NCBI GenBank assembly: GCA_045863855.1
Contig: BTVV01000019.1
Coordinates: forward strand, 11,325 to 75,324
Direction of reading: 5' to 3'
DNA from: Planctomycetota bacterium
GTDB lineage: Bacteria; Planctomycetota; SZUA-567; H5-PLA8
Length of the DNA stretch: 64,000 nucleotides
This document shows positions 1 to 64,000 of this stretch, piece by piece. Position 1 is the first letter of the stretch, and each line of letters opens with the position of its first letter. A model generated the notes under the pieces. It did no database searches and had not been told where the DNA came from. It was given only the letters and a program-made list of their open reading frames with translations. Both the position numbers and the translations under genes were made by a program.

Positions 1-585
1 TGGCTGGCGGCGAGCGAACGGAGCGCGGCGCTGCATCTCGCCGCCGCGGCGGCGTTGGGCGAATGCGCGCTGTGGGCGCTGCTGTTTTTCACTTCGATGC
101 GCGTACCCGCTCGAAGCGGACGGCCCGCGGCCGGACAACCGTTTCCGCCGCTGGCGGTGCTTTCGGAGCACGGCGAGACGCTGCATACCGAAGCGTGGCG
201 CGGGCGCGGGCCGCTGCTGCTCGTCTTTTTCCGCGGCTTCTGGTGACCGTCGTGCGTTTTGGAGCTCCGAGGTCTCGGAGCCGTCGCGCAGGAACTGGAA
301 CGCCAGAGCGGACAACTCTGGTCGATCGCGTTGCACACGCCGGACGAGTTACGCGCGGGGCGCGCTTCGTATCCGGAGATTCCCGGCGTGCTCGGGACCG
401 TGGAAGACGTAAAGGCGCTCGAAGCGCTTCACCTGCTGCATCGTTCGGCCTTCAAGACGATGGCCGATGCGTCGAACATTCTGATCGATCACGACGGCAT
501 CGTGCGTTGGACGTACTACAGCGCGCGGAATACGGACCGCGCGACGCCGGAGGAGGTTCTCAGGGCCGTACGCGGTAAATCCTAA
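1..585 (+). CDS. AhpC/TSA (peroxiredoxin-like) redoxin, probable selenoprotein with UxxC motif; 5' end lies outside the window
   Basis: Frame 1 is open from base 1. ORFs 55-246 and 259-585 share the frame and are separated by one TGA (244-246), giving LLLVFFRGFW-U-PSCVLEL. C-terminal ASNILIDHDGIVRWTY is typical of redoxins. Hydrophobic N-terminal segment. Confidence 0.85.
247..292 (+). promoter_or_regulatory. Bacterial SECIS-like hairpin
   Basis: Perfect 7-bp stem GCTCCGA (264-270)/TCGGAGC (275-281) with GGTC loop starting 24 nt after the UGA. The apical AGGUCU matches my recollection of the E. coli fdhF SECIS loop. Confidence 0.75.
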
Positions 586-604
586 GCCAATCCGTAGCGC
601 ATCC

Positions 605-2257
605 TTATTTAGCTTGAATCAGGGCGATGATTTCCTCGCGGGCGCGGTCCCAGGCGTCTTCTTCGTAGCTCCACATGGGCTTCTTGGGATCGTAGGCTTC
701 GGGCGCCCAGGTTCGGCGGCCCATGGCGGTATACACTTTATCGACTATCGCCTGCACCTTGGCGCGGCCAGCCTTGGCTTCGGCGAGCTTGAGCAGCTCC
801 CATTCCTCTAGCCCTTCGCGGAGGAGCTTCAAGCGCCGGGAGACGACGGGCATTTTAAGATCCTTTAGCGCGGCAAATGCGGGGGCACCCGGCATGCTGA
901 GGTCGCCGGGATAAATCAACTGCCCGTCGCCAGGTGGAAACTTGGGGTGCGATTTCCATCCGTTTACGTACATCAAATCCCAATAGAGGTGCCCATATGC
1001 TTTCTCGTACCACCACGCCCAACCCATGACTCGGGGCTCCCAGGCCGTCTTGACGGTCTGGATGTCGAAGGTGAAGTAGGGCCAGCCCTGCGCGTTGCTG
1101 ACGTAGAACCAGAGTTCCTTGCCCTCGGGGCGAGCGCGGTCCCATTCTTCTCGTCCGCGGGGAAGCTTATTCTGCGCGTACCAGGGGCCGTACACTTTCA
1201 GCGCTCGGGAATAGTGCGTAAGCACTTCCTCCAGCACGGATCCGTCGCGGTTGAGGGTGCAGAGAAGCTTTCCTTTCCATTCGGGAACTTCGCGCAAAAC
1301 AATCTTCGCCGTCTCCAGGGCGCCCTGTATGGCGCTCTCGTCGGGCTCGTCTTTCAGGTAGACGAAGCTTTTTTCAAAGAGATTTTTCTCCTTCAAATGA
1401 GCGGCGATGCGCTTGAGCTGATCGGCCAATTCCTTTTCCCGTTCGGGCGTGGGCTTCACGGCGTCGGGAATGTAGACGCTCACCCACCCTTTCCCATCCG
1501 GGTTGAAGCGGTCGAGAAACTCGAGTCCGAAATCGGCTCGTCCGGCCAGCGCCAGGTAGTGGTACGACGTCGCCTGGATGCGGTGGCGCTGCATTTCGCG
1601 CGCATAGGCATCGATGTTCGCTTTGACGTGCGGATGCGCGCGCAAATTGTAGAGCGAAGGAATGGTGGAATCGACCGGGATCGCGGCATCGAGCACGGTG
1701 AGGGCGATGGGGACGGCGACGAGGGTCTTGTCTCCTTCGCGCAATTCGACGCGCCCTGAATAGGCGCCGGGCTTCGTATTGGCCGGAATGTACATATCGA
1801 GCCAGAAGGCGATGGTCTTCTGCGGTTCCGGGCGAACGGCGTTGGCCACGTTCGTCCCGTCCGCGAGTTTCAGGGGAATCAACGCGTCGGGAAAGGCGCC
1901 GAGCTTCCGGACACGATTCGGATCCTTCGCTTCGTCCACCTGCGTTCCGTGATCCACCACGATTTCGGCGGCCCGGTATAACGTCAGGTGCTGCTTCGCC
2001 AGTTCAGTTCCGTCCGGCCCTTTTAGCGCGGTCCATTCGATGCTTACATCGGCTCCGGGGACGGCGCCGACCCTCAACGCGAGCTGCGCGGTGACGAACT
2101 CGCCGCGCACGCCGCTTCGAATAATGCGCTCTTCGGAGCCCTTGACGCGTTCGGGGAGGATCATCTCGCCCGAGGATTCGGGCCAGAAGGAAACTTCCGC
2201 GCGCACCGAAAGCGCGGCCAAGGCGGCTACGAGGGCCGCCAGCAGGAACCTGGTCAT
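605..2257 (-). CDS. Secreted DUF4091-domain glycoside hydrolase (GH123-like)
   Basis: Signal peptide MTRFLLAALVAALAALSVRA after a GGAGA RBS; DEP motif; C-terminal GDGQLIYPG...PVVSRRLKLLREGLEEWELL typical of DUF4091. Confidence 0.75.
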   Translation of the reverse strand: MTRFLLAALVAALAALSVRAEVSFWPESSGEMILPERVKGSEERIIRSGVRGEFVTAQLALRVGAVPGADVSIEWTALKGPDGTELAKQHLTLYRAAEIVVDHGTQVDEAKDPNRVRKLGAFPDALIPLKLADGTNVANAVRPEPQKTIAFWLDMYIPANTKPGAYSGRVELREGDKTLVAVPIALTVLDAAIPVDSTIPSLYNLRAHPHVKANIDAYAREMQRHRIQATSYHYLALAGRADFGLEFLDRFNPDGKGWVSVYIPDAVKPTPEREKELADQLKRIAAHLKEKNLFEKSFVYLKDEPDESAIQGALETAKIVLREVPEWKGKLLCTLNRDGSVLEEVLTHYSRALKVYGPWYAQNKLPRGREEWDRARPEGKELWFYVSNAQGWPYFTFDIQTVKTAWEPRVMGWAWWYEKAYGHLYWDLMYVNGWKSHPKFPPGDGQLIYPGDLSMPGAPAFAALKDLKMPVVSRRLKLLREGLEEWELLKLAEAKAGRAKVQAIVDKVYTAMGRRTWAPEAYDPKKPMWSYEEDAWDRAREEIIALIQAK

Positions 2258-2279
2258 CGCGTATCTCCGTTGGGGCGCT

Positions 2280-3266
2280 TTACCACTGCCCGTGCAGCGC
2301 GGCTTTGTATTCGTCGCGAATCTTTTCGATCGCGGCAACGACGTCGGGGGTCAGGACGAGATCGGCGGCGGCCAGGTTATCCGCGAGCTGCGCGGCGTTG
2401 CTCACACCAAGAATCGCGGCGTTCACCGCGGGCCGCTGGATGACCCACGCGAGCGCAAGCCGGCCGAGGGGAATTTCCACTCGTTTGGAAAGTTCGGCGA
2501 GCTTCTCGACGGCCGCGACGCGTTCGGGCTTGAGGAGGCGGTCTTTCCAGCTCGGATGATCCTTCACATGAACGTCGAGCCGACTTCCGGCCGGGATGCC
2601 GTTGGCGTACTTTCCGGTCAGCATGCCGCCGCAGAGGGGGCTGTAGACGACAAGCCCATAGCCGAATTCCTGGCCCAGCGAGGCGAGCCCCACGTACTTG
2701 CCGTGATCTTCAACGAGCCCCGGCTGGAGCATGCTGTATTCGGGCTGGTGCGAGACGGGGTATTCGACCTTCAGCTCGTCGCAAGCTTTGAGCATTTTCA
2801 GGGTAAAAGTGGAGTTAAAATTCGAGAGCCCCCAGTACAGAATTTTGCCCTGCTTGAGCAGGCGGTCGATGGTGGCGGCGATCTCTTCCAACGGCGTGAC
2901 GCCGTCGTAGCCGTGGAGCTGGTACAGGTCGATGAACTCCACGCCCAAGCGCTTCAGGCTGGCGTCGCACGCATGCACCATATGCTTGCGGCTCAGTCCG
3001 CGGCGATTGGGACCTTGCGCGCCGTAGCCCCAGCGGCATTTCGTCGCGAGAACCACCTCGTCGCGGGGCAGTTCGCGCAGACGCTTGCCGAGCAGCGATT
3101 CGACTTCGCCCTTTTCGCCGTAGGAGTCGGCGGTGTCTATGAAGTTGATCCCCGCATCGAAGGCTTGCCGAAGCAAAGTTGCGTCCGCGACCTTGTGTTC
3201 GAGCATGGTTCCGTATGCGAATGCGGAAACTTGCATGCCACTGCGGCCCAATTTCCGGAATTGCAT
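2280..3266 (-). CDS. Aldo/keto reductase
   Basis: RKLGRSGMQVS, GINFIDTADSYG, ATKC, SLKRLGVEFIDLYQLH, WGLSN, YSPLCGGMLTGKY. Confidence 0.93.
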   Translation of the reverse strand: MQFRKLGRSGMQVSAFAYGTMLEHKVADATLLRQAFDAGINFIDTADSYGEKGEVESLLGKRLRELPRDEVVLATKCRWGYGAQGPNRRGLSRKHMVHACDASLKRLGVEFIDLYQLHGYDGVTPLEEIAATIDRLLKQGKILYWGLSNFNSTFTLKMLKACDELKVEYPVSHQPEYSMLQPGLVEDHGKYVGLASLGQEFGYGLVVYSPLCGGMLTGKYANGIPAGSRLDVHVKDHPSWKDRLLKPERVAAVEKLAELSKRVEIPLGRLALAWVIQRPAVNAAILGVSNAAQLADNLAAADLVLTPDVVAAIEKIRDEYKAALHGQW

Positions 3267-3337
3267 GGTTCACACCCTTTCGTGCTCGCGCGCGTTCTCT
3301 TGGCCGTGCGTCGTTCGCAGGGCCTCCCCTGCTCCCT

Positions 3338-4030
3338 TCAGGTCAACTTCAACAGCGCGCCGGCCAGTACGCTCGGCGCGGTAATCATCGGGTCATGCCC
3401 GGCCGTAAGTTCAAGGCGTTCAAAATTCAGCGGCGCTTCTTCCACCTTTTCTTGGGGCCAACGGCACTGAATGAACGTGCGGCCCATGGCGCCGTCGCTC
3501 CAGTTTGCATCCAACCGCGCGGGCTCCAGAAAGCTGCGCAGCGGATGCGGCGTCAATCGCGCGCGGAGCCAAGCACGGTCGCCGGCGTCCTCAACGCCGA
3601 AGAGATCGTTATCGGGCGGCGGGACCAGCCAGTCGCACCCACCGCGCTTGGCCCTGTCCCGCGAGCGCGCCACGAAATCCGGACCCTTCTGGTCGGCCAA
3701 CGAGCGGCCATCTTCGGCGACGAATCCGTCCAGGATCACCACGCGGGCCATCCGTTGGGGCGCGCGCGAGGCGGCGGCGCATGCGACGATGCCCGCGTAA
3801 CTATGCCCCACCAGCACGACCTCGCGAAGGTCCTCCCATTCGAGCAGCCCCAGCACGTCGCGGACATGCGTCTCCAAGCCCACCTCCGGCGCGGCCAGAT
3901 GGGAGCGTTCGCCCAACCCGGTCAGCGTGAAGCCGTAAGCCGCATGCCCGGCCGCGCGCAAAAGCGGGATGAGTCTCTGCCAGCACCAGCCGCCGTGCCA
4001 CGCGCCGGGTACAAGCACGAATGCGGCCAC
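3338..4030 (-). CDS. Alpha/beta hydrolase (esterase)
   Basis: FVLVPGAWHGGWCW, nucleophile elbow GHSYAG, C-terminal GHDPM; GTG start at 4030. Confidence 0.9.
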   Translation of the reverse strand: MAAFVLVPGAWHGGWCWQRLIPLLRAAGHAAYGFTLTGLGERSHLAAPEVGLETHVRDVLGLLEWEDLREVVLVGHSYAGIVACAAASRAPQRMARVVILDGFVAEDGRSLADQKGPDFVARSRDRAKRGGCDWLVPPPDNDLFGVEDAGDRAWLRARLTPHPLRSFLEPARLDANWSDGAMGRTFIQCRWPQEKVEEAPLNFERLELTAGHDPMITAPSVLAGALLKLT

Positions 4031-4059
4031 GCGATTCCCGCCTTCCCGCGCGATGCGCG

Positions 4060-5646
4060 CTACTTCAGGACCTCGGGCTTTCCACCGGGTACGAGCGTGT
4101 ACTTGCTTCCGGAAGCGACGCCCTTGCATTCGGTGCGCACGGGTTCTTTGCCGGGGAAGGTCACGCGCAGGTCGAAGGTCTCGAGCGTTCCGAGGCCGAC
4201 GTGCACGGCCTGCCCGTCGGGACGGGCCTTTTCCGACCAGATCGGTTTGGCGTTCGGCTGTTCCATTTCACCGGGTTTGAAGACTTCTACCAGCGCGCCT
4301 ACTGCGAACGGATTGGGCTTCGCCATGCGCGGGAAAATGCGCGTAAAGCGCCCGGGCTTCACCGCGGACGACAGGTAGATCTGAATCTGCTCCCCGCGGC
4401 CGCCGATGCAGACATCGAGCGTCCCGTTGTCGTCGATATCGCAGACGACCACCGGATTGGCATCCCAGCCCCCGGTGCTCAACACCTGTTCGAAGGTGCC
4501 GCCCACATTTTCATACACTTCTTCCACTCCATTCCGCGGATTGGAGACGACCAGATCCAGATCCCCGTCGTTGTCGAGATCGTTGGGCCATGCTCGGAGC
4601 ATGTAGGGTCCGGTTTTTTCGAGGAAGCTCTTGAGTTTACCGGCCTGAATGGCGAACTTTCCTTTTCCGTCGCCGAGGTAAAGACCGGCTTCCGTACCAA
4701 AGGCCACGATGACGTCCAAATGGCCGTCGCCCGTGAGGTCGCGGACCAGGATCGGAGTGCCGTTCTTCGGCAGGCCCAGTTCAGCGGTCCGATCGGCGAG
4801 GGCGCCGTCTTCGGCGGCAATGAGGTAGCGGCCCGCCGAGGTCGCGCCGTAGCCTCCGGAGAGAGCCACATAAGCATCGTCGCGACCGTCTCCGTTCAGA
4901 TCGCCTGGGATGCGCACGTCCCAGCCAAGGAAGCGGTTGTTTTTCTGCTGCTTGAGCGCCGCGAATTCCTCAAGCAAGGCCGCGGGAATGCGCTCTTCGG
5001 GAATGACTCGGATTTTCGGTTCCGATTTCGCCTGAAAACTCTTCACGGACGGATCGAAGTGGTAGTTCAACCTCGTTTCCCTGTGGTTGCCCCAGAGGTC
5101 CGGAATGCCGTCACCGTTCAGGTCGATCACTTCCGCGGCATGCGAGAGCGGATGAAAGCTGAAGGGCGCTTCGACAAACTTTTTACCTTCGAGATTGAAG
5201 AAGCTCTTGGCCTTGGCCTCGTCCGAAAATCCCGCCAAGTCCAGCCAGCCGTCGCCGTCGAAATCCCAAGCCCAAGGGCGGTCGTCGGCGCCGCTAAGCT
5301 TTGGGACGCCTAAATCCTTAATTACATCCACGAAGGTGAGCTTTCCCGACTCCTTCAGCATGTTCTTAAACAATCGGCCGCCCGGCTGGCCGTGGTGCGC
5401 GGCCACCAGATCGAGGTCGCCGTCGTTGTCGTAGTCGAACGCGGTGAGCCCCCACGGCCACCAACCGTGGCTGCCGAACTTGCCGCCCTGGCTTTCGAGT
5501 TCCTCGGCCTTCCACTTCTCCATGATGGCTTTGAGCCCGGTCTCTTCATCCTTGGCGGGCGTGAGGACGAGGTTCTCGGCGCGGCAAAACCCCGCGGCGA
5601 GCAAGACGGAGGCGAGGACGACAAGCCTTCGATCTCGAATGCGCAT
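4060..5646 (-). CDS. Secreted FG-GAP/VCBS-repeat protein with ASPIC/UnbV-like C-terminus (paralog 1)
   Basis: Signal peptide; repeated DxDxDGxLD motifs; C-terminal AVGA..VHVGLG..DLRVTFPG. Confidence 0.85.
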   Translation of the reverse strand: MRIRDRRLVVLASVLLAAGFCRAENLVLTPAKDEETGLKAIMEKWKAEELESQGGKFGSHGWWPWGLTAFDYDNDGDLDLVAAHHGQPGGRLFKNMLKESGKLTFVDVIKDLGVPKLSGADDRPWAWDFDGDGWLDLAGFSDEAKAKSFFNLEGKKFVEAPFSFHPLSHAAEVIDLNGDGIPDLWGNHRETRLNYHFDPSVKSFQAKSEPKIRVIPEERIPAALLEEFAALKQQKNNRFLGWDVRIPGDLNGDGRDDAYVALSGGYGATSAGRYLIAAEDGALADRTAELGLPKNGTPILVRDLTGDGHLDVIVAFGTEAGLYLGDGKGKFAIQAGKLKSFLEKTGPYMLRAWPNDLDNDGDLDLVVSNPRNGVEEVYENVGGTFEQVLSTGGWDANPVVVCDIDDNGTLDVCIGGRGEQIQIYLSSAVKPGRFTRIFPRMAKPNPFAVGALVEVFKPGEMEQPNAKPIWSEKARPDGQAVHVGLGTLETFDLRVTFPGKEPVRTECKGVASGSKYTLVPGGKPEVLK

Positions 5647-5667
5647 GATTTTCTCCTTAAAGACTGC

Positions 5668-7035
5668 CTACTTAACGATGGCCGAGAAACCCTTGACCGT
5701 CACGGCGCCGCGCCCGGCGACGCCTACACCAAAGCTTTCGGTGTCCCTGAATCCCGCGCCGGTACGATAGCGGAATGCGGAGAGGACCTTGCCTTGCAGG
5801 TCCAGCACGCGCCAGGTTTGAATATGCGAGCGCTGCGTGACCAGATTGAACCATTCGTCATTCCTGTACGCGGCGCGGAGTACATCGCCGGTATGGCTTG
5901 GACTGCCCTCCAGGACCGCGGCGACGCCTTCGCGCCAAGCCGGATCGAGGTAAGCGAATTCCGGCGCGCCCGTGCGGCGCAGGCCCAGCAGCGCGCGGCC
6001 TCCCGGCGCGGCCTTAGCCTGGAGCATGGCGAAGCTCGCTCGCTTGGCCGGAGGCATCCAGAGAAATGCGGGCGCGCCGTCCGTAGACTTGAGCACCAAG
6101 CCTTCGGAGCCGGACTCGAAGGTCAAGTTGGCGGTCTTTTCCCAGCCTTCGGCGGCTTTGGCATCGAGCGCGGGAAGCGGCTTGGCCATTTCTTCCTTGC
6201 TCTTGGCGGTCAAGGCTTCGGTTTCGCCCACGTCCCCGCCGTAATCCGGTCCGGTGGCCGGATCGAAGGAGACTTCTGCCTTGACCTCTTCGGGAGTAAG
6301 CGGCCGGAACTTGATGTTCCTGTATTCGTGGCTGGCGGTGTCGAAGACGCGCGCGCCGGAGAAGCCGAAGGCGATGCGCCCTTGGCGGAAATCGGCGCCC
6401 GCGGCGGCGCTCCAGTCGTCGAAGGCTTCGGTGGTCCAGCGTTCGGGCTCGGGCGTGCCGGCCTTCCAGACCTTGGCCTTGAGTTGCGGCCCGGCGCAGC
6501 GCACGCGGAGCGAGAGCCAACCTGGATGAATGTAACCCTTATACCGGCCGCGGCCGACGAAGACCGTCCGGTCGCCTTTGATGCGCTGGATCTGCAGCGG
6601 TGCGCTGTAGCCGTGCAAACCAATCGAATACCCTTCGCCCTTCTCGTTCAGGCGGAAGCCGACGAGCATGAACGGGCAGTCGGCGAAACCCTTGTCGGGC
6701 ATGACCCACTGAAAGTCCCAGCTCATCTCGAAGTCGCCGAGGTCGCGAGGCCAGTCCTTACGAGCCGCCCACACGGTGCCGATACCTTGGAGCGCTTCGA
6801 TCTTCTTGCCTTCGAAAAAGGGTTTGCCGAGATTCATTTTTCCGGCCAGTACGCCGTCGGAAAAGGTGAAATGCTTCTCGAGGGTGGGCGTATGTTCCTT
6901 GAGCAGCGACGCTTCCAGGCGGTCGGTATCGGTGGTGGGCACGAGTTCCCAACCTTCGGGTCCGTCGGCGGCGCCGAGCGAGGCAGCGAAACACCACGCG
7001 GCGCAAACAAAAGCGATTCGGAAACGGGCAGTCAC
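5668..7035 (-). CDS. Secreted hypothetical protein, probably lectin/beta-sandwich-like
   Basis: GTG start overlapping the upstream TGA (GTGA), GGAGGA RBS, signal peptide; LRVRCAGPQLKAKVW..PEPERW and GRIAFGFSG resemble ConA-like folds. Confidence 0.65.
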   Translation of the reverse strand: MTARFRIAFVCAAWCFAASLGAADGPEGWELVPTTDTDRLEASLLKEHTPTLEKHFTFSDGVLAGKMNLGKPFFEGKKIEALQGIGTVWAARKDWPRDLGDFEMSWDFQWVMPDKGFADCPFMLVGFRLNEKGEGYSIGLHGYSAPLQIQRIKGDRTVFVGRGRYKGYIHPGWLSLRVRCAGPQLKAKVWKAGTPEPERWTTEAFDDWSAAAGADFRQGRIAFGFSGARVFDTASHEYRNIKFRPLTPEEVKAEVSFDPATGPDYGGDVGETEALTAKSKEEMAKPLPALDAKAAEGWEKTANLTFESGSEGLVLKSTDGAPAFLWMPPAKRASFAMLQAKAAPGGRALLGLRRTGAPEFAYLDPAWREGVAAVLEGSPSHTGDVLRAAYRNDEWFNLVTQRSHIQTWRVLDLQGKVLSAFRYRTGAGFRDTESFGVGVAGRGAVTVKGFSAIVK

Positions 7036-8588
7036 TTGGAATCCTCCTGCAAGCCGGTGGGGGTAATGGTGGCACGGGAGCGTGCTTCGACGGCGGAGAG
7101 CGTCAGGATTTTGGGTTCCTTGCCGGGAAAGGTGACGCGCAGGTCGCACGCTTTCTCGGCGCCGAGCCCAATCGCGATCGCGATCCCGTTCGAGGGGGCC
7201 GCCACGCGCCGGATAGGACGAGCGCCGGGTTTGTTCAATTCGCCCGCTTTAAAGCACTCGAGTTTGGCGCCGACCGCAAACGGATTGGGTTTGTCCATGC
7301 GCAGGCAGACGTTCAAGCGCAGGCCCGGTGTGGTGGAACGATTGAGGAACACGGAGACCGTCTTACCGGGTCCGCCGACGCAGACATCCTCCGCGCCGTC
7401 GCCGTCGAGGTCGCAGACGACCACGGGATCGGCGTCCCACGCTCCGGTGCGGGCGACTTCGCGGAACGCGCCTTCGCCGGCATTGGCGTAGATCACCGCG
7501 GCCCCGCCGCGCGCGTTGGAGACCACGAAATCAGGGCGTCCGTCGGCATCGAAATCCGCCGGGTAGATTTTGTGCGGGTAGTTTCCGCGCGCCTTTAGGA
7601 ATTCGGTGAGCGGGCCGGGCTTCAGAACAAAGCGTCCGCCCTCGGCGCTCGCGTAGAGCCCCGCACCGATCGCAAAAATATCGTCGCGACCGTCGCCGTT
7701 CACGTCGGCGAGGTAAACGGGCGTGGCGTCGAGCGGCAGCCCAAGGGACTCGGTGGCGTCGGCATAGGTACCGTCGGCGGCGGCCAGCAGGTAGCGCCCG
7801 AAGGTCGCGCCGCCGTAGGCGGCGAAACCGTTGACCACCAGGTCCGGAAGCCCGTCGCCGTTCAAGTCGCCGTTATCGATAAGGAACGCTTTCAGGAAGC
7901 GGTTTTTAGCGTCCTTTTTCAGCTCGGAAATATACTCTTTGACCGTGGCCGGCAGCTTCTCGAAGCGCGCATCGGCCATGTCCTCGCGCTTGAACTTTCG
8001 CGTGGCCGGATCGTACAGGTGTTTGGAGCCCGACTTCGGCGAGGCCGCGTCGAGATATCCGTCGCCGTTCAGATCGCCGATCTGATTCACGCCTTCGAGC
8101 TGCCCGAAGGCGTAGCCCATCGCTTCGAACGACTTGCCGCTTTTGTTGAACCAGAGGGTATTGGGTTCCGCGCTGTTGTAGCCGAGGTCCAGGAACCCGT
8201 CGCCGTCGATGTCCCAAACGACCGGCCGAAACGTACCGCTCAAGGCTTCCGCGGGCAGCCCGAGTTCGGGGTTGGCGTTGACGAACGCGAGCTTACCCGT
8301 CTCTTTCTGCGTATTCTTAAGGATCATCGACCTCGGCGCGCCGTGGTGCTGCGCGACCAAATCCAGATCGCCATCGTTGTCGTAATCGAAGGCCTCCAGA
8401 CCCCATGGCCACCAGCCGTGGCTGCCAAACTTGCCACCCTGACGCTGAAGTTCGTCGGCATGCCATTTTTCGATGATCGCCTTGAGTCCGGTATCGGGTT
8501 CCGGCGCAGGCGCAAAGGCCACCGACTCGGCCTGCACCGAGCCTAAAAGCGCGGTGGCGAGCAGGATGGATAAGGCCAGTTTCGACAT
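7032..8588 (-). CDS. Secreted FG-GAP/VCBS-repeat protein (paralog 2)
   Basis: Signal peptide MSKLALSILLATALLGSVQA; same motifs as 4060-5646, including QGGKFGSHGWWPWGL and DLRVTFPGKEP. Confidence 0.85.
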   Translation of the reverse strand: MSKLALSILLATALLGSVQAESVAFAPAPEPDTGLKAIIEKWHADELQRQGGKFGSHGWWPWGLEAFDYDNDGDLDLVAQHHGAPRSMILKNTQKETGKLAFVNANPELGLPAEALSGTFRPVVWDIDGDGFLDLGYNSAEPNTLWFNKSGKSFEAMGYAFGQLEGVNQIGDLNGDGYLDAASPKSGSKHLYDPATRKFKREDMADARFEKLPATVKEYISELKKDAKNRFLKAFLIDNGDLNGDGLPDLVVNGFAAYGGATFGRYLLAAADGTYADATESLGLPLDATPVYLADVNGDGRDDIFAIGAGLYASAEGGRFVLKPGPLTEFLKARGNYPHKIYPADFDADGRPDFVVSNARGGAAVIYANAGEGAFREVARTGAWDADPVVVCDLDGDGAEDVCVGGPGKTVSVFLNRSTTPGLRLNVCLRMDKPNPFAVGAKLECFKAGELNKPGARPIRRVAAPSNGIAIAIGLGAEKACDLRVTFPGKEPKILTLSAVEARSRATITPTGLQEDSK

Positions 8589-8700
8589 AAGCAGCCCCTT
8601 CCCGATTAGATCGTAATGCTTTCGAGGCCAATCCTTTAGAGCTTCGATCAGGCTCAAGTATCGAGGCTCGTTGCCCTGTATCGGTTGTGGATTCCGATTG

Positions 8701-8716
8701 ACTAAACATCTTTAGT
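8701..8716. promoter_or_regulatory. Candidate LacI-family operator
   Basis: Inverted repeat ACTAAA-CATC-TTTAGT in the AT-rich gap between the divergent LacI gene and the secreted-protein operon. Confidence 0.45.
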
Positions 8717-8817
8717 TCATTAGTGTATACACCGGGATTTCAAAGAGTCTCTGAAAAAGGGGACGATTCCTAAGGCGGCAGGATTGCGCGAAACACGTGT
8801 GCATGGAACCGGGCGAA

Positions 8818-9882
8818 ATGGCGAAACGCACTGCTAAGCAGGAACGACCGCTACCTAAAGGATGCTCGCTGACGGCCGTGGCCAAACGTGCGGGCGTATC
8901 GATCACGACGGTCTCGTTCGTGCTGAACGGTAAATCGGCCTCGATCAAGATCGCCGAGGCGACACGGCGCAAGGTGATCGAGGTGGCTCGCGAATTGAAT
9001 TACCGTCCGCGCGTGCCGCGGCTGTACGACGCGCAGATCGCGCCGCTCTTCCGGCACATCGGGCTGGCGTTCGTGAACGCGCTGGGTCAGGAGGTCCACG
9101 AGTTTTTCGGTCCGGCGGTTTACGAGATCCTAAACCGCTCGGGCAAGGAAGGCGTGCTGATCCACAGTTGCGACGGTCTGGCGCCCGCAGCAGTGGCGGA
9201 GTATTGCGCGGGCCTGCGGGAGCGCGATTGCGACGGGCTGATTCTGTTCACGTTTTCGACGGAGCGCGAGGCTTGGGTGGACGACGTGCGCGCTTCGGGG
9301 ATGCCGTTCGTCTTTTTTAACCGCGATTTCGGGCCCGATATTCCGTGCGTGCTGATGGACCATGCGGGCGGCGCGGCGAGCCAGGCGGCTCTGCTGGCTC
9401 AATTCGGGCATCGCCGGATCGGGCTGTTCGAGACGGTGCTGCCGGGTCCGGCGTACGAGCGGCTGGACGGCGCGCGCGCAGGTCTGCGCAAAGCGGGCGT
9501 GTACGACGCGGCGCTGGAGTTTGCCGCGCCGTACGACCTGGATGCGGCGAGTAGCCAAGCTTGGGAATTCCTGAGCGCCCATCCCGAAGTGACCGCCGTA
9601 TTGGGCACCACGGATATCGTTTCGATGGGCGTCTTGCGCGCCGCCGCTCGATTGGGCCGGCGCGTACCCGCGGACTTGTCGGTGGCTTCGCTGGACGGGT
9701 ACGAGCCGGGGCGCTTCGCCGATCCTCCGCTGTGCTCGATCGAGTACCCGCGCGTACGGATGGGCCAGGAGGCACTGGAGTTGCTGCGCGAACGCGTCTT
9801 AAACGGCGCGGTATCGCCTGCCCGGCGGATCGTGAGCGGCGAGCGCTTGCCGGGGCGCAGCGTCGCGCCGCCGCGCAGGTAG
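8818..9882 (+). CDS. LacI family transcriptional regulator
   Basis: HTH SLTAVAKRAGVSITTVSFVLNG, hinge ELNYRP, RRVPADLSVASLDG; start could be 8803. Confidence 0.92.
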   Translation: MAKRTAKQERPLPKGCSLTAVAKRAGVSITTVSFVLNGKSASIKIAEATRRKVIEVARELNYRPRVPRLYDAQIAPLFRHIGLAFVNALGQEVHEFFGPAVYEILNRSGKEGVLIHSCDGLAPAAVAEYCAGLRERDCDGLILFTFSTEREAWVDDVRASGMPFVFFNRDFGPDIPCVLMDHAGGAASQAALLAQFGHRRIGLFETVLPGPAYERLDGARAGLRKAGVYDAALEFAAPYDLDAASSQAWEFLSAHPEVTAVLGTTDIVSMGVLRAAARLGRRVPADLSVASLDGYEPGRFADPPLCSIEYPRVRMGQEALELLRERVLNGAVSPARRIVSGERLPGRSVAPPRR

Positions 9883-9884
9883 TG

Positions 9885-10562
9885 TCAATTCGCCGAACGA
9901 TCGGCGCCGGTTTCGAATGCCTGCCGCGGGCGCACACGCCAAAGCAGGAACTGGCCGCCCGCCAGCGCCAGCGCACCCCAAGCTCCGGCGTACCGGATGG
10001 GCGCGGTCTCGTACGAGAAAAGGCGATCCAGAAAAACCGGCCACGAAGTCAGCAGGGGTACGGCCAGGCAGTAGAAGACGAGCAACGATCCGCAGCCGGC
10101 CCCAATGTACGTGAGCGCGACGCCCAGCGCGTAGCACCAGCGCGGCGCAGCGCGCACATGTCCGCGGCGTGAAGCATGCAGGAAACTCACCACCAGCGCG
10201 GCGCCACCGGCCAAGCCGCCCAGCACTCCGTACGGTACAAGTTCATCCGGAGATAGCGCTTGGTAGGCGGTAAAGTAAAGCGCAAGCAGGAACGAGACGC
10301 CGATCAGATCGGTGGTGTAGAGCAGCGGTTGCGCATCCTGTTCTTCGGCGCGGCGGCGTCGCTCCAGGACCCACAGGCGCCAGGCGGCCAGGACCATCGC
10401 CGATCCGGATAGGCTCAGCGAGAACCAGCCGGATTGCGGGCGCGCGCCCACGCCGTAGAGGAAAAAGTATCCGACCATCACGAAGCCGGCCGAAGCGACG
10501 GACAGGATGCCCCACAGTACGGCGCGCTCGAAGTTTGGGTTCCAACCGATCCGCTTCGCCAA
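9885..10562 (-). CDS. Hypothetical multi-pass membrane protein
   Basis: About six hydrophobic segments; TTG start after GGGAG chosen to avoid overlap with the divergent DUF167 gene. Confidence 0.6.
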   Translation of the reverse strand: MAKRIGWNPNFERAVLWGILSVASAGFVMVGYFFLYGVGARPQSGWFSLSLSGSAMVLAAWRLWVLERRRRAEEQDAQPLLYTTDLIGVSFLLALYFTAYQALSPDELVPYGVLGGLAGGAALVVSFLHASRRGHVRAAPRWCYALGVALTYIGAGCGSLLVFYCLAVPLLTSWPVFLDRLFSYETAPIRYAGAWGALALAGGQFLLWRVRPRQAFETGADRSAN

Positions 10563-10635
10563 GACGCTCGCTCCCGGTACGCTTTGCTCATCGAGTCTTA
10601 TACCTGATACGCTTGAACGCGGCGCGGGGTTTGGC

Positions 10636-10935
10636 ATGAGCAGCGCGATGGAGTTTCCGATCAAGGCCGTCCCAGGCGGCGTGGAATTCGCCGTGCGCGC
10701 GACCCCCGGCAGCGCGAAATCCGGCGTGCGCGGATTGCACGGCGGCGCGCTGAAGGTCGCCGTGCAGGCTCCACCCGAAAAGGGCAAGGCGAACGAAGCC
10801 GTCGCCGAGGTGCTTGCCGCGTTTCTCGGCGTGCCGCCTCGAGCGGTAACCGTGGTGGCGGGGCACACGTCTCGCCAAAAACGGGTGCAGGTGCTGGGCG
10901 TAAATGCGGCGGCGGTGCGGCAACGGATGGCCTAA
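10636..10935 (+). CDS. DUF167 (YggU/UPF0235) family protein
   Basis: LKVAVQAPPEKGKANEAV..LA..LGVP....V.VVAGHTSRQK. Confidence 0.9.
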   Translation: MSSAMEFPIKAVPGGVEFAVRATPGSAKSGVRGLHGGALKVAVQAPPEKGKANEAVAEVLAAFLGVPPRAVTVVAGHTSRQKRVQVLGVNAAAVRQRMA

Positions 10936-10957
10936 CAGCCCAGCGTCCGGGAAGCGT

Positions 10958-12247
10958 CTAAGCGTACGTGAACGGTCCCCCGCCCTGCGCGGCGAGACGC
11001 TCGCGGACCTGGACGCCGCTCAAGGCCGCCACCGGCTGCTTCGAACGGACACTCAGCGCCGCCGCGCAACCGGCGGCTTCGCCCAGGGCCATGGCGGTGA
11101 CGGTTACGCGGGTGCTGCTGGCGGCCACGCGGTCGGCGGAGTGGCAGCGCCCTGCGACGAGGAGATTCTCCACGCCGCGCGCGACGAGGGAGCGGTACGG
11201 AATGTCGTAAGGCTGCGGCGGGACCACCTTCTCTTCCTTGGGATGCGCAGAGCCTTCGGTGGCTTTGTTGGGATGCAAATCGGTGTACCAACTGCCCGTG
11301 GCGATGGCGTCGTCGAAGTCCGTGCGCGCCCGAATCTCCTCGCCGCTCAACACATGCGCTCCGGCGATTCGGCGCGTTTCGCGCACGCCGATGTACGGAC
11401 CGCTGCCGATGAAGTAGCTCTCTTCGAAGCCCGGCACTTCGCGCTTCCATATCTGCCACATCGTCCACGCGTCGCGGCGGCCTTGCATTTCTGCGCGCGT
11501 GAGATCGAACGGATCGACCGCATCGCCGGGCACCCGCACGGCATGCACGTACGCCTCGTCCTTCGCAAAAGCATCGCAGAGTCCCGGGCCGTAGTAGTGG
11601 GGCAGTTCGCCCCGTGCGTGCGCGGACTTGACGGCCTCGCGGGCAAGCGTCCGCGTCTGCGGTTGATACCGGACGTTGCCGACCCGGAAGTGCATCGTCA
11701 TCGGCATGCGCTGCGGGTTGGGATCCAGCGGACAGTTCGAAAAGGCCGCGACATCGGCATCGCCGCTGGCGTCGATCACGACTTGGGGCTCGATGCGCAG
11801 GAGCCCCTGCTTGGTGGCGACGCGCACGGCTTCGATGCGTCCGGTGCGGACCTCGGTTTCGCAGGCCACCGCGTGAAAGAGCACGCGCACTCCGCCTTCG
11901 TTCAAGGCGTCGTCTGCGGCGAGCTTGAACTCGTCGATGTTGAAGAGCGCGATGCTGCCGTGGCGCGTCAGACCGCCGACGGCGGTCTTGATCTCTTCGA
12001 TCTGCTTCGCGCCGGCATGAGCGAGGCCCAAGCGTTCGCACAACTCTAGTGCGATGCCTTTGACCACCAGCCGCCCGGTGTGCCAGCAGGCGAAGCCGTC
12101 CATGAACGGGAGGCCGACAGCGGTGACGATGCCTCCGGCAAAGGGCGCGCGCTCGACGATGAGCACCTGCGCGCCTTCCCGCGCCGCACCCAACGCCGCG
12201 CCGAGCCCGGCGCAACCGCCGCCGCAGACCAACACATCGATTTTCAT
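10958..12247 (-). CDS. FAD-dependent oxidoreductase (FAD_oxidored family)
   Basis: DVLVCGGGCAGLGAA, IDASGDADVA, GVRETRRI, YDIPYRSL, NLLVAGRCHS, MALGEAAG. Confidence 0.9.
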   Translation of the reverse strand: MKIDVLVCGGGCAGLGAALGAAREGAQVLIVERAPFAGGIVTAVGLPFMDGFACWHTGRLVVKGIALELCERLGLAHAGAKQIEEIKTAVGGLTRHGSIALFNIDEFKLAADDALNEGGVRVLFHAVACETEVRTGRIEAVRVATKQGLLRIEPQVVIDASGDADVAAFSNCPLDPNPQRMPMTMHFRVGNVRYQPQTRTLAREAVKSAHARGELPHYYGPGLCDAFAKDEAYVHAVRVPGDAVDPFDLTRAEMQGRRDAWTMWQIWKREVPGFEESYFIGSGPYIGVRETRRIAGAHVLSGEEIRARTDFDDAIATGSWYTDLHPNKATEGSAHPKEEKVVPPQPYDIPYRSLVARGVENLLVAGRCHSADRVAASSTRVTVTAMALGEAAGCAAALSVRSKQPVAALSGVQVRERLAAQGGGPFTYA

Positions 12248-12306
12248 GAGCGGTTCCTTGAAGCATACGGCCGGTCTGCCCAACGGATCGGCCATCCCCG
12301 TTCAGG

Positions 12307-13065
12307 TCAGGCTTGCGGCGGATGCGGGAGAAAATCGTTCAGGCCGAAGCGGTCTTCGCCGCTCAGGAGCACGCACGAATGCCCGGGAAAGAGCGGCGGG
12401 CCGTCCTGGTAGACCTTCACGAAGGGCACCGAAAGGCGGATGGTCATGCCCATACGGCGGCGGTTCGAGACGTTCTTGTTGGACTGATGCAGCAGGCGCT
12501 CGTTGAATAGAAAGAACTCGCCGGGCTTGAGTTCCATGCTCACGGCTTTGGACTCGTCGATCAGCGACGCATCGGCGCTTTTGTCGAAGACTTGCTCGGC
12601 CGTGGTGGGGCGCTCGGGCAGTATCTTTTTGTGCGAGCCAGGGATGACGCGGACGCAACTGTTCTCGACGCTGACGGGATCGACGGCGATCCAGGCGGTG
12701 AGGTTCAGGGGGGGCTCGATGGGCCAGTATTGGAAGTCCTGATGCCACGGGATTTCCTTGCCCCCGGGTTCTTTGGTCCAGAAGTTGGTGCTCCAGCAGA
12801 GCAGATCCGGGCCGAGCAGGCTGCTGGCGCGCTCGACCAGGGCCGGCTTGTGGATCAGTTCATAGAGCCGGGCATCGTCGAGGTGCCGGCAATGACTGCG
12901 ATTCTTGGGATTGAGGCCGTCACGGGTCAAGACGCGGGCGTCGATGTGCGCGCGAAGGCGATCCATCTCGTCCGGCGCGCAGAGGGCAAAGGGCCCCAGG
13001 AAACCTTGCTCGTGGTAGCGGAGCACCTCGGCCTTGGACAGTCCTTCCGCGGTACAGGTGGGCAT
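12307..13065 (-). CDS. Phytanoyl-CoA dioxygenase (PhyH) family Fe(II)/2-oxoglutarate enzyme
   Basis: PWHQD (HxD), LTAWIAVD, IPGSH, LLHQS..N.S..RR. Confidence 0.9.
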   Translation of the reverse strand: MPTCTAEGLSKAEVLRYHEQGFLGPFALCAPDEMDRLRAHIDARVLTRDGLNPKNRSHCRHLDDARLYELIHKPALVERASSLLGPDLLCWSTNFWTKEPGGKEIPWHQDFQYWPIEPPLNLTAWIAVDPVSVENSCVRVIPGSHKKILPERPTTAEQVFDKSADASLIDESKAVSMELKPGEFFLFNERLLHQSNKNVSNRRRMGMTIRLSVPFVKVYQDGPPLFPGHSCVLLSGEDRFGLNDFLPHPPQA

Positions 13066-13181
13066 GCGTGATCCTTTCGTTCATGAACGGCGCCATTCGA
13101 ATGGGTTCAATTTATCTCTAATCGGTTATAGACTTCCATGGAGCCAAGCCGATAGTATTTGCACTTAAACGGAGATTATTT

Positions 13182-14033
13182 GTGCCTAGTGTAGGCCGCA
13201 TCAAAACGCGCGTACTGGACCCCGTCGCCTTCTTGGCGGCGCTCGCCGCGCCCCGCCACACGCTGGAGTTCTCCACCCACGGCTATTCCACCATCCCCAA
13301 AGAATGGATCGTGATGCCGCGCGCGATTCAGGAGCACCTCATCTATATGGTGGACGAACACGCGCTAGAAGGGCGCGTGGCGAACCGCCGCCTGCGTCTG
13401 GAAGCGGGCGACTTCGTCTGGATCAGCCCCGGCGTCCTGCACGAATTCGGGATCCCCCGCGGCGCGCCGCCGCCGCGCATGTACCACATGAAGATGACGA
13501 TTCGGCCGCGCGGCGGGCGCATCAGCCTGCGCTTGAAGCGCGACTGCATCCATCTGAAGCAGTCCGAAGCCTTGCAGCAGCCGCTCAAGGAGTTGCTTGA
13601 GGAAGCGCGGGGCGACCTGCCTTACGCCGATGCGCGGCGGAGGGCGGCGGCCGTGATGATGGCCACGCGGATGCTGCGCTTAGCCGGTGCGCGGCCGGCC
13701 GACGGACCGGCGCTGGACCTGCGCCAGCGCCGTCTGCTGGCGGAGTATGTAGAAGTGCGCGCAGCGCAGCGCCCGGCTCCCTCCGATCTGGCGGAGGTGC
13801 TGCGGCTGAATCCCGACTACTTCGCCCGGCTCTTCAAGCGGACCTACGGGATCGCGCCGCGCGAATGGCTGGTGCGTGAGCGGCTGCATGTGGCGGCGCG
13901 CCGGCTGCAATCCAGCGCGCTCTCGATCGGCGAAGTGGCCTATGCGCTGGGCTACCGTGATCTGTACCTGTTCAGCCGGCAGTTCAAGCAGGTCTTCGGG
14001 CGCAGTCCGCGGGCATTTCGGCGGGAGACGTAG
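13182..14033 (+). CDS. AraC family transcriptional regulator
   Basis: N-terminal cupin-like region; C-terminal YFARLFKR...IGEVAYALGYRDLYLFSRQFKQVFGRSPRAFR. Confidence 0.92.
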   Translation: MPSVGRIKTRVLDPVAFLAALAAPRHTLEFSTHGYSTIPKEWIVMPRAIQEHLIYMVDEHALEGRVANRRLRLEAGDFVWISPGVLHEFGIPRGAPPPRMYHMKMTIRPRGGRISLRLKRDCIHLKQSEALQQPLKELLEEARGDLPYADARRRAAAVMMATRMLRLAGARPADGPALDLRQRRLLAEYVEVRAAQRPAPSDLAEVLRLNPDYFARLFKRTYGIAPREWLVRERLHVAARRLQSSALSIGEVAYALGYRDLYLFSRQFKQVFGRSPRAFRRET

Positions 14034-14051
14034 CGTATCGCCGCCCGCCGC

Positions 14052-14738
14052 TCAGGCCCCGCGATCCGGTTCGGCATCGATCAGCAGATCGACGGCATCG
14101 GCGGCGGACCGGTACAAACTCGAGCGGGCGTGTTCGTACAGCGCATCGGCGACGCGGGAGACCCAGGGACGCAGATGCCGCTGTGCGAAGGAGGTGCAGC
14201 GCACCCGGCAGCGTTCGCGCTGCGTCTCGTCCCGGGCTTCGGCCAGATCGTTCCATTGCCGGGCGGCGACTTCGAGCGCGGCGCTGACGTGGTCGCAAGG
14301 CGCGCCCAATCGATCCACGCAATAGGTATCGCCGAAGGGGCACGGTTTGCCGGCCTCGTAGGGGCAGACGTCGTCGCAGACGTGGGCAAGGGCCGCTTCG
14401 TCGCATTGCGCGTGCGCATACGGAAGGGTGACGCGTTGCGCAGCGGCTTCGTCGAGGAAGAGGCGAAAGTCGGTCCAGGCGGCTTCCTGATGGCAACGCG
14501 ATACGGACGCCACACGGGCTTCCTGCGCCAGCATGCGAGCGGCGGCGCGAAGCACGTCCGGGCCGTGCGGAAGCTGGCCCAGCCGGTCGGCGATCGTATC
14601 GAGCATTTCGGGCTTCGGGGGCTGGCGAAAGAGTTCGGCCGCTGCGCCGTACAACGCAGCCCGACAGGCGGCATCGGGGCAGCGCGGCGCCGCCTCCTGC
14701 ACGGCTTTGAGCGAAACGGCGGCGGGCGTGAGGTGCAT
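14052..14738 (-). CDS. TorD/DmsD-like redox enzyme maturation chaperone, Cys-rich
   Basis: RAALYG..AELF..PP, PCDHVSAALE (PxDH motif), FAQRHLRPW, LY; AGGAGGA RBS before ATG 14738. Confidence 0.6.
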   Translation of the reverse strand: MHLTPAAVSLKAVQEAAPRCPDAACRAALYGAAAELFRQPPKPEMLDTIADRLGQLPHGPDVLRAAARMLAQEARVASVSRCHQEAAWTDFRLFLDEAAAQRVTLPYAHAQCDEAALAHVCDDVCPYEAGKPCPFGDTYCVDRLGAPCDHVSAALEVAARQWNDLAEARDETQRERCRVRCTSFAQRHLRPWVSRVADALYEHARSSLYRSAADAVDLLIDAEPDRGA

Positions 14739-14977
14739 GATGCTTCCTCCTATGAGGTTCACGTCCCGTACCGTTGAACCCGAAGCGCCTTCTCACCTTT
14801 AATAAACCCCATCTTTACGCACTTATCAAGATTTACGGATGTTCTTATGTGCTATAGAATTGGCGTAGCGGGCCAAGGGGAAATCGCAACGGCCCTGGGA
14901 TGAAGCGATGCCGCGACGCGCTACGCCAAGGGTGGCGCCATGCAAGGCCGATGCAACTCACGTGAGGCGCTGTGGCG

Positions 14978-16303
14978 TCAGCGGTCTTTGCGGCGCAGCA
15001 CCGCGGCAAAGAAGCCGTCGGCCCCGTGGCGGTGAGGTTGCACCTTCAAGAATTGCCCTTGGGGATCGGCCAGTTTACGGGCTCGCGCGCCGCCCAAAAT
15101 TTCGGCGATGGGCACCAGGCTGAAGCGTTCGTCGCGGAGCAGTCTTTCGACGACGCGTTCGTTCTCGTCGGGCAGCATGGAGCAAGTGGCGTAGATCATG
15201 CGGCCGTTGGGTTTGACCCAAGCCATCGCAGCGCGGGCGATGGCTTCCTGTTCGGGCGGCAGGCGGGTGAGCGCTTCGTCGTCGAAGCCCAGGCGCAACT
15301 CGGGATTGCGGCGGATGGCGCCGGTGCCGGTGCACGGCGCATCGACAAGGACGCGGGCGGCTTTGCCTTCCAAGTCGACCAGTTCTTTGGGCCATGGCCG
15401 GGCGAGGAGATCGGCCTTAATCGCGCGGTGGCAGAAGAGTCCGGCGCGGCGGGCGCGGCGTTTGAATTCGGTGAGCCGCCCGCTGTGGCGGTCGACGGCG
15501 ACGAGCATGCCCTTATTGCGCATCCAGGCGCCCAAGGCGAGCGTCTTGCCGCCGGCTCCGGCGCAGGCATCGACAACGAGCGTGCCCGACGCGGGCGCGA
15601 CGAGTTCGGCGACGAGCTGGCTGGCTTCGTCTTGAAATTCGACGCGGCCTTCGCGGTAGGCGGCGGTGGCGAACGGATCGCCGGGTCCTTCGAGGATCAG
15701 GGCGGTGGACGAGTGCTCCCCCGGTCTGACTTTGAGACCGGCGGCTTCGAGTTCGGCGGCGGCGGCTTCGCGGGTGGCCATCAAGGTGTTGACGCGCAGC
15801 GTGCGCGGCGCGGGCAGCGCCAAGCTTTCGGCGAGCGCTTCGGCCTCGTCGCCAAAAGCATCGAGGAACGCTTCGGCCAGCGGATCGGGAAAGCCGTACG
15901 TGAGGCCGAAGCGGCGCGCGGGATCGGCTTCTTCGGCGATGCGTTCGTCCACGGCGGCGACGGCGTCCCAGGCGACGCGGGGGAATTCGGCGGCGGCGGC
16001 TTCGGGGGTCAGCTTGCCGGTGACCACGCGCGAAGCGAGTAGCCAGGCGCGCTCGCGCAGCGGTCCGGCGTGCGGCGCTCCGGAGCCTTCCAGCGCGAAC
16101 TCCACTCGCCGGGCGTTACGGATCAAGGCGTAGAGTTCCTGCGTCACGCGGCCCTTGAAGGCCGGTGACGTGGGGCCGGCGGCGCGAAAGGCTTCGGCGA
16201 GCGCCTCGCTGGCCAAGCCGCCCCGCGCGACGGAATCCCAGAGTTCGAGCAGGATGGGATCGAGGTCGACGGGGCCTTTGGGGGGAGGGGTACGTGGCGG
16301 CAT
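14978..16303 (-). CDS. RsmB/NOP (Fmu/Sun) family RNA m5C methyltransferase
   Basis: FQDEASQL, DACAGAGGKT, VLVDAPCTGTG, YATCSML..ENE, DGFF. Confidence 0.93.
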   Translation of the reverse strand: MPPRTPPPKGPVDLDPILLELWDSVARGGLASEALAEAFRAAGPTSPAFKGRVTQELYALIRNARRVEFALEGSGAPHAGPLRERAWLLASRVVTGKLTPEAAAAEFPRVAWDAVAAVDERIAEEADPARRFGLTYGFPDPLAEAFLDAFGDEAEALAESLALPAPRTLRVNTLMATREAAAAELEAAGLKVRPGEHSSTALILEGPGDPFATAAYREGRVEFQDEASQLVAELVAPASGTLVVDACAGAGGKTLALGAWMRNKGMLVAVDRHSGRLTEFKRRARRAGLFCHRAIKADLLARPWPKELVDLEGKAARVLVDAPCTGTGAIRRNPELRLGFDDEALTRLPPEQEAIARAAMAWVKPNGRMIYATCSMLPDENERVVERLLRDERFSLVPIAEILGGARARKLADPQGQFLKVQPHRHGADGFFAAVLRRKDR

Positions 16304-16360
16304 CGGGGCATTGTGCCGGGAGGTTGGGATTGCGAAAGCGAAGGAACGTCAGGGGCTTAG

Positions 16361-16390
16361 CACCACGGAGACCGCAGAGAATGCGGAGAA
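16361..16390 (+). repeat. Nonamer-type intergenic repeat, left border of AT-rich cassette
   Basis: CAC-CACGGAGAC-CGCAGAGAA-TGCGGAGAA; related sequence in inverted orientation at 17156-17174. Confidence 0.5.
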
Positions 16391-16410
16391 CGGCGGAACG
16401 GGGGAAAGGC

Positions 16411-16689
16411 TTATAGACCCCAGGCAATAGCCAGAGTGCACAGGGCGAGGCAACCGATCGCCGCCCAACCGAAATACCAAGCCGTGCGGCGCAACTTCTG
16501 ACCATCCTTTGAAAACTCGTTCATCCCCTTCCAGAGGTAGGGATGCTTCCAGAATCCGTCCTTATGCTCAAATCGCGCGGCCAAAATCAAGCAGGCCATC
16601 ACGACCAGGCACACAAAGGCGAGCGATCCGGCTGCTACGGACCACATGGGAATTGCTCCATGCCCTGTCAGCTTTTCCCGTTGGCCCAT
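16411..16689 (-). CDS. Small two-TM hypothetical protein
   Basis: TM-loop(FSKDGQKLRRTA)-TM; AT-richer than flanks. Confidence 0.55.
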   Translation of the reverse strand: MGQREKLTGHGAIPMWSVAAGSLAFVCLVVMACLILAARFEHKDGFWKHPYLWKGMNEFSKDGQKLRRTAWYFGWAAIGCLALCTLAIAWGL

Positions 16690-16756
16690 GATTCATTTCG
16701 AGTAAGCAACACGTTTATTCTGAATTGAAGAGGCGATCCTAAATTCATCGAAAATT

Positions 16757-17011
16757 TCAATGGCTCGATAGCATATCCCATAGCCTGAACAATTGGCCTG
16801 CAACGGCAATCAATAGGAAAAAACCCGCGGCGCGGCGATACCGGACACCTAGCCGTGAACAGTCGCTGTCTTTTGAGAAAAAGGTACGCAATAAAGGAAC
16901 ATTATGATGCCTCTCGCGTTGTTCCTGACCTGCGAGGTAGAACGAAAATATTGCTATGCCTAACGCTGCACCAGAAATAATTGCACCTGTGACTGCCATC
17001 GGTCTGTTCAA
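16757..17011 (-). CDS. Small two-TM hypothetical protein
   Basis: TM-loop(FFSKD...LGVRYRRAA)-TM; AT-richer than flanks. Confidence 0.55.
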   Translation of the reverse strand: MNRPMAVTGAIISGAALGIAIFSFYLAGQEQRERHHNVPLLRTFFSKDSDCSRLGVRYRRAAGFFLLIAVAGQLFRLWDMLSSH

Positions 17012-17155
17012 ATCACGTCTACTTGAATGCTCACTCCAATTTAAGCATAGCCCTTCGTATTCCTACGTTCCACTCTGCATGTCTGCCGATAGCATCCACG
17101 CACTCATTGTTTGAATCTGGTTATTGAGCCTTCCTCGAGCCCGTCGAGCCGTGCA

Positions 17156-17174
17156 CCGCGTCTCGGCGGTGAAA
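17156..17174 (-). repeat. Nonamer-type intergenic repeat, right border (inverted)
   Basis: Minus strand reads TTTCACCGCCGAGACGCGG, similar to CACCACGGAGACCGCAG at 16361. Confidence 0.4.
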
Positions 17175-17178
17175 GAGC

Positions 17179-17916
17179 CTACGAGTCGTGCCCGGTGGGC
17201 CAGGCGTCTTGCGGTTCATAGCCCAGATATTGCTTGGCCGAGGCGATGCAGAAGCGGGTGCTGTGCAGCGGCTTGCTGGTGCCGAAGCAGACGACGTGGT
17301 CGAACGAGACCGTGGTCTCCACGGCGCAGGCAAATAGGCGGCCGGCGTCGCCGGGGCTGAGATAGATATCCTGACCGAAATCCCACTTCTTGATTTGGCT
17401 GATGTGTTCGGGCGTGCGCGGACACCAGCCCAGGCGGAGCGAGACGTTCTTCATCTTGTACTGGTGGGCGTAGGTCTGCGCGGCGGCTTCGCCCAGAAGT
17501 TTGCCGCTGGCGTACCAGTTCCGCGGCGTGGGCGGCATCTCGGGCGTGACGGGCCAGGGGCCGGGGTGGCCGGAGACGGTCTGTCCGGTGCTTGCAAAGA
17601 TGAAGCGTTTGACGCCGTTGAGGCGGCAGGCTTCGAGCACGTGGTAAAGACCCACGATGTTGTTGGGGAGGAGTTTGGAGAGAAAGTCATCCTCGTCGGG
17701 AACGGCGGCCAAGTGGCAGACGGCTTCGATCCCGCGCGTGGCGCGTTGGAGCGCCTGGAAGTCGGACAGATCGCCGGTCAGCGAATCTTCGACCCCGGGC
17801 GTAGGACGGATATCGAAGCCGCGGACCTTGTGTCCGCGTTCGAGCAACGTGCGGCAGACGGCTTGGCCGACGCGTCCGCCGGATCCGGTGACCAGGACGG
17901 CAAGGGGGCTGGGCAT
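17179..17916 (-). CDS. NAD(P)-dependent oxidoreductase (extended SDR, uronate dehydrogenase-like)
   Basis: VLVTGSGGRVG, HLAA, NIVGLYHVLEACR, FAST, YxxxK (WYASGK). Confidence 0.85.
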   Translation of the reverse strand: MPSPLAVLVTGSGGRVGQAVCRTLLERGHKVRGFDIRPTPGVEDSLTGDLSDFQALQRATRGIEAVCHLAAVPDEDDFLSKLLPNNIVGLYHVLEACRLNGVKRFIFASTGQTVSGHPGPWPVTPEMPPTPRNWYASGKLLGEAAAQTYAHQYKMKNVSLRLGWCPRTPEHISQIKKWDFGQDIYLSPGDAGRLFACAVETTVSFDHVVCFGTSKPLHSTRFCIASAKQYLGYEPQDAWPTGHDS

Positions 17917-17966
17917 GGCGAACGCGCTCCTTCTATTTCACGGCTGCTGGTAACGCATGGGCGCGA

Positions 17967-18001
17967 TAAACGGTAAACGGTGAAGGCTAAACGGTAAAGG
18001 G
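17967..18001 (+). repeat. Heptamer tandem repeat (TAAACGG-like, 5 units)
   Basis: TAAACGG TAAACGG TGAAGGC TAAACGG TAAAGGG. Confidence 0.7.
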
Positions 18002-18175
18002 GACGGCAATGGGGAAGGATGGAATTCGGAGGACCTTAAAGTCGAAAGGCATCAATCGTTGTTCTGCTTACGGCGTTTGCATTTAGCGCAAATTTGGGTA
18101 GCACTAGCGCCTTGTCCTAGCTTCCTCCTACGTTACGCCCAATTTAGGGCAGCCATTCCTATAAGGGGTCTAGCG

Positions 18176-19546
18176 ATGTTGGGTTACATGCGAAATTTGC
18201 GTTCGACGGGCTGGGTTTCGTGCGCCTTGGCGGGTGTGTTGTGCTTAAGCGCCGCAGGGGAGGAAAAGGCGGTTCCCGCGGCAGATCCGCCGCCCCGGCA
18301 TACTCCAACGGATGCGCAAGCCGAACCGGCTGCCGCACCGACGCCGGCCCCTGCCCCCACTCCGGCTCCCGCGCCGGTGACGCCGCCTTTGGTGGCGGCG
18401 CCGAAGCCTCCGGCAGAACCCGCGGGCCGGAAGGTCCCGCCGCTCTCCAAGGAAATCACCGAACGGACGCACCCGCGCTATTTGATGGATCTGGCCGACG
18501 TGGAGCTGCGGTACAACTCGCTGGAGCGCGCGGAAGAACTGCTGAAGCGGGCGCTCGAGTTCAGCGCGCGAGAAGAGGACAAGTTGCTGGCGCAGAGCAA
18601 GCTGGCGGGGCTTTTGGAACGTCTCCAGGACTGGCCGGCGGCGATCGATCTGTACGAAAAGCTGGTGGAATCGGAAAAGAACGCGGGGCAAAAGGCCAAT
18701 TATGCGATGCGCTTGGCGCAGATGTATATGCGCGGCGAACAGTACGATAAGGCCGAAGCGCTGCTGACGCCTCTGGCCGGGGCGGCTCCGGCGGGTGAAC
18801 AGCCCGGGCAGAACGACTGGATCCCGCGTCTTGCGAACGAACGCTTGATGCAGGTTTGGAAGAATCAGCCTGGCCGCTTGGAAGCGATCGTCAAGGAGTG
18901 CGAAGATAAGCTGGCCCAGGATCCCAAGGACATCGCGACGCTGGAGAAGCTTTCGAATCTGTACGGCTCGGCCAAACGCGACCCGGCGAAGTCGACGGAG
19001 ATCCTGCAGAAGCTGGTGGAACTGAAGCCCGACGATCTGGATGCTCGCGACAAGCTCGCGGCGTCGTTGCAGGCCGCCGGAAATCTGGACGGCGCGCTGG
19101 TGCAGTACAAAAAGCTGCTGGAAGCCAAGCCCGGCCCGGAAGGCGCGCGCTTCTCGTACCGCGCGGGACAGATGCTTCTACAAGCCAACCGCAAGGACGA
19201 AGCGGTGGCGCTGGTGAAAGAGCATCTCGACCAGCCCGACGCGCCGGTGGGGAACTTAAACATGCTGGCGGCCTTCTACACGCAGGCGCAGATGACGGAA
19301 CAGGCCGAAGGCGTGTACCTGAAGCTCGCCGAAAAGGCGACGCAGCCGGCGCAGCGCGCGGACTTCCTGCTGCGCGTGGCCGACATGGCGCGGCAGGCGA
19401 AGAACTACGACCGCAGCGAACAGCAGCTGCGCGCGATCCTCGAGCAGTTCAAAGACAATCCCTCGGTCAAAGCGCGGGCGAACCGGTCGCTGGTGCAGCT
19501 CTACGAAGAACAAGGGAAGGTCGGCGAGTTGAAGATCGAAAAGTAG
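18176..19546 (+). CDS. Secreted tetratricopeptide repeat protein
   Basis: Signal peptide, Pro/Ala linker, many TPR-like helical pairs (e.g. LAQMYMRGEQYDKAEALL). Confidence 0.85.
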   Translation: MLGYMRNLRSTGWVSCALAGVLCLSAAGEEKAVPAADPPPRHTPTDAQAEPAAAPTPAPAPTPAPAPVTPPLVAAPKPPAEPAGRKVPPLSKEITERTHPRYLMDLADVELRYNSLERAEELLKRALEFSAREEDKLLAQSKLAGLLERLQDWPAAIDLYEKLVESEKNAGQKANYAMRLAQMYMRGEQYDKAEALLTPLAGAAPAGEQPGQNDWIPRLANERLMQVWKNQPGRLEAIVKECEDKLAQDPKDIATLEKLSNLYGSAKRDPAKSTEILQKLVELKPDDLDARDKLAASLQAAGNLDGALVQYKKLLEAKPGPEGARFSYRAGQMLLQANRKDEAVALVKEHLDQPDAPVGNLNMLAAFYTQAQMTEQAEGVYLKLAEKATQPAQRADFLLRVADMARQAKNYDRSEQQLRAILEQFKDNPSVKARANRSLVQLYEEQGKVGELKIEK

Positions 19547-19597
19547 TTCGATTACGGTGTACGGCAAACCGATTGCCGCCGTGGACGGGGAGTCTGC

Positions 19598-20401
19598 ATG
19601 GCAGGCTGGTTTTTTTCGATTCGAGGCAAGGCGCCGCGTGCGACGGGCGTGCTGCTGGGTTTGGTCCCGGTAGCGGCGCTCCTGGGTTTGTGGTTCGTGC
19701 TGACACACGGCGAAGTGGAAGAGCGCTCGATCAGCCCGACGATCCTGCCAAGCCCCTCGGAAGTCTGGTCGCAGATCCCGGCCTTACGCGACCGCGAGCT
19801 GATCAAGCACACGCTGGCAAGCTTGAAGCGCGTGGGCTTGGGCTACCTGCTGGCGCTGGCGGTCACCTTTCCGCTGGGCGTGCTGATTGGGTCCTTCGGC
19901 AGCGCGCGCGCCCTCTTCAACCCGGCCATGACCGCCAGCGGGTACATTCCCATCGCGACCCTGGTGCCGCTGACGATGAGCTGGTTCGGGACCGGCGAGC
20001 AGATGAAGATCATCTTCCTGGCGCTGGCCTTCGCGATCTACATGCTGCCCCTGTTCGTGAACGCCATCGACGCGGTGCCGGACGTGTATTTGCGCACGGC
20101 GGCGACGCTGGGCGCGAGCCGCTGGGACCAGGTCTGGAGCGTGCTGATTCCGGTGGCGCTGCCGGATATCTGGAACGCGATGCGCCTGGCCTTCGGCGTG
20201 GGCTGGACGTACTTGGTGCTGGCCGAAGTGGTAGTGCTGGACGACGGGCTGGGCTACTTGGTCGAATTCTCGCGCCGGCGCGGCCCGCGAGAGCACATCT
20301 ACCTGATCATTGTGGTGATCACGCTGATTGCCTGGGTGGTGGACTTGGCCTGGGCGAACTTAGGCAAGGTCCTGTTCCCCTATCGGAGCGATCGGCGATG
20401 A
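19598..20401 (+). CDS. ABC transporter permease (NitT/TauT/SsuC type)
   Basis: ILPSPSEV, SLKRVGLGY, EAA-like loop AATLGASRWD, GVGWTYLVLAE. Confidence 0.92.
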   Translation: MAGWFFSIRGKAPRATGVLLGLVPVAALLGLWFVLTHGEVEERSISPTILPSPSEVWSQIPALRDRELIKHTLASLKRVGLGYLLALAVTFPLGVLIGSFGSARALFNPAMTASGYIPIATLVPLTMSWFGTGEQMKIIFLALAFAIYMLPLFVNAIDAVPDVYLRTAATLGASRWDQVWSVLIPVALPDIWNAMRLAFGVGWTYLVLAEVVVLDDGLGYLVEFSRRRGPREHIYLIIVVITLIAWVVDLAWANLGKVLFPYRSDRR

Positions 20402-21249
20402 GCGAGATCAAGGCTCCGCGCACCGGACTTCCGGGATCGGTTGCGACGCCGATCGTCGAATGCCGCAACGTTACCTTAAGCTTCGGAACCTTTACCGCGC
20501 TTCTGGATTTGAACCTGAAGGTTGAAGATCACCTTGGCAAGGGTGAGTTCATCACCATCGTGGGGCCTTCGGGCTGCGGTAAATCGACGTATCTGAACCT
20601 CGTGGCGGGTTTCCTGAAGCCGACCGCAGGCGAAGTGCTGGTGCGCGGCGAGCCGGTCAAGAGCCCCGGGCGCGACCGAGGCTTCATCTTCCAGCAGTAC
20701 AGTTCCTTCCCGCACCTGACGGTGCGCCAAAACGTCCAGTTCGGCCTGAATCTGAACTGGAGCGAGATGGGGATGACGGCGGCCGAGCAGCGCGACCGCG
20801 TGGAAGACTTGATCGCGACGGTTGGCTTGGCCGATCACGCGAAGAAGTATCCGCACCAATTGAGCGGCGGGCAGCAACAGCGGGTGGCCATCGCGCGTTC
20901 GCTGGCCATGGAACCGCGCATCTTGCTGATGGACGAGCCGTTCTCGGCGCTGGACGAACCGACGCGCCTGGACATGCAGGAACTGGTGCTGAAACTCTGG
21001 TCGCGCATTCACCCGACGGTCTTCTGCATCACGCACAGCATCACGGAAGCGGTGTACCTGGGCGAACATGTCTGGATCTTCAGCAACGCGCCAGGGCAGA
21101 TCGCGTACGACATTCGCGAAGGCATCCCGGCCACGCTGGACGTTCCGCCACTGGAAGCGCAGGAAAAGCCGGCCTTTAAGGAAGCGGTACGAGCGGTCAC
21201 GGAGGCGTTTCGGCGGGTGAGCGAAGGCGCGCACCCGAAACGGGCCTAA
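20398..21249 (+). CDS. ABC transporter ATP-binding protein (NitT/TauT type)
   Basis: GPSGCGKST, LSGGQQQR, LLMDEPFSALD, ITHS; ATGA overlap with the permease stop. Confidence 0.93.
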   Translation: MSEIKAPRTGLPGSVATPIVECRNVTLSFGTFTALLDLNLKVEDHLGKGEFITIVGPSGCGKSTYLNLVAGFLKPTAGEVLVRGEPVKSPGRDRGFIFQQYSSFPHLTVRQNVQFGLNLNWSEMGMTAAEQRDRVEDLIATVGLADHAKKYPHQLSGGQQQRVAIARSLAMEPRILLMDEPFSALDEPTRLDMQELVLKLWSRIHPTVFCITHSITEAVYLGEHVWIFSNAPGQIAYDIREGIPATLDVPPLEAQEKPAFKEAVRAVTEAFRRVSEGAHPKRA

Positions 21250-21302
21250 CCCCGGTTTCCCTGCACGTGGCAATAGCCGGTCCGGGCCTTAGAATGCAGC
21301 GC

Positions 21303-22157
21303 ATGAAACCGGGCTTCTGGGATTACGTCAAAGCGGCCTTCAACGCGCGCCCCGCGGGCATGTTTGTGCCGCCAAACTGGGTGGGCTTGGGAGCCTTCGG
21401 ACTGTTGGGCTTGGTCAATCCGGGTTTCTGGGTCATCGGCGCCGGCCTGGAACTGGGCTACCTCTACACCCTTGGGACGAACAAACGCTTCCAGCGCGTG
21501 GTGGACGCGAATGCGCTTAAAAAGAGCCAGAAGTCCTGGATCGACCGCAAAAACGATCTGCTCGGGCGGCTCGACGGCGAAAGCCGGGCATTGTACCGGC
21601 GGCTGGAAGAGCGCTGCCAGACGATCCTGAGCCAGTCGTACGGCGGGACGGCGGCGCCCTCGACAAGCTTGAAAGCTCAGAGCGACGGGCTGGCCCGGCT
21701 GCTCTGGATCTACCTCAAATTGCTGTTCACGCGGCAGCAGATCCGGCACGGCGTGCTGAACGAATCCTCGGGCGACCGCGACGAGATCAAGCAGCGCATC
21801 GCGGACTTGGAGACAAAGCTGAAAGACGAAAATCTCGCCGATAATCTCAAGAAAAGCCTGAGCGGCCAGATGGAAATTCTGCAGCAGCGCCTGACCAAAC
21901 GCGAAGAAGCGCAGGAGAAGCTGGACTTTCTGGACGCCGAACTAACCCGCATCGAAGAACAGGCGGAACTGATTCGCGAACAGGCGGTGCTGAGCACCGA
22001 TCCGGACTCGGTCTCGAACCGGATCGACGAAGTCACGGCGGCGCTGGACGGCACGGCGAGTTGGATTCAACAGCAGCAGAAACTGTACGGCGCGGTGGAA
22101 GACCTGATGGTGGATGCGCCCCCGATCTCGGTCGGCCCGGTGGCGGAGGAAGCCTGA
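21303..22157 (+). CDS. Membrane-anchored coiled-coil protein, translationally coupled to the AAA ATPase
   Basis: N-terminal hydrophobic hairpin then a long charged helical region; TGATG overlap with next gene; start could be 21294. Confidence 0.8.
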   Translation: MKPGFWDYVKAAFNARPAGMFVPPNWVGLGAFGLLGLVNPGFWVIGAGLELGYLYTLGTNKRFQRVVDANALKKSQKSWIDRKNDLLGRLDGESRALYRRLEERCQTILSQSYGGTAAPSTSLKAQSDGLARLLWIYLKLLFTRQQIRHGVLNESSGDRDEIKQRIADLETKLKDENLADNLKKSLSGQMEILQQRLTKREEAQEKLDFLDAELTRIEEQAELIREQAVLSTDPDSVSNRIDEVTAALDGTASWIQQQQKLYGAVEDLMVDAPPISVGPVAEEA

Positions 22158-23890
22158 TGAGCGGCGAACTGGCGGGCTGGGCGGAGGAGATGCGTTCGCT
22201 GTTCCGTTCGGGGAGCGTGGCGCAGTTCATCCTGCACGGCAACATCTTCGACCTCTTCCCCGCCCCGGGCGGCGCCAAGCGCACACTCTCCTTGAAGCAA
22301 TACCTCCAGGAAGTGATGTTCGGCGGCTACGATACGATCCTGACCTACGACCGCGGCAAGGGCGTGCGGGCGGTGAAGGGCGGCGAGGACTGGGGCGAGT
22401 GGCTGGAGCAGTTGACCGGCGAGGAAGACAAGCTCTCGGTGGCGCAGCTTCGTGACAGCTACCGCGCACTGGAGCTGATCGACCGCTATCTGCTGCGAAC
22501 CATGAACCTGCAGGCGCTGACCAAGGGCAAAGCGCAGAAGGTGCCCACTAAAATCGCGGTCCTGATCGAATTCGCGGAGTTCGTCGCGCCGCGCGGCGAT
22601 CCGTTGCAGCTTTCGGGCAACTTCAGCACCAACATCGTCAAGATCTTGGGCTGGGCGAACGATCCGGCAATCCTGCAGTGCAACATCGCGACGGTGCTGC
22701 TCACCGAGGGTTTGCACGATCTGAACGAGCTGCTGGTGGAGAACCCGCACGCCTCGAAACTGCACGTACCCCTGCCCGACGAACGGGAGATGAAGGAATA
22801 CCTCGAGGTCATGACCGAGACCCAGTTCCCGGCGCTGCCCTCGAAATGCGAAGTCCCCATGGATGCGCTGGCGCAGCGGATGACCGGCTTGAGCCGCGTC
22901 GGGGCGCGCACGGTCCTGGCCACCGCGCTGAACAACGACAAGCCGATCACCGCAAAGTGGCTCTCGAACATGAAGAAGGAGATGATCGAGCGCGAATGTG
23001 CGGGGCTTCTGGAGTTCATCGAGTCGGATTGGACGCTGGAGCACGTGGCGGGGCTGGACGCGGCGAAGCAGTGGCTGCGCGAGGACGGCGAACTGCTGCG
23101 TAAGCAGAAACTCCATGCGCTGCCGATGGGCTACCTCATCGCGGGGCGAATCGGGACCGGCAAAACGTTTCTGGTGCGCTGCTGGGCGGGCGAACTGGGC
23201 ATCCCGTGCGTGGTCTTCAAAAACTTCCGCGACCGCTGGGTGGGTGCGACGGAATCGAACCTCGAGAAGATTTTCGGCATTCTGCGTGCGCTGGGGCAGG
23301 TGCTGGTCTTCGTCGACGAAGCCGACCAGGCCGCGGGCAAGCGCGAGGGCGGCAGCGGCGACAGCGGCCTGTCGGGCCGCGTGTATTCGATGCTCGCGAA
23401 AGAGATGTCGGACACCGCCAATCGCGGCAAGATCGTCTGGATCTTCGCCACCAGCCGTCCGGACCTGCTGGAAGTGGACCTGAAGCGTCAGGGCCGCCTG
23501 GACGTCCATATCCCGCTCTTCGCGCCGCAGACGGCCGACGAGATGAAAGTGCTTCTGAGCGCGGTGGCGAAGAAGCTCAAGTTCCCGCTCAAGACCGAAG
23601 ACCTGCCGGATCTGCCAGAAGGCCTGCAGTTGGGCGGCAACGAGCTGGAAGGCATACTGGTCCGTGCGCTGCGCGTGTACGAACTGTCGGAGCCCAAGAA
23701 GCCGCTGAAAGAAATCCTGGGCGACGTGATCAAGGAAGTGCGTCCCAGCGCGCATTCGCGCAAACTGGAATACATGGATCTGGTGGCGGTCAAAGAATGC
23801 ACGGACTCGCGATTCCTCCCCGAGCGCTTCCAGAAACTCTCTCCGGAAGAATTGGAATTCCGAATCGACGAACTGCGCCGATTTGTATAA
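22157..23890 (+). CDS. AAA+ ATPase with an N-terminal degenerate AAA-like domain
   Basis: Walker A GRIGTGKT, pore loop RWVGATE, Walker B VFVDEAD, sensor/arginine finger ATSRPDLL..DLKRQGRLD. Confidence 0.92.
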   Translation: MSGELAGWAEEMRSLFRSGSVAQFILHGNIFDLFPAPGGAKRTLSLKQYLQEVMFGGYDTILTYDRGKGVRAVKGGEDWGEWLEQLTGEEDKLSVAQLRDSYRALELIDRYLLRTMNLQALTKGKAQKVPTKIAVLIEFAEFVAPRGDPLQLSGNFSTNIVKILGWANDPAILQCNIATVLLTEGLHDLNELLVENPHASKLHVPLPDEREMKEYLEVMTETQFPALPSKCEVPMDALAQRMTGLSRVGARTVLATALNNDKPITAKWLSNMKKEMIERECAGLLEFIESDWTLEHVAGLDAAKQWLREDGELLRKQKLHALPMGYLIAGRIGTGKTFLVRCWAGELGIPCVVFKNFRDRWVGATESNLEKIFGILRALGQVLVFVDEADQAAGKREGGSGDSGLSGRVYSMLAKEMSDTANRGKIVWIFATSRPDLLEVDLKRQGRLDVHIPLFAPQTADEMKVLLSAVAKKLKFPLKTEDLPDLPEGLQLGGNELEGILVRALRVYELSEPKKPLKEILGDVIKEVRPSAHSRKLEYMDLVAVKECTDSRFLPERFQKLSPEELEFRIDELRRFV

Positions 23891-23976
23891 CGAAATGCGC
23901 GGGCGGGGGCCGCCGGCGGTGTAATCCGGGTAGCGCGGCGTAACGGCTGAATCGAGAACCCCGGGAAGCCCATGCT

Positions 23977-26799
23977 ATGAAGCCGATGACCTGCTGGACG
24001 TTGATATGCGCGTTGCCCGCCTTGGCGCTGGCCGCACATGAAGAGGCTTCGCTGATCGATGGCGCTCAGCCCTTGGGCGGGTGGAGTTTCCTGAACGGCC
24101 CCGAATTCCCGGGCGCCAAGGGCGAACTGGCGCTGCTGCCGGACGCCGCGGGGGACGGGCAACCCGGATTGAAGCTTTCCGGCGATTTCACCGGCGGCGG
24201 AAATTACGTGCAAGCCACCCGGGAGTTCAAGAGCGCCGGGGCGGAGCGGCTTTCCTTCAAGCTCAAGGCGCCGGGCACCACGAAGCTGACCATCCGGCTG
24301 ATCGACGACAGCCAGCAATGCCACCAGATCGATCTGAAGTTCGAGCCGCGCGACGACTGGCGCGAGATCGATTTCCCCTTGGCTGAATTCTTCAAACGCA
24401 TGGGCACTTCGGCCGCGGTGCCGAACGTTTCGCGCTACGAGAAATGGGGCGGCAAAAACGATGGCAAATTCCACGCTCCGGCCCGCGCGATGGGCATTCT
24501 GGTGAGCAAACATACGAAGCCCAACGACCTGAAGCCCGTGATAGAACTGAGCGGCATCCGCATCCTGGGCGCGGCTTCGGCGTATGCGGAGAATTTCGAA
24601 TCGGCCGCGGCGCTGCCGCAAGGCTGGTCGGCCAAGGGCGCAGTCTCGGTTGAGGCAGTAGGCGCACCCCAAGGCAAGCATGCGCTCAAGTTGAGCCGCG
24701 CGCTCGAAAATTTGCAGGACGAGACCGGCGCCGTCGCCGCGGCCTTCACGGCCGCACCAGGCTTTTGGGCGATTCGCGGAACAACCCGGACGGAACTGAA
24801 TTCGCCGGACAGTTCGTACAACCTGACGGTCGGTGTGGAGGCGCTCAAAACCGGGGGCGGCGTGATCGAGACGCTGGCGGTGCACGAGCCCTTCGGCAGG
24901 ACGAGTTGGACGGCGTTCGAGAAGAAAGTCGAATTGCCCGCGGGTACCGCGGCGGCACGCCTGACCGTGCGCTTGAACAAGGCCGATGGCGCGGCGTGGA
25001 TCGACGAACTGTCGGTTGCGCCGATCGCGCAGGATTACGAAAAGCGAGTGGAGCGGATCGTGATCTCTTCAGGGCGGCTTGGACACCTTTTTCTGCCCGA
25101 CGACAAGCCGGTATTCCAAGTGCAGGTGGAGACCGTACGCGCGTTGCGCGAGCCCGAAGCGCGGCTGTCGTTCGCGGTGCTGGATTATTGGGGCGCTGAG
25201 CAGGCCGCTTCCGCAGAAACGAAACTCATCGAAAAGCAAAAGACGGGGCAGAACGTGACGTACTCCGCCGAGGTGGACCTTTCCGGATTACCGCTGGAAG
25301 TAGGCCGCTACTACGAATTGCACCTCGGCGTGCCGCGCGAAAAGGGGCCGGAAGAAACCGAATACGCCGGCTTCGCGAAGCTGCCTGAGGCCGTTACGGC
25401 AAAGCACAAACCGGAGGATCTGCCGTTCACGATCCGCAACTGGGACAATCGCGTGCCAGACTATCTGCGCCTTTCGGCGCGTTTGGGCATCCGAACCATC
25501 GGGCTCTGGTGCGGCTGGGACTCGAAGGCGCCGTACAAGCCGAACGCGCCCTGCCTGGACTTGTGCCAGGAACTCGGTGCACGCTGGATCTCCACGACTC
25601 CGGCGGCTTCGGTGGAGCGCGTGGGGTTCAAGGAGTACGACGAGACGGCGTTGCGCGAAGGGATGCGGAATTTCCTTAAGACGTTCGGCGACAAAAAACC
25701 GTACCTTATCGCGCTGGGCAACGAACCCCATGGCAAACTGGAGAAGGTAAAGGAGAATGTCCGCGCCTATCGGATTCTCTACGAAGCGATCAAGGCGCAC
25801 GATCCGGAAATCTTCGTGATCGGCACCTCGGTGGAACCGAACGAAGACTACTTCAATCTCGGCTACTACAAATACCTCGACGCCTACGATTTCCACATTT
25901 ACGAGCATCACACCAACGTGCGCAAGACGATGCAGGCCTACAAAAATTTGATGGAGCGACATAACGCGGTGAAACCGCTGTACTCGACGGAACTGGGCCT
26001 AAACAGCCAGGGTCAGCCGCGCCACGACGTGGCGGTAAGCCTGGTGAAAAAGCTGACGGTCTTCTTCGCGGAGGGCGGCGCGAACGTCTCCTGGTTCACG
26101 ATCAATTACCCCGATCCGAAAGGCAAAGCGCGCGGCTCGTCGGGCGACTCGCACTGCGTATTCGACTGCAAGTACAGCAAATACAATCCGCGCCTCGACG
26201 CGGTGATGTACTACTGGATGGTGAACGGGATCGAGGTCAAGAAATTCGTGCAAGAGCGCGTGTACGCGGACGGAACCGAAGCCTACCTGTTTCGAGATGC
26301 GGAAGGCCAGTGCCTGCAGATTCTATGGAACGAGAAAGCTGCGCCGGTCGTGGCGCTGGGGCTGCCCGGGGTGGCCCGTGCCGAACTGATTCGCATCGAC
26401 GGCAGCCGCGCCGAGTTAAAGCCTTTGGACGGAAAGCTGAATGTAGGCGTGTCGAACGAGCCGGTTTTGCTGCGCTACATCCAGAAGGACGGAGCGCTGG
26501 CCGAGACTTTGGGCGAGCCGGCGTTTAAAGCGGTTCCGCCGCCCAAGGCGCTGGCGAAGGGACAAACGCATGCGTTCGTACTGGAAGGCGCGAAGCTCGC
26601 GCCGGCGCAATTCCGGGCCATCGCGCCGCCGCTTTGGAAAACGGAGCTGAACGCGAAGGAAGGCGGCGGTGTCGAATGCCGCTTGGAGATTCCGGCGGAT
26701 ACCCGGGCGCGCGAAGCGCGAATCACGCTTCAGTACGTCCCGTCCGATGCCGCGATGGCGGGCGAAGCCACGCTAACGTTGCCTTTGGGCGGTCCGTGA
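23977..26799 (+). CDS. Large secreted glycoside hydrolase (clan GH-A-like) with N-terminal CBM-like modules
   Basis: Signal peptide; LGNEPH (acid/base), DFHIY, YSTELG (nucleophile); two jelly-roll-like N-terminal regions. Confidence 0.7.
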   Translation: MKPMTCWTLICALPALALAAHEEASLIDGAQPLGGWSFLNGPEFPGAKGELALLPDAAGDGQPGLKLSGDFTGGGNYVQATREFKSAGAERLSFKLKAPGTTKLTIRLIDDSQQCHQIDLKFEPRDDWREIDFPLAEFFKRMGTSAAVPNVSRYEKWGGKNDGKFHAPARAMGILVSKHTKPNDLKPVIELSGIRILGAASAYAENFESAAALPQGWSAKGAVSVEAVGAPQGKHALKLSRALENLQDETGAVAAAFTAAPGFWAIRGTTRTELNSPDSSYNLTVGVEALKTGGGVIETLAVHEPFGRTSWTAFEKKVELPAGTAAARLTVRLNKADGAAWIDELSVAPIAQDYEKRVERIVISSGRLGHLFLPDDKPVFQVQVETVRALREPEARLSFAVLDYWGAEQAASAETKLIEKQKTGQNVTYSAEVDLSGLPLEVGRYYELHLGVPREKGPEETEYAGFAKLPEAVTAKHKPEDLPFTIRNWDNRVPDYLRLSARLGIRTIGLWCGWDSKAPYKPNAPCLDLCQELGARWISTTPAASVERVGFKEYDETALREGMRNFLKTFGDKKPYLIALGNEPHGKLEKVKENVRAYRILYEAIKAHDPEIFVIGTSVEPNEDYFNLGYYKYLDAYDFHIYEHHTNVRKTMQAYKNLMERHNAVKPLYSTELGLNSQGQPRHDVAVSLVKKLTVFFAEGGANVSWFTINYPDPKGKARGSSGDSHCVFDCKYSKYNPRLDAVMYYWMVNGIEVKKFVQERVYADGTEAYLFRDAEGQCLQILWNEKAAPVVALGLPGVARAELIRIDGSRAELKPLDGKLNVGVSNEPVLLRYIQKDGALAETLGEPAFKAVPPPKALAKGQTHAFVLEGAKLAPAQFRAIAPPLWKTELNAKEGGGVECRLEIPADTRAREARITLQYVPSDAAMAGEATLTLPLGGP

Positions 26800-26874
26800 A
26801 ACACCGATCGGTTCTTGGCCAACGGCCGCGCACGGCATAGGGTTTAGGGCCAAATCGCATCGAGGAGCTTCGCC

Positions 26875-27537
26875 ATGTCCTTGTCCGACAAGCTTTTTGC
26901 CTTGGGCGGAAAGCTCGGCATTTTAAAAGTATCGGCTCCCAAAGTAGCCGCTGCGCAGCAAGCGGGCCCCGTGAAGTTGCAGATGCGTACCATCACGCTG
27001 GCGGAGTTGTCGCGCGAAGTGAATGCTCCGGGCTTGCAACACTTGGCCCAGCAGCCCGATTTCCTCGCCGCGCCGCTATCCGATATCTACGTGGCGGCGG
27101 GGCTGCATCCGCCTGAAAACGGATGGGGCGTGGAGCGCCTGACCGAACATCTGAAAAGCCCGGCTTTGAATGGACTTTCGCGCGCCGAGGTTCAGGCCGA
27201 ACTGTCGGGCATGTTCGTCTCTCCGGCGTCGGTGGAGGACGTGCTGCGCGAAGCCTTGGGGCGCGACCAGGCGCTGGACCGCTTCGAGGCCGTGGCCAAG
27301 CAGAAGCTCGAAGAACGCGCGGCTCGGCGCGCAAAGGAAGTAGCCGACCTGGAGCAGCGCATCGTCGAGTTGCAGGCGGCGCTGGGCAAACTCAAGCAGG
27401 AAGCCGCTGCGGCGGCGGCGCTCGATGCCGAACACTGGAACGCTTGGTTGGCGGCTAAAGATGCGGCTGAGGCGGAACTGGAGTGGACCGTTAGCTTCCT
27501 GACCGAAAAGCCCATTGTCACGAGAAACGGCTCTTGA
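26875..27537 (+). CDS. Hypothetical coiled-coil protein upstream of pspA
   Basis: GAGGAG RBS; amphipathic N-terminus, DIYVAAGL.PP..GW.VE, RDQALDRFE, long heptad helix. Confidence 0.75.
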   Translation: MSLSDKLFALGGKLGILKVSAPKVAAAQQAGPVKLQMRTITLAELSREVNAPGLQHLAQQPDFLAAPLSDIYVAAGLHPPENGWGVERLTEHLKSPALNGLSRAEVQAELSGMFVSPASVEDVLREALGRDQALDRFEAVAKQKLEERAARRAKEVADLEQRIVELQAALGKLKQEAAAAAALDAEHWNAWLAAKDAAEAELEWTVSFLTEKPIVTRNGS

Positions 27538-27648
27538 CCGAACCGACCGGCCTTGGATTTCAGCCCGGGTTCGCCGAAAGCCTTAAATCTCTATTCTGAT
27601 ACATAGTGCGGACCCGCAGGACCGGCTAAAAGGTGGGGCCGGAAAGGC

Positions 27649-27677
27649 TTGTGAGCGGCGCACCGGCTGGCTACAAT
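27649..27677 (+). promoter_or_regulatory. Sigma70-like promoter upstream of pspA
   Basis: TTGTGA-N17-TACAAT, 40 nt before ATG 27718. Confidence 0.5.
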
Positions 27678-27717
27678 GCCTGCATTGCTGCTTACTCGAA
27701 GAAGGAATACAAGCGCC

Positions 27718-28518
27718 ATGGCTTTCTTTGCGCGTATCGGACGTTTGTTCAAGGGCTTTCTGGGCCTCTTCGTCAGCGGCCTGGAAGAAGCCAACCCCGA
27801 AGCCTTGATGGAGGCTGCGCGGCAGGAATTCCGCGACAAGATGGCGCAATACAACATGGCGCTGGCGCGGATGGCCGGCATCGCCGAACGTCTCAAGACC
27901 CAAATCAAGACCAAAAGCACGAAGCTGAAGGATCTGGAGCGGCGGGTGCTGGCCAACCACCGTGCAGGGAACCTGCAACTCGCCGGTTCGTTGGCACGCG
28001 AGCTTCAAGAAACCCGCGCCGACCTCGAAAACGATACGGCCGAATTGAAGGATACCGAAGAGGCCTATACGGCCAATCTGCGCCAGGCGAAGGTCGTCCA
28101 GAAAGAGTTCGAAGAAAAGGTCCGCCGCCTGGAGAAGCAGCTCTCGCAGGTGAAGATCAAGGAAGCGCAAGCCGAAGCGGCCGCGGCGCTGGGCAGCGTA
28201 TCGTTCGAAATCGGCGACATGGGCGACACGATGAAGACGGTGGAGGAGGTTCTGAACAAGCGCTACGAAGTATCGGCGGGCAAAGCGCGAGTAGCCAAGG
28301 ACATCGTGGACATGGAAAAACTGAACGCCAAGGAAAGCGAAGAGAAGGCGCTGGAGTCCGCGGCGCTGGCGGAATTCCTGGCCGAGCAAGGTATCCAGGC
28401 TCCGGGTTTGCCCGATGCGGCGCAGAAGGAGATGGGACCCGGCGCCACCGAAGCCGCTCCGGGCGTGAAAGAAATGGGACCGGCGAGTCAGTCGGAAAGC
28501 CCCCAAGCCGGTTCTTAG
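27718..28518 (+). CDS. pspA: PspA/IM30 (Vipp1/ESCRT-III superfamily) protein
   Basis: Amphipathic N-terminus MAFFARIGRLFKG, EEANPEALME, long coiled coil, AGNLQLAGSLA, low-complexity C-terminal tail; AAGGA RBS. The symbol denotes family, not proven orthology. Confidence 0.88.
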   Translation: MAFFARIGRLFKGFLGLFVSGLEEANPEALMEAARQEFRDKMAQYNMALARMAGIAERLKTQIKTKSTKLKDLERRVLANHRAGNLQLAGSLARELQETRADLENDTAELKDTEEAYTANLRQAKVVQKEFEEKVRRLEKQLSQVKIKEAQAEAAAALGSVSFEIGDMGDTMKTVEEVLNKRYEVSAGKARVAKDIVDMEKLNAKESEEKALESAALAEFLAEQGIQAPGLPDAAQKEMGPGATEAAPGVKEMGPASQSESPQAGS

Positions 28519-28591
28519 CCCGTGCGCAAGACGGCTGTACTCAATGCATCTGCGATTTCGAATCGTCAAAACGTAAACGCGAGGAACCATC

Positions 28592-30355
28592 ATGTCGGAT
28601 GAAGCCGGAAGTTCTCTGACGCCGTTGGGCAAGCTGATCTCGATCGTCCTGATCCTCGGTTTGGTGGGTCTGGGCGTCTATATCGTGATGGGCAAGGGCG
28701 AAACCCCTAAGCCCTCCGGCTCCGGACCGGTCTCGAAGAAAACCGGAGATGGGCCGGCGCCCGACGGGCCCGAGATTCCTCCGCCGCCCGGCGAGAGCTT
28801 GGAAGCGCCCGACCTGACGGGCATCACGACGGTAAAGGAGTACAAATACGTCCCGGCCGACAAACTGCCGCCGGTGAAGGGCGCGGCGGCGTACAAGTGG
28901 GATGAAAAGAACAAGACCTTCGTCTTCAGCTACAACGTCTGGGCTGGCTGGCTTCCGGTCATCGCCGCCAACCACGGCACCGAGCCGAACGAAGAAAGCG
29001 TCTTCTTCAAGAAGTACGGTTTCAATGTACAGATGAAGCTGATGGACGATCCGGTCGCGGCGCGCGATGCGTTCGCGGCGGGCGAAGTACATAGTATGTG
29101 GGGCACCGTGGACATGCTGGTGCTCTTCGCGGGCGAACTGCTGCGCGACAGCCGGACGAGTCCGCGCATCGTACAGCAGGTGGACTGGTCCAGCGGCGGC
29201 GATGGGATCGTGGTCAGGACGAAGTCCATCAAGAGTGTAAAGGACCTGGCCGGCAAGACGGTGACGCTGGCCCAGAATGCGCCGAGCGAATACTACCTTA
29301 CCTCGCTCCTGCTGAGCGCCGGGATGAAGCCGGCAGACATCAAGCCCAAGTACACCGCTACGGCTTTCGAGGCCGCGGCGGCGTTCGTGAGCGATCCCAG
29401 CGTGCACGCTTGCGTGACGTGGGCGCCGGACATCTACAACATTCCCGAACGCGTGGCGGGAACCAAGATCCTCAGCAGCACCGCCGACGCGAACAAGCTG
29501 ATCGCCGACGTCTACGCGGTGCGCGCGGACTTCGTGCGCGACCACCCGGAGATCGTCGAGGGCCTCGTGGCGGGGATCTTCGAAGGCATGGACATGGTCA
29601 AGGCCGATCCCGCGCCGGCGTGCGCATGGATGGCCGCGGCGTTCCAGATGACGCCGCAGGAAGTGGACGGCATGCGCGGCGACTTCCACACCACCAACTT
29701 CGCCGAAAACGTGCAGTTCTTCCTGAACCAGTCGAACCCGACCAACTTCGAGCGTACCTGGAGCAACGCGGGCTACGTGTACCGCAAGCTGGGCCGCATG
29801 GATGCGCCGGTGAACTTCGACCAGGTGATGGACTTCGGCTTCGTGAAGAAGCTGCAGGAAAAAGGCACGTTCAAGCACCACCAGGACGAGAACGTCGCGA
29901 GCTTCACGCCCGGCGCGGTTAAGCAGATCGCCGAGGCTCCCATTCTGACCCAGACGATCCGGATCAACTTTTTCCCGAACAGCGCCAACCCGTACGAGGG
30001 CGCGCGCGATCAGTTCGGCAATCTGGTGGCCGGAAAGCTGTACGACCCGAACGTCGACGCGACGCTGGAGCAGTGCGCGCGGCTCTCGGGCCAGTTCGAC
30101 CGCGCCGTGGTCCTGATCGAAGGTCACACCGATTCGAGCATGCGCGGCAAAGTTCCCGAGGACGCGGTGAAGCGCCTCAGTCTCGACCGCGCCAACTCGA
30201 TCAAGCAGGCGTTGATCGAGAAGTTCAAGTTCGACCCGAACAAGTTTATCGTGAAGGGCATCGGCTGGGAAAAAGCCTTCGATCCGAACCAGCCGGACAA
30301 CCACACGCTCAACCGCCGCGTGGAGATCAGCATCTTCCCGCCGGAACAGCAATAG
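28592..30355 (+). CDS. ABC substrate-binding protein (NMT1/SsuA-like) fused to C-terminal OmpA-like domain
   Basis: N-terminal TM anchor and Pro linker; WAGWLP, DWSSGGDGIV, ACVTWAP; C-terminal INFFPNS, IEGHTDS, LSLDRANSIK, NRRVEI. Confidence 0.9.
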   Translation: MSDEAGSSLTPLGKLISIVLILGLVGLGVYIVMGKGETPKPSGSGPVSKKTGDGPAPDGPEIPPPPGESLEAPDLTGITTVKEYKYVPADKLPPVKGAAAYKWDEKNKTFVFSYNVWAGWLPVIAANHGTEPNEESVFFKKYGFNVQMKLMDDPVAARDAFAAGEVHSMWGTVDMLVLFAGELLRDSRTSPRIVQQVDWSSGGDGIVVRTKSIKSVKDLAGKTVTLAQNAPSEYYLTSLLLSAGMKPADIKPKYTATAFEAAAAFVSDPSVHACVTWAPDIYNIPERVAGTKILSSTADANKLIADVYAVRADFVRDHPEIVEGLVAGIFEGMDMVKADPAPACAWMAAAFQMTPQEVDGMRGDFHTTNFAENVQFFLNQSNPTNFERTWSNAGYVYRKLGRMDAPVNFDQVMDFGFVKKLQEKGTFKHHQDENVASFTPGAVKQIAEAPILTQTIRINFFPNSANPYEGARDQFGNLVAGKLYDPNVDATLEQCARLSGQFDRAVVLIEGHTDSSMRGKVPEDAVKRLSLDRANSIKQALIEKFKFDPNKFIVKGIGWEKAFDPNQPDNHTLNRRVEISIFPPEQQ

Positions 30356-30381
30356 TCCGCATTCGGTCCGTCCGAGCACCG

Positions 30382-30420
30382 GAGGCCGGGGCGCGTAGCG
30401 CGTCCCGGCCTCTTCCTTTA
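30382..30420 (+). terminator. Probable intrinsic terminator closing the pspA-SBP/OmpA unit
   Basis: GAGGCCGGG-GCGCG-TAG-CGCGT-CCCGGCCTC hairpin followed by TTCCTTTA. Confidence 0.55.
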
Positions 30421-30484
30421 TATGCGCCATCAGGCCGGACTTTCCGGTATACTGGCTGCGTACGTTCGAGGACGGACCCGCCGC

Positions 30485-33187
30485 ATGAGCCACGCCCCCG
30501 CCCCATCGCCGTCGCTGCGCCCAAGCTGGCAGGGCTACGCCGTCGCTTCGCCTTTGCCCGCGGCGGAAGCCGCGCCCGAGCCGGAAGGCCCGCAGGGCGA
30601 ATACAACCTCCAGGCGCCCGAAGCGCCGCTCTCGGTGCCGCTCCTGCCGGAGCAGGCGCCTGCCCGTCCCGCGGAGTTGCTCGCGCCGGCTGGCGGTTTC
30701 GACGCGGCGTGCGCCGCCTTCTATTACGGGGCCGACGCGATTTACCTGGGGCTTCAGAAGTTTTCGGCGCGCGCCGAAGCGCAAAATTTCACGCTCGAAG
30801 AACTGGACGTCATCACCGCCTTCGCGCACAGCCTGACCCCGCGGCGGCGCGTCTTCGTGACGCTGAACACGCTGATCCTGCAGCACGAACTCCGTGAACT
30901 GGTGGATACCGTCGCGGCGCTGGAAGACATCGGCGTCGATGCGGTGATTCTGCAGGATCTCGGCGTGTACGGCCTGCTGCGCAAACATTTCCCTGCGATC
31001 GAACTCCACGGCAGCACGCAGATGGCGGTGCATAACCGCGCGGGCGCCGAAGCGCTGCGCGCTATGGGCTTCGCGCGCGTGGTCCTGGCGCGCGAGTTGA
31101 CCTTCGAGGAAGTGAACGAGATCACGGCCACCTCTGGAGTGGAGACCGAAGTTTTTGTCCACGGAGCGTTGTGCTACAGCTACAGCGGGCTGTGCCTGTT
31201 CAGCTCGCAGCAAGTGGGCCGCAGCGGCAACCGCGGCAAGTGCGCGTACACGTGCCGCGACAGCTACACCGTCGAAGGCGCGCCCGAGACCCTGCGCGAC
31301 GGAGCGCCGACGAAGCGCGATCCGGGCAACGGATTCCCGTTCAGCATGAAGGATCTGGCGTTGCCCGACCATCTGCCCGCGTTGCGGGCCGCAGGCGTGA
31401 GCTGCTTCAAGATCGAAGGGCGCAAGAAAAGCCCGCTCTACGTCGCCACCACCACCGACTATTACCGCGGCCTGCTGGACGGTTCGATCGCGCCCGAAGA
31501 TCGCGCAGCACGCGAAGCCGATCTCCAGACGGTTTTCAGCCGCCCGTGGACGCGCCTGTTCGTGCAGTCGCACCGCGACAAGGAAGTAGCCGACCGCGAT
31601 ACCGTGGGGCATCGCGGGACGCCGGTGGGCGAAGTCGATCGGGTGGTGAACGACCGCCACGGACAGCCGTGGCTGCGCTTTCGCTCCGATCGCGCACTCG
31701 AGCGGCACGACGGATTGCAGATCGATCTGCCGACGCTCGGCCGGCCGTTCGGCTTTGCCGTCGAAGAACTCCGCGTCATGGACGGCCGCGACAACTCCGA
31801 GCGCGCGTACGAAGCCCCGGCCGGAAGCCGCGTAGAGGTCAAGCTGCCCGAAGACCATCCGCCGCTTCCGCAAGGCGCGGCCGTCTACTGCTCCAGTTCG
31901 CAGGACGTGAAGCGCCGTTTTGCTTTCGACCGGCCCAATCCAAGCAAGTTCCGCTCCCGGCGCGACGTTAGCGTCGAGCTGACCCTGAATCGCGATGCAC
32001 TGGCGGTGATGCTGCGAGTGCCGGCGCGGCACGAACGCGAGGAAGCCATCGAAGTCCGCGAGACGTTGCCCGGCCCGTTTGAGGCGGCGCGCGATGCGGC
32101 GGGCACCGAAAAAGCGGTGCGGCAGGCTTTCGAAAAGCTGGGCGAGACGCGCTTCGAGCTGGCGGCGTTGGATCTGCGCAATCCGGACGGGCTCTTCGTA
32201 CCCGCATCGAAACTCAATGCGCTGCGCCGCGATCTCTGCGCGCGCGCCGAAGCGGAACTCCAAGCGCGCGGCAAGCGGCGCCTGGATACGCTGTGGGCCG
32301 AAACCGAGCCGCGCGCCAAAAAATCCTCGGGCGAGCGTTCCGCGTTCGTTTGGGCGCTGAAGACCGATCGCATCGGAGCGCTGGAAGCGCTGGAGGACGC
32401 GGACTTCGAAGGCCTCGACGAGATGGTGGTGGACATCGCCCGCGACGGACTGGCGGCGCTGGAGCCCCAACTGGAGGCGCTGTCCGCGCGCTTGGGCCGC
32501 GAACGCATCCGTCTGGCGCTGCCTGCCCTGACGCGAAAGTGGGAAGAACGGCAACTCGTACACAAGATCGAGAAGCTCCGCGCCGCCGGTTGGACGAAGT
32601 GGGAACTTGCCAACGTCTCGGGCTGGACGTTCCTGGGCGTGCCCCCGGAAGCCGCAGCCGTCCGCGCGGCGGGCTTGGATCTGGCCGCGGACTGGTCGCT
32701 GTACGCGATCAACCGGCTGGCCGTTCAGCAACTGGCCGAGATGGGCGCCGCGCGCTTTGTCTGTTCGCCCGAGGACGGCTTGGAGAATCTGCGCTCGCTG
32801 CTGGGCGAATTCGCCGGGCAGGCCACCGTGATCGTGCATCAGGACACGCCGCTCTTTTTGGCGGAGAGCTGCGCATACGCCAATTTAATCGGCGGCTGCC
32901 CGGGCAAAGCCAATTGCCGCTTCGAGCAGATGGCGCTCACGAGCAGCTTTGGCGAACGCTTCCTGGCGCTGGATTACCACTGCCGGACCATCGTGCTCAG
33001 CGAAGGCGCCTACTGTCTCTCGCCGCGATTGAAGGATCTGGCCGCCGCCGGCGCACGGAACCTGCGCGCGGAATTCGTATACCGCGCTTACGAGCCCGGC
33101 GAGTTGCGCGAGCGTTGGCGCCAGATCCGCGCCGGCAGGAATGTGCCTCAAGGCCACTGCGCCAACTTCGACCGCGGATTACTGTAG
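30485..33187 (+). CDS. Peptidase U32 family protein with DUF3656 (RlhA-like RNA hydroxylation factor)
   Basis: ELLAPAG, GADAIYLG, HGSTQ, LARELT, HGALCYSYSGLC..RSGNRGKCAYTCR, KIEGRKK. Confidence 0.88.
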   Translation: MSHAPAPSPSLRPSWQGYAVASPLPAAEAAPEPEGPQGEYNLQAPEAPLSVPLLPEQAPARPAELLAPAGGFDAACAAFYYGADAIYLGLQKFSARAEAQNFTLEELDVITAFAHSLTPRRRVFVTLNTLILQHELRELVDTVAALEDIGVDAVILQDLGVYGLLRKHFPAIELHGSTQMAVHNRAGAEALRAMGFARVVLARELTFEEVNEITATSGVETEVFVHGALCYSYSGLCLFSSQQVGRSGNRGKCAYTCRDSYTVEGAPETLRDGAPTKRDPGNGFPFSMKDLALPDHLPALRAAGVSCFKIEGRKKSPLYVATTTDYYRGLLDGSIAPEDRAAREADLQTVFSRPWTRLFVQSHRDKEVADRDTVGHRGTPVGEVDRVVNDRHGQPWLRFRSDRALERHDGLQIDLPTLGRPFGFAVEELRVMDGRDNSERAYEAPAGSRVEVKLPEDHPPLPQGAAVYCSSSQDVKRRFAFDRPNPSKFRSRRDVSVELTLNRDALAVMLRVPARHEREEAIEVRETLPGPFEAARDAAGTEKAVRQAFEKLGETRFELAALDLRNPDGLFVPASKLNALRRDLCARAEAELQARGKRRLDTLWAETEPRAKKSSGERSAFVWALKTDRIGALEALEDADFEGLDEMVVDIARDGLAALEPQLEALSARLGRERIRLALPALTRKWEERQLVHKIEKLRAAGWTKWELANVSGWTFLGVPPEAAAVRAAGLDLAADWSLYAINRLAVQQLAEMGAARFVCSPEDGLENLRSLLGEFAGQATVIVHQDTPLFLAESCAYANLIGGCPGKANCRFEQMALTSSFGERFLALDYHCRTIVLSEGAYCLSPRLKDLAAAGARNLRAEFVYRAYEPGELRERWRQIRAGRNVPQGHCANFDRGLL

Positions 33188-33207
33188 TCGCCTTTGCTTC
33201 CCCGGGC

Positions 33208-34776
33208 TTACGCGAACGCCGCTTTCCGGAAACGCTCGAACGCAGTCATGCAGTCTTCCACCTTTACCGGAGCGGAAACCGCCGAAGACGCCGCCTTCTT
33301 GAGTGCGGCTTTATGCGCCGAGAAAATTTTAGCCAGAGGCTCATCCATGGCTTCGAACTGTACCTGCGGGTTGGGCATGTAGAGCCCGGTGGGCCCCCGT
33401 TTCTTGATCAAGCGCTCCAGATCGTCCGCGAGTCCGGTCAGGATCCAGGTTCGATCCTCCAGTTCGCTGAGGAAGATCAGATGAAAGACCCCTTCCCCCG
33501 CCCAGATCACGGCAAAGGCGTTGGAAAGTCCGGTGTAAAAGCGGACGCACGACTCCACCGTGAGCGCTCCGCGGCGTTCTTCCCAGCACCGGTCGCCTTG
33601 TGCCTGCAGCCCCATTTTGTCGAACTTCTTGTCCAGGCGCTTCAGCGCCGCGGGCAGCGGGAGTTCCTCGAGGTCCGCCACTTCCGGCAGGACCTCGGAA
33701 AGCACCATGCCCAAAAATCCCGCATCGTAATAGGTCTTCTTCTCGAGTTGTGCCGGCGCTAACTCCGGTCCCAAGCGTTCCTGCGGCCGAACGTCCAGCA
33801 CCTCGACCACCGCCGGCAGCCACAGGTGGTGGTGTTCGTCTTCGACCCGCTTTTTGGTGGCGTCCCGTCGCCCAAAGAACGCTTCGGCGCCGTCCCATTC
33901 GCTCATTTTTGTAAGCGCCGCATAGCCGTACTCGTCCAACTCCATGCCGGCGGGAGGCGGCAGGCGGCGCGCATCGTCCCAGGAGGCGGCAAACGAACTG
34001 ACGAGCGTGAGGCCCGCCGCCGGAACATGGGTCCGAACGTAACCGCCGGGCTTAAGGCCCAGTTTCTCGAGTGCGGGCGCATCCAAGTTCAAGATATAGG
34101 TATCCCAATAATCGTCGAACCAAGCGAGCGCTTCGGCGCGGCGGCCCTCGATCTTGTAGCGCCCCACCCAGCTGGTGTCGCGCCGATGCTGGAACGGCAA
34201 CAACTCCGCGGCGGCATCTTTGGGGCTTCCGCCCGGTGTCAGGACAACGACTTCCTGCGGCCCTTCCCACGTCAGGCCTTCCCGGTCAAGCGCTTCGTGG
34301 TCGATGCGGTAGAGCGTGAGGCGGTAATCGCCGGGCGGCACCAGGACGCGCCCGCCTTCGGCGGCGTGCTCTTTCCGGTACTCCGGACCCACGCGGCTGG
34401 CGTCGTTGGATTCGATGCAAAGCGCACCGGACGGAAGGCGCAGAAACGCGGTCTGCGGCTCGAGCCAGCGCGCGGCGGAGAGCTCCTTTTCCGAAAACGG
34501 CTTGCCGACGAAAACGGCCAGATGGACCTCGTCGTCCTGATACAGGCTGTATCCGACGATCTGACCTTGCTGAGTCTTTGCTTCGAAACCCGGGGGCATG
34601 CCGCCAAAGCCCTGGTCGGAGCCCTTCGCGCCGCGAATCGACGCAAGGTTGGCGTCGTCGTAGAGCCAAACCTCCAGCCCGGAATTGGTGACTTGCACCG
34701 TAGTGCCGCCTTTGCGCACGGCAGCCAAGCTTGCGGTCTTGCGTGCGGTTGGCTTCTTTTTTCCCGATTTGGCCAT
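33208..34776 (-). CDS. Hypothetical protein
   Basis: 522-aa ORF with protein-like composition filling the gap between convergent and divergent neighbours; AAGGAAG RBS. Confidence 0.75.
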   Translation of the reverse strand: MAKSGKKKPTARKTASLAAVRKGGTTVQVTNSGLEVWLYDDANLASIRGAKGSDQGFGGMPPGFEAKTQQGQIVGYSLYQDDEVHLAVFVGKPFSEKELSAARWLEPQTAFLRLPSGALCIESNDASRVGPEYRKEHAAEGGRVLVPPGDYRLTLYRIDHEALDREGLTWEGPQEVVVLTPGGSPKDAAAELLPFQHRRDTSWVGRYKIEGRRAEALAWFDDYWDTYILNLDAPALEKLGLKPGGYVRTHVPAAGLTLVSSFAASWDDARRLPPPAGMELDEYGYAALTKMSEWDGAEAFFGRRDATKKRVEDEHHHLWLPAVVEVLDVRPQERLGPELAPAQLEKKTYYDAGFLGMVLSEVLPEVADLEELPLPAALKRLDKKFDKMGLQAQGDRCWEERRGALTVESCVRFYTGLSNAFAVIWAGEGVFHLIFLSELEDRTWILTGLADDLERLIKKRGPTGLYMPNPQVQFEAMDEPLAKIFSAHKAALKKAASSAVSAPVKVEDCMTAFERFRKAAFA

Positions 34777-34949
34777 GCAGAAACTTCCTTTCGCGGATGG
34801 AAATCAATTCCGAGTATGCTGGAGGCGTTCCGAATTTCCAGCGGCTGCCAGGCCCATGGCGCTCGCCCATTCCGCTAAAGTTTTCCGTTTTCTTGGTCCA
34901 AACCGGCCTCTCATCAGGGTATTAAGTATTAGCAATATTGGAGATGGAT

Positions 34950-36062
34950 ATGCCTCCGGTTTCGCGCCTCGACCCCGCACCCCAGAAGCCCAAGCGCATC
35001 ACCATGACCCAGATCGCAAAGGAAGCCGGGGTTTCGCAGCCTACGGTTAGTCTCGTGCTATCTGGGCGTTCGGCGGAGTTTCGCATCCAGTCCGAGACCG
35101 CGCAGCGGGTCTGGGCGACGGCACAACGATTGGGCTACCGGCCGCGCGCGCGGCGCAAGCGGCTCCACCGCGGCGCATCGCCTTCCACCGTGCGCGGTCC
35201 GATGGTCACCGCGCGTCCGGCCGTCTTCGGCACCCTCTTCATCGAATACAAGAGTCTGGCCGGCGACATCATGTACAGCCCGGCGCTCATGGGTCTAAGC
35301 CGCGCGGCGACCAGCATCGTGGAAATCAAGCAATTCGGAGGCATCGGCATCGACGGCTTGCCGGACTTTGTGCGCAATAACCAGGAAGTCCGCAGTTGCG
35401 GGGGCTTGGTGGTGATCACGCACCGCGACCACTCCGCCGAAAAGCTCGCGCCACTCGACGAACTGGGTATCCCGTGGGTGCTGGTGAATCGCGATCCCAA
35501 CGGTTTGCGCGCGCCGCGCGTGCTGATGGACACCTACGGCATGGCGTACGGCCTGATGGAAGATCTCCTGCGCCGCGGGCACCGGCGCATCGCGGTGCTC
35601 GGCACGAACCGCTCGATTCCCAGCGCGACCGGACAGCGCCAGGGCTACCGCGAAGCGCTCACCGCCGCCGGATGCTACGATCCGGCCCTCGAGTACCTGG
35701 ACCTCAACGATGCCGGCGATGCGAGCAGCCGCGATCTGATGCAGCGCGTGCTGCGCGAGCACCCGGACGTGACGGCCGTTTATGTGTTCTTCGATCAAGG
35801 CGCGGCGGGCCTGTATGCCGGCGCGCGCGCGGCGGGGCGCCGCATTCCCGAAGACCTGTCCATTGTGGCCAACGGCGGGCAGGCGGCGGCGCAGCGCGTC
35901 GATCCGCCGCTCACCACCATGCGTTACCCGTTGCTGGAGATGGGCGAGGCCGCCTTCCGCATCCTCGACCGCATGTGGCGCGGCGAGCCGGTTCCCGAGC
36001 GCACTTTCTTGCCGGGCGAACTCTGGTCGGGCGGCAGCGTGGGGAATGCGCCCGTCCCATAA
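34950..36062 (+). CDS. LacI family transcriptional regulator
   Basis: TMTQIAKEAGVSQPTVSLVLSG, LGYRP, RIPEDLSIV, PPLTT. Confidence 0.92.
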   Translation: MPPVSRLDPAPQKPKRITMTQIAKEAGVSQPTVSLVLSGRSAEFRIQSETAQRVWATAQRLGYRPRARRKRLHRGASPSTVRGPMVTARPAVFGTLFIEYKSLAGDIMYSPALMGLSRAATSIVEIKQFGGIGIDGLPDFVRNNQEVRSCGGLVVITHRDHSAEKLAPLDELGIPWVLVNRDPNGLRAPRVLMDTYGMAYGLMEDLLRRGHRRIAVLGTNRSIPSATGQRQGYREALTAAGCYDPALEYLDLNDAGDASSRDLMQRVLREHPDVTAVYVFFDQGAAGLYAGARAAGRRIPEDLSIVANGGQAAAQRVDPPLTTMRYPLLEMGEAAFRILDRMWRGEPVPERTFLPGELWSGGSVGNAPVP

Positions 36063-36088
36063 CGGTCCCTAGCCTTGGGCGCGCGTAC

Positions 36089-37882
36089 TTACGGCTTAAG
36101 TAAAGTGCGCACTTCCAGACCTCGATACGCGATCTTCGTCTGCTTCGACGCGAATAAGTGCAGGTTCCAGCCTTTCGCGTCGCACTTTTCCGCCTCGTCG
36201 GTGCGCAGCACCAGCACCTCGCTCGTGTAGACCCGTACCGTCGTGCCGGCGACTTCGATGCGCCAAGCGTGCGGTTTGACCGGATCGGCGTTGACGGTTT
36301 CGTAAACCCGGTTGGGCTGTCCGGGCAGATAACGGTGCAACTCGACCGCCCCCTTCTGGCCGTGCTTCAAAAAGACGCTGGGTGCCGTCGCCGAATTGAA
36401 CGGTGACCATCCGAAATGATACGCCCCGCCCTGGTGATCGACCGATACGCGCAGCTCGAAACACTCCGGCAGGGCGCGGCGCGATTGCAAATAAGCGTTC
36501 TGCTCCGCGCCTTCCCCGACGATCGCGCCTTGCTCAACCCGCCAGCGCGGTACTTCGGTGCTCCAGCCGGACAAATCCTGGCCGCTAAATATGGGGAGCA
36601 ATGCCCCCACGCTGGATTGGCGCGTGACAATCGGCATGGAAACCGGCGGCTCATCGTCCTCCGCCTCATGCGTCTTGGCCGGCTGCCCGGCCGATGGGAG
36701 AATGGCCGTCTCGGCGGGCGTGGCCTGGTTGACCGGGGTGGGAGCCGGCGCAGCCGCCGCAACAGGACCGCCCGCCGGAGCCGGAAGCGGTTCGGGCTGA
36801 ACTTTGGACGGGCCGGGATTGCGCTGAATGATCACCCACGCCACACCCACGGCCAGCACCGCGAAAGCGGCGATGAAAATCGGAAGCACGCTGAAAGCCG
36901 CGCGGACGGCCGGTCCAGGCCGCGTCGTATCGCCGATGCGCCGATCGCGCCGGATCGGTCCGCGCGTGCGCTTCGCTTGCGCCGGCAGCAACCCGAAGCT
37001 GCTCTTGCCCACCGCCAAGGCCTTCGAATCCACGCTCTGCCCCGCCGCCAGCGCCGCGAACTCGCGCGCGATCGTGCGCAGTTCCGCCGGCCGGTCGTCG
37101 CGTTCGCGCGCCGTAAGCTGTTCCAGCAGCGAGCAAAAACCGTCGCTCAATTCCGCGCGAACCGATTGCGGATGCGGCATCGTCTCGGTGAGGCGTTTGC
37201 TCATCACCACCGCCCCGGTGGGCCCCTCGAACGGGGTCCGCCCGGTGGCGGCGTGGTACAGCGTGCAGCCCAGCGCGTAGGCGTCGCAGCGCCCGTCCAG
37301 ATCCTTCGCGCCGCGAGCCTGCTCGGGGGCCATGTAATGCGGCGTACCGACCGCCGTGCCCGTCTGCGTCAAATCCGAATCCTCGCCGCGCTCGATGCGC
37401 GAAAGCCCCAGGTCCAGCAGCTTTGGCACGCCGCTGGCATCGAGCAGGATATTCTCGGGCTTCACGTCGCGATGCACGATCCCGTAGCGGTGCGCATGCG
37501 CCAGCGCATCGGCCATGGCCGCGCCGATGCGAGCGAGTTCCTTTTCCGGAAGCTTCTTGAAGCGCTCCATGAGCTGCCTGAGCGTCTGGCCTTCCACGAA
37601 CTCCATCGCAAAAAAATGCATCCCCTCGTCGCAGCCGACGTCGATGCCGGCGACGATATGCGGGTGGCTCAAGCGCGCCGTCGCGCGCGCTTCGCGCTGG
37701 AAGCGGGCGACGAAAGCGGGGTCTCGAGCCAGTTCGGGCTTGAGGAGCTTCAACGCGACCAATCGGTCCAGCGAGGTCTGCCGGGCGCGGTACACCGCAC
37801 CCATGGCGCCCGTGCCGATCAGGTCCAGCAGCTCGTAATCCCCGAGGCGGCGTCCCTGGAGTTGCGCATCCATTCCTGACAC
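36089..37882 (-). CDS. Transmembrane Ser/Thr protein kinase with C-terminal DUF1080-like domain
   Basis: IGTGAMGAVY, VALK, HRDVKPEN, DLG, GTPHYMAPEQ; TM helix; IFSGQDLSGW..WRVEQGAIVG. Confidence 0.92.
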   Translation of the reverse strand: MSGMDAQLQGRRLGDYELLDLIGTGAMGAVYRARQTSLDRLVALKLLKPELARDPAFVARFQREARATARLSHPHIVAGIDVGCDEGMHFFAMEFVEGQTLRQLMERFKKLPEKELARIGAAMADALAHAHRYGIVHRDVKPENILLDASGVPKLLDLGLSRIERGEDSDLTQTGTAVGTPHYMAPEQARGAKDLDGRCDAYALGCTLYHAATGRTPFEGPTGAVVMSKRLTETMPHPQSVRAELSDGFCSLLEQLTARERDDRPAELRTIAREFAALAAGQSVDSKALAVGKSSFGLLPAQAKRTRGPIRRDRRIGDTTRPGPAVRAAFSVLPIFIAAFAVLAVGVAWVIIQRNPGPSKVQPEPLPAPAGGPVAAAAPAPTPVNQATPAETAILPSAGQPAKTHEAEDDEPPVSMPIVTRQSSVGALLPIFSGQDLSGWSTEVPRWRVEQGAIVGEGAEQNAYLQSRRALPECFELRVSVDHQGGAYHFGWSPFNSATAPSVFLKHGQKGAVELHRYLPGQPNRVYETVNADPVKPHAWRIEVAGTTVRVYTSEVLVLRTDEAEKCDAKGWNLHLFASKQTKIAYRGLEVRTLLKP

Positions 37883-38041
37883 TTTACCCCACGTTTATCT
37901 CGGTGCGCAGGCGGAAGTACACACGGAGTTAGGGAATGCGCCGCACGAGTGAAGCACCTGTGCGGACATTCCCGCCTTGCGGCCGCACCGCCGTAGCACG
38001 ATCGCTAACTTAGGGTATGAATGCTGCGTGGAGCGAACCGT

Positions 38042-38983
38042 ATGTCCCAGCCCCTCATCGCGATTCTGCGCAACAACCTGCTGCCCTCGATCGAAGGTTT
38101 GACGCGCACCGAGCTGATCCTCCCCGATCAAGCCGGTAAACCCGCCGTGGGGCCGTGGCCGCCCGAACCGGCCGCGGGAGCCGGCGAACCGGCGGGCGCC
38201 GATCTGCCCGACGCATCGTTCGGCTACGGCGGACATGCGACGCTGGAAGTGGTCTTTGGGTTTTCGGGCCGCGCCGAATTGGTGCTCGGCGGGCAGCGCT
38301 ACATCTTGGCCGAAGGCGAAGCCGCCCTGGTCCCGCCCTACGTCCCGCACCTGGAACGCCTGGCCAGCTTGCACCAAGCCTACCACCTCATCTGGCTGCG
38401 CATCGCCACCGACCGCATCGCGATTCACGGGAGCAGCTACAGCCGCGGCAACCGCTTTCAGTTGGTGCGCGGAGCGACGGTCGCGCCCAGCGGCGCCATT
38501 GCGCGTTTCTTCGAAGGCGCGGTCGAAGAGTCCATCTCGCGCGGACCGCTCTGGTTTACGCTCGTGCGAGCGCGCATGGCCGAAGGCCTGGTCCGTATCA
38601 TTCGGCACCTCGACACCCACGGCCTCGGCCAAAGCCCCGAAGACTCGCGCCGAAATGTCATCGATGTGGCCAAATCGTTCATCCAAAGCCATTTTTCGGA
38701 AGACCTCTCGCTGGAACAGATCGCCCGGGAAGTCTACTTGAGCCCCAATTACTTCAGCTCGTTGTTCACCCAGGCTTCCGGCGTCACGGTCTTCGAGTAC
38801 CTCCAGCAGGTGCGGCTCGAAGAAGCGATGCGCCTCCTGCGCGAGAGCGAGCATTCCATATTGGGCATCGCGCGGCGCGTCGGGATTCATTCGGCTTCGT
38901 ACTTCAGCCGCCTCTTCAAACGCCATACGGGGCTCTCGGCGCGGGATTACCGGCAAAAAGCCCAATCGGGCAGCCTCAAATAG
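38042..38983 (+). CDS. AraC family transcriptional regulator
   Basis: LSLEQIAREVYLSPNYFSSLF...IARRVGIHSASYFSRLFKRHTGLSARDYR. Confidence 0.92.
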   Translation: MSQPLIAILRNNLLPSIEGLTRTELILPDQAGKPAVGPWPPEPAAGAGEPAGADLPDASFGYGGHATLEVVFGFSGRAELVLGGQRYILAEGEAALVPPYVPHLERLASLHQAYHLIWLRIATDRIAIHGSSYSRGNRFQLVRGATVAPSGAIARFFEGAVEESISRGPLWFTLVRARMAEGLVRIIRHLDTHGLGQSPEDSRRNVIDVAKSFIQSHFSEDLSLEQIAREVYLSPNYFSSLFTQASGVTVFEYLQQVRLEEAMRLLRESEHSILGIARRVGIHSASYFSRLFKRHTGLSARDYRQKAQSGSLK

Positions 38984-38992
38984 ACCGGGGAA

Positions 38993-39011
38993 CCGTAAAA
39001 TCGGTCAAGAG
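38993..39011 (+). promoter_or_regulatory. Candidate regulator-binding motif, copy 1
   Basis: CCGTAAAATCGGTCAAGAG, 16/19 identical to 45263-45281; starts 107 nt before ATG 39100. Confidence 0.5.
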
Positions 39012-39099
39012 TTTACGATGGGCTCCGAATCCGGGGCCAATTCGGTGGGGTATCTACTGGTATAGGCACGCTTTGCCGGTTCCCGAGTGGAGGTTTCGC

Positions 39100-40350
39100 A
39101 TGTCCCGCTCCTCTTCCCCGCTCCAGGCCGGCGCCGCGATGCGGACGATCAACCCGCCCTTGGGCGCGCCGCTGATCGGGTACCCCTCCGACCGCCCGAA
39201 CACGGGCATCGGGCTGGACCTGTGCGTCCGCGCGGCGCTCTTCGGTCCCGCCGGTTCCGGGACGCCGGCCTCGGCCGTCGTAGTCCTGGATACGTTGGGC
39301 GTAAGCCCCGACCTCGTGGCCGAGATTCGCGCGCTCGCCTCCGCCGCGGCGCCGGGCTTGCCCCGCGAAGCGATCCTGGTGGCGGCCACGCACACCCATT
39401 CGGCTCCGACCTTGATGCCCTTTCGCAAAGGCAACATGGATGCGCAGCCCGACCGCGCCTACCGCGCGCACGTCTTGGCCCAGATCGAACCGCTGATCCG
39501 CGAAGCCTGGAGCAACCGCGCGGACGTGACGGCGCGCGTGGGACTCACCGAGGCCAAGTGGGGCATGAACCGCCGCGTCGTGGATAAAGCCGGAAAGGCC
39601 ACGAACGTCTGGCGCGATCCGCAAGGCCGGCACCCCGGGTACTGCAATTCGAACCTCCGCTTCGCCGTTTTCGAACGCGTCTCAGACGGCAAACCCCATG
39701 TGATCCTGAATACCTACGGCTGCCATCCGGTGGTGCTGGGCGGAGGAAACACACAAGTCAGCGCCGATTACCCCGGCTACCTCGTGCGCAAGCTGGAGGC
39801 GCAGACCGGAGCGGCCTGTCTCCACCTCACCAACGCGGCGGCGCAGATCAATCCCCGCGATCCGCTGTACGACGATCCCGAACGCGCGCGGCCCATGGGC
39901 GAAGCGCTCGCCGCGGAAATTGCCGCCGCCTTGCCCTACGCGCGCCCCCTGGAAGGAACCGCCTTCGGACACGTGCGCGTCCCGCTGAACTTGAAGCTGG
40001 GGCCGGAGGCGCGCGCCAACTACAGCGCGCGGGCCAAGGACAGCAGCGACGGCCAGACCCTCGCCAGCGAAATCCAGGCGCTGAAGATCGGAGACCTCGC
40101 ATTCGTCACGGCTCCGGGAGAACTCTTCGCCGAACTCGGCGTGGCCCTGGAGAATCAGAGCCCCTTCCGGCATACCTTCGTGGTCACCTACGCGAACGAC
40201 AATCTGGGCTATCTCTTCACGGACAGCGCCTACCGCGAGGGTGGATACGAACCCAAGGGCGCGATCTCCGAAGATATCGAAGCCCCGCTGCTGGCCGCCG
40301 GCCGCGCGGCCCTGGAAACCGCTTACTCGCACGCCGCACAAGGAGCCTGA
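39100..40350 (+). CDS. Neutral/alkaline ceramidase N-terminal-like metallo-amidohydrolase
   Basis: ATHTHSAP, NRR, YGCHPVV, SADYPG, PGELF; GGAGG RBS. Confidence 0.85.
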   Translation: MSRSSSPLQAGAAMRTINPPLGAPLIGYPSDRPNTGIGLDLCVRAALFGPAGSGTPASAVVVLDTLGVSPDLVAEIRALASAAAPGLPREAILVAATHTHSAPTLMPFRKGNMDAQPDRAYRAHVLAQIEPLIREAWSNRADVTARVGLTEAKWGMNRRVVDKAGKATNVWRDPQGRHPGYCNSNLRFAVFERVSDGKPHVILNTYGCHPVVLGGGNTQVSADYPGYLVRKLEAQTGAACLHLTNAAAQINPRDPLYDDPERARPMGEALAAEIAAALPYARPLEGTAFGHVRVPLNLKLGPEARANYSARAKDSSDGQTLASEIQALKIGDLAFVTAPGELFAELGVALENQSPFRHTFVVTYANDNLGYLFTDSAYREGGYEPKGAISEDIEAPLLAAGRAALETAYSHAAQGA

Positions 40351-40353
40351 ACC

Positions 40354-41721
40354 ATGCGACCGCTCGCGCTGCTGCTGGCCTTCTCCCTTCCCGCGTTGCA
40401 CGCCTACGACGCGCCGAAGATCGACGACGAGAAAGATCGCCAGGTGCTCGCCGGGTTCCTGCAGCACACGGCCAAGGTCACCGATACCCTCACGCCCGAA
40501 TACGCCAAGACGCAAGCCGCCAAGGACCCCGAAAGCTACTGCTGGATTGTGCTCAAGTATCAGAAGATGCCGCTTACGGCTTACCACCTCACCGGCGACG
40601 CGAAGTACCTCGACCAGTTCGTCGCCTGCTTCGCGAACCTGCAAACCGCACTGACCCAAGACGCCAAAGGGTTCAAAGGCTGGTACGGCAAGCCCCTCCC
40701 GATCTTCCAGAATCCCGATCAGCCGGACTTGATGCTGGATGTGATCATCACCAGCTTCAGCGCGGTCAAAATCCTGAGCGAGTTCATCGAAACGATCGAC
40801 GCCGAACCCGCGCTCAAGGAAAAGTTCGCCAAGGAACGCGCGGCCTACCTCGACCTGATGGAAAACCACCTGGTCAAGAAGTGGGAATCGCGCGGCAGCT
40901 ACGTGGACCTGGGCGCGACCGGCGCGATCTACCGCGGCAATCCGGAATTGCGGGCGACCAAGGCGCTGCTCACCATGCCGCACAACAAGCACGAGATCAT
41001 CGCCGCCGGGCTCTTGGCGCTGCACCGCGTCACCGGCAACGCCGAGTACCTCAAGAAGGCCATCAAGCTCGGCGTGCGCTTTAAGCACTGCCTCTCGATC
41101 AAGGACGGCGCGTACGCCTGGAACTACTGGGATCCGGCCGGCGCCTGGGACATCGACACCGCCGATGCGGCCAAGTGGAAGCACTGGATCGGCGTCGAAC
41201 ATAAGGGCGGCTACTACGCCGCTTCGCTCACCCTCGCTGTCCTCCTGCACCATCACGGCTTGGTCTTCGATGCCGAAGATATGAAGCGCTTCGTCAAGAC
41301 GCAGACGGAGAAAGCCTGGAACGGCGACTTCGAGAATCCCAAGTGGGCCCGCTGCGACGGCACCACCTCCGAAAAATACATGCAGGGCGCGTACATGTGC
41401 GGTTCCCTCGCCCCGTTCGACGAACGCATCGCGAAGTTCTGCTTCGAAGGCGCGCGCCAGGAAGAACGCGTCAAGAACGCCAATCACGGCTGGCAAGGCG
41501 GCATCGTGGCCTCCGGCTACCTCGAAGGCAAGTACGTCACCCGCCCGCAGGCGCTGGGCGGCAAGCAGGTTCACAAGGAAGTCGGCGAGCGCTTCCGGGC
41601 GAACTCGGAGCACGCCGCGTGGCTGAAGGACCTGGAGTTCAGCGTCGAAGGCGCGGGCTATGTGCCGCCCAAGACGCCGCCCGAATTCAAAAATCTCCCC
41701 GCCGAACCGGCGGCGAAATAA
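40354..41721 (+). CDS. Secreted hypothetical protein, probable alpha/alpha-toroid fold
   Basis: Signal peptide; AYHLTGDAKYL and LHRVTGNAEYL helical hairpin motifs; WNYWD. Confidence 0.75.
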   Translation: MRPLALLLAFSLPALHAYDAPKIDDEKDRQVLAGFLQHTAKVTDTLTPEYAKTQAAKDPESYCWIVLKYQKMPLTAYHLTGDAKYLDQFVACFANLQTALTQDAKGFKGWYGKPLPIFQNPDQPDLMLDVIITSFSAVKILSEFIETIDAEPALKEKFAKERAAYLDLMENHLVKKWESRGSYVDLGATGAIYRGNPELRATKALLTMPHNKHEIIAAGLLALHRVTGNAEYLKKAIKLGVRFKHCLSIKDGAYAWNYWDPAGAWDIDTADAAKWKHWIGVEHKGGYYAASLTLAVLLHHHGLVFDAEDMKRFVKTQTEKAWNGDFENPKWARCDGTTSEKYMQGAYMCGSLAPFDERIAKFCFEGARQEERVKNANHGWQGGIVASGYLEGKYVTRPQALGGKQVHKEVGERFRANSEHAAWLKDLEFSVEGAGYVPPKTPPEFKNLPAEPAAK

Positions 41722-41766
41722 CCGGATAGTCGCGGTTCTAAATCCAAGCGAAAGGAAGGGCTTCGT

Positions 41767-43176
41767 ATGAATGCTCAGCGCACCGTATTGCCTTTGCTCC
41801 TGGCCCTGGCGTGGCCGGGACTGGGAAGCGCGTCCGATGCCGCTCCGGAGGCGCCCAAACTCGAAGCCCTGGAGCAACGCGCTTCGATCGAAAAGGACGG
41901 GATCACCTGGACCTTCGAACAGCCCGCGCGCGTCGGGCGTTTCGTCACCGGCGACTGGTACGTCGTCGGAGCCGCGACGGTCGTCAAGATTGATCCTGCG
42001 CCTACCGACGAACGCAACAACTCCGCGCTCAATCTACCGGCCGACGAATACAGCGCCGGCGCGAGCCCCTTCGACAGCCGCGTCGAACAGGGCCGCGGCC
42101 AGAAAGGCCTGAAGCTGCGCGCCAAGCTCCCCATTGCGCTCAAACCCGGCGATGCGCTCATCTCGTCCATCAGCACCGAAATCCGCTCGCTGCCCAGCCC
42201 GCTGCGCGAAAGCGACAAGAACATCAGTCCCGTGGGCAGCGTCTCGATCCTCACGTGCCTCAAGGAACCCGCGCCCCCCGATGCCTTCCGGCCTTCGTAC
42301 TGCGATCGCGGCCAGAAGCTGTATTTCGCGCGCGACCTGAAACGCGACCTCCTTCCCGCATTGGAGCGCACGCCCTCCGCGCCGAAGATCGAGGATTTCG
42401 CCAAGCTGTATGCGCGGCCGTGGCTGGACGTCTGCTTTTTCAGCTTCGATGCGCCCGCGCTTTACCAGCCGCAGTACGGACGGGAACTCGGACGCGCCGC
42501 GGGCATGGGCGCGCTGCTGCTCTGCTCCAATTTCACCCCCGCCGAAAAGGAACCTCTCTTGATCGGCTTCGTCCAGCGCGGCATCGACCTGTGGGGCATC
42601 GCGCGCGCCGGATACGGCGGCTGGCAGGCCCACGGCGGGCACGGCAGCGGCCGAAAGCTCCCCCTCGTCCTCGCCGGCATCCTGCTGGGCGATACCGAGA
42701 TGGCGCAGCCCAACAAGACGCTCCCCAATCTGCGCTTCGGCGAAGACATGCAGACCATGTACGACGAAGGTTGGACCGGGGCGAAGGCCGTCTACGCCGG
42801 CCACGTCGGCAAGGACGGCGTGCCCGGCAAGCCCGACTGGGGGCGCTACGAGCACCTGCCTCCCGCACAGTGGCCCGGCGATCTGGGCGAAAGCTACCGG
42901 CGCTGCTGCACCAGCCTCGCCTGGGTCGGCCAGGCCCTGGCCCTGCGGCTTCTTAAGGCCCAGCCGCAATGGGGTCACGACGCCTTCTTCGATTACGTCG
43001 ACCGCTGGATGACCGAGGACGACACCCAGGCGCTGGAAGAAATCAAGAAAGGCCGCGGCAGGGACTACACCGCCGACTGGTCGCGCCAGCGCCAATGCTG
43101 GGATAAATTTGTCGAAGAAATGTGGAGTAAATACCGCAACCTGAAGCCGGATGCTGCCGGCAAGGCGGGTGAATGA
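41767..43176 (+). CDS. Secreted hypothetical protein
   Basis: Signal peptide; aromatic/His-rich motifs (QPQYGRE, GGHGSGRK, YRRCC, FFDYVDRWM). Confidence 0.78.
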   Translation: MNAQRTVLPLLLALAWPGLGSASDAAPEAPKLEALEQRASIEKDGITWTFEQPARVGRFVTGDWYVVGAATVVKIDPAPTDERNNSALNLPADEYSAGASPFDSRVEQGRGQKGLKLRAKLPIALKPGDALISSISTEIRSLPSPLRESDKNISPVGSVSILTCLKEPAPPDAFRPSYCDRGQKLYFARDLKRDLLPALERTPSAPKIEDFAKLYARPWLDVCFFSFDAPALYQPQYGRELGRAAGMGALLLCSNFTPAEKEPLLIGFVQRGIDLWGIARAGYGGWQAHGGHGSGRKLPLVLAGILLGDTEMAQPNKTLPNLRFGEDMQTMYDEGWTGAKAVYAGHVGKDGVPGKPDWGRYEHLPPAQWPGDLGESYRRCCTSLAWVGQALALRLLKAQPQWGHDAFFDYVDRWMTEDDTQALEEIKKGRGRDYTADWSRQRQCWDKFVEEMWSKYRNLKPDAAGKAGE

Positions 43177-44030
43177 TGAATTCGAGCGCCTCCAAGGAAA
43201 CGCGCAAGCGCACGGTTCGCTTCGAGCCCGCGCCACGTACGCCCGAACAGAAGGCTTTCGTCTCCGCCTTCGAGTTCGAAGCCCCCGGCGCGCCGCGCTT
43301 GGCGCAGCTTCGCGAACGCTACGCGCTGGATGCCTTGATCTCGCCCGGTTGCGGCGAAATGGAAAAGCTGCGGCTCCTGAGCGACTGGACCTACGAACGC
43401 TTCCGCATGTTCGGCCGGCCCTCGGCGAAGACCGAAGACGCGCTGGAAATCCTCGAGCATTGCGCCGCCGGGCACACCTTCTACTGCGCGCATTACGCCA
43501 TCGTGATGTGCGCCGCGGCCACGGCCCTGGGCTGGCACGCCCGCGTGCTCAGTCTGCGCCGCGCCGACTATCCCGACCGCGTGAGTAACCACAACATCGT
43601 CGAGCTTTGGTCGGCCGAACACGCCAAGTGGATACTCTGGGATCCCACGCTCAATTTCTCCCTCGAACGCCGCGGCGTTCCGCTCAATGCCTACGAAGCC
43701 GCGCGCGCCTGGTTCCGCGACGACGGCGCGGAGCTGGATATCCTCGTGGGTCCGCAGGCCAAACGCTGCGCCAAGGCGGATCTGCCCATCGAGTACCGCC
43801 ACTATCCGAATTTCGGCTGGCAGAAGCTTTCGGAACGCGGCATGAACAGCTTCGCCTGCCTCGCGTATGTCCCCACCAACCGGCTCCTGGGCGCTTACCC
43901 CGGTCGAACCATCGAGCATTGGGCCGACTGGCCCGGCATCCACGTGATCGAGACCGCGTTGCAGCCGGACTGGACGGAACAGGCCGAATTGTTGGCGCCC
44001 TACTACCCCGTGACCGGAAGAGAATCGTGA
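43173..44030 (+). CDS. Transglutaminase-like domain protein
   Basis: Cys-His-Asp triad: FYCAHYA..LGWHAR, NHNIVELW, KWILWDPT. Confidence 0.85.
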   Translation: MMNSSASKETRKRTVRFEPAPRTPEQKAFVSAFEFEAPGAPRLAQLRERYALDALISPGCGEMEKLRLLSDWTYERFRMFGRPSAKTEDALEILEHCAAGHTFYCAHYAIVMCAAATALGWHARVLSLRRADYPDRVSNHNIVELWSAEHAKWILWDPTLNFSLERRGVPLNAYEAARAWFRDDGAELDILVGPQAKRCAKADLPIEYRHYPNFGWQKLSERGMNSFACLAYVPTNRLLGAYPGRTIEHWADWPGIHVIETALQPDWTEQAELLAPYYPVTGRES

Positions 44031-44056
44031 ACCGCCACTCGCGAGGATCGTTCATC

Positions 44057-45253
44057 ATGCTCCGCTTCGTCTGGCTGCTGCCGCTGGTTCTCTGCGGCCT
44101 CTCGCACGCGCTCCTTTCCGCCGAGGCGGTCAGATCGGTGGAGATTGGAGCGCAGCGCGAACTGCGCGTGAACGGGCAGCCGTTTTTTCCGATCATGTCC
44201 TGGGCGCAGGCCACGTCCCGGTTCCAAAAGCTGAAAGATCTGGGCTTCAATACCTTTTGCGGCAGCGGCAAGACCGCGAAAGAAGCGCTGGATGCCGCGC
44301 AGGCCGCCGGCGGACTCGCGTTGGTCCATGCCAGCGCCTTCGATTCCGGCATCAAAGGCCACCCCGCCCTGCTGGGATACGCCCTGCGCGACGAGCCCGA
44401 CATGGGCATCGGCAAGGGTACGCCCAAAGTATCTGCAGAAGAGATCGCTAACTGGCGCAAGACCATTGGCGAACAGGATCCCAGCCGGCCGGTCTTTCTG
44501 AATTTTACCGCAGATTTCATGCAGGAATTCTTCGGTAAGAAGCCGGACGTCCAGGCCTACTACGCCGCCGCGGCAAAGTCCGCCGATATCCTCTGCTTCG
44601 ACATCTATCCGATTTACCAGCAGAACCGCGACGACCGGCTGATCTGGGTGGCCGAAGGCGTCAGCGATTTGCGCACGCTGGCCGGTCCCGCCAAGCCCGT
44701 CTGGGCTTGGATCGAAACCAGTAAGGGCAGCAAGTGGATCACCTACGAGCGCCAGAAGGACGTCACACCCGAGATCACCCGCGCCGAAGTCTGGATGGCC
44801 GTCATCCGCGGCGCCACCGGCATCGGTTTCTTCACGCACGCATGGCGGCCGTCCTTCAGCGAGTTCGCCCCCGGCGAAGCCATGCAGGCCGAACTGAAGC
44901 GCACCAACGAACAGCTCGCCCGGCTGGGGCCGGTCCTTCTCGCGGCGCAGACCGCGCGCAAAGCCGCCGTCGCTTTCGATTCCAAGCAGCCCGGCGAGGT
45001 TTTGCTGCGCGAGCACGACGGTTGGGTCTACCTCTTCGCGAACAACCTGGATATGCAGGACCTCGGCGCGCGCAAGGACGACGTCAAAGCCACCTACCGC
45101 GGCGGCAGCGCCACCCTGAGCGTGGATGGTCTCACGGCCGGCACGGAGATCGAAGTCGTCGACGAGAACCGCTCGATCCAGGCCCAGGCCGGATCCTTTA
45201 GGGACGACTTTAAGCCTTTAGAGGTGCATATTTACCGCTTCAAGCAGCCGTAA
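44057..45253 (+). CDS. Secreted glycoside-hydrolase-like protein
   Basis: Signal peptide; VNGQPFFPI, LGFNT, DEPD, FDIYPI, KPVWAWIE, GATGIGFF. Confidence 0.7.
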   Translation: MLRFVWLLPLVLCGLSHALLSAEAVRSVEIGAQRELRVNGQPFFPIMSWAQATSRFQKLKDLGFNTFCGSGKTAKEALDAAQAAGGLALVHASAFDSGIKGHPALLGYALRDEPDMGIGKGTPKVSAEEIANWRKTIGEQDPSRPVFLNFTADFMQEFFGKKPDVQAYYAAAAKSADILCFDIYPIYQQNRDDRLIWVAEGVSDLRTLAGPAKPVWAWIETSKGSKWITYERQKDVTPEITRAEVWMAVIRGATGIGFFTHAWRPSFSEFAPGEAMQAELKRTNEQLARLGPVLLAAQTARKAAVAFDSKQPGEVLLREHDGWVYLFANNLDMQDLGARKDDVKATYRGGSATLSVDGLTAGTEIEVVDENRSIQAQAGSFRDDFKPLEVHIYRFKQP

Positions 45254-45262
45254 CCCGACAGT

Positions 45263-45281
45263 CCATAAAATCCGTCAAAAG
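45263..45281 (+). promoter_or_regulatory. Candidate regulator-binding motif, copy 2
   Basis: CCATAAAATCCGTCAAAAG; starts 107 nt before ATG 45370. Confidence 0.5.
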
Positions 45282-45369
45282 CGCCCCCTCTATTCCAAAG
45301 AAAGTGCAGCCGCTCCGGAGGTATCTTCCCTCAAGTGGAAGCTAGCCGTTCAACCCGGAGACCGCTCGC

Positions 45370-46656
45370 ATGCCCTGCCCCGCCGCCCCGCTCGTTCGCT
45401 CCAAGCCCGCCCTCCTCGGCGGCAAGCCCTTGGTCACGCCCGCCATGCGCGTCACTTGGCCTCCGCGCGGCGAGCCCGAACGCAAAGCGATCCTGGAAGT
45501 GCTTGAGAGCGGCCAATGGTGGCGCGGCGGAACGCGGCAGCAAATGGCGCAGAGCGTGACCGGCCGCTTCGAACGCGCCTTCGCCAAGTGGCAGGGCGCG
45601 AAGCACGCACTCTGCGTAAGCAACGGAACCGCCGCGCTGGAGCTGGCGCTGAAGGCCGGCGGTGTGGAAGCCGGCGACGAAGTAATCGTTCCCGCACTCT
45701 CGTTTGTCGCCACCGCCACCGCCGTACCGCTCATCGGCGCGCGCGCGGTCTTCGCCGACGCCGATCCCGAAACCTACCAGACCGATCCGGCCAGCGTCGA
45801 AGCCGCCATCACGCCGCGCACGAAGGCCATCGTCGTCGTCCACTACGGCGGCTACTGCGCCGACATGGACCGCTTCACCAAGCTCGCGAAGAAGCATAAA
45901 CTCCTGCTCATCGAAGACTGCGCGCACGCGCAAGGCAGCCAGTGGCGCGGCCGCGGCGCCGGTTCCTGGGGCGACGCCGGCTGCTTCAGCTTTCAGCAAA
46001 GCAAAGCGCTCACCGCCGGCGAAGGCGGCGCCGTCATCTCCAACAGCGACGTCCTCGCCGAAAAGCTCTACAGCTACCATCACCTCGGCCGCCTCGAAGA
46101 CCAGGGCTTCTACGACTTCCACCGCGTCGCCTGGAACCTCCGCCTCACCGAATGGCAAGGCGCGATCCTGAACGAACAGCTCAAGCGCGTGAAGAAGCTG
46201 ACCTTGATCAAGCAGCGCAACGGCGCCTGGTTGAGCAAACGGCTCGAACAGCTCGGCGGCCTGCTCCCGCTCAAGCGCGATCCGCGCATCACACGCCGCG
46301 GCTACTATTTCTATCTGATGCGTTACGACGCCCGCGCCTTCGGCGGACTCGCCAAAGCCCGGTTCGTCCAGGCGCTGCAAGCCGAAGGACTCCCGGTCAG
46401 CCAGGCATACGGCCGCGCAATCCAGCGCAATCCGGTCTTCGCGCAGATGAAAGACGAGCGCGGACGCCTGATCTACGCCCGCACAAGCACCCCGAACGCC
46501 GACCGGATCTGCGCCGAAACGCAGCTCACGCTCGGACACACCGCTTTACTCTCCCGGCCGCTCTTGGAAGCGTTTGTCGCCTCGGTCGAACGCATCCGGG
46601 CGCATGCAAGCGAAATCAGGAATCAAGGCCAGGATGCCGCGCGCGCGGCGGGATGA
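45370..46656 (+). CDS. DegT/DnrJ/EryC1/StrS PLP-dependent aminotransferase
   Basis: VSNGTAAL, GDEVIVP, EDCAHAQG, FSFQQSKALTAGEGG (PLP Lys). Confidence 0.93.
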   Translation: MPCPAAPLVRSKPALLGGKPLVTPAMRVTWPPRGEPERKAILEVLESGQWWRGGTRQQMAQSVTGRFERAFAKWQGAKHALCVSNGTAALELALKAGGVEAGDEVIVPALSFVATATAVPLIGARAVFADADPETYQTDPASVEAAITPRTKAIVVVHYGGYCADMDRFTKLAKKHKLLLIEDCAHAQGSQWRGRGAGSWGDAGCFSFQQSKALTAGEGGAVISNSDVLAEKLYSYHHLGRLEDQGFYDFHRVAWNLRLTEWQGAILNEQLKRVKKLTLIKQRNGAWLSKRLEQLGGLLPLKRDPRITRRGYYFYLMRYDARAFGGLAKARFVQALQAEGLPVSQAYGRAIQRNPVFAQMKDERGRLIYARTSTPNADRICAETQLTLGHTALLSRPLLEAFVASVERIRAHASEIRNQGQDAARAAG

Positions 46657-46662
46657 TGCCTG

Positions 46663-47958
46663 TCACGCTTCCGGCGGCGGCGGCACCGCGCCGCTGCCGC
46701 GCACGAAGACCAGCCCGCGCAGTCTGAAGAGCACCGCCGATACGCTGAACAGCGTGAAAACGCCCAGCGCCAGCAGGCATTGCTGGACATCCCAGCCCAG
46801 CTTCGAACGCATCAGCGCGTAGCATCCGCCGCCCGCGGCAATGAACAGGAAGTTCACGAAGTTGTAGGTGCCCAGAATCCGCCCCACCAGCTTGTCCGGG
46901 CTGCGCGCCTGAATGATCGACTGGAACGGGATGATGAAGCAGCCCGCGAAACCGCCCAGCACCAGCAAAATGCCCTGAAGCTTCACGTAACTGGGATCGC
47001 CGAGGCCGCCGGGTTCCGCCGCCGCCGGAAGAGGCAGAAGCCCCATCGCCGCGTAGCACGCCGCCATGCCCGCAACACCCAGCGGAACCGAGTTCAAATT
47101 CCGTGCGGCGTCCTTGAACAAATACCCCGCCAGCACGCTCCCGACTCCGATCCCGATCATCAGCGGACCCACCAGCAGCGCCACCGCTTGATCGTCGATG
47201 AAAAGCGTCGCCTTGAAATCCGGCAGCGCGAGCACCGTCATCACCGCGATCTGGTAGAAAAGCCCGCCGCCCAGGCACAGCCACAGCAGCACCCCGTCGC
47301 GACCCATGAACCCCAGTGCATTCCAGTACGGACCGACCGGCGTGCGCGAATAAGTAAGCCCGGGATCGCGAGCCGTCACGTGCGTCAGGAAAAAGCTGGA
47401 GATCATCCCCGCCAGAGCGAGCCCCACCATGATCAGCCCCGGCGCGTAGTCGTGCTCCGGGTAGCGTTTGCTCAAGAAGCCGCCCAGCAACTCGCCGCTC
47501 AGGATGCCGACATTGGTAAGCATGTTGATCGTCCCGTTCGCGCGCCCCAGCGCGTCGCGTTCGAGGATTTCCGGAATCATCCCGTACTTGGCCGGCCCGA
47601 AGTAAGTCGCCTGCAGCGCCAGAACCATCAGCGAGGCCAGACCCAGCGAGAAGCTTTGCGTGGCGAGCGCCACGAGCGCCGCGAGCGAGATGGGAACTTC
47701 GAGGATCTTCATCCAGACGGCCACGCGCGTCTTGCTGTTGCGGTCGCCGAATTGCCCCGCCCAGCCGCTGAAGACGATGAACGGTAGCGTGAAGAGCATC
47801 GTCACGATGCCCTGCCCGCCGTCGCCCAGCACCCCGGCCCAGACGCCGCCGGTCGTCACCTGCAGGATCAGGAACTGCTTCCACAGGTTGTCGTTGACCG
47901 CGCCGAAGAACTGCGTCACCAGCAACGCGTTGAATCCGCGGGTGAATACGCGCTGCAT
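46663..47958 (-). CDS. MFS transporter (LplT/Aas N-terminal-like)
   Basis: TQFFGAVNDNLWK, LPFIVFSGWAG, FGPAKYGMIPE, RANG; many TM segments. Confidence 0.88.
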   Translation of the reverse strand: MQRVFTRGFNALLVTQFFGAVNDNLWKQFLILQVTTGGVWAGVLGDGGQGIVTMLFTLPFIVFSGWAGQFGDRNSKTRVAVWMKILEVPISLAALVALATQSFSLGLASLMVLALQATYFGPAKYGMIPEILERDALGRANGTINMLTNVGILSGELLGGFLSKRYPEHDYAPGLIMVGLALAGMISSFFLTHVTARDPGLTYSRTPVGPYWNALGFMGRDGVLLWLCLGGGLFYQIAVMTVLALPDFKATLFIDDQAVALLVGPLMIGIGVGSVLAGYLFKDAARNLNSVPLGVAGMAACYAAMGLLPLPAAAEPGGLGDPSYVKLQGILLVLGGFAGCFIIPFQSIIQARSPDKLVGRILGTYNFVNFLFIAAGGGCYALMRSKLGWDVQQCLLALGVFTLFSVSAVLFRLRGLVFVRGSGAVPPPPEA

Positions 47959-48180
47959 GCCGGCGCCTCGATCGAAGTGGACGGAGCGCCGTGAAGAATA
48001 GCCGCGTTCGCCGCGCCCGAAAGCGGCAAAGCCGGTATTTCGCTAAGCGGTCTCACCTAAGTCATTTGCCTTAGACTGTGCCGTTTCCCCTCCTTGCCAA
48101 GGAAAGGTAGGGCAGGTGGACTCAACAAGCCGCGCGCAATGCGCTTCATTAAAGAAAGAAACTTTTGCGAGACCGCATAG

Positions 48181-48495
48181 CTACGAGCGTTCGCCCTCCG
48201 GCAAGCTTCGCTCCATCCAAGATCGTGCGGGCGGCTCGCACTTGAACGTGCAGACCTCGCAGCGCGGACCGAACGCGAACGGCGCCGATTGACGCAGCTC
48301 GCGTTTTAGATCCGCGGCGGCCACGGGAACGCGCCCATAAAACGCGTTCCCTTCCGTAAAGCCCGAGACCCAGTAATACCCGGTTTCCGGACTTGGTTCG
48401 ATGATGACCAGATTCTCGCGCTGCCGTATCGCCACCGCATAACCAGGCAACGGCACGAATGCGTGCTCGGATTCTAGTTTCCGTTCCGGTTGCAT
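48181..48495 (-). CDS. Small hypothetical protein with CxxC
   Basis: 104-aa ORF from ATG 48495 after a GAGAGG RBS; RCEVCTFKC. Confidence 0.5.
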   Translation of the reverse strand: MQPERKLESEHAFVPLPGYAVAIRQRENLVIIEPSPETGYYWVSGFTEGNAFYGRVPVAAADLKRELRQSAPFAFGPRCEVCTFKCEPPARSWMERSLPEGERS

Positions 48496-48709
48496 ATCGC
48501 CTGCCTCTCTACAACCACACATAGTGCAAGATACGCGATCAAATCGCAGACTGGCAAGTTTTTGAAACGCGGAGGTTTCAGACGTTGCAGATAAGAGCAC
48601 GTAACGGTGTACAAGTGCGTACGAAAGGCGCTCTTCAGACCCTTCCAATGACCGGCAAGACCTTACGCATGAACAAGAGGCAGGACGCGGCAATCGTGGC
48701 CATCGCCTA

Positions 48710-50815
48710 TCAAGGCTTGAACGGCACACGCGTACCGGCCAAGCTCGCTTCGAGCAACTCCTGCGGACCCAGCACGAACACATCCTGCTCCGCGCCACGC
48801 GAAACCGTCACCGCGAAACCCTCGCCCCGCGTTTCCCACGCGACGCCGGTAACCGTGCGCGGCGCATCGCCTTTCAGCGGCTCCAGCACCGCCGCGAAAC
48901 GCACCTGTTTCCCCGAGCGCGTCAGCGCCGCCAGCGGCACGCGCTCCTCCACCGATGCGCCTGCGCCATCGCCAATCAGAACGCTCGTCTCGGGCTGCGC
49001 GTCGAAGAGTGCTTCGGTCGCCACCTCCGCGCCAGAGAAGCGAACCCGAAGCGCTTCGTTCGAACGGCCTGCCTTCACCTTGCGCAGGTATTCGGCGCCC
49101 GTGTACCCCTTGGGCAGAGCGCCATCCTCCGCCGCCGCCGCGCACTCGGCCTGCGTGCCCCGATGGTGGAACCACCAGTCGAAGCGCCGCTCCCGGTCCG
49201 CGTCCAGCGCGTCAAAGACAAGCAGATACCGCGCCGTCAGCGCCAGCCAGCGCCGCTGCATCACGCCCTTGTACGCGCTCGCGCACCGCGCTCCGGCCAC
49301 CGTCACGCCTTCTCCCGACCCGAAACCCAGCAGATCCCCCGCCGCGCCGTCCTGCGACTTTCCGTCCACCACCACGGCGTTGTGGCTCACCGTCGCGCGG
49401 TACCAGTTTCCGTGGATCGGCAGGCGGTAGGCCTGGCTCTTCGCGCGCCCGGGATCGACGCCCAATTCCGCGCCGTGCCCGAAGAAGACGAAACTCAGCT
49501 TATCGAAATGCCCGTGAAAGCCGCCGAACGGGCCGAAGGTCATCACGCCCGCCAACTCGCCCGAACGCAAGATGGCATGCCCCGCGCCGGGAAAGACTGC
49601 GCTCTCCAGCGCCTGACGTTCGGCCGCTTGTTCCGTATCGCGCCCCAACTGCACCGAAAACCAGCGCGGCTCCTTCAGCAGCACCGCCAGGATCGCCGGA
49701 TCGCGGTACGCGTGATACGCCGCCTCCATCCGCTCGTCGCCGTCGACGCGGGTGGTCACGTCGTCCCCGAAGCGCGGAAGCGTCCCGTCCGGCATCGTGT
49801 ACCGCACCGGCAGCGTGAACATCTTGCGAAACGCCGGGTGGCTCCAGACATCCACCCCGATCCGACGCGCGCATTCGGCGATCTGCACCAGCGCCGAAAG
49901 CGTATAAAAGTGGTAGCCCCAACTGTTCTCGTACCACATCCCTTCCGCCGTCACCGAATGCTCCATCTGCCAGGCGAAGCCCTGCCCGTCCTGCGCCAGC
50001 GCCTTGCGCACCCACTCCGCGTCGTCCATGGCCGCGCCGCCGCAGATCATCGCGGCGTTGTGCCAGGTCTGCCAATTGCTCTTGCCCGCTTTGTGCTTGT
50101 CGATGTTCTTCAGCATCGGCAGCAGCAGTCCGTCGCGAATCTGCCCGCGCTCTTCGGCGCTCAACGCGCCGTGCATCAAATCGAAGGCCGGCGCGATCCG
50201 CGTCGCCATCCACGACGCTTCGCCCAGCGTCTGCTCGTTTAAATGACCGCCCGTCTTCGCCGCCGCCGCGCCTTCCTTGCAGGCGTTGTCGTGATACGGA
50301 TAGGTCCGGTACCGTTCGGCGTAACCCAGCAGCACGCGCTTGGCGAACTCCGCGTACTTCGCCTCGCCCGTCACCGCGTGCGCCCACGCGGCGTCCAGCA
50401 TCCCGCGCAGATTCGCCTCATGCACCCGGTAAAACACGACGTCGTCGTACGGCGCGCCCGTGTACACCTTCTTGCAGCGCGGGCACTGGTGGCCGTCCTT
50501 CACCTTCACGAGAAAGTGCTGGCACGGCTCGCATTGATACCATTGGTTGTGCTGAGCGCCGCGCGGAGGGAAAACCAGCTCCGCCGCCAGCGCCTTCTCG
50601 GCTTCGTTCACGCGCCAAAGCACCGCCTTGTGCGGCAGTCCCTCGCCCTTCCACGCCGCGCGCAGACGCTCCAGCTCCTCTGGCGTGCACGCCACGCACG
50701 GATGCCGCGGCGGATCGGGCAGCTTGATCTCCGGCATCTTCCACGCCTCCCCCGCTCCGCACGCGCCGGCCAGCAGCACCACGAACCACCACGCCCCGAC
50801 CGCACGCCTCGCCAT
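48710..50815 (-). CDS. Secreted heparinase II/III-domain polysaccharide lyase (PL17/oligo-alginate lyase-like)
   Basis: SNWQTWHN, GMWYENSWGYHFY, PRFGD, HGHFDKLS, WYRATVSHNAVVVDGKSQ. Confidence 0.85.
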   Translation of the reverse strand: MARRAVGAWWFVVLLAGACGAGEAWKMPEIKLPDPPRHPCVACTPEELERLRAAWKGEGLPHKAVLWRVNEAEKALAAELVFPPRGAQHNQWYQCEPCQHFLVKVKDGHQCPRCKKVYTGAPYDDVVFYRVHEANLRGMLDAAWAHAVTGEAKYAEFAKRVLLGYAERYRTYPYHDNACKEGAAAAKTGGHLNEQTLGEASWMATRIAPAFDLMHGALSAEERGQIRDGLLLPMLKNIDKHKAGKSNWQTWHNAAMICGGAAMDDAEWVRKALAQDGQGFAWQMEHSVTAEGMWYENSWGYHFYTLSALVQIAECARRIGVDVWSHPAFRKMFTLPVRYTMPDGTLPRFGDDVTTRVDGDERMEAAYHAYRDPAILAVLLKEPRWFSVQLGRDTEQAAERQALESAVFPGAGHAILRSGELAGVMTFGPFGGFHGHFDKLSFVFFGHGAELGVDPGRAKSQAYRLPIHGNWYRATVSHNAVVVDGKSQDGAAGDLLGFGSGEGVTVAGARCASAYKGVMQRRWLALTARYLLVFDALDADRERRFDWWFHHRGTQAECAAAAEDGALPKGYTGAEYLRKVKAGRSNEALRVRFSGAEVATEALFDAQPETSVLIGDGAGASVEERVPLAALTRSGKQVRFAAVLEPLKGDAPRTVTGVAWETRGEGFAVTVSRGAEQDVFVLGPQELLEASLAGTRVPFKP

Positions 50816-50947
50816 AACGGTCCCTCGCCCAAGCGCGCTGCCCGATCCGGTATTGCCTACACCGTGATGGCCAGACGATGGTCCGCGCAATGCCCGAACC
50901 TGGGCCACGCAACGGCCCGCCGTAAACGCCTCCCGCCCACGGCGAAG

Positions 50948-52009
50948 CTACTCCGACTTCAGCGACGCCATATCGATCGAGAAGCGGTACTTCACGTCGG
51001 ACTTCTCGATCCGCCTCCACGCTTCGTTGACCTTCTGAATGGGAATAACCTCCACATCCGACGTGATGTGGTGCTCGCCGCAAAAATCGAGCATCTCCTG
51101 CGTCTCGGGAAGGCCCCCGATCGGCGATCCCGAAAAGCTGCGCCGTCCGAAGATCAGGCCGAAGACCGCCACCGGCAGCGGCTTATCCGGTGCGCCGACC
51201 ATCGTAAGATTTCCGTCGCGTGCCAGGAGGTTGATGTAAGCGTTGATGTCGTGCGGAGCGGCGACGCAGTCGAGAATAAAATCGAAGCTGCTCGCGTGCT
51301 TCTTCATCGCGCCGGCGTCCTTGGAGATCACCACCTCGTTCGCGCCGAGACGCAAAGCGTCCTCCGTCTTGCCTGGAGACGTGGTGAAGACCACCGTGTG
51401 CGCCCCGAAGGCACGGGCGAACTTGACGCCCATATGACCAAGCCCGCCGAGACCGACGATCCCCACCTTCTTACCCTTGCCCACCTTCCAATGCCGCATC
51501 GGCGAGTAGGTCGTGATCCCCGCGCACAGCAGCGGAGCCGCCGCGGCCAGATTCAGGTTGGACGGGATGCGCAGCACGAATCGCTCGTCCACGACGATGC
51601 TTTCGGAATAGCCCCCATACGTCACCGGCGCGGTCTGGTGCTTGTCCGGGAATCCGTAGGTAAGGATCTGGTTCGCGCAGAACTGTTCGAGCCCCGAGCG
51701 GCATTGGGGACAACTCTGGTCCGAATCCACCAGACAGCCCACGCCCACAAGATCCCCCGCCTTGAACTTCGTGACCGCCGAGCCCGCTTTCTGCACCCGG
51801 CCGACGATCTCGTGCCCCGGCACGCAGGGGTAAACCGCCGGCAAAAAATCCTTCCATTCGTTGCGCGCGTAATGCAGGTCGGAGTGGCAGATGCCGCAGA
51901 AGAGTATCTCGATCTGAACGTCGCGCTCCGTCGGATCGCGGCGCGGAATCTTCGCGGAAGCCAGCACCGATGTCGCGCTGGCGGCCGAATAAGCCCTCGT
52001 TTGGTACAT
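50948..52009 (-). CDS. Zinc-dependent NAD(P)H alcohol dehydrogenase (YahK/cinnamyl ADH-like)
   Basis: CGICHSD, PGHEIVG, CPQC..LEQFC, LCAGITTY, GLGGLGH, KYRFSID. Confidence 0.95.
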   Translation of the reverse strand: MYQTRAYSAASATSVLASAKIPRRDPTERDVQIEILFCGICHSDLHYARNEWKDFLPAVYPCVPGHEIVGRVQKAGSAVTKFKAGDLVGVGCLVDSDQSCPQCRSGLEQFCANQILTYGFPDKHQTAPVTYGGYSESIVVDERFVLRIPSNLNLAAAAPLLCAGITTYSPMRHWKVGKGKKVGIVGLGGLGHMGVKFARAFGAHTVVFTTSPGKTEDALRLGANEVVISKDAGAMKKHASSFDFILDCVAAPHDINAYINLLARDGNLTMVGAPDKPLPVAVFGLIFGRRSFSGSPIGGLPETQEMLDFCGEHHITSDVEVIPIQKVNEAWRRIEKSDVKYRFSIDMASLKSE

Positions 52010-52032
52010 GGCGATGCTCCTGGGGTTTGGGG

Positions 52033-52431
52033 TTAACGTGCTCCGTACTGCTCGTCCGTAACCTGCTCCAACCACTCGACGGCCTTGCCCTCGAGCTTCT
52101 CGTGAACCGCGAAATGCGTCATGCCCGTCGAAGACGTAGCGCCGTGCCAGTGCTTTTCGCCCGGCGCGAACCAGATCACATCCCCCGGCCGGATCTCTTC
52201 CACCGGACCGCCCCAGCGCTGCGCCCAGCCGCATCCGGAAGTCACGATCAACGTCTGGCCCAACGGGTGCGTATGCCAGGCCGTCCGCGCGCCCGGCTCG
52301 AACGTAACGCTCGCGCCCGCCGTCCGCGCCGGAGCCGGAGCATCGAACAACCGGTCGATCCGCACCGATCCTTTGAAGTAAGCCTCCGGCCCCTTCTCCG
52401 ATGGCTTGGAACCGCAGCGGCTGATCTCCAT
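52033..52431 (-). CDS. Cupin domain protein
   Basis: [37 protein letters not shown]. Confidence 0.93.
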
Positions 52432-52583
52432 GTATCGTCTCCTTAAAGTGCCGGGAAGCTGGCGCGGTCCGATTGTACCGAAAGGCAGGCCGTGAGGAAC
52501 GGTCTGTCCGCGCAAAGCGTCGGATCGCGCTACGAATCGTTACGTGGCAAGAGGATCGGAAAGCGTCGCACGGTGAGGAAAAA

Positions 52584-52660
52584 TGGTGGGCGATACAGGA
52601 TTCGAACCTGTGACCCCCAGCTTGTCGAGCTGGTGCTCTAGCCAGCTGAGCTAATCGCCC
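52584..52660 (-). tRNA. trnV: tRNA-Val(GAC)
   Basis: Cloverleaf: GGGCGAT/ATCGCCC acceptor stem, CCAGC-TCGACAA-GCTGG anticodon arm, GGTTCGAATCC T arm, encoded CCA. Confidence 0.95.
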
Positions 52661-52750
52661 GTGCGAAAGGGAGCCTAGTCAACCATCCTCGCCGCGGAAG
52701 TCAAGTGCAAGCGAATGGGAGTGCGATTCCCCAACCGCGGCCGGCGCCGC

Positions 52751-53749
52751 TCAATTCGGTGCCCCGTCCTCGCCCGGATACATCGCCGGAGCCGTCTGCG
52801 AATAGTATCGATTCAGCAACGTACGGCTCGCTTCGTCGTGACCCACCGCCTCCAGCGCGTAAGCCAGCAGGCTCAGATGCAACTCCGGAGCCACCGCCAC
52901 CGTCTCCCACTCCGCTTGCCGCAGCCACTCCAGCGCCTGCCGCGCGCCCCACAACAGCGAACGGCCTTCCTCCGCGCGCGGAGGATGCGTGGTCCGCACC
53001 AATGCCGGCGTTTCCGCGTCCGCGTGGTTCATCCGCAGCCGGTCGTACATCTCGTCCACCGACGTGAAACCCTTATCGTCCGGCGTGGCGTAGAAGAAAT
53101 CGCACCACGCCTGGCTCTCGCGATGCGCCGCCACCGCGCGCAGATACACCGGCACCGCCGCCGCGCGCAGCGCGCTCGTACCCGACGCACCCGAAGGATG
53201 CTCCAGCGCCCGCGCGAACTCCTCCCGCAGCAGCGGCGCCAGCGTCTGCGCCCGCGCGCCCAGCCGAGCGATCAGCCAGTAGCCCGAGTAGCGCGTGCGC
53301 AGGTCCTGCGCCTCGAGTAATCGCGGCAACTGCAACAGCGCCTCGTCCCCGGCCGCTTCCAGAGCCGCGAACGCCTCCGCGCGCACCGCGGCCTCACGGT
53401 CGTTCATGCGGTCCACCCACGCCCAGACGCTGTGCTCGCCGATCGTCGGACCCAGCAGGAGCCGGTCCAGCGCGTACCGCAACGGCTCCTCGCGCGCTCC
53501 GGCGCGCGCCTGCAGCAACTCCGGCACACACGACGGGCCCAAACGCCGCAGCGCCCGCGCCGCTTCTTCGCGTGTCTCGTAGTCAGGGTGGGTCAGTTGA
53601 GCGAGCAATGCGGCGAACGCAGGAGCCGGCGGCCCGTTTTTCTCGAGCATCTGGCCGGCCCGCAGCGGCGAGGTGTACAGGATGAGCCCGAGGACGGCCG
53701 CCGCAGCCACGGATCGAGCGCGACAACATAGGTGCGTCACCTGGGGCAT
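52751..53749 (-). CDS. Secreted HEAT-repeat-like hypothetical protein
   Basis: Signal peptide; LTHPDYETREEAARAL and MNDREAAVRAEAFAAL helical repeats; GGAGG RBS. Confidence 0.7.
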   Translation of the reverse strand: MPQVTHLCCRARSVAAAAVLGLILYTSPLRAGQMLEKNGPPAPAFAALLAQLTHPDYETREEAARALRRLGPSCVPELLQARAGAREEPLRYALDRLLLGPTIGEHSVWAWVDRMNDREAAVRAEAFAALEAAGDEALLQLPRLLEAQDLRTRYSGYWLIARLGARAQTLAPLLREEFARALEHPSGASGTSALRAAAVPVYLRAVAAHRESQAWCDFFYATPDDKGFTSVDEMYDRLRMNHADAETPALVRTTHPPRAEEGRSLLWGARQALEWLRQAEWETVAVAPELHLSLLAYALEAVGHDEASRTLLNRYYSQTAPAMYPGEDGAPN

Positions 53750-54043
53750 ATCGAATCCTCCAACCCCTGTACTCACCCTCCTTATCGGTAAGAATAGCCC
53801 ACTCAACACCCAACGTGCACTTAAAAAGTTAAGCTTTCATCGAATTTATATTTACATACCGTAAATAAATAGGCTTTCGGCATGCACTCCTATGGCAGGC
53901 CACACTGGTTTCAATAGCGTCCTGAAAACCAGTGCGCGCTATGAACCAAGTCAAAAAAAGCCGCCTGCGCGCGTTCCCTTCAGTCCATGGAGTATAGTTA
54001 CCGTTTTGCGCCAGTCCTCACAGCGCCCATCGGGATTCGACCC

Positions 54044-54688
54044 ATGCCTCGTCGCGTTTACATCGCTCGCCACGGCAACCGCATCGACTTCGTCGACAAG
54101 ACTTGGAAAGCCCGCGCCGAACGCCCCCACGATCCGCATCTCTCGCCCGACGGCCTCGATCAAGCCAGGCGCTTGGCCGAACGCATGCGCGCCACCGCCG
54201 TCCGGCACGTCTTCGCCTCGCCCTTTTACCGCTGCGTCCAGACCGCGCACGAGACCGCCGCCGTCCTGGGCCTCCCGCTCAAGATCGAGCACGGCGCCTG
54301 CGAATACCTCAACGCCGAATGGTTCCCCGTAGCCCCCGAATTCCTTCCGCCGGCCCAGTTGGTCCGCGATTTCCCCCGCGTCGACGCCGCCTACACGCCC
54401 CACGTCACCCCCGCCTGGCCCGAACCCAACGAACGCGAACACACCTGGCCGCGCTGCGCCCGGACCATCCGGCTCCTTCTCGAACGCTACGACGGCGATC
54501 TCTTCATCGTCGGACACGGCGCCACCGTCCTGGGCCTCACATACGGCCTGGTCTCCGGCGAACCGCACCTCACCTGCGGCCTCACCGGCTTGGTCGAACT
54601 CGAACAGAACGGCTCGGCCTGGACCCTCGTACGCAACGGCTGTCAGGCGCACCTCGAGTCGACCGAATCCGAAAAGCGCTTCAACTGA
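54044..54688 (+). CDS. Histidine phosphatase family protein
   Basis: IARHG, SPFYRCVQTA, IVGHG. Confidence 0.92.
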   Translation: MPRRVYIARHGNRIDFVDKTWKARAERPHDPHLSPDGLDQARRLAERMRATAVRHVFASPFYRCVQTAHETAAVLGLPLKIEHGACEYLNAEWFPVAPEFLPPAQLVRDFPRVDAAYTPHVTPAWPEPNEREHTWPRCARTIRLLLERYDGDLFIVGHGATVLGLTYGLVSGEPHLTCGLTGLVELEQNGSAWTLVRNGCQAHLESTESEKRFN

Positions 54689-54781
54689 TTACACTTGCGC
54701 ACTCCGCTCGATCCGGCATATCTTGAATGGGCCCATACTATGCAGCCGCATCGAACCCGACTTTCCAAAGGAGAACGAACC

Positions 54782-55381
54782 ATGCGTATGCGTTTGGCCG
54801 TACCGGTCCTCTTGCTCGCGCTGAGCGCCGGCGCCTTCCGCGCCGCCGCCGAAGAAGCCGCGCCGCCCGCCATGGACGAAGCCGCCCTGAAGGCGATTCT
54901 GGAAAGAATGTCGCCCGGCCCCGAGCACGCCGCCTTGATGAAGCAGGCCGGCGCCTACGAAATCGCCTCCAAGGTCTGGATGGACCCCGCCAAGCCGCCC
55001 GAAGAGACCAAGGCCTCGGCCACTTTCACCGCGATCCTCGAGGGCCGTTACCTGCGCCAGGAGTTTCAAGGCAGCATGATGGGCAAGCCCTTCACCGGGC
55101 TGGGCATCGAAGGCTACGACAAGGAAAAGAAGGAATACGTCTGCGTCTGGTTCGACAGCATGGGCCTGATCCCCTTCACGCTGCGCGGCAAGAGCGCCGA
55201 CGGCGGCAAGAACATCGAATACCACGGCTCCTTGCCCTGCCCCATGGACGGCAAGGAAGTCAAACAGCGCTACACCTGCCAGCACCTCGACGAAAACACC
55301 TTCACCTTCACGATGTACGAGACCCGAGAAGGCGGCAAGGAAGTGAAGGGCATGGAAATGACGTACACTCGGAAAAAATAG
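54782..55381 (+). CDS. Secreted DUF1579 family protein
   Basis: [38 protein letters not shown]. Confidence 0.85.
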
Positions 55382-55419
55382 CAGCACTCGAATCGAACCG
55401 CCGCGGCAAAGGAGGGCGC

Positions 55420-55776
55420 ATGGATACGAATACGCAGCGAGTCTACAAAATGAAGTTCTCGAGCGTCTATCCGCTCTATGTCGCCAAAGCGGAACGGAAG
55501 GCGCGTACGAAAGCGGAAGTGGATGAAATCCTGCTGTGGCTCACGGGATACAGCCGGAAGCAGTTGGACGCGCAACTGAAACAGGAATCGGACTTCGAAA
55601 CCTTTTTCTCGAAAGCGCCCCAGCTCAATCCCGCGCGGACGCTGATTAAGGGCGTGGTGTGCGGGGTCCGCGTGGAAGACATTAAAGACCCCATCATGCG
55701 GGAAGTCCGCTACTTGGATAAATTGATCGATGAGTTGGCCAAGGGCAAAGCCATGGAGAAGATCCTGCGCAAGTAG
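55420..55776 (+). CDS. DUF2200 family protein
   Basis: [61 protein letters not shown]. Confidence 0.92.
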
Positions 55777-55853
55777 CCGATCTTCGGGCGCGTTCCGCCG
55801 CGCTGGGCGTCCACGGGCCGTTCCCTGCATCCCCGATCGCGCCGCCGTTCGCT

Positions 55854-56708
55854 TCAGAACAGACTGCGCCGGACCGCCAACCGATACGCCTGCGGACTTT
55901 GCCCAAACGCGGCCTTGAACGCGCGGCTGAAGTGGAACGGATCGCGCATCCCCACCGCATGCGCGATCTCCTTCACGCTCCGCGAACCGCGCAGCAGTTC
56001 CTCCTGCGCCCGCCGCAGCCGCAGCGCCGTCCAGTACGCCTGCGGCGATACCCCCAGCACCGACTTGAAGACCGCATGGAAGCGCGACGGCGAAAGATGC
56101 GCCCGCCGCGCCAGTTCGTCCAGCCGCAGCGCTTCGGCAAAGTGCGCGTTCAGGAACTCCAGCGTCCCCGCCAGCCGCTCCACGCCCGCCGCCATCCGCG
56201 CCGACTCGGGACGCTCGCGCGCGTGCTTCAAAACCGTCTCCAGCAAGCTCCAGCCCAGCGCCTGCTTCCGCGCCAGATCCGCCAGCCCCAGCCCCTCCGC
56301 GCCGGCCCGCCCCGCCACCTCCACCAGCCCCGCGTTGAGCGCCCCGATCCGCTCCGAATCAGGACCGCTCACGAACGGAGGCAGATCGACGAAGCGGAAC
56401 GGGTCCAGCGAACCGAAGAGCAGATAGCTCACGTGCGACCAGCGGCTCACGCCGGCCTGCCGCGTCGACTTGCCCAGACAGTGATGCAGCCCCGGCGGCA
56501 CCAGCGCCGTTTCGCCCGCTCGGATCGAACCCTTGCGCCCGTCGGCGAACTCGTACTTCGACGGATAGCTGATGCACGCCGTCACCAGCTGCGGCAGCGT
56601 GCGCCAGCCCGTCCCCGCGTACCCCTCCTGCGGCGTCACGCCCCCCGCGTCGTACTCGAAGCGCAGCGAACGCTCGGCCAGCCGCAAGACCGCCCCGCTC
56701 AAGCGCAT
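55854..56708 (-). CDS. AraC family transcriptional regulator
   Basis: LARRAHLSPSRFHAVFK...VKEIAHAVGMRDPFHFSRAFKAAFGQSPQAYR. Confidence 0.92.
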   Translation of the reverse strand: MRLSGAVLRLAERSLRFEYDAGGVTPQEGYAGTGWRTLPQLVTACISYPSKYEFADGRKGSIRAGETALVPPGLHHCLGKSTRQAGVSRWSHVSYLLFGSLDPFRFVDLPPFVSGPDSERIGALNAGLVEVAGRAGAEGLGLADLARKQALGWSLLETVLKHARERPESARMAAGVERLAGTLEFLNAHFAEALRLDELARRAHLSPSRFHAVFKSVLGVSPQAYWTALRLRRAQEELLRGSRSVKEIAHAVGMRDPFHFSRAFKAAFGQSPQAYRLAVRRSLF

Positions 56709-56874
56709 GCAGTCGATTCCGACAGGCGAACGGTTATATCCGGCATGGCGCTCCCTCTATTCCGTGGGGTACGGTACGGGAGTCCAGCGGATTACGCAAG
56801 GTAGCGCCGCAACGGCCCGGAACGCTTGGTTACCTACAACCCCCTCCCCATAAATAGCAAAAGGAGCAGCGCCC

Positions 56875-57699
56875 ATGTCCCGCCTCAGCGAACCGCAGGT
56901 GAACTTTTTCCGCACCTTCGGCTTTCTCGGCTTCCCCGGCTTGCTTAAAGCCGATCTGCCCTGGATCCTCGAAGAGTTCGAAGCCGTGCACGCCGGCACC
57001 GGCAAGGGCCACGATCCGTCCAAGCGCACCTGCGTCGCCGGCTTCCTCGACCGCAGCGAGAAACTCAGCGGGCTCCTCGAACATCCCGCCATCGCGGGAA
57101 TCCTGCACGCGCTCCTGGGCGAAGATTTCAATTACCACGGCAGCGACGGGAACTACTACTCCGGCGACACCGGCTGGCACGCCGACTGCGCCGACGAACA
57201 GATCCACGGGCGCTACCTCAAGATCGCCTTCTACCTCGATCCCCTCGACGGCCAAAGCGGCGCGCTCCGCGTCGTCCCCGGCAGCCACCGCGTCGGCGAA
57301 CCCTACGCCCAAGCCGTCCGACACGCCCTGCGCACCCGCGGCAGCCTGCCCTGCGAACCCCGCGACCTCCCCTGCCAGATCCTCGCCACTCGGCCCGGCG
57401 ACGTCCTCGTCTTCGACCACCACACGCTCCACGCCAGCTTCAACGGCGGCAACCGCCGCCGCATGTTCACCCTCAACGCCGGCACCCGCGCCCAGACGCC
57501 TCAGCAGTTCGAAGAGATCCGCCGCATCGTCCACGGCGCCGCGCGCTTCTGGGCCGATCGCTGCTACGGCGACGCACTCATCCGCACCGCCACCCCCGAA
57601 CGCCGCAAGCACCTCGAACAGCAACTCGCCTTCGAACCCGAACTCCCCGCCCTCGTCGAAGAAGCCAAACGCCGCATGCCCGAACCCGCCCGGGGCTAG
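56875..57699 (+). CDS. Phytanoyl-CoA dioxygenase (PhyH) family protein
   Basis: WHAD, YLDPLD, LRVVPGSH, PGDVLVFDH..LHAS; AAGGAG RBS. Confidence 0.9.
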   Translation: MSRLSEPQVNFFRTFGFLGFPGLLKADLPWILEEFEAVHAGTGKGHDPSKRTCVAGFLDRSEKLSGLLEHPAIAGILHALLGEDFNYHGSDGNYYSGDTGWHADCADEQIHGRYLKIAFYLDPLDGQSGALRVVPGSHRVGEPYAQAVRHALRTRGSLPCEPRDLPCQILATRPGDVLVFDHHTLHASFNGGNRRRMFTLNAGTRAQTPQQFEEIRRIVHGAARFWADRCYGDALIRTATPERRKHLEQQLAFEPELPALVEEAKRRMPEPARG

Positions 57700-57710
57700 T
57701 TTGAATTTAG

Positions 57711-57805
57711 ATTTGGGATTTGGGATTTGGGATTTGGGATATTGCCGGCGAGCCGAGAGCCGTGAACGCCCTGCCCTCAACTCCAAATCCAAAATCCAAT
57801 AATCC
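57711..57805. repeat. Heptamer tandem repeat (ATTTGGG x4) with an inverted degenerate copy
   Basis: ATTTGGG x4 at 57711-57738; CCAAATCCAAAATCCAATAATCC at 57783-57805. Confidence 0.8.
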
Positions 57806-57884
57806 GACCCGCCCCCCGGCCTCTTGCCCTCCCCACCCGCACGGGGTTTAATGTCCCCATAGTCCCTTCGTCTGGAGCCGGCCT

Positions 57885-59831
57885 ATGGACGCTCCGATTC
57901 TTCCGCTTCGCGCCGCCGTCAAGCCGCGCATCTGGGACGAAGAACTCGGCGGCACCGTTCCGCTGGAAGATGAAATCGTACGCATCTTCAAGAGTCAGTC
58001 CGCCCGCAACGTCGTCCTCGTCGGCCCCCCCGGAAGCGGCAAATCCACCGCCCTCGCCCATCTTAAAGCCGTCTTGCCTGAGCACTTTCCGATCGAATTG
58101 CGTGATCGCTTTCACCCGTTCAACACTTCCGAGCCAAACCCCGGTTGCCTCCGCGTATCCACCGTGAACTCGATGAGTGTCGTCAAGCGCGGCAAAGATG
58201 TGGAAGTCATGCATCTTGCGCTTTGGAGCAACGACGAACGGATCGAGTATCTCCTCGCACGGCACCCTGCGAAGTGCGCATCCGTCATGAAGCGACTCCA
58301 TCGGCATCCCGAGGTTGCCGATCAAGGCGGCCTCCCAATGCTCTGGACCGTCGTACTCGACACCATGGCCGAGGACGAATCGCTCACCTCTCCGCTCGAA
58401 GCGCTGCGCCGCTTTTTCTTCAATCGCCTAGACCCTACCCAGCATGGCGTGGCGCGAACCCGAGCCTTCGCGGCTTACTTGCAAACGCACCAAATATGGC
58501 GCGACACCACCGCCTGTTTCCCGCTGGGTATCCGTTTGGAGCGCGATCTGTGGCTCCAGTACTTGAGCCAGCGTGCGCTCGCCGGTTGGAATGAAACGGC
58601 CGCAGCCTTGGTAGACTTTCAGGCCATCCGCTTCGTGCTCGCGGCCGATTTCATCGCACACGACCTCGAACACTTCGAACCGTGCGACTATTTCCTATGG
58701 CGTTTCCCGTCCGATCTGATTCAGCATGTCGGCATGCTACTCCGCCGCCGCCCCGCGCTCTGCGCGCATGCGGTCGCGCTGGCGACCGGCGTCGATCCCT
58801 ACCTCCATGCCACCGCCGCCAGCCTCCTGGTCGCCGCCGATCCGACCTGGCGGCCGCCGAAAAGCAAGCCGCTCAATCTGGCTGGGGCCTTCCTCGCCGG
58901 CGCGCAGTGGAACGGCATCCGCATGCCGGACGGCAACTTCTTGCGCGCCGACCTGCGCGGCGCCCGCTTGGGCGGAGCGCATCTGGAAGCGGCCAACTTA
59001 AAGGCGGCCGACGCTTCCGGTGCGGATGTCTCCGAAGCCTGTCTGCAAAACGCCAACCTGACCCAATCCGCTTGGGCCCGCGCGAACCTGGAAGGCTGCG
59101 ACCTCAAATACGCAACCGCCGGCTTCGCCCATTTCCGGCGCGCCATCCTGCGCAACGCGGAACTCTCCCAAGCCGACCTGATGTTCGCCGACTTGCGCGA
59201 CGCCGACCTCCGCGCCGCGAAGCTGGAAGGCGCCGTGCTCCAAGGCGCGAAGATCTCAGGAGCCGATTTCCGCGCCGCCAACCTTGATGGAGCGAACCTC
59301 GCGAAGCTTGTCCTCCGCGAAGCTAACTTTCTTGGCGCGGAATTTCCAAGGGCGAACCTCCACGGCGCCGACCTCCAGGGCATGGAACTCCCTCGAGCCG
59401 ATTTCCGCGGCGCCAACCTGACCGGGGCCGACCTCACATGTTCGCGTATGCATGACGCCGATTTTCGTGGCGCGCTGCTATGCAGCGCCGGACTCGCCGG
59501 GGTGGATTGGGAACGCGCCGACTTGCGCGGCGCGTACTTCGCCAACGCCAGCTTCTACATGGGCTCCAGCCGCAGCGGGCTCGTCCACAGCCCGCTCGCC
59601 TGCGAAGGCAGCCGCACCGGCTTCTACACCGACGAATTTTACGAACAGTCGTTCAAAGCGCCCGAAGCGATCCGGAAAGCCAACCTCCGCGGCGCCGATC
59701 TGCGCGGAGCCAAAATCGAGGACATCGATTTTTACCTCGTCGATCTCCGCGACGCGAAGCTCGACCCCGAACAGCGCGACCACCTCCGCCGCTGCGGCGC
59801 GATCCTCGAACACAAAACCGCACCCGCCTAG
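57885..59831 (+). CDS. Pentapeptide repeat protein with N-terminal P-loop region
   Basis: GPPGSGKST; long run of A(D/N)LxG-type pentapeptides in the C-terminal half. Confidence 0.88.
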   Translation: MDAPILPLRAAVKPRIWDEELGGTVPLEDEIVRIFKSQSARNVVLVGPPGSGKSTALAHLKAVLPEHFPIELRDRFHPFNTSEPNPGCLRVSTVNSMSVVKRGKDVEVMHLALWSNDERIEYLLARHPAKCASVMKRLHRHPEVADQGGLPMLWTVVLDTMAEDESLTSPLEALRRFFFNRLDPTQHGVARTRAFAAYLQTHQIWRDTTACFPLGIRLERDLWLQYLSQRALAGWNETAAALVDFQAIRFVLAADFIAHDLEHFEPCDYFLWRFPSDLIQHVGMLLRRRPALCAHAVALATGVDPYLHATAASLLVAADPTWRPPKSKPLNLAGAFLAGAQWNGIRMPDGNFLRADLRGARLGGAHLEAANLKAADASGADVSEACLQNANLTQSAWARANLEGCDLKYATAGFAHFRRAILRNAELSQADLMFADLRDADLRAAKLEGAVLQGAKISGADFRAANLDGANLAKLVLREANFLGAEFPRANLHGADLQGMELPRADFRGANLTGADLTCSRMHDADFRGALLCSAGLAGVDWERADLRGAYFANASFYMGSSRSGLVHSPLACEGSRTGFYTDEFYEQSFKAPEAIRKANLRGADLRGAKIEDIDFYLVDLRDAKLDPEQRDHLRRCGAILEHKTAPA

Positions 59832-59912
59832 CGAGCAAGGGCGTGAACGGCTAACCCCGAACGCCCGGCCGCCCCACGTAAAATGGTTTCCCCTTGAATT
59901 CCCACCGCCCTC

Positions 59913-59941
59913 CATCCCATTTCCGCAATCCCAATTCCCAA
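59913..59941 (+). repeat. Degenerate heptamer repeat (ATCCCAA-like)
   Basis: ATCCCAT TTCCGCA ATCCCAA TTCCCAA, complementary in type to the 57711 array. Confidence 0.5.
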
Positions 59942-60014
59942 AAGCGTCCCCTTCTTTCCCAGTTTACTCCCCCCCGCCCCCTCACTATTCTACCGAAGAG
60001 TGAAAAGGACCCGC

Positions 60015-62129
<2,115 letters not shown>

Positions 62130-62135
62130 CAGCCC

Positions 62136-62342
62136 GATGTTGGATGTTGGATGGCCGGTACGGTTTTAATCCGCGCGTCGCAACCCTAATCCCCATTCAT
62201 TTCATATTGAATTTTGCATTTATAATTTTGAATGCGATCGTGCCTACCCCTGCGCCAATCCGACTGCAAGTGTAGCGAACCCGCCCAAGCCCCCTTCCCG
62301 CGCCCTCCGTCACCTTCCTAAATCAAAAATCGAAAATCCAAA
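62136..62342. repeat. Cluster of short degenerate heptamer repeats
   Basis: GATGTTG x2 plus GATG at 62136; TTTTGCA/TTTTGAA-like units near 62196-62232; AAAATCG/AAAATCC near 62319-62342. Confidence 0.5.
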
Positions 62343-62425
62343 GCCTGCCTCAACCCTTTTTACACTCCCGTGACGCGCAACAGGGTAGAATGATTTCATC
62401 TGCAAGGGTCCGGAGCCCGACCGCG

Positions 62426-64000
62426 ATGGACCAACCTGCCGGCATCCCGCTGCTCCTGAGTTTCTTCGCGGCGCTCGAATGCCTCCTCGCTATAGCGCTG
62501 ATCCTGCGGATCTTTCACATCCCGCTCTGGCCCCGGCGCTGGATGCGCCGCGACGCCGAACGCCTCCAACCGCATTCCTGGATCGTCATAGCCCTCGAAC
62601 GCGCCGTGGCGGCCAGCGCGCTCTTCGCCTTCGTCGTCGCGCATGCGCGCAACCTGAGCCACTTTGAAGGGGGCAGCGATACGTGGGGCGGCTTTGCCGC
62701 GATGGCGTTGGCCGTCGCCGCCGGATTGGAAATCCACGCCGCCTACGCCGCCGCCCACGCCTGGCGTCGCGACGGCAATGCCCGCGCGCTCGGCATCCAT
62801 CTGTTCATTAGCATCGGCGTCATGTGCGCGCTTTCGTTCTGCGCCCTCTACCAAGTGCCATACGCCCTAGAGGCGCCCTTTCACAGAGCCCTGGGACTGG
62901 CCTGGGATCCACTTTATGTACTGCCCGCCACCTTGGTCTGCGTCACCTTCATGGCCTTCATGTTGAACGTAATACCTCCGCGCTGGAACCGCAGACGAGG
63001 CATCGCCAACGTCTTGTGCGTGGCATTGGCGATGCTCTTACTCTGGAAAGCATGGGTTCCCCTCCAAGCGCGGTATCTGGCGGCCTATGCGCCTTCCATG
63101 CCTCAACCTTACCTGCATCAAGAACGACCCTCACCCGGGTATGTGCGATTTATGGCTTTGAAATCGTTAGTGCCATACCTGGTTGATTATGCACCGCTAG
63201 ACAATCTCCCTCCCGCACTTTGGCATGGTGTCACCTCTGGGATACCCCCCTCCGACGATCCGGTATATCGCGCTCAGCTTCTACGTGCGGCAAAAGGAGG
63301 GTTTGGACTGGACCGCCTTTGGTTAGTAGACCTTGAAGAGGCGCGCTGGTGCTCCGCCCGACGCCTGCGCTTGGAACTCGCCGGAATGAGAATATGGCAG
63401 TACGACGACGCTTCCGTCCTCTTTCTTTACGAGCCCAATCATCTCCTGTTCCGAGAGTTAATACCCGACGCTGCAAAGCGCGACGCCACACACCGCCTGT
63501 TGGTGGCTTGGAACAACCGTTTTACGACCCTATACACCCACCGAGTCGACACGAAGAACGAACCATCACAGTGGCTCGAGGATCACCCTCGGCATGAGGG
63601 ATGGAGGTGGCTCAAGCGAACCTTTCAGGATCTCGACTATGACCTCTGGAAGTGCCATGTCCCGGGCGTCTGGCTTGAACTGGAAGGGCAGCTCGTACCC
63701 TATGACCTAATGGTTCCCGTCACCCGCCTATGTACCTTCAACAACCCGGATGTAATGTTCCAATGGCTTGCCTGCCCGCACAAAGAAGTCGCCATGGAAG
63801 CCTTAGATCAGATCATCGATTACTCGCGCAGAACTGGAAATAATCGACTGGTGAAGGGGTACCCAAATGATCTGAACCTAAGTTATGCATTGTATGCGCT
63901 TCACCCCGATCATCTGGTCACCTTTCTTCAACGGGTAGCTATCGAATACGGCGAAGCGGAAACGCTACGCGAGATAGAGTCGATGACCTTTCCATGGGAA
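62426..64000 (+). CDS. Hypothetical membrane protein, 3' truncated by the window edge (absent from ORF track)
   Basis: Manual translation from ATG 62426 (MDQPAGIPLLLSFF...) is open for 525 codons to the last base; about six N-terminal TM segments then a soluble region; GGAG upstream. Confidence 0.75.
   Translation, partial: MDQPAGIPLLLSFFAALECLLAIALILRIFHIPLWPRRWMRRDAERLQPHSWIVIALERAVAASALFAFVVAHARNLSHFEGGSDTWGGFAAMALAVAAGLEIHAAYAAAHAWRRDGNARALGIHLFISIGVMCALSFCALYQVPYALEAPFHRALGLAWDPLYVLPATLVCVTFMAFMLNVIPPRWNRRRGIANVLCVALAMLLLWKAWVPLQARYLAAYAPSMPQPYLHQERPSPGYVRFMALKSLVPYLVDYAPLDNLPPALWHGVTSGIPPSDDPVYRAQLLRAAKGGFGLDRLWLVDLEEARWCSARRLRLELAGMRIWQYDDASVLFLYEPNHLLFRELIPDAAKRDATHRLLVAWNNRFTTLYTHRVDTKNEPSQWLEDHPRHEGWRWLKRTFQDLDYDLWKCHVPGVWLELEGQLVPYDLMVPVTRLCTFNNPDVMFQWLACPHKEVAMEALDQIIDYSRRTGNNRLVKGYPNDLNLSYALYALHPDHLVTFLQRVAIEYGEAETLREIESMTFPWE

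Follow-up and report, generated by a model that had tools for sequence, protein, structure and literature searches.

On sequence evidence, there is about an even chance that the eight-gene block described here encodes a conserved module for envelope maintenance, with a dedicated tandem AAA+ ATPase of the Cdc48-like type that unfolds and recycles PspA polymers. PspA recycling was taken as the most likely role of the ATPase because the PspA has genuine PspA/Vipp1 homology and is very tightly linked to the ATPase, whose second domain (D2) is an intact threading domain. The window denotes the whole 64,000-nucleotide stretch of DNA that was analysed.

Gene content and conservation of the block

The seven plus-strand genes of the preliminary description were all recovered by ORF calls and profile matches (Table 1), as were the TGATG junction coupling TMCC to the ATPase (at 22157) and the terminator-like hairpin after the SBP-OmpA gene, predicted at -32.5 kcal/mol (z -3.96; 0/200 shuffles equally stable). 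The gene list itself was incomplete: a 940-aa ORF between the ATPase and CC2 genes had been overlooked, so the block holds eight genes, not seven. As also described earlier, PspB, PspC, PspF and LiaRS gave no match when 13 proteins of the block and its flanks were scanned; neither these three Psp proteins nor ClgR were found in the block.

Table 1. Features of the gene block (window coordinates)
Feature	Coordinates	Strand	Remarks
ABC permease	19598..20401	+	PF00528 E 9e-18; 5 hydrophobic segments
ABC ATPase	20398..21249	+	PF00005 E 4e-34; ATGA overlap with permease
TMCC, membrane-anchored helical coiled-coil protein	21303..22157	+	alternative start 21294
Tandem AAA+ ATPase	22157..23890	+	PF00004 at 327-453; TGATG junction with TMCC
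940-aa predicted secreted glycoside hydrolase	23977..26799	+	no match in Pfam scan
CC2, second coiled-coil protein	26875..27537	+	no known family
PspA/IM30	27718..28518	+	PF04012 E 1e-7
SBP-OmpA fusion	28592..30355	+	PF09084 138-341, PF00691 489-570
Terminator-like hairpin	30381..30413	+	15 pairs, 12 G-C; modest U tail

Conservation was assessed in the best 80 of 183 related loci, which are kin to one another; counts over 73, 67 and 61 loci refer to those among the best 80 with sufficient flank. TMCC lay upstream of the ATPase in 71/73 loci (genes overlapping in 37/73), PspA lay downstream in 66/67 and SBP-OmpA was linked in 59/61. This linkage of the core genes is far beyond chance, and the co-occurrence that the preliminary description had asked to see elsewhere was thus observed. 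CC2 was present in 26/26 subtype A and 0/42 subtype B loci (among the best 80 of 183) and is a marker of subtype A; in 25/28 loci of the same set its start lay no more than 6 bp from the stop codon of the ATPase gene, and Atlas comparison returned unnamed clusters only. Of the best 80 of 183 loci, only L001 (99% identical) had the 940-aa gene, which is a lineage-specific insertion, a passenger outside the system. Its product, a predicted secreted glycoside hydrolase resembling clan GH-A, had 123 homologues, of which the named ones were mostly from Planctomycetota, Verrucomicrobiota or Lentisphaerae and some carried PF06452, PF11790 or PF00150.

Across the phylum, 121 evenly drawn genomes were sampled, of which 15 had a strong ATPase match. 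The PspA subfamily occurred in all 15 (14 plus G042) and in 0/106 of the remainder, many of which carry ordinary PspAs; TMCC, searched with a narrower profile, occurred in 9/15. PspA-ATPase dyads with no other cluster genes nearby were found at four loci (L102, L105, L174 and L180), and AEY64321.1 is another such dyad (Ravi et al., 2024, Table S3; PMC11237479). The ATPase gene stood alone in 9/13 near-relative stretches. Where operons were split, TMCC usually stayed with the SBP/ABC genes, and PspA and the ATPase remained together or each stood alone. Some TMCC relatives lay in a vWA-SBP context with no adjacent ATPase (L230). The ATPase tree grouped largely by phylum.

The importer fits the NitT/TauT type, with a TauC/SsuC-like permease (best NCBIfam matches SaoP and TauC, both under cut-off), a TauB/NtrCD-like ATPase and an NMT1/SsuA-type SBP; equivalog cut-offs were unreached. 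The SBP-OmpA protein has one hydrophobic segment (15-33) ahead of the SBP and a C-terminal OmpA-like domain, predicted to bind peptidoglycan. On alignment to A. baumannii OmpA (3td3), D514 and R533, which we equate with the conserved Asp/Arg pair that binds DAP in OmpA-like domains, were invariant in 48/48 sequences; murE is present in the genome. Coupling to an ABC importer, as first described, holds for the window and is not obligatory. The cognate permease was present in 24 of the best 80 of 183 loci, and subtype B kept TMCC, ATPase, PspA and SBP-OmpA with the ABC pair absent in 42/42 loci (same set). Genome searches for the cognate permease were negative in 10/10 subtype B genomes, which are MAGs of unstated completeness, with 5/5 positive controls detected. 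In the ATPase tree subtype B formed one clade, consistent with one event, nested inside transporter-bearing lineages. As this clade keeps SBP-OmpA without the ABC pair, import is likely accessory to the core. The SBP, presumably wall-tethered, is thereby placed in the core, which suggests that it senses or anchors.

The tandem ATPase, PspA and TMCC

The ATPase consists of a degenerate N-terminal AAA+ domain (D1, about residues 1-287) followed by an intact Cdc48-like D2; the preliminary description had named the AAA+ gene correctly and overlooked this tandem build. In D1 the catalytic motifs are missing (HGN replaces the Walker A GKT, and there is no Walker B DE). D2 carries GRIGTGKT, VFVDE, the aromatic pore loop DRWVG and KRQGR, and its Walker A/B motifs, arginine fingers and W/Y pore loop were kept in all listed motif variants (69 homologues). 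Such features are typical of protein-threading classic-clade AAA+ enzymes. The N-terminal half was predicted to fold as an alpha/beta AAA+ domain (pLDDT 93.4), and its model matched proteasome ATPases, Rix7 and p97 (Foldseek E 1.7e-8). A Vps4 identity, suggested by the earlier ESCRT-III analogy, was not upheld. Best PDB matches were Cdc48/VAT/p97, with Vps4 absent among the best 60 of 268, and profile scores were 70.4 bits for CDC48 versus 35 bits for CdvC; no MIT domain was matched, residues 1-287 modelling as AAA+ instead. Vps4/CdvC identity was rejected on these grounds and because the protein is a tandem rather than a single cassette. Like Cdc48/p97/VAT, it combines two AAA+ domains in one chain with D2 motifs that include a threading pore loop. 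Unlike them, it begins directly with an AAA+ fold, with no double-psi-barrel N-domain before D1, and its D1 lacks the catalytic motifs that are complete in theirs.

The product of gene 27718, the only PF04012 match in the genome, is on sequence grounds a true PspA/Vipp1 homologue, in agreement with its first assignment to the ESCRT-III superfamily. The PF04012 match (3-218 of 220) ran over helices 0-5 at 32.3 bits, just below the 33.9 cut-off, and all 34 aligned family members matched PF04012 (best E 1.5e-23). The top three PDB matches of the PspA profile were Vipp1 structures (E 5.6e-6), and residues 4-14 form an amphipathic helix (hydrophobic moment 0.75) that aligns with the Vipp1 N-terminus. 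Polymer formation at the inner membrane is predicted for this protein.

Past helix 5, these PspAs have a Pro/Ala linker of low conservation and then the tail motif K-x-[IML]-G-P, a possible ATPase-docking site; the window PspA has an extended tail with two copies of K-E-M-G-P. The motif occurred in 62/62 close members, 10/11 divergent PspAs from near relatives and 0/23 other PspA/IM30 proteins, with a background rate of 18 in 12,892 frames. The strict motif is not universal in ATPase-linked PspAs: among 16 PspA loci of the phylum sample it was strict in 8, relaxed in 6 and absent in 1, the remaining one being a fragment. It is missing from the G042 PspA too, and the relaxed form also occurred in 6/23 ordinary PspAs. 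Since the motif follows a PspA clade, shared descent alone could explain its tie to the ATPase.

TMCC comprises an N-terminal hydrophobic hairpin, a long helical bundle and a C-terminal acidic/proline tail with the conserved motif D-L-[LM]-x-[ED]-P-P-P; its AlphaFold model is all-helical (pLDDT 85.7). It occupies the place that Ravi et al. (2024) label 'SIG+TM+Snf7' and agrees with that entry in position and membrane anchor. The published Snf7 label was not recovered with the tools used here; several comparisons gave no match to Snf7 or PspA. An Rv2743c/PspM cluster ranked second for TMCC in the Atlas (0.87, 183 shared features; family carried by 40% of the members of that cluster), and the PF25587 (PspM/Rv2743c) HMM did not match TMCC in six genomes.

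Proposed mechanism and alternatives

PspA would polymerise on the inner membrane, and the ATPase, possibly docked on the K-x-[IML]-G-P tail, would then unfold and recycle the polymers. D1 or its surface may serve as a substrate-binding ring in place of MIT, with D2 threading PspA. SBP-OmpA, membrane-anchored and presumably tethered to peptidoglycan, may mark or sense periplasmic sites; TMCC could relay its signal to the cytoplasm and position PspA and the ATPase, in the manner of LiaI or mycobacterial PspM. Where present, the ABC pair together with CC2 would form an accessory importer that uses the SBP-OmpA protein. This scheme builds on association and motif conservation. In archaea and eukaryotes, ESCRT-III C-terminal tails recruit Vps4 (PMC7619361); the ATPase here has no MIT domain, so its mode of recognition must be assumed. 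A bolder version, which we hold to be doubtful, makes the system an independent bacterial Vps4 equivalent in which the dead first ring replaces MIT and reads the PspA tail, and the peptidoglycan-tethered SBP acts through TMCC as a switch and not mainly as a transporter subunit.

Because the ATPase is coupled translationally to TMCC, not PspA, and the TMCC tail is conserved, the actual partner or substrate could be TMCC. In a rival reading the ATPase is a Cdc48/Msp1-like extractor, recruited by TMCC, that pulls damaged or stalled inner-membrane proteins (TMCC, SBP, permease) as PspA seals the membrane in parallel. The gene overlap in half of the loci, the acidic/proline tail, the tandem architecture and the nearest solved relatives suit this reading, which we nevertheless consider unlikely: with the profiles used, PspA tracks the ATPase more tightly than TMCC does, TMCC stays with the SBP/ABC genes in split operons, and some of its relatives have no adjacent ATPase. 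It is less likely still that solute handling is the purpose, PspA and the ATPase shaping buds or invaginations around SBP-OmpA/ABC to load or take up a periplasmic ligand. Divergent systems (L231, L233 and L234) preserve the order PspA, SBP-OmpA, permease, ABC, TMCC, ATPase, which together with the nested position of subtype B makes the importer look ancestral; an SBP (ProX) accompanies some archaeal ESCRT loci (PMC11188069), and Ravi et al. proposed a link to solute transport (PMC11237479). Yet subtype B lacks the cognate permease and keeps the rest, and the subtypes have different residues in the SBP cleft, which means that they do not share one conserved ligand.

Tight PspA-ATPase linkage would equally fit a PspA that restrains the ATPase, as E. 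coli PspA inhibits PspF (the one known bacterial PspA/AAA+ pair; PMC7619361), and frees it on envelope stress to act on other proteins. We rate this improbable, as the ATPase is of the classic clade, with a threading pore loop and no DNA-binding domain, and a sigma-54 consensus was found upstream of the first gene in 0/69 loci and of pspA in 0/64 (among the best 80 of 183). An anti-phage defence island is highly improbable. Weak IetA ATPase profile matches on D2 (E 3e-14) reflect generic AAA+ similarity only; TMCC, CC2 and SBP matched no defence family and PspA gave one weak coiled-coil match, block GC is like that of the window, and the ATPase tree follows phyla.

Comparison with known systems

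Similar neighbourhoods, attributed in the preliminary description to PspA surveys, were indeed described in silico by Ravi et al. (2024; PMC11237479) with an ESCRT-III/Vps4 comparison, and the architecture is therefore not novel. The published class (PspA / PBPB+OmpA / permease / ABC-ATPase / TM+Snf7 / inactive-AAA+AAA; Table S3, row OGG56892.1) shares with the block PspA, an ATPase with an inactive N-terminal and an active C-terminal AAA+ domain, and the proposed ESCRT-III/Vps4-like role. All six component positions are represented, including SIG+PBPB+OmpA, ABC permease and ABC ATPase, the Snf7 label apart. The published gene order was found in L231, L233 and L234; that of the window differs by circular permutation, with the break between SBP and permease, and by the added CC2 and inserted hydrolase gene. 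The tail motif and the transporter-less ATPase clade find no mention in the accessible portion of that article, and no experimental study of this cluster type was found in the literature. Added here are the PspA tail motif, the clade that keeps SBP-OmpA without the ABC pair, and the non-recovery of the Snf7 label.

According to a 2025 review, a Vps4-like ATPase for PspA/Vipp1 polymers seems absent in bacteria (PMC7619361); how PspA/Vipp1 disassembly is controlled is described as unclear in a 2026 review (PMC13051332). The operon class is a ready candidate for such a disassembly ATPase, and the tail motif makes the idea cheaply testable, as a small deletion and a pair of soluble proteins would suffice. 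As in ClgR-PspA-PspM and E. coli PspABC/PspF, PspA has a membrane partner, and in mycobacteria PspM helps a PspA species to associate with the membrane (PMC13622631); those systems lack an unfoldase or SBP-OmpA. With archaeal and eukaryotic ESCRT-III and Vps4 (CdvB/CdvC) the block shares an ESCRT-III superfamily protein whose flexible C-terminal tail bears a short conserved motif, and a classic-clade AAA+ partner with an aromatic pore loop. MIM1/MIM2 are unlike the K-x-[IML]-G-P tail motif, and the system here differs further in its tandem of degenerate and active AAA+ domains, its lack of MIT and its periplasmic SBP-OmpA partner.

Gene block in the window

ORF calling and family scans recovered all seven genes listed in the preliminary description, together with a 940-aa ORF missing from that list. 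The TGATG coupling of the TMCC (membrane coiled-coil protein) and ATPase genes was located at 22155-22159, and the proposed terminator hairpin was more stable than 200/200 shuffles.

Features of the gene block (window coordinates; CC2, second coiled-coil protein; SBP-OmpA, solute-binding protein/OmpA-like fusion)
Feature	Position	Strand	Basis
ABC permease	19598-20401	+	ORF calling + family scans
ABC ATPase	20398-21249	+	ORF calling + family scans
TMCC	21303-22157	+	ORF calling + family scans
AAA+ ATPase	22157-23890	+	ORF calling + family scans
940-aa ORF	23977-26799	+	without Pfam match
CC2	26875-27537	+	ORF calling + family scans
PspA	27718-28518	+	ORF calling + family scans
SBP-OmpA	28592-30355	+	ORF calling + family scans
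Hairpin	30381-30413	+	stability vs shuffled sequence

The 940-aa gene was found at 1/80 related loci (near-identical L001). At the related locus L002 the ATPase and CC2 genes adjoin with nothing inserted, and a homologue sharing the L002 locus-tag prefix sits on a contig that differs in length; the gene was read as an inserted passenger. Its family (at least 123 homologues, some with PF11790, PF00150 or PF06452) is mostly unannotated, occurs in Planctomycetota, Verrucomicrobiota and Lentisphaerae, and has no Pfam model for most members. The protein carries N-E-P and E-L-G motifs of the clan GH-A type; we predict a secreted glycoside hydrolase that is clan GH-A-like and bears carbohydrate-binding-like modules.

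Genes for an exported TPR protein (18176-19546, +) and a 900-aa U32-family protein (RlhA/TrhP-like, PF01136 + PF12392; 30422/30488-33187, +) flank the block and were tied to it in the two nearest relatives only. On the - strand, opposite the SBP-OmpA and U32 genes, lies a 1432-codon open frame (28541-32839); high GC content most likely makes it a mere shadow frame, and related loci show comparable ones.

Conservation and linkage

The ATPase was searched against GTDB genomes and the best 80 of 183 relatives were kept (57-99% identity), giving mutually related loci chosen by closeness to the window's ATPase. These best 80 came from Planctomycetota, which held the closest named loci, Acidobacteriota and Gemmatimonadota, with single Chlorobiales and Burkholderiales records. 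Unfiltered counts near the ATPase were 75/80 for TMCC, 73/80 for PspA, 69/80 for SBP-OmpA, 30/80 for CC2 and 24/80 for the permease. Neighbourhood co-occurrence, put forward earlier as a check, was borne out at loci with sufficient flank (TMCC 71/73, PspA 66/67, SBP-OmpA 59/61). The gene block is genuine and strongly conserved.

Whole-genome searches provided a linkage test independent of adjacency. Among 41 near-relative genomes, 17 carried the ATPase, and TMCC (15), the PspA subfamily (14) and SBP-OmpA (14) were restricted to those 17. The operon is split in many near relatives (lone ATPase in 9/13 stretches), TMCC then lying mostly with permease/ABC/SBP genes and PspA standing alone or adjoining the ATPase. 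An even sample of 121 genomes across the phylum gave an ATPase match at E<=1e-50 in 21; in 15 the match reached E<=1e-145 and in the other 6 it was no better than 1e-89, a division fixed only once scores were known. The PspA subfamily was present in 15/15 strong-match genomes (14 by genome search, G042 by inspecting the locus) and absent by genome search from the remaining 106; TMCC, sought with a narrower profile, was found in 9/121, all within the 15. Because PF04012 proteins of any kind occur in 32/121 genomes, the ATPase link is specific to the PspA subfamily.

Two subtypes were distinguished by SBP identity to the window's protein: A (>60%; 26/80 loci) and B (<35%; 42/80); in 12/80 the SBP went undetected, mostly for insufficient flank. 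CC2 was present in 26/26 subtype A loci and the permease in 21/26, the other five having one flank cut short. The subtype B SBP retains its anchor and OmpA-like domain and differs from subtype A in cleft residues. The ABC importer coupling described previously is not obligatory: in subtype B, CC2 and the ABC pair were found in 0/42 loci. No cognate permease was found in 10 subtype B genomes (MAGs of unstated completeness), the top match (142 bits) belonging to an unrelated ABC locus; positive controls scored 296-412 bits in 5/5 genomes. In a 55-row ATPase tree with half of the subtype B rows omitted, subtype B formed a single clade with support of 87, nested among lineages that carry the transporter, implying one loss of the importer; with 40 subtype B rows the shape was the same and support for the B branch negligible. 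The TMCC-ATPase-PspA-SBP-OmpA core is thereby shown to persist without the importer, on the strength of that one loss.

Several variants were recorded alongside. Tandem-AAA proteins of a more distant subfamily (matches between 1e-59 and 1e-89; G023, G045, G062, G086, G105, G131) occur in genomes with neither the PspA subfamily nor TMCC. Downstream of the ATPase at L011:11922-13771, pspA is duplicated in tandem, the C-terminus of the first copy is aberrant, and there is no SBP gene; this may be an assembly artefact. Beside a lone ATPase gene, L101:11298-13175 holds four tandem short ORFs with a common Gly/Ser-rich repeat that look like repeated peptide precursors. Two divergent complete operons conserve a 95-aa acidic protein after the ATPase (L233:3630-3914, L234:10129-10416), and a ~275-aa exported protein is encoded upstream of pspA in L231, L232 and L234.

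Component proteins and proposed mechanism

The C-terminal AAA+ domain (D2) carries GRIGTGKT as its Walker A and VFVDE as its Walker B sequence, along with the pore loop DRWVG and KRQGR; these are conserved across 69 aligned homologues. The top PDB matches of D2 were Cdc48, VAT and p97 (E 3e-35). NCBIfam scores for the ATPase (CDC48 70 bits, FtsH 71, CdvC 35) were all far under cut-off. The N-half (D1) was modelled from a 42-row alignment (pLDDT 93.4), and Foldseek matched it to proteasome ATPases, Rix7 and p97 (E 1.7e-8). Since the modelled fold is AAA+, HGN replaces Walker A and the Walker B DE is missing, D1 is a degenerate AAA+ domain and not an MIT domain. The ATPase is not a Vps4.

The PspA/IM30 assignment held: the protein is the sole PF04012 match in the genome, covers almost the entire model, as do 34/34 aligned members, and gave Vipp1 as best PDB matches by profile. 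An amphipathic helix spans residues 4-14. Helix 5 is followed by a Pro/Ala linker, which is variable, and then by K-x-[IML]-G-P, found in 62/62 close members (twice in the window's PspA) and in 10/11 divergent PspAs of near relatives at identities down to 21-36%, against a background of 18/12,892 frames; the strict motif was found in 0/23 other PspA/IM30 proteins, most ending at helix 5. Phylum-sample loci (n=16) had the strict motif in 8, a relaxed form (e.g., K-T-I-G-E) in 6, none in 1 and a fragment in 1; PspAs of G042 and G073 end differently, and the relaxed pattern is unspecific (6/23 controls). Retention of a short motif within a disordered tail suggests a candidate binding site. By analogy with ESCRT-III tails, which recruit Vps4 (PMC7619361), its partner may be the ATPase.

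TMCC (at least 2,175 relatives) has a predicted hydrophobic hairpin, a long helical bundle and a conserved D-L-[LM]-x-[ED]-P-P-P C-terminus. It gave no Snf7 match in sequence, profile and fold tests and may still be a Snf7 homologue; Atlas pointed to Rv2743c/PspM (0.87), and an HMM gave no confirming match in six genomes. No named relatives of CC2 were found. The SBP part is NMT1/SsuA-like with a single N-terminal anchoring segment, D514 and R533 of the OmpA-like domain are invariant in 48/48 sequences, and murE is present in the genome. In L230:135-4003 (G014), and likewise in P0244, P0250 and P0251, a TMCC relative is preceded by two genes, one for a predicted SBP-vWA fusion and another that is SBP-like and anchored, with neither PspA nor ATPase adjoining; the pair of TM coiled-coil protein and anchored SBP may be a module reused by other envelope systems.

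The analysis establishes which genes are present and how they are linked, as well as their products' folds and motifs. We infer PspA polymerisation, together with binding, disassembly and signalling in the module. In the reading given roughly an even chance, PspA would coat or seal the inner membrane, the tandem ATPase would grip its tail, and D2 would thread and so recycle PspA subunits; TMCC would place this action where wall-tethered SBP-OmpA marks sites, the ABC pair being accessory. It seems rather unlikely that the ATPase instead extracts membrane proteins with TMCC as adaptor, and improbable that ligand uptake or loading is the module's purpose. PspF-like regulation is highly improbable. 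A role in phage defence is hardly credible.

Relation to described systems

The window's operon belongs to a class known from earlier in silico work: no experimental study of it was found in the full-text literature searched, mostly outside subscription journals, and no mention of the tail motif was met there, the motif not being a search term. The main text of a preprint on phage PspA (bioRxiv 10.64898/2026.10.24.761521) does not mention AAA proteins. The operon makes bacterial PspA recycling a directly testable question. Ravi et al., 2024 (PMC11237479) describe PspA with a two-AAA protein (first AAA domain inactive), a divergent Snf7 anchored in the membrane, ABC ATPase, permease and PBPB-OmpA, label the protein at the TMCC position TM+Snf7, and liken the operon to Snf7/Vps4. 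The ATPase shares two AAA+ domains with type II unfoldases and differs in lacking an N-domain. Row OGG56892.1 of their Table S3 has the gene order of L231, L233 and L234, and the window order is a circular permutation of it.
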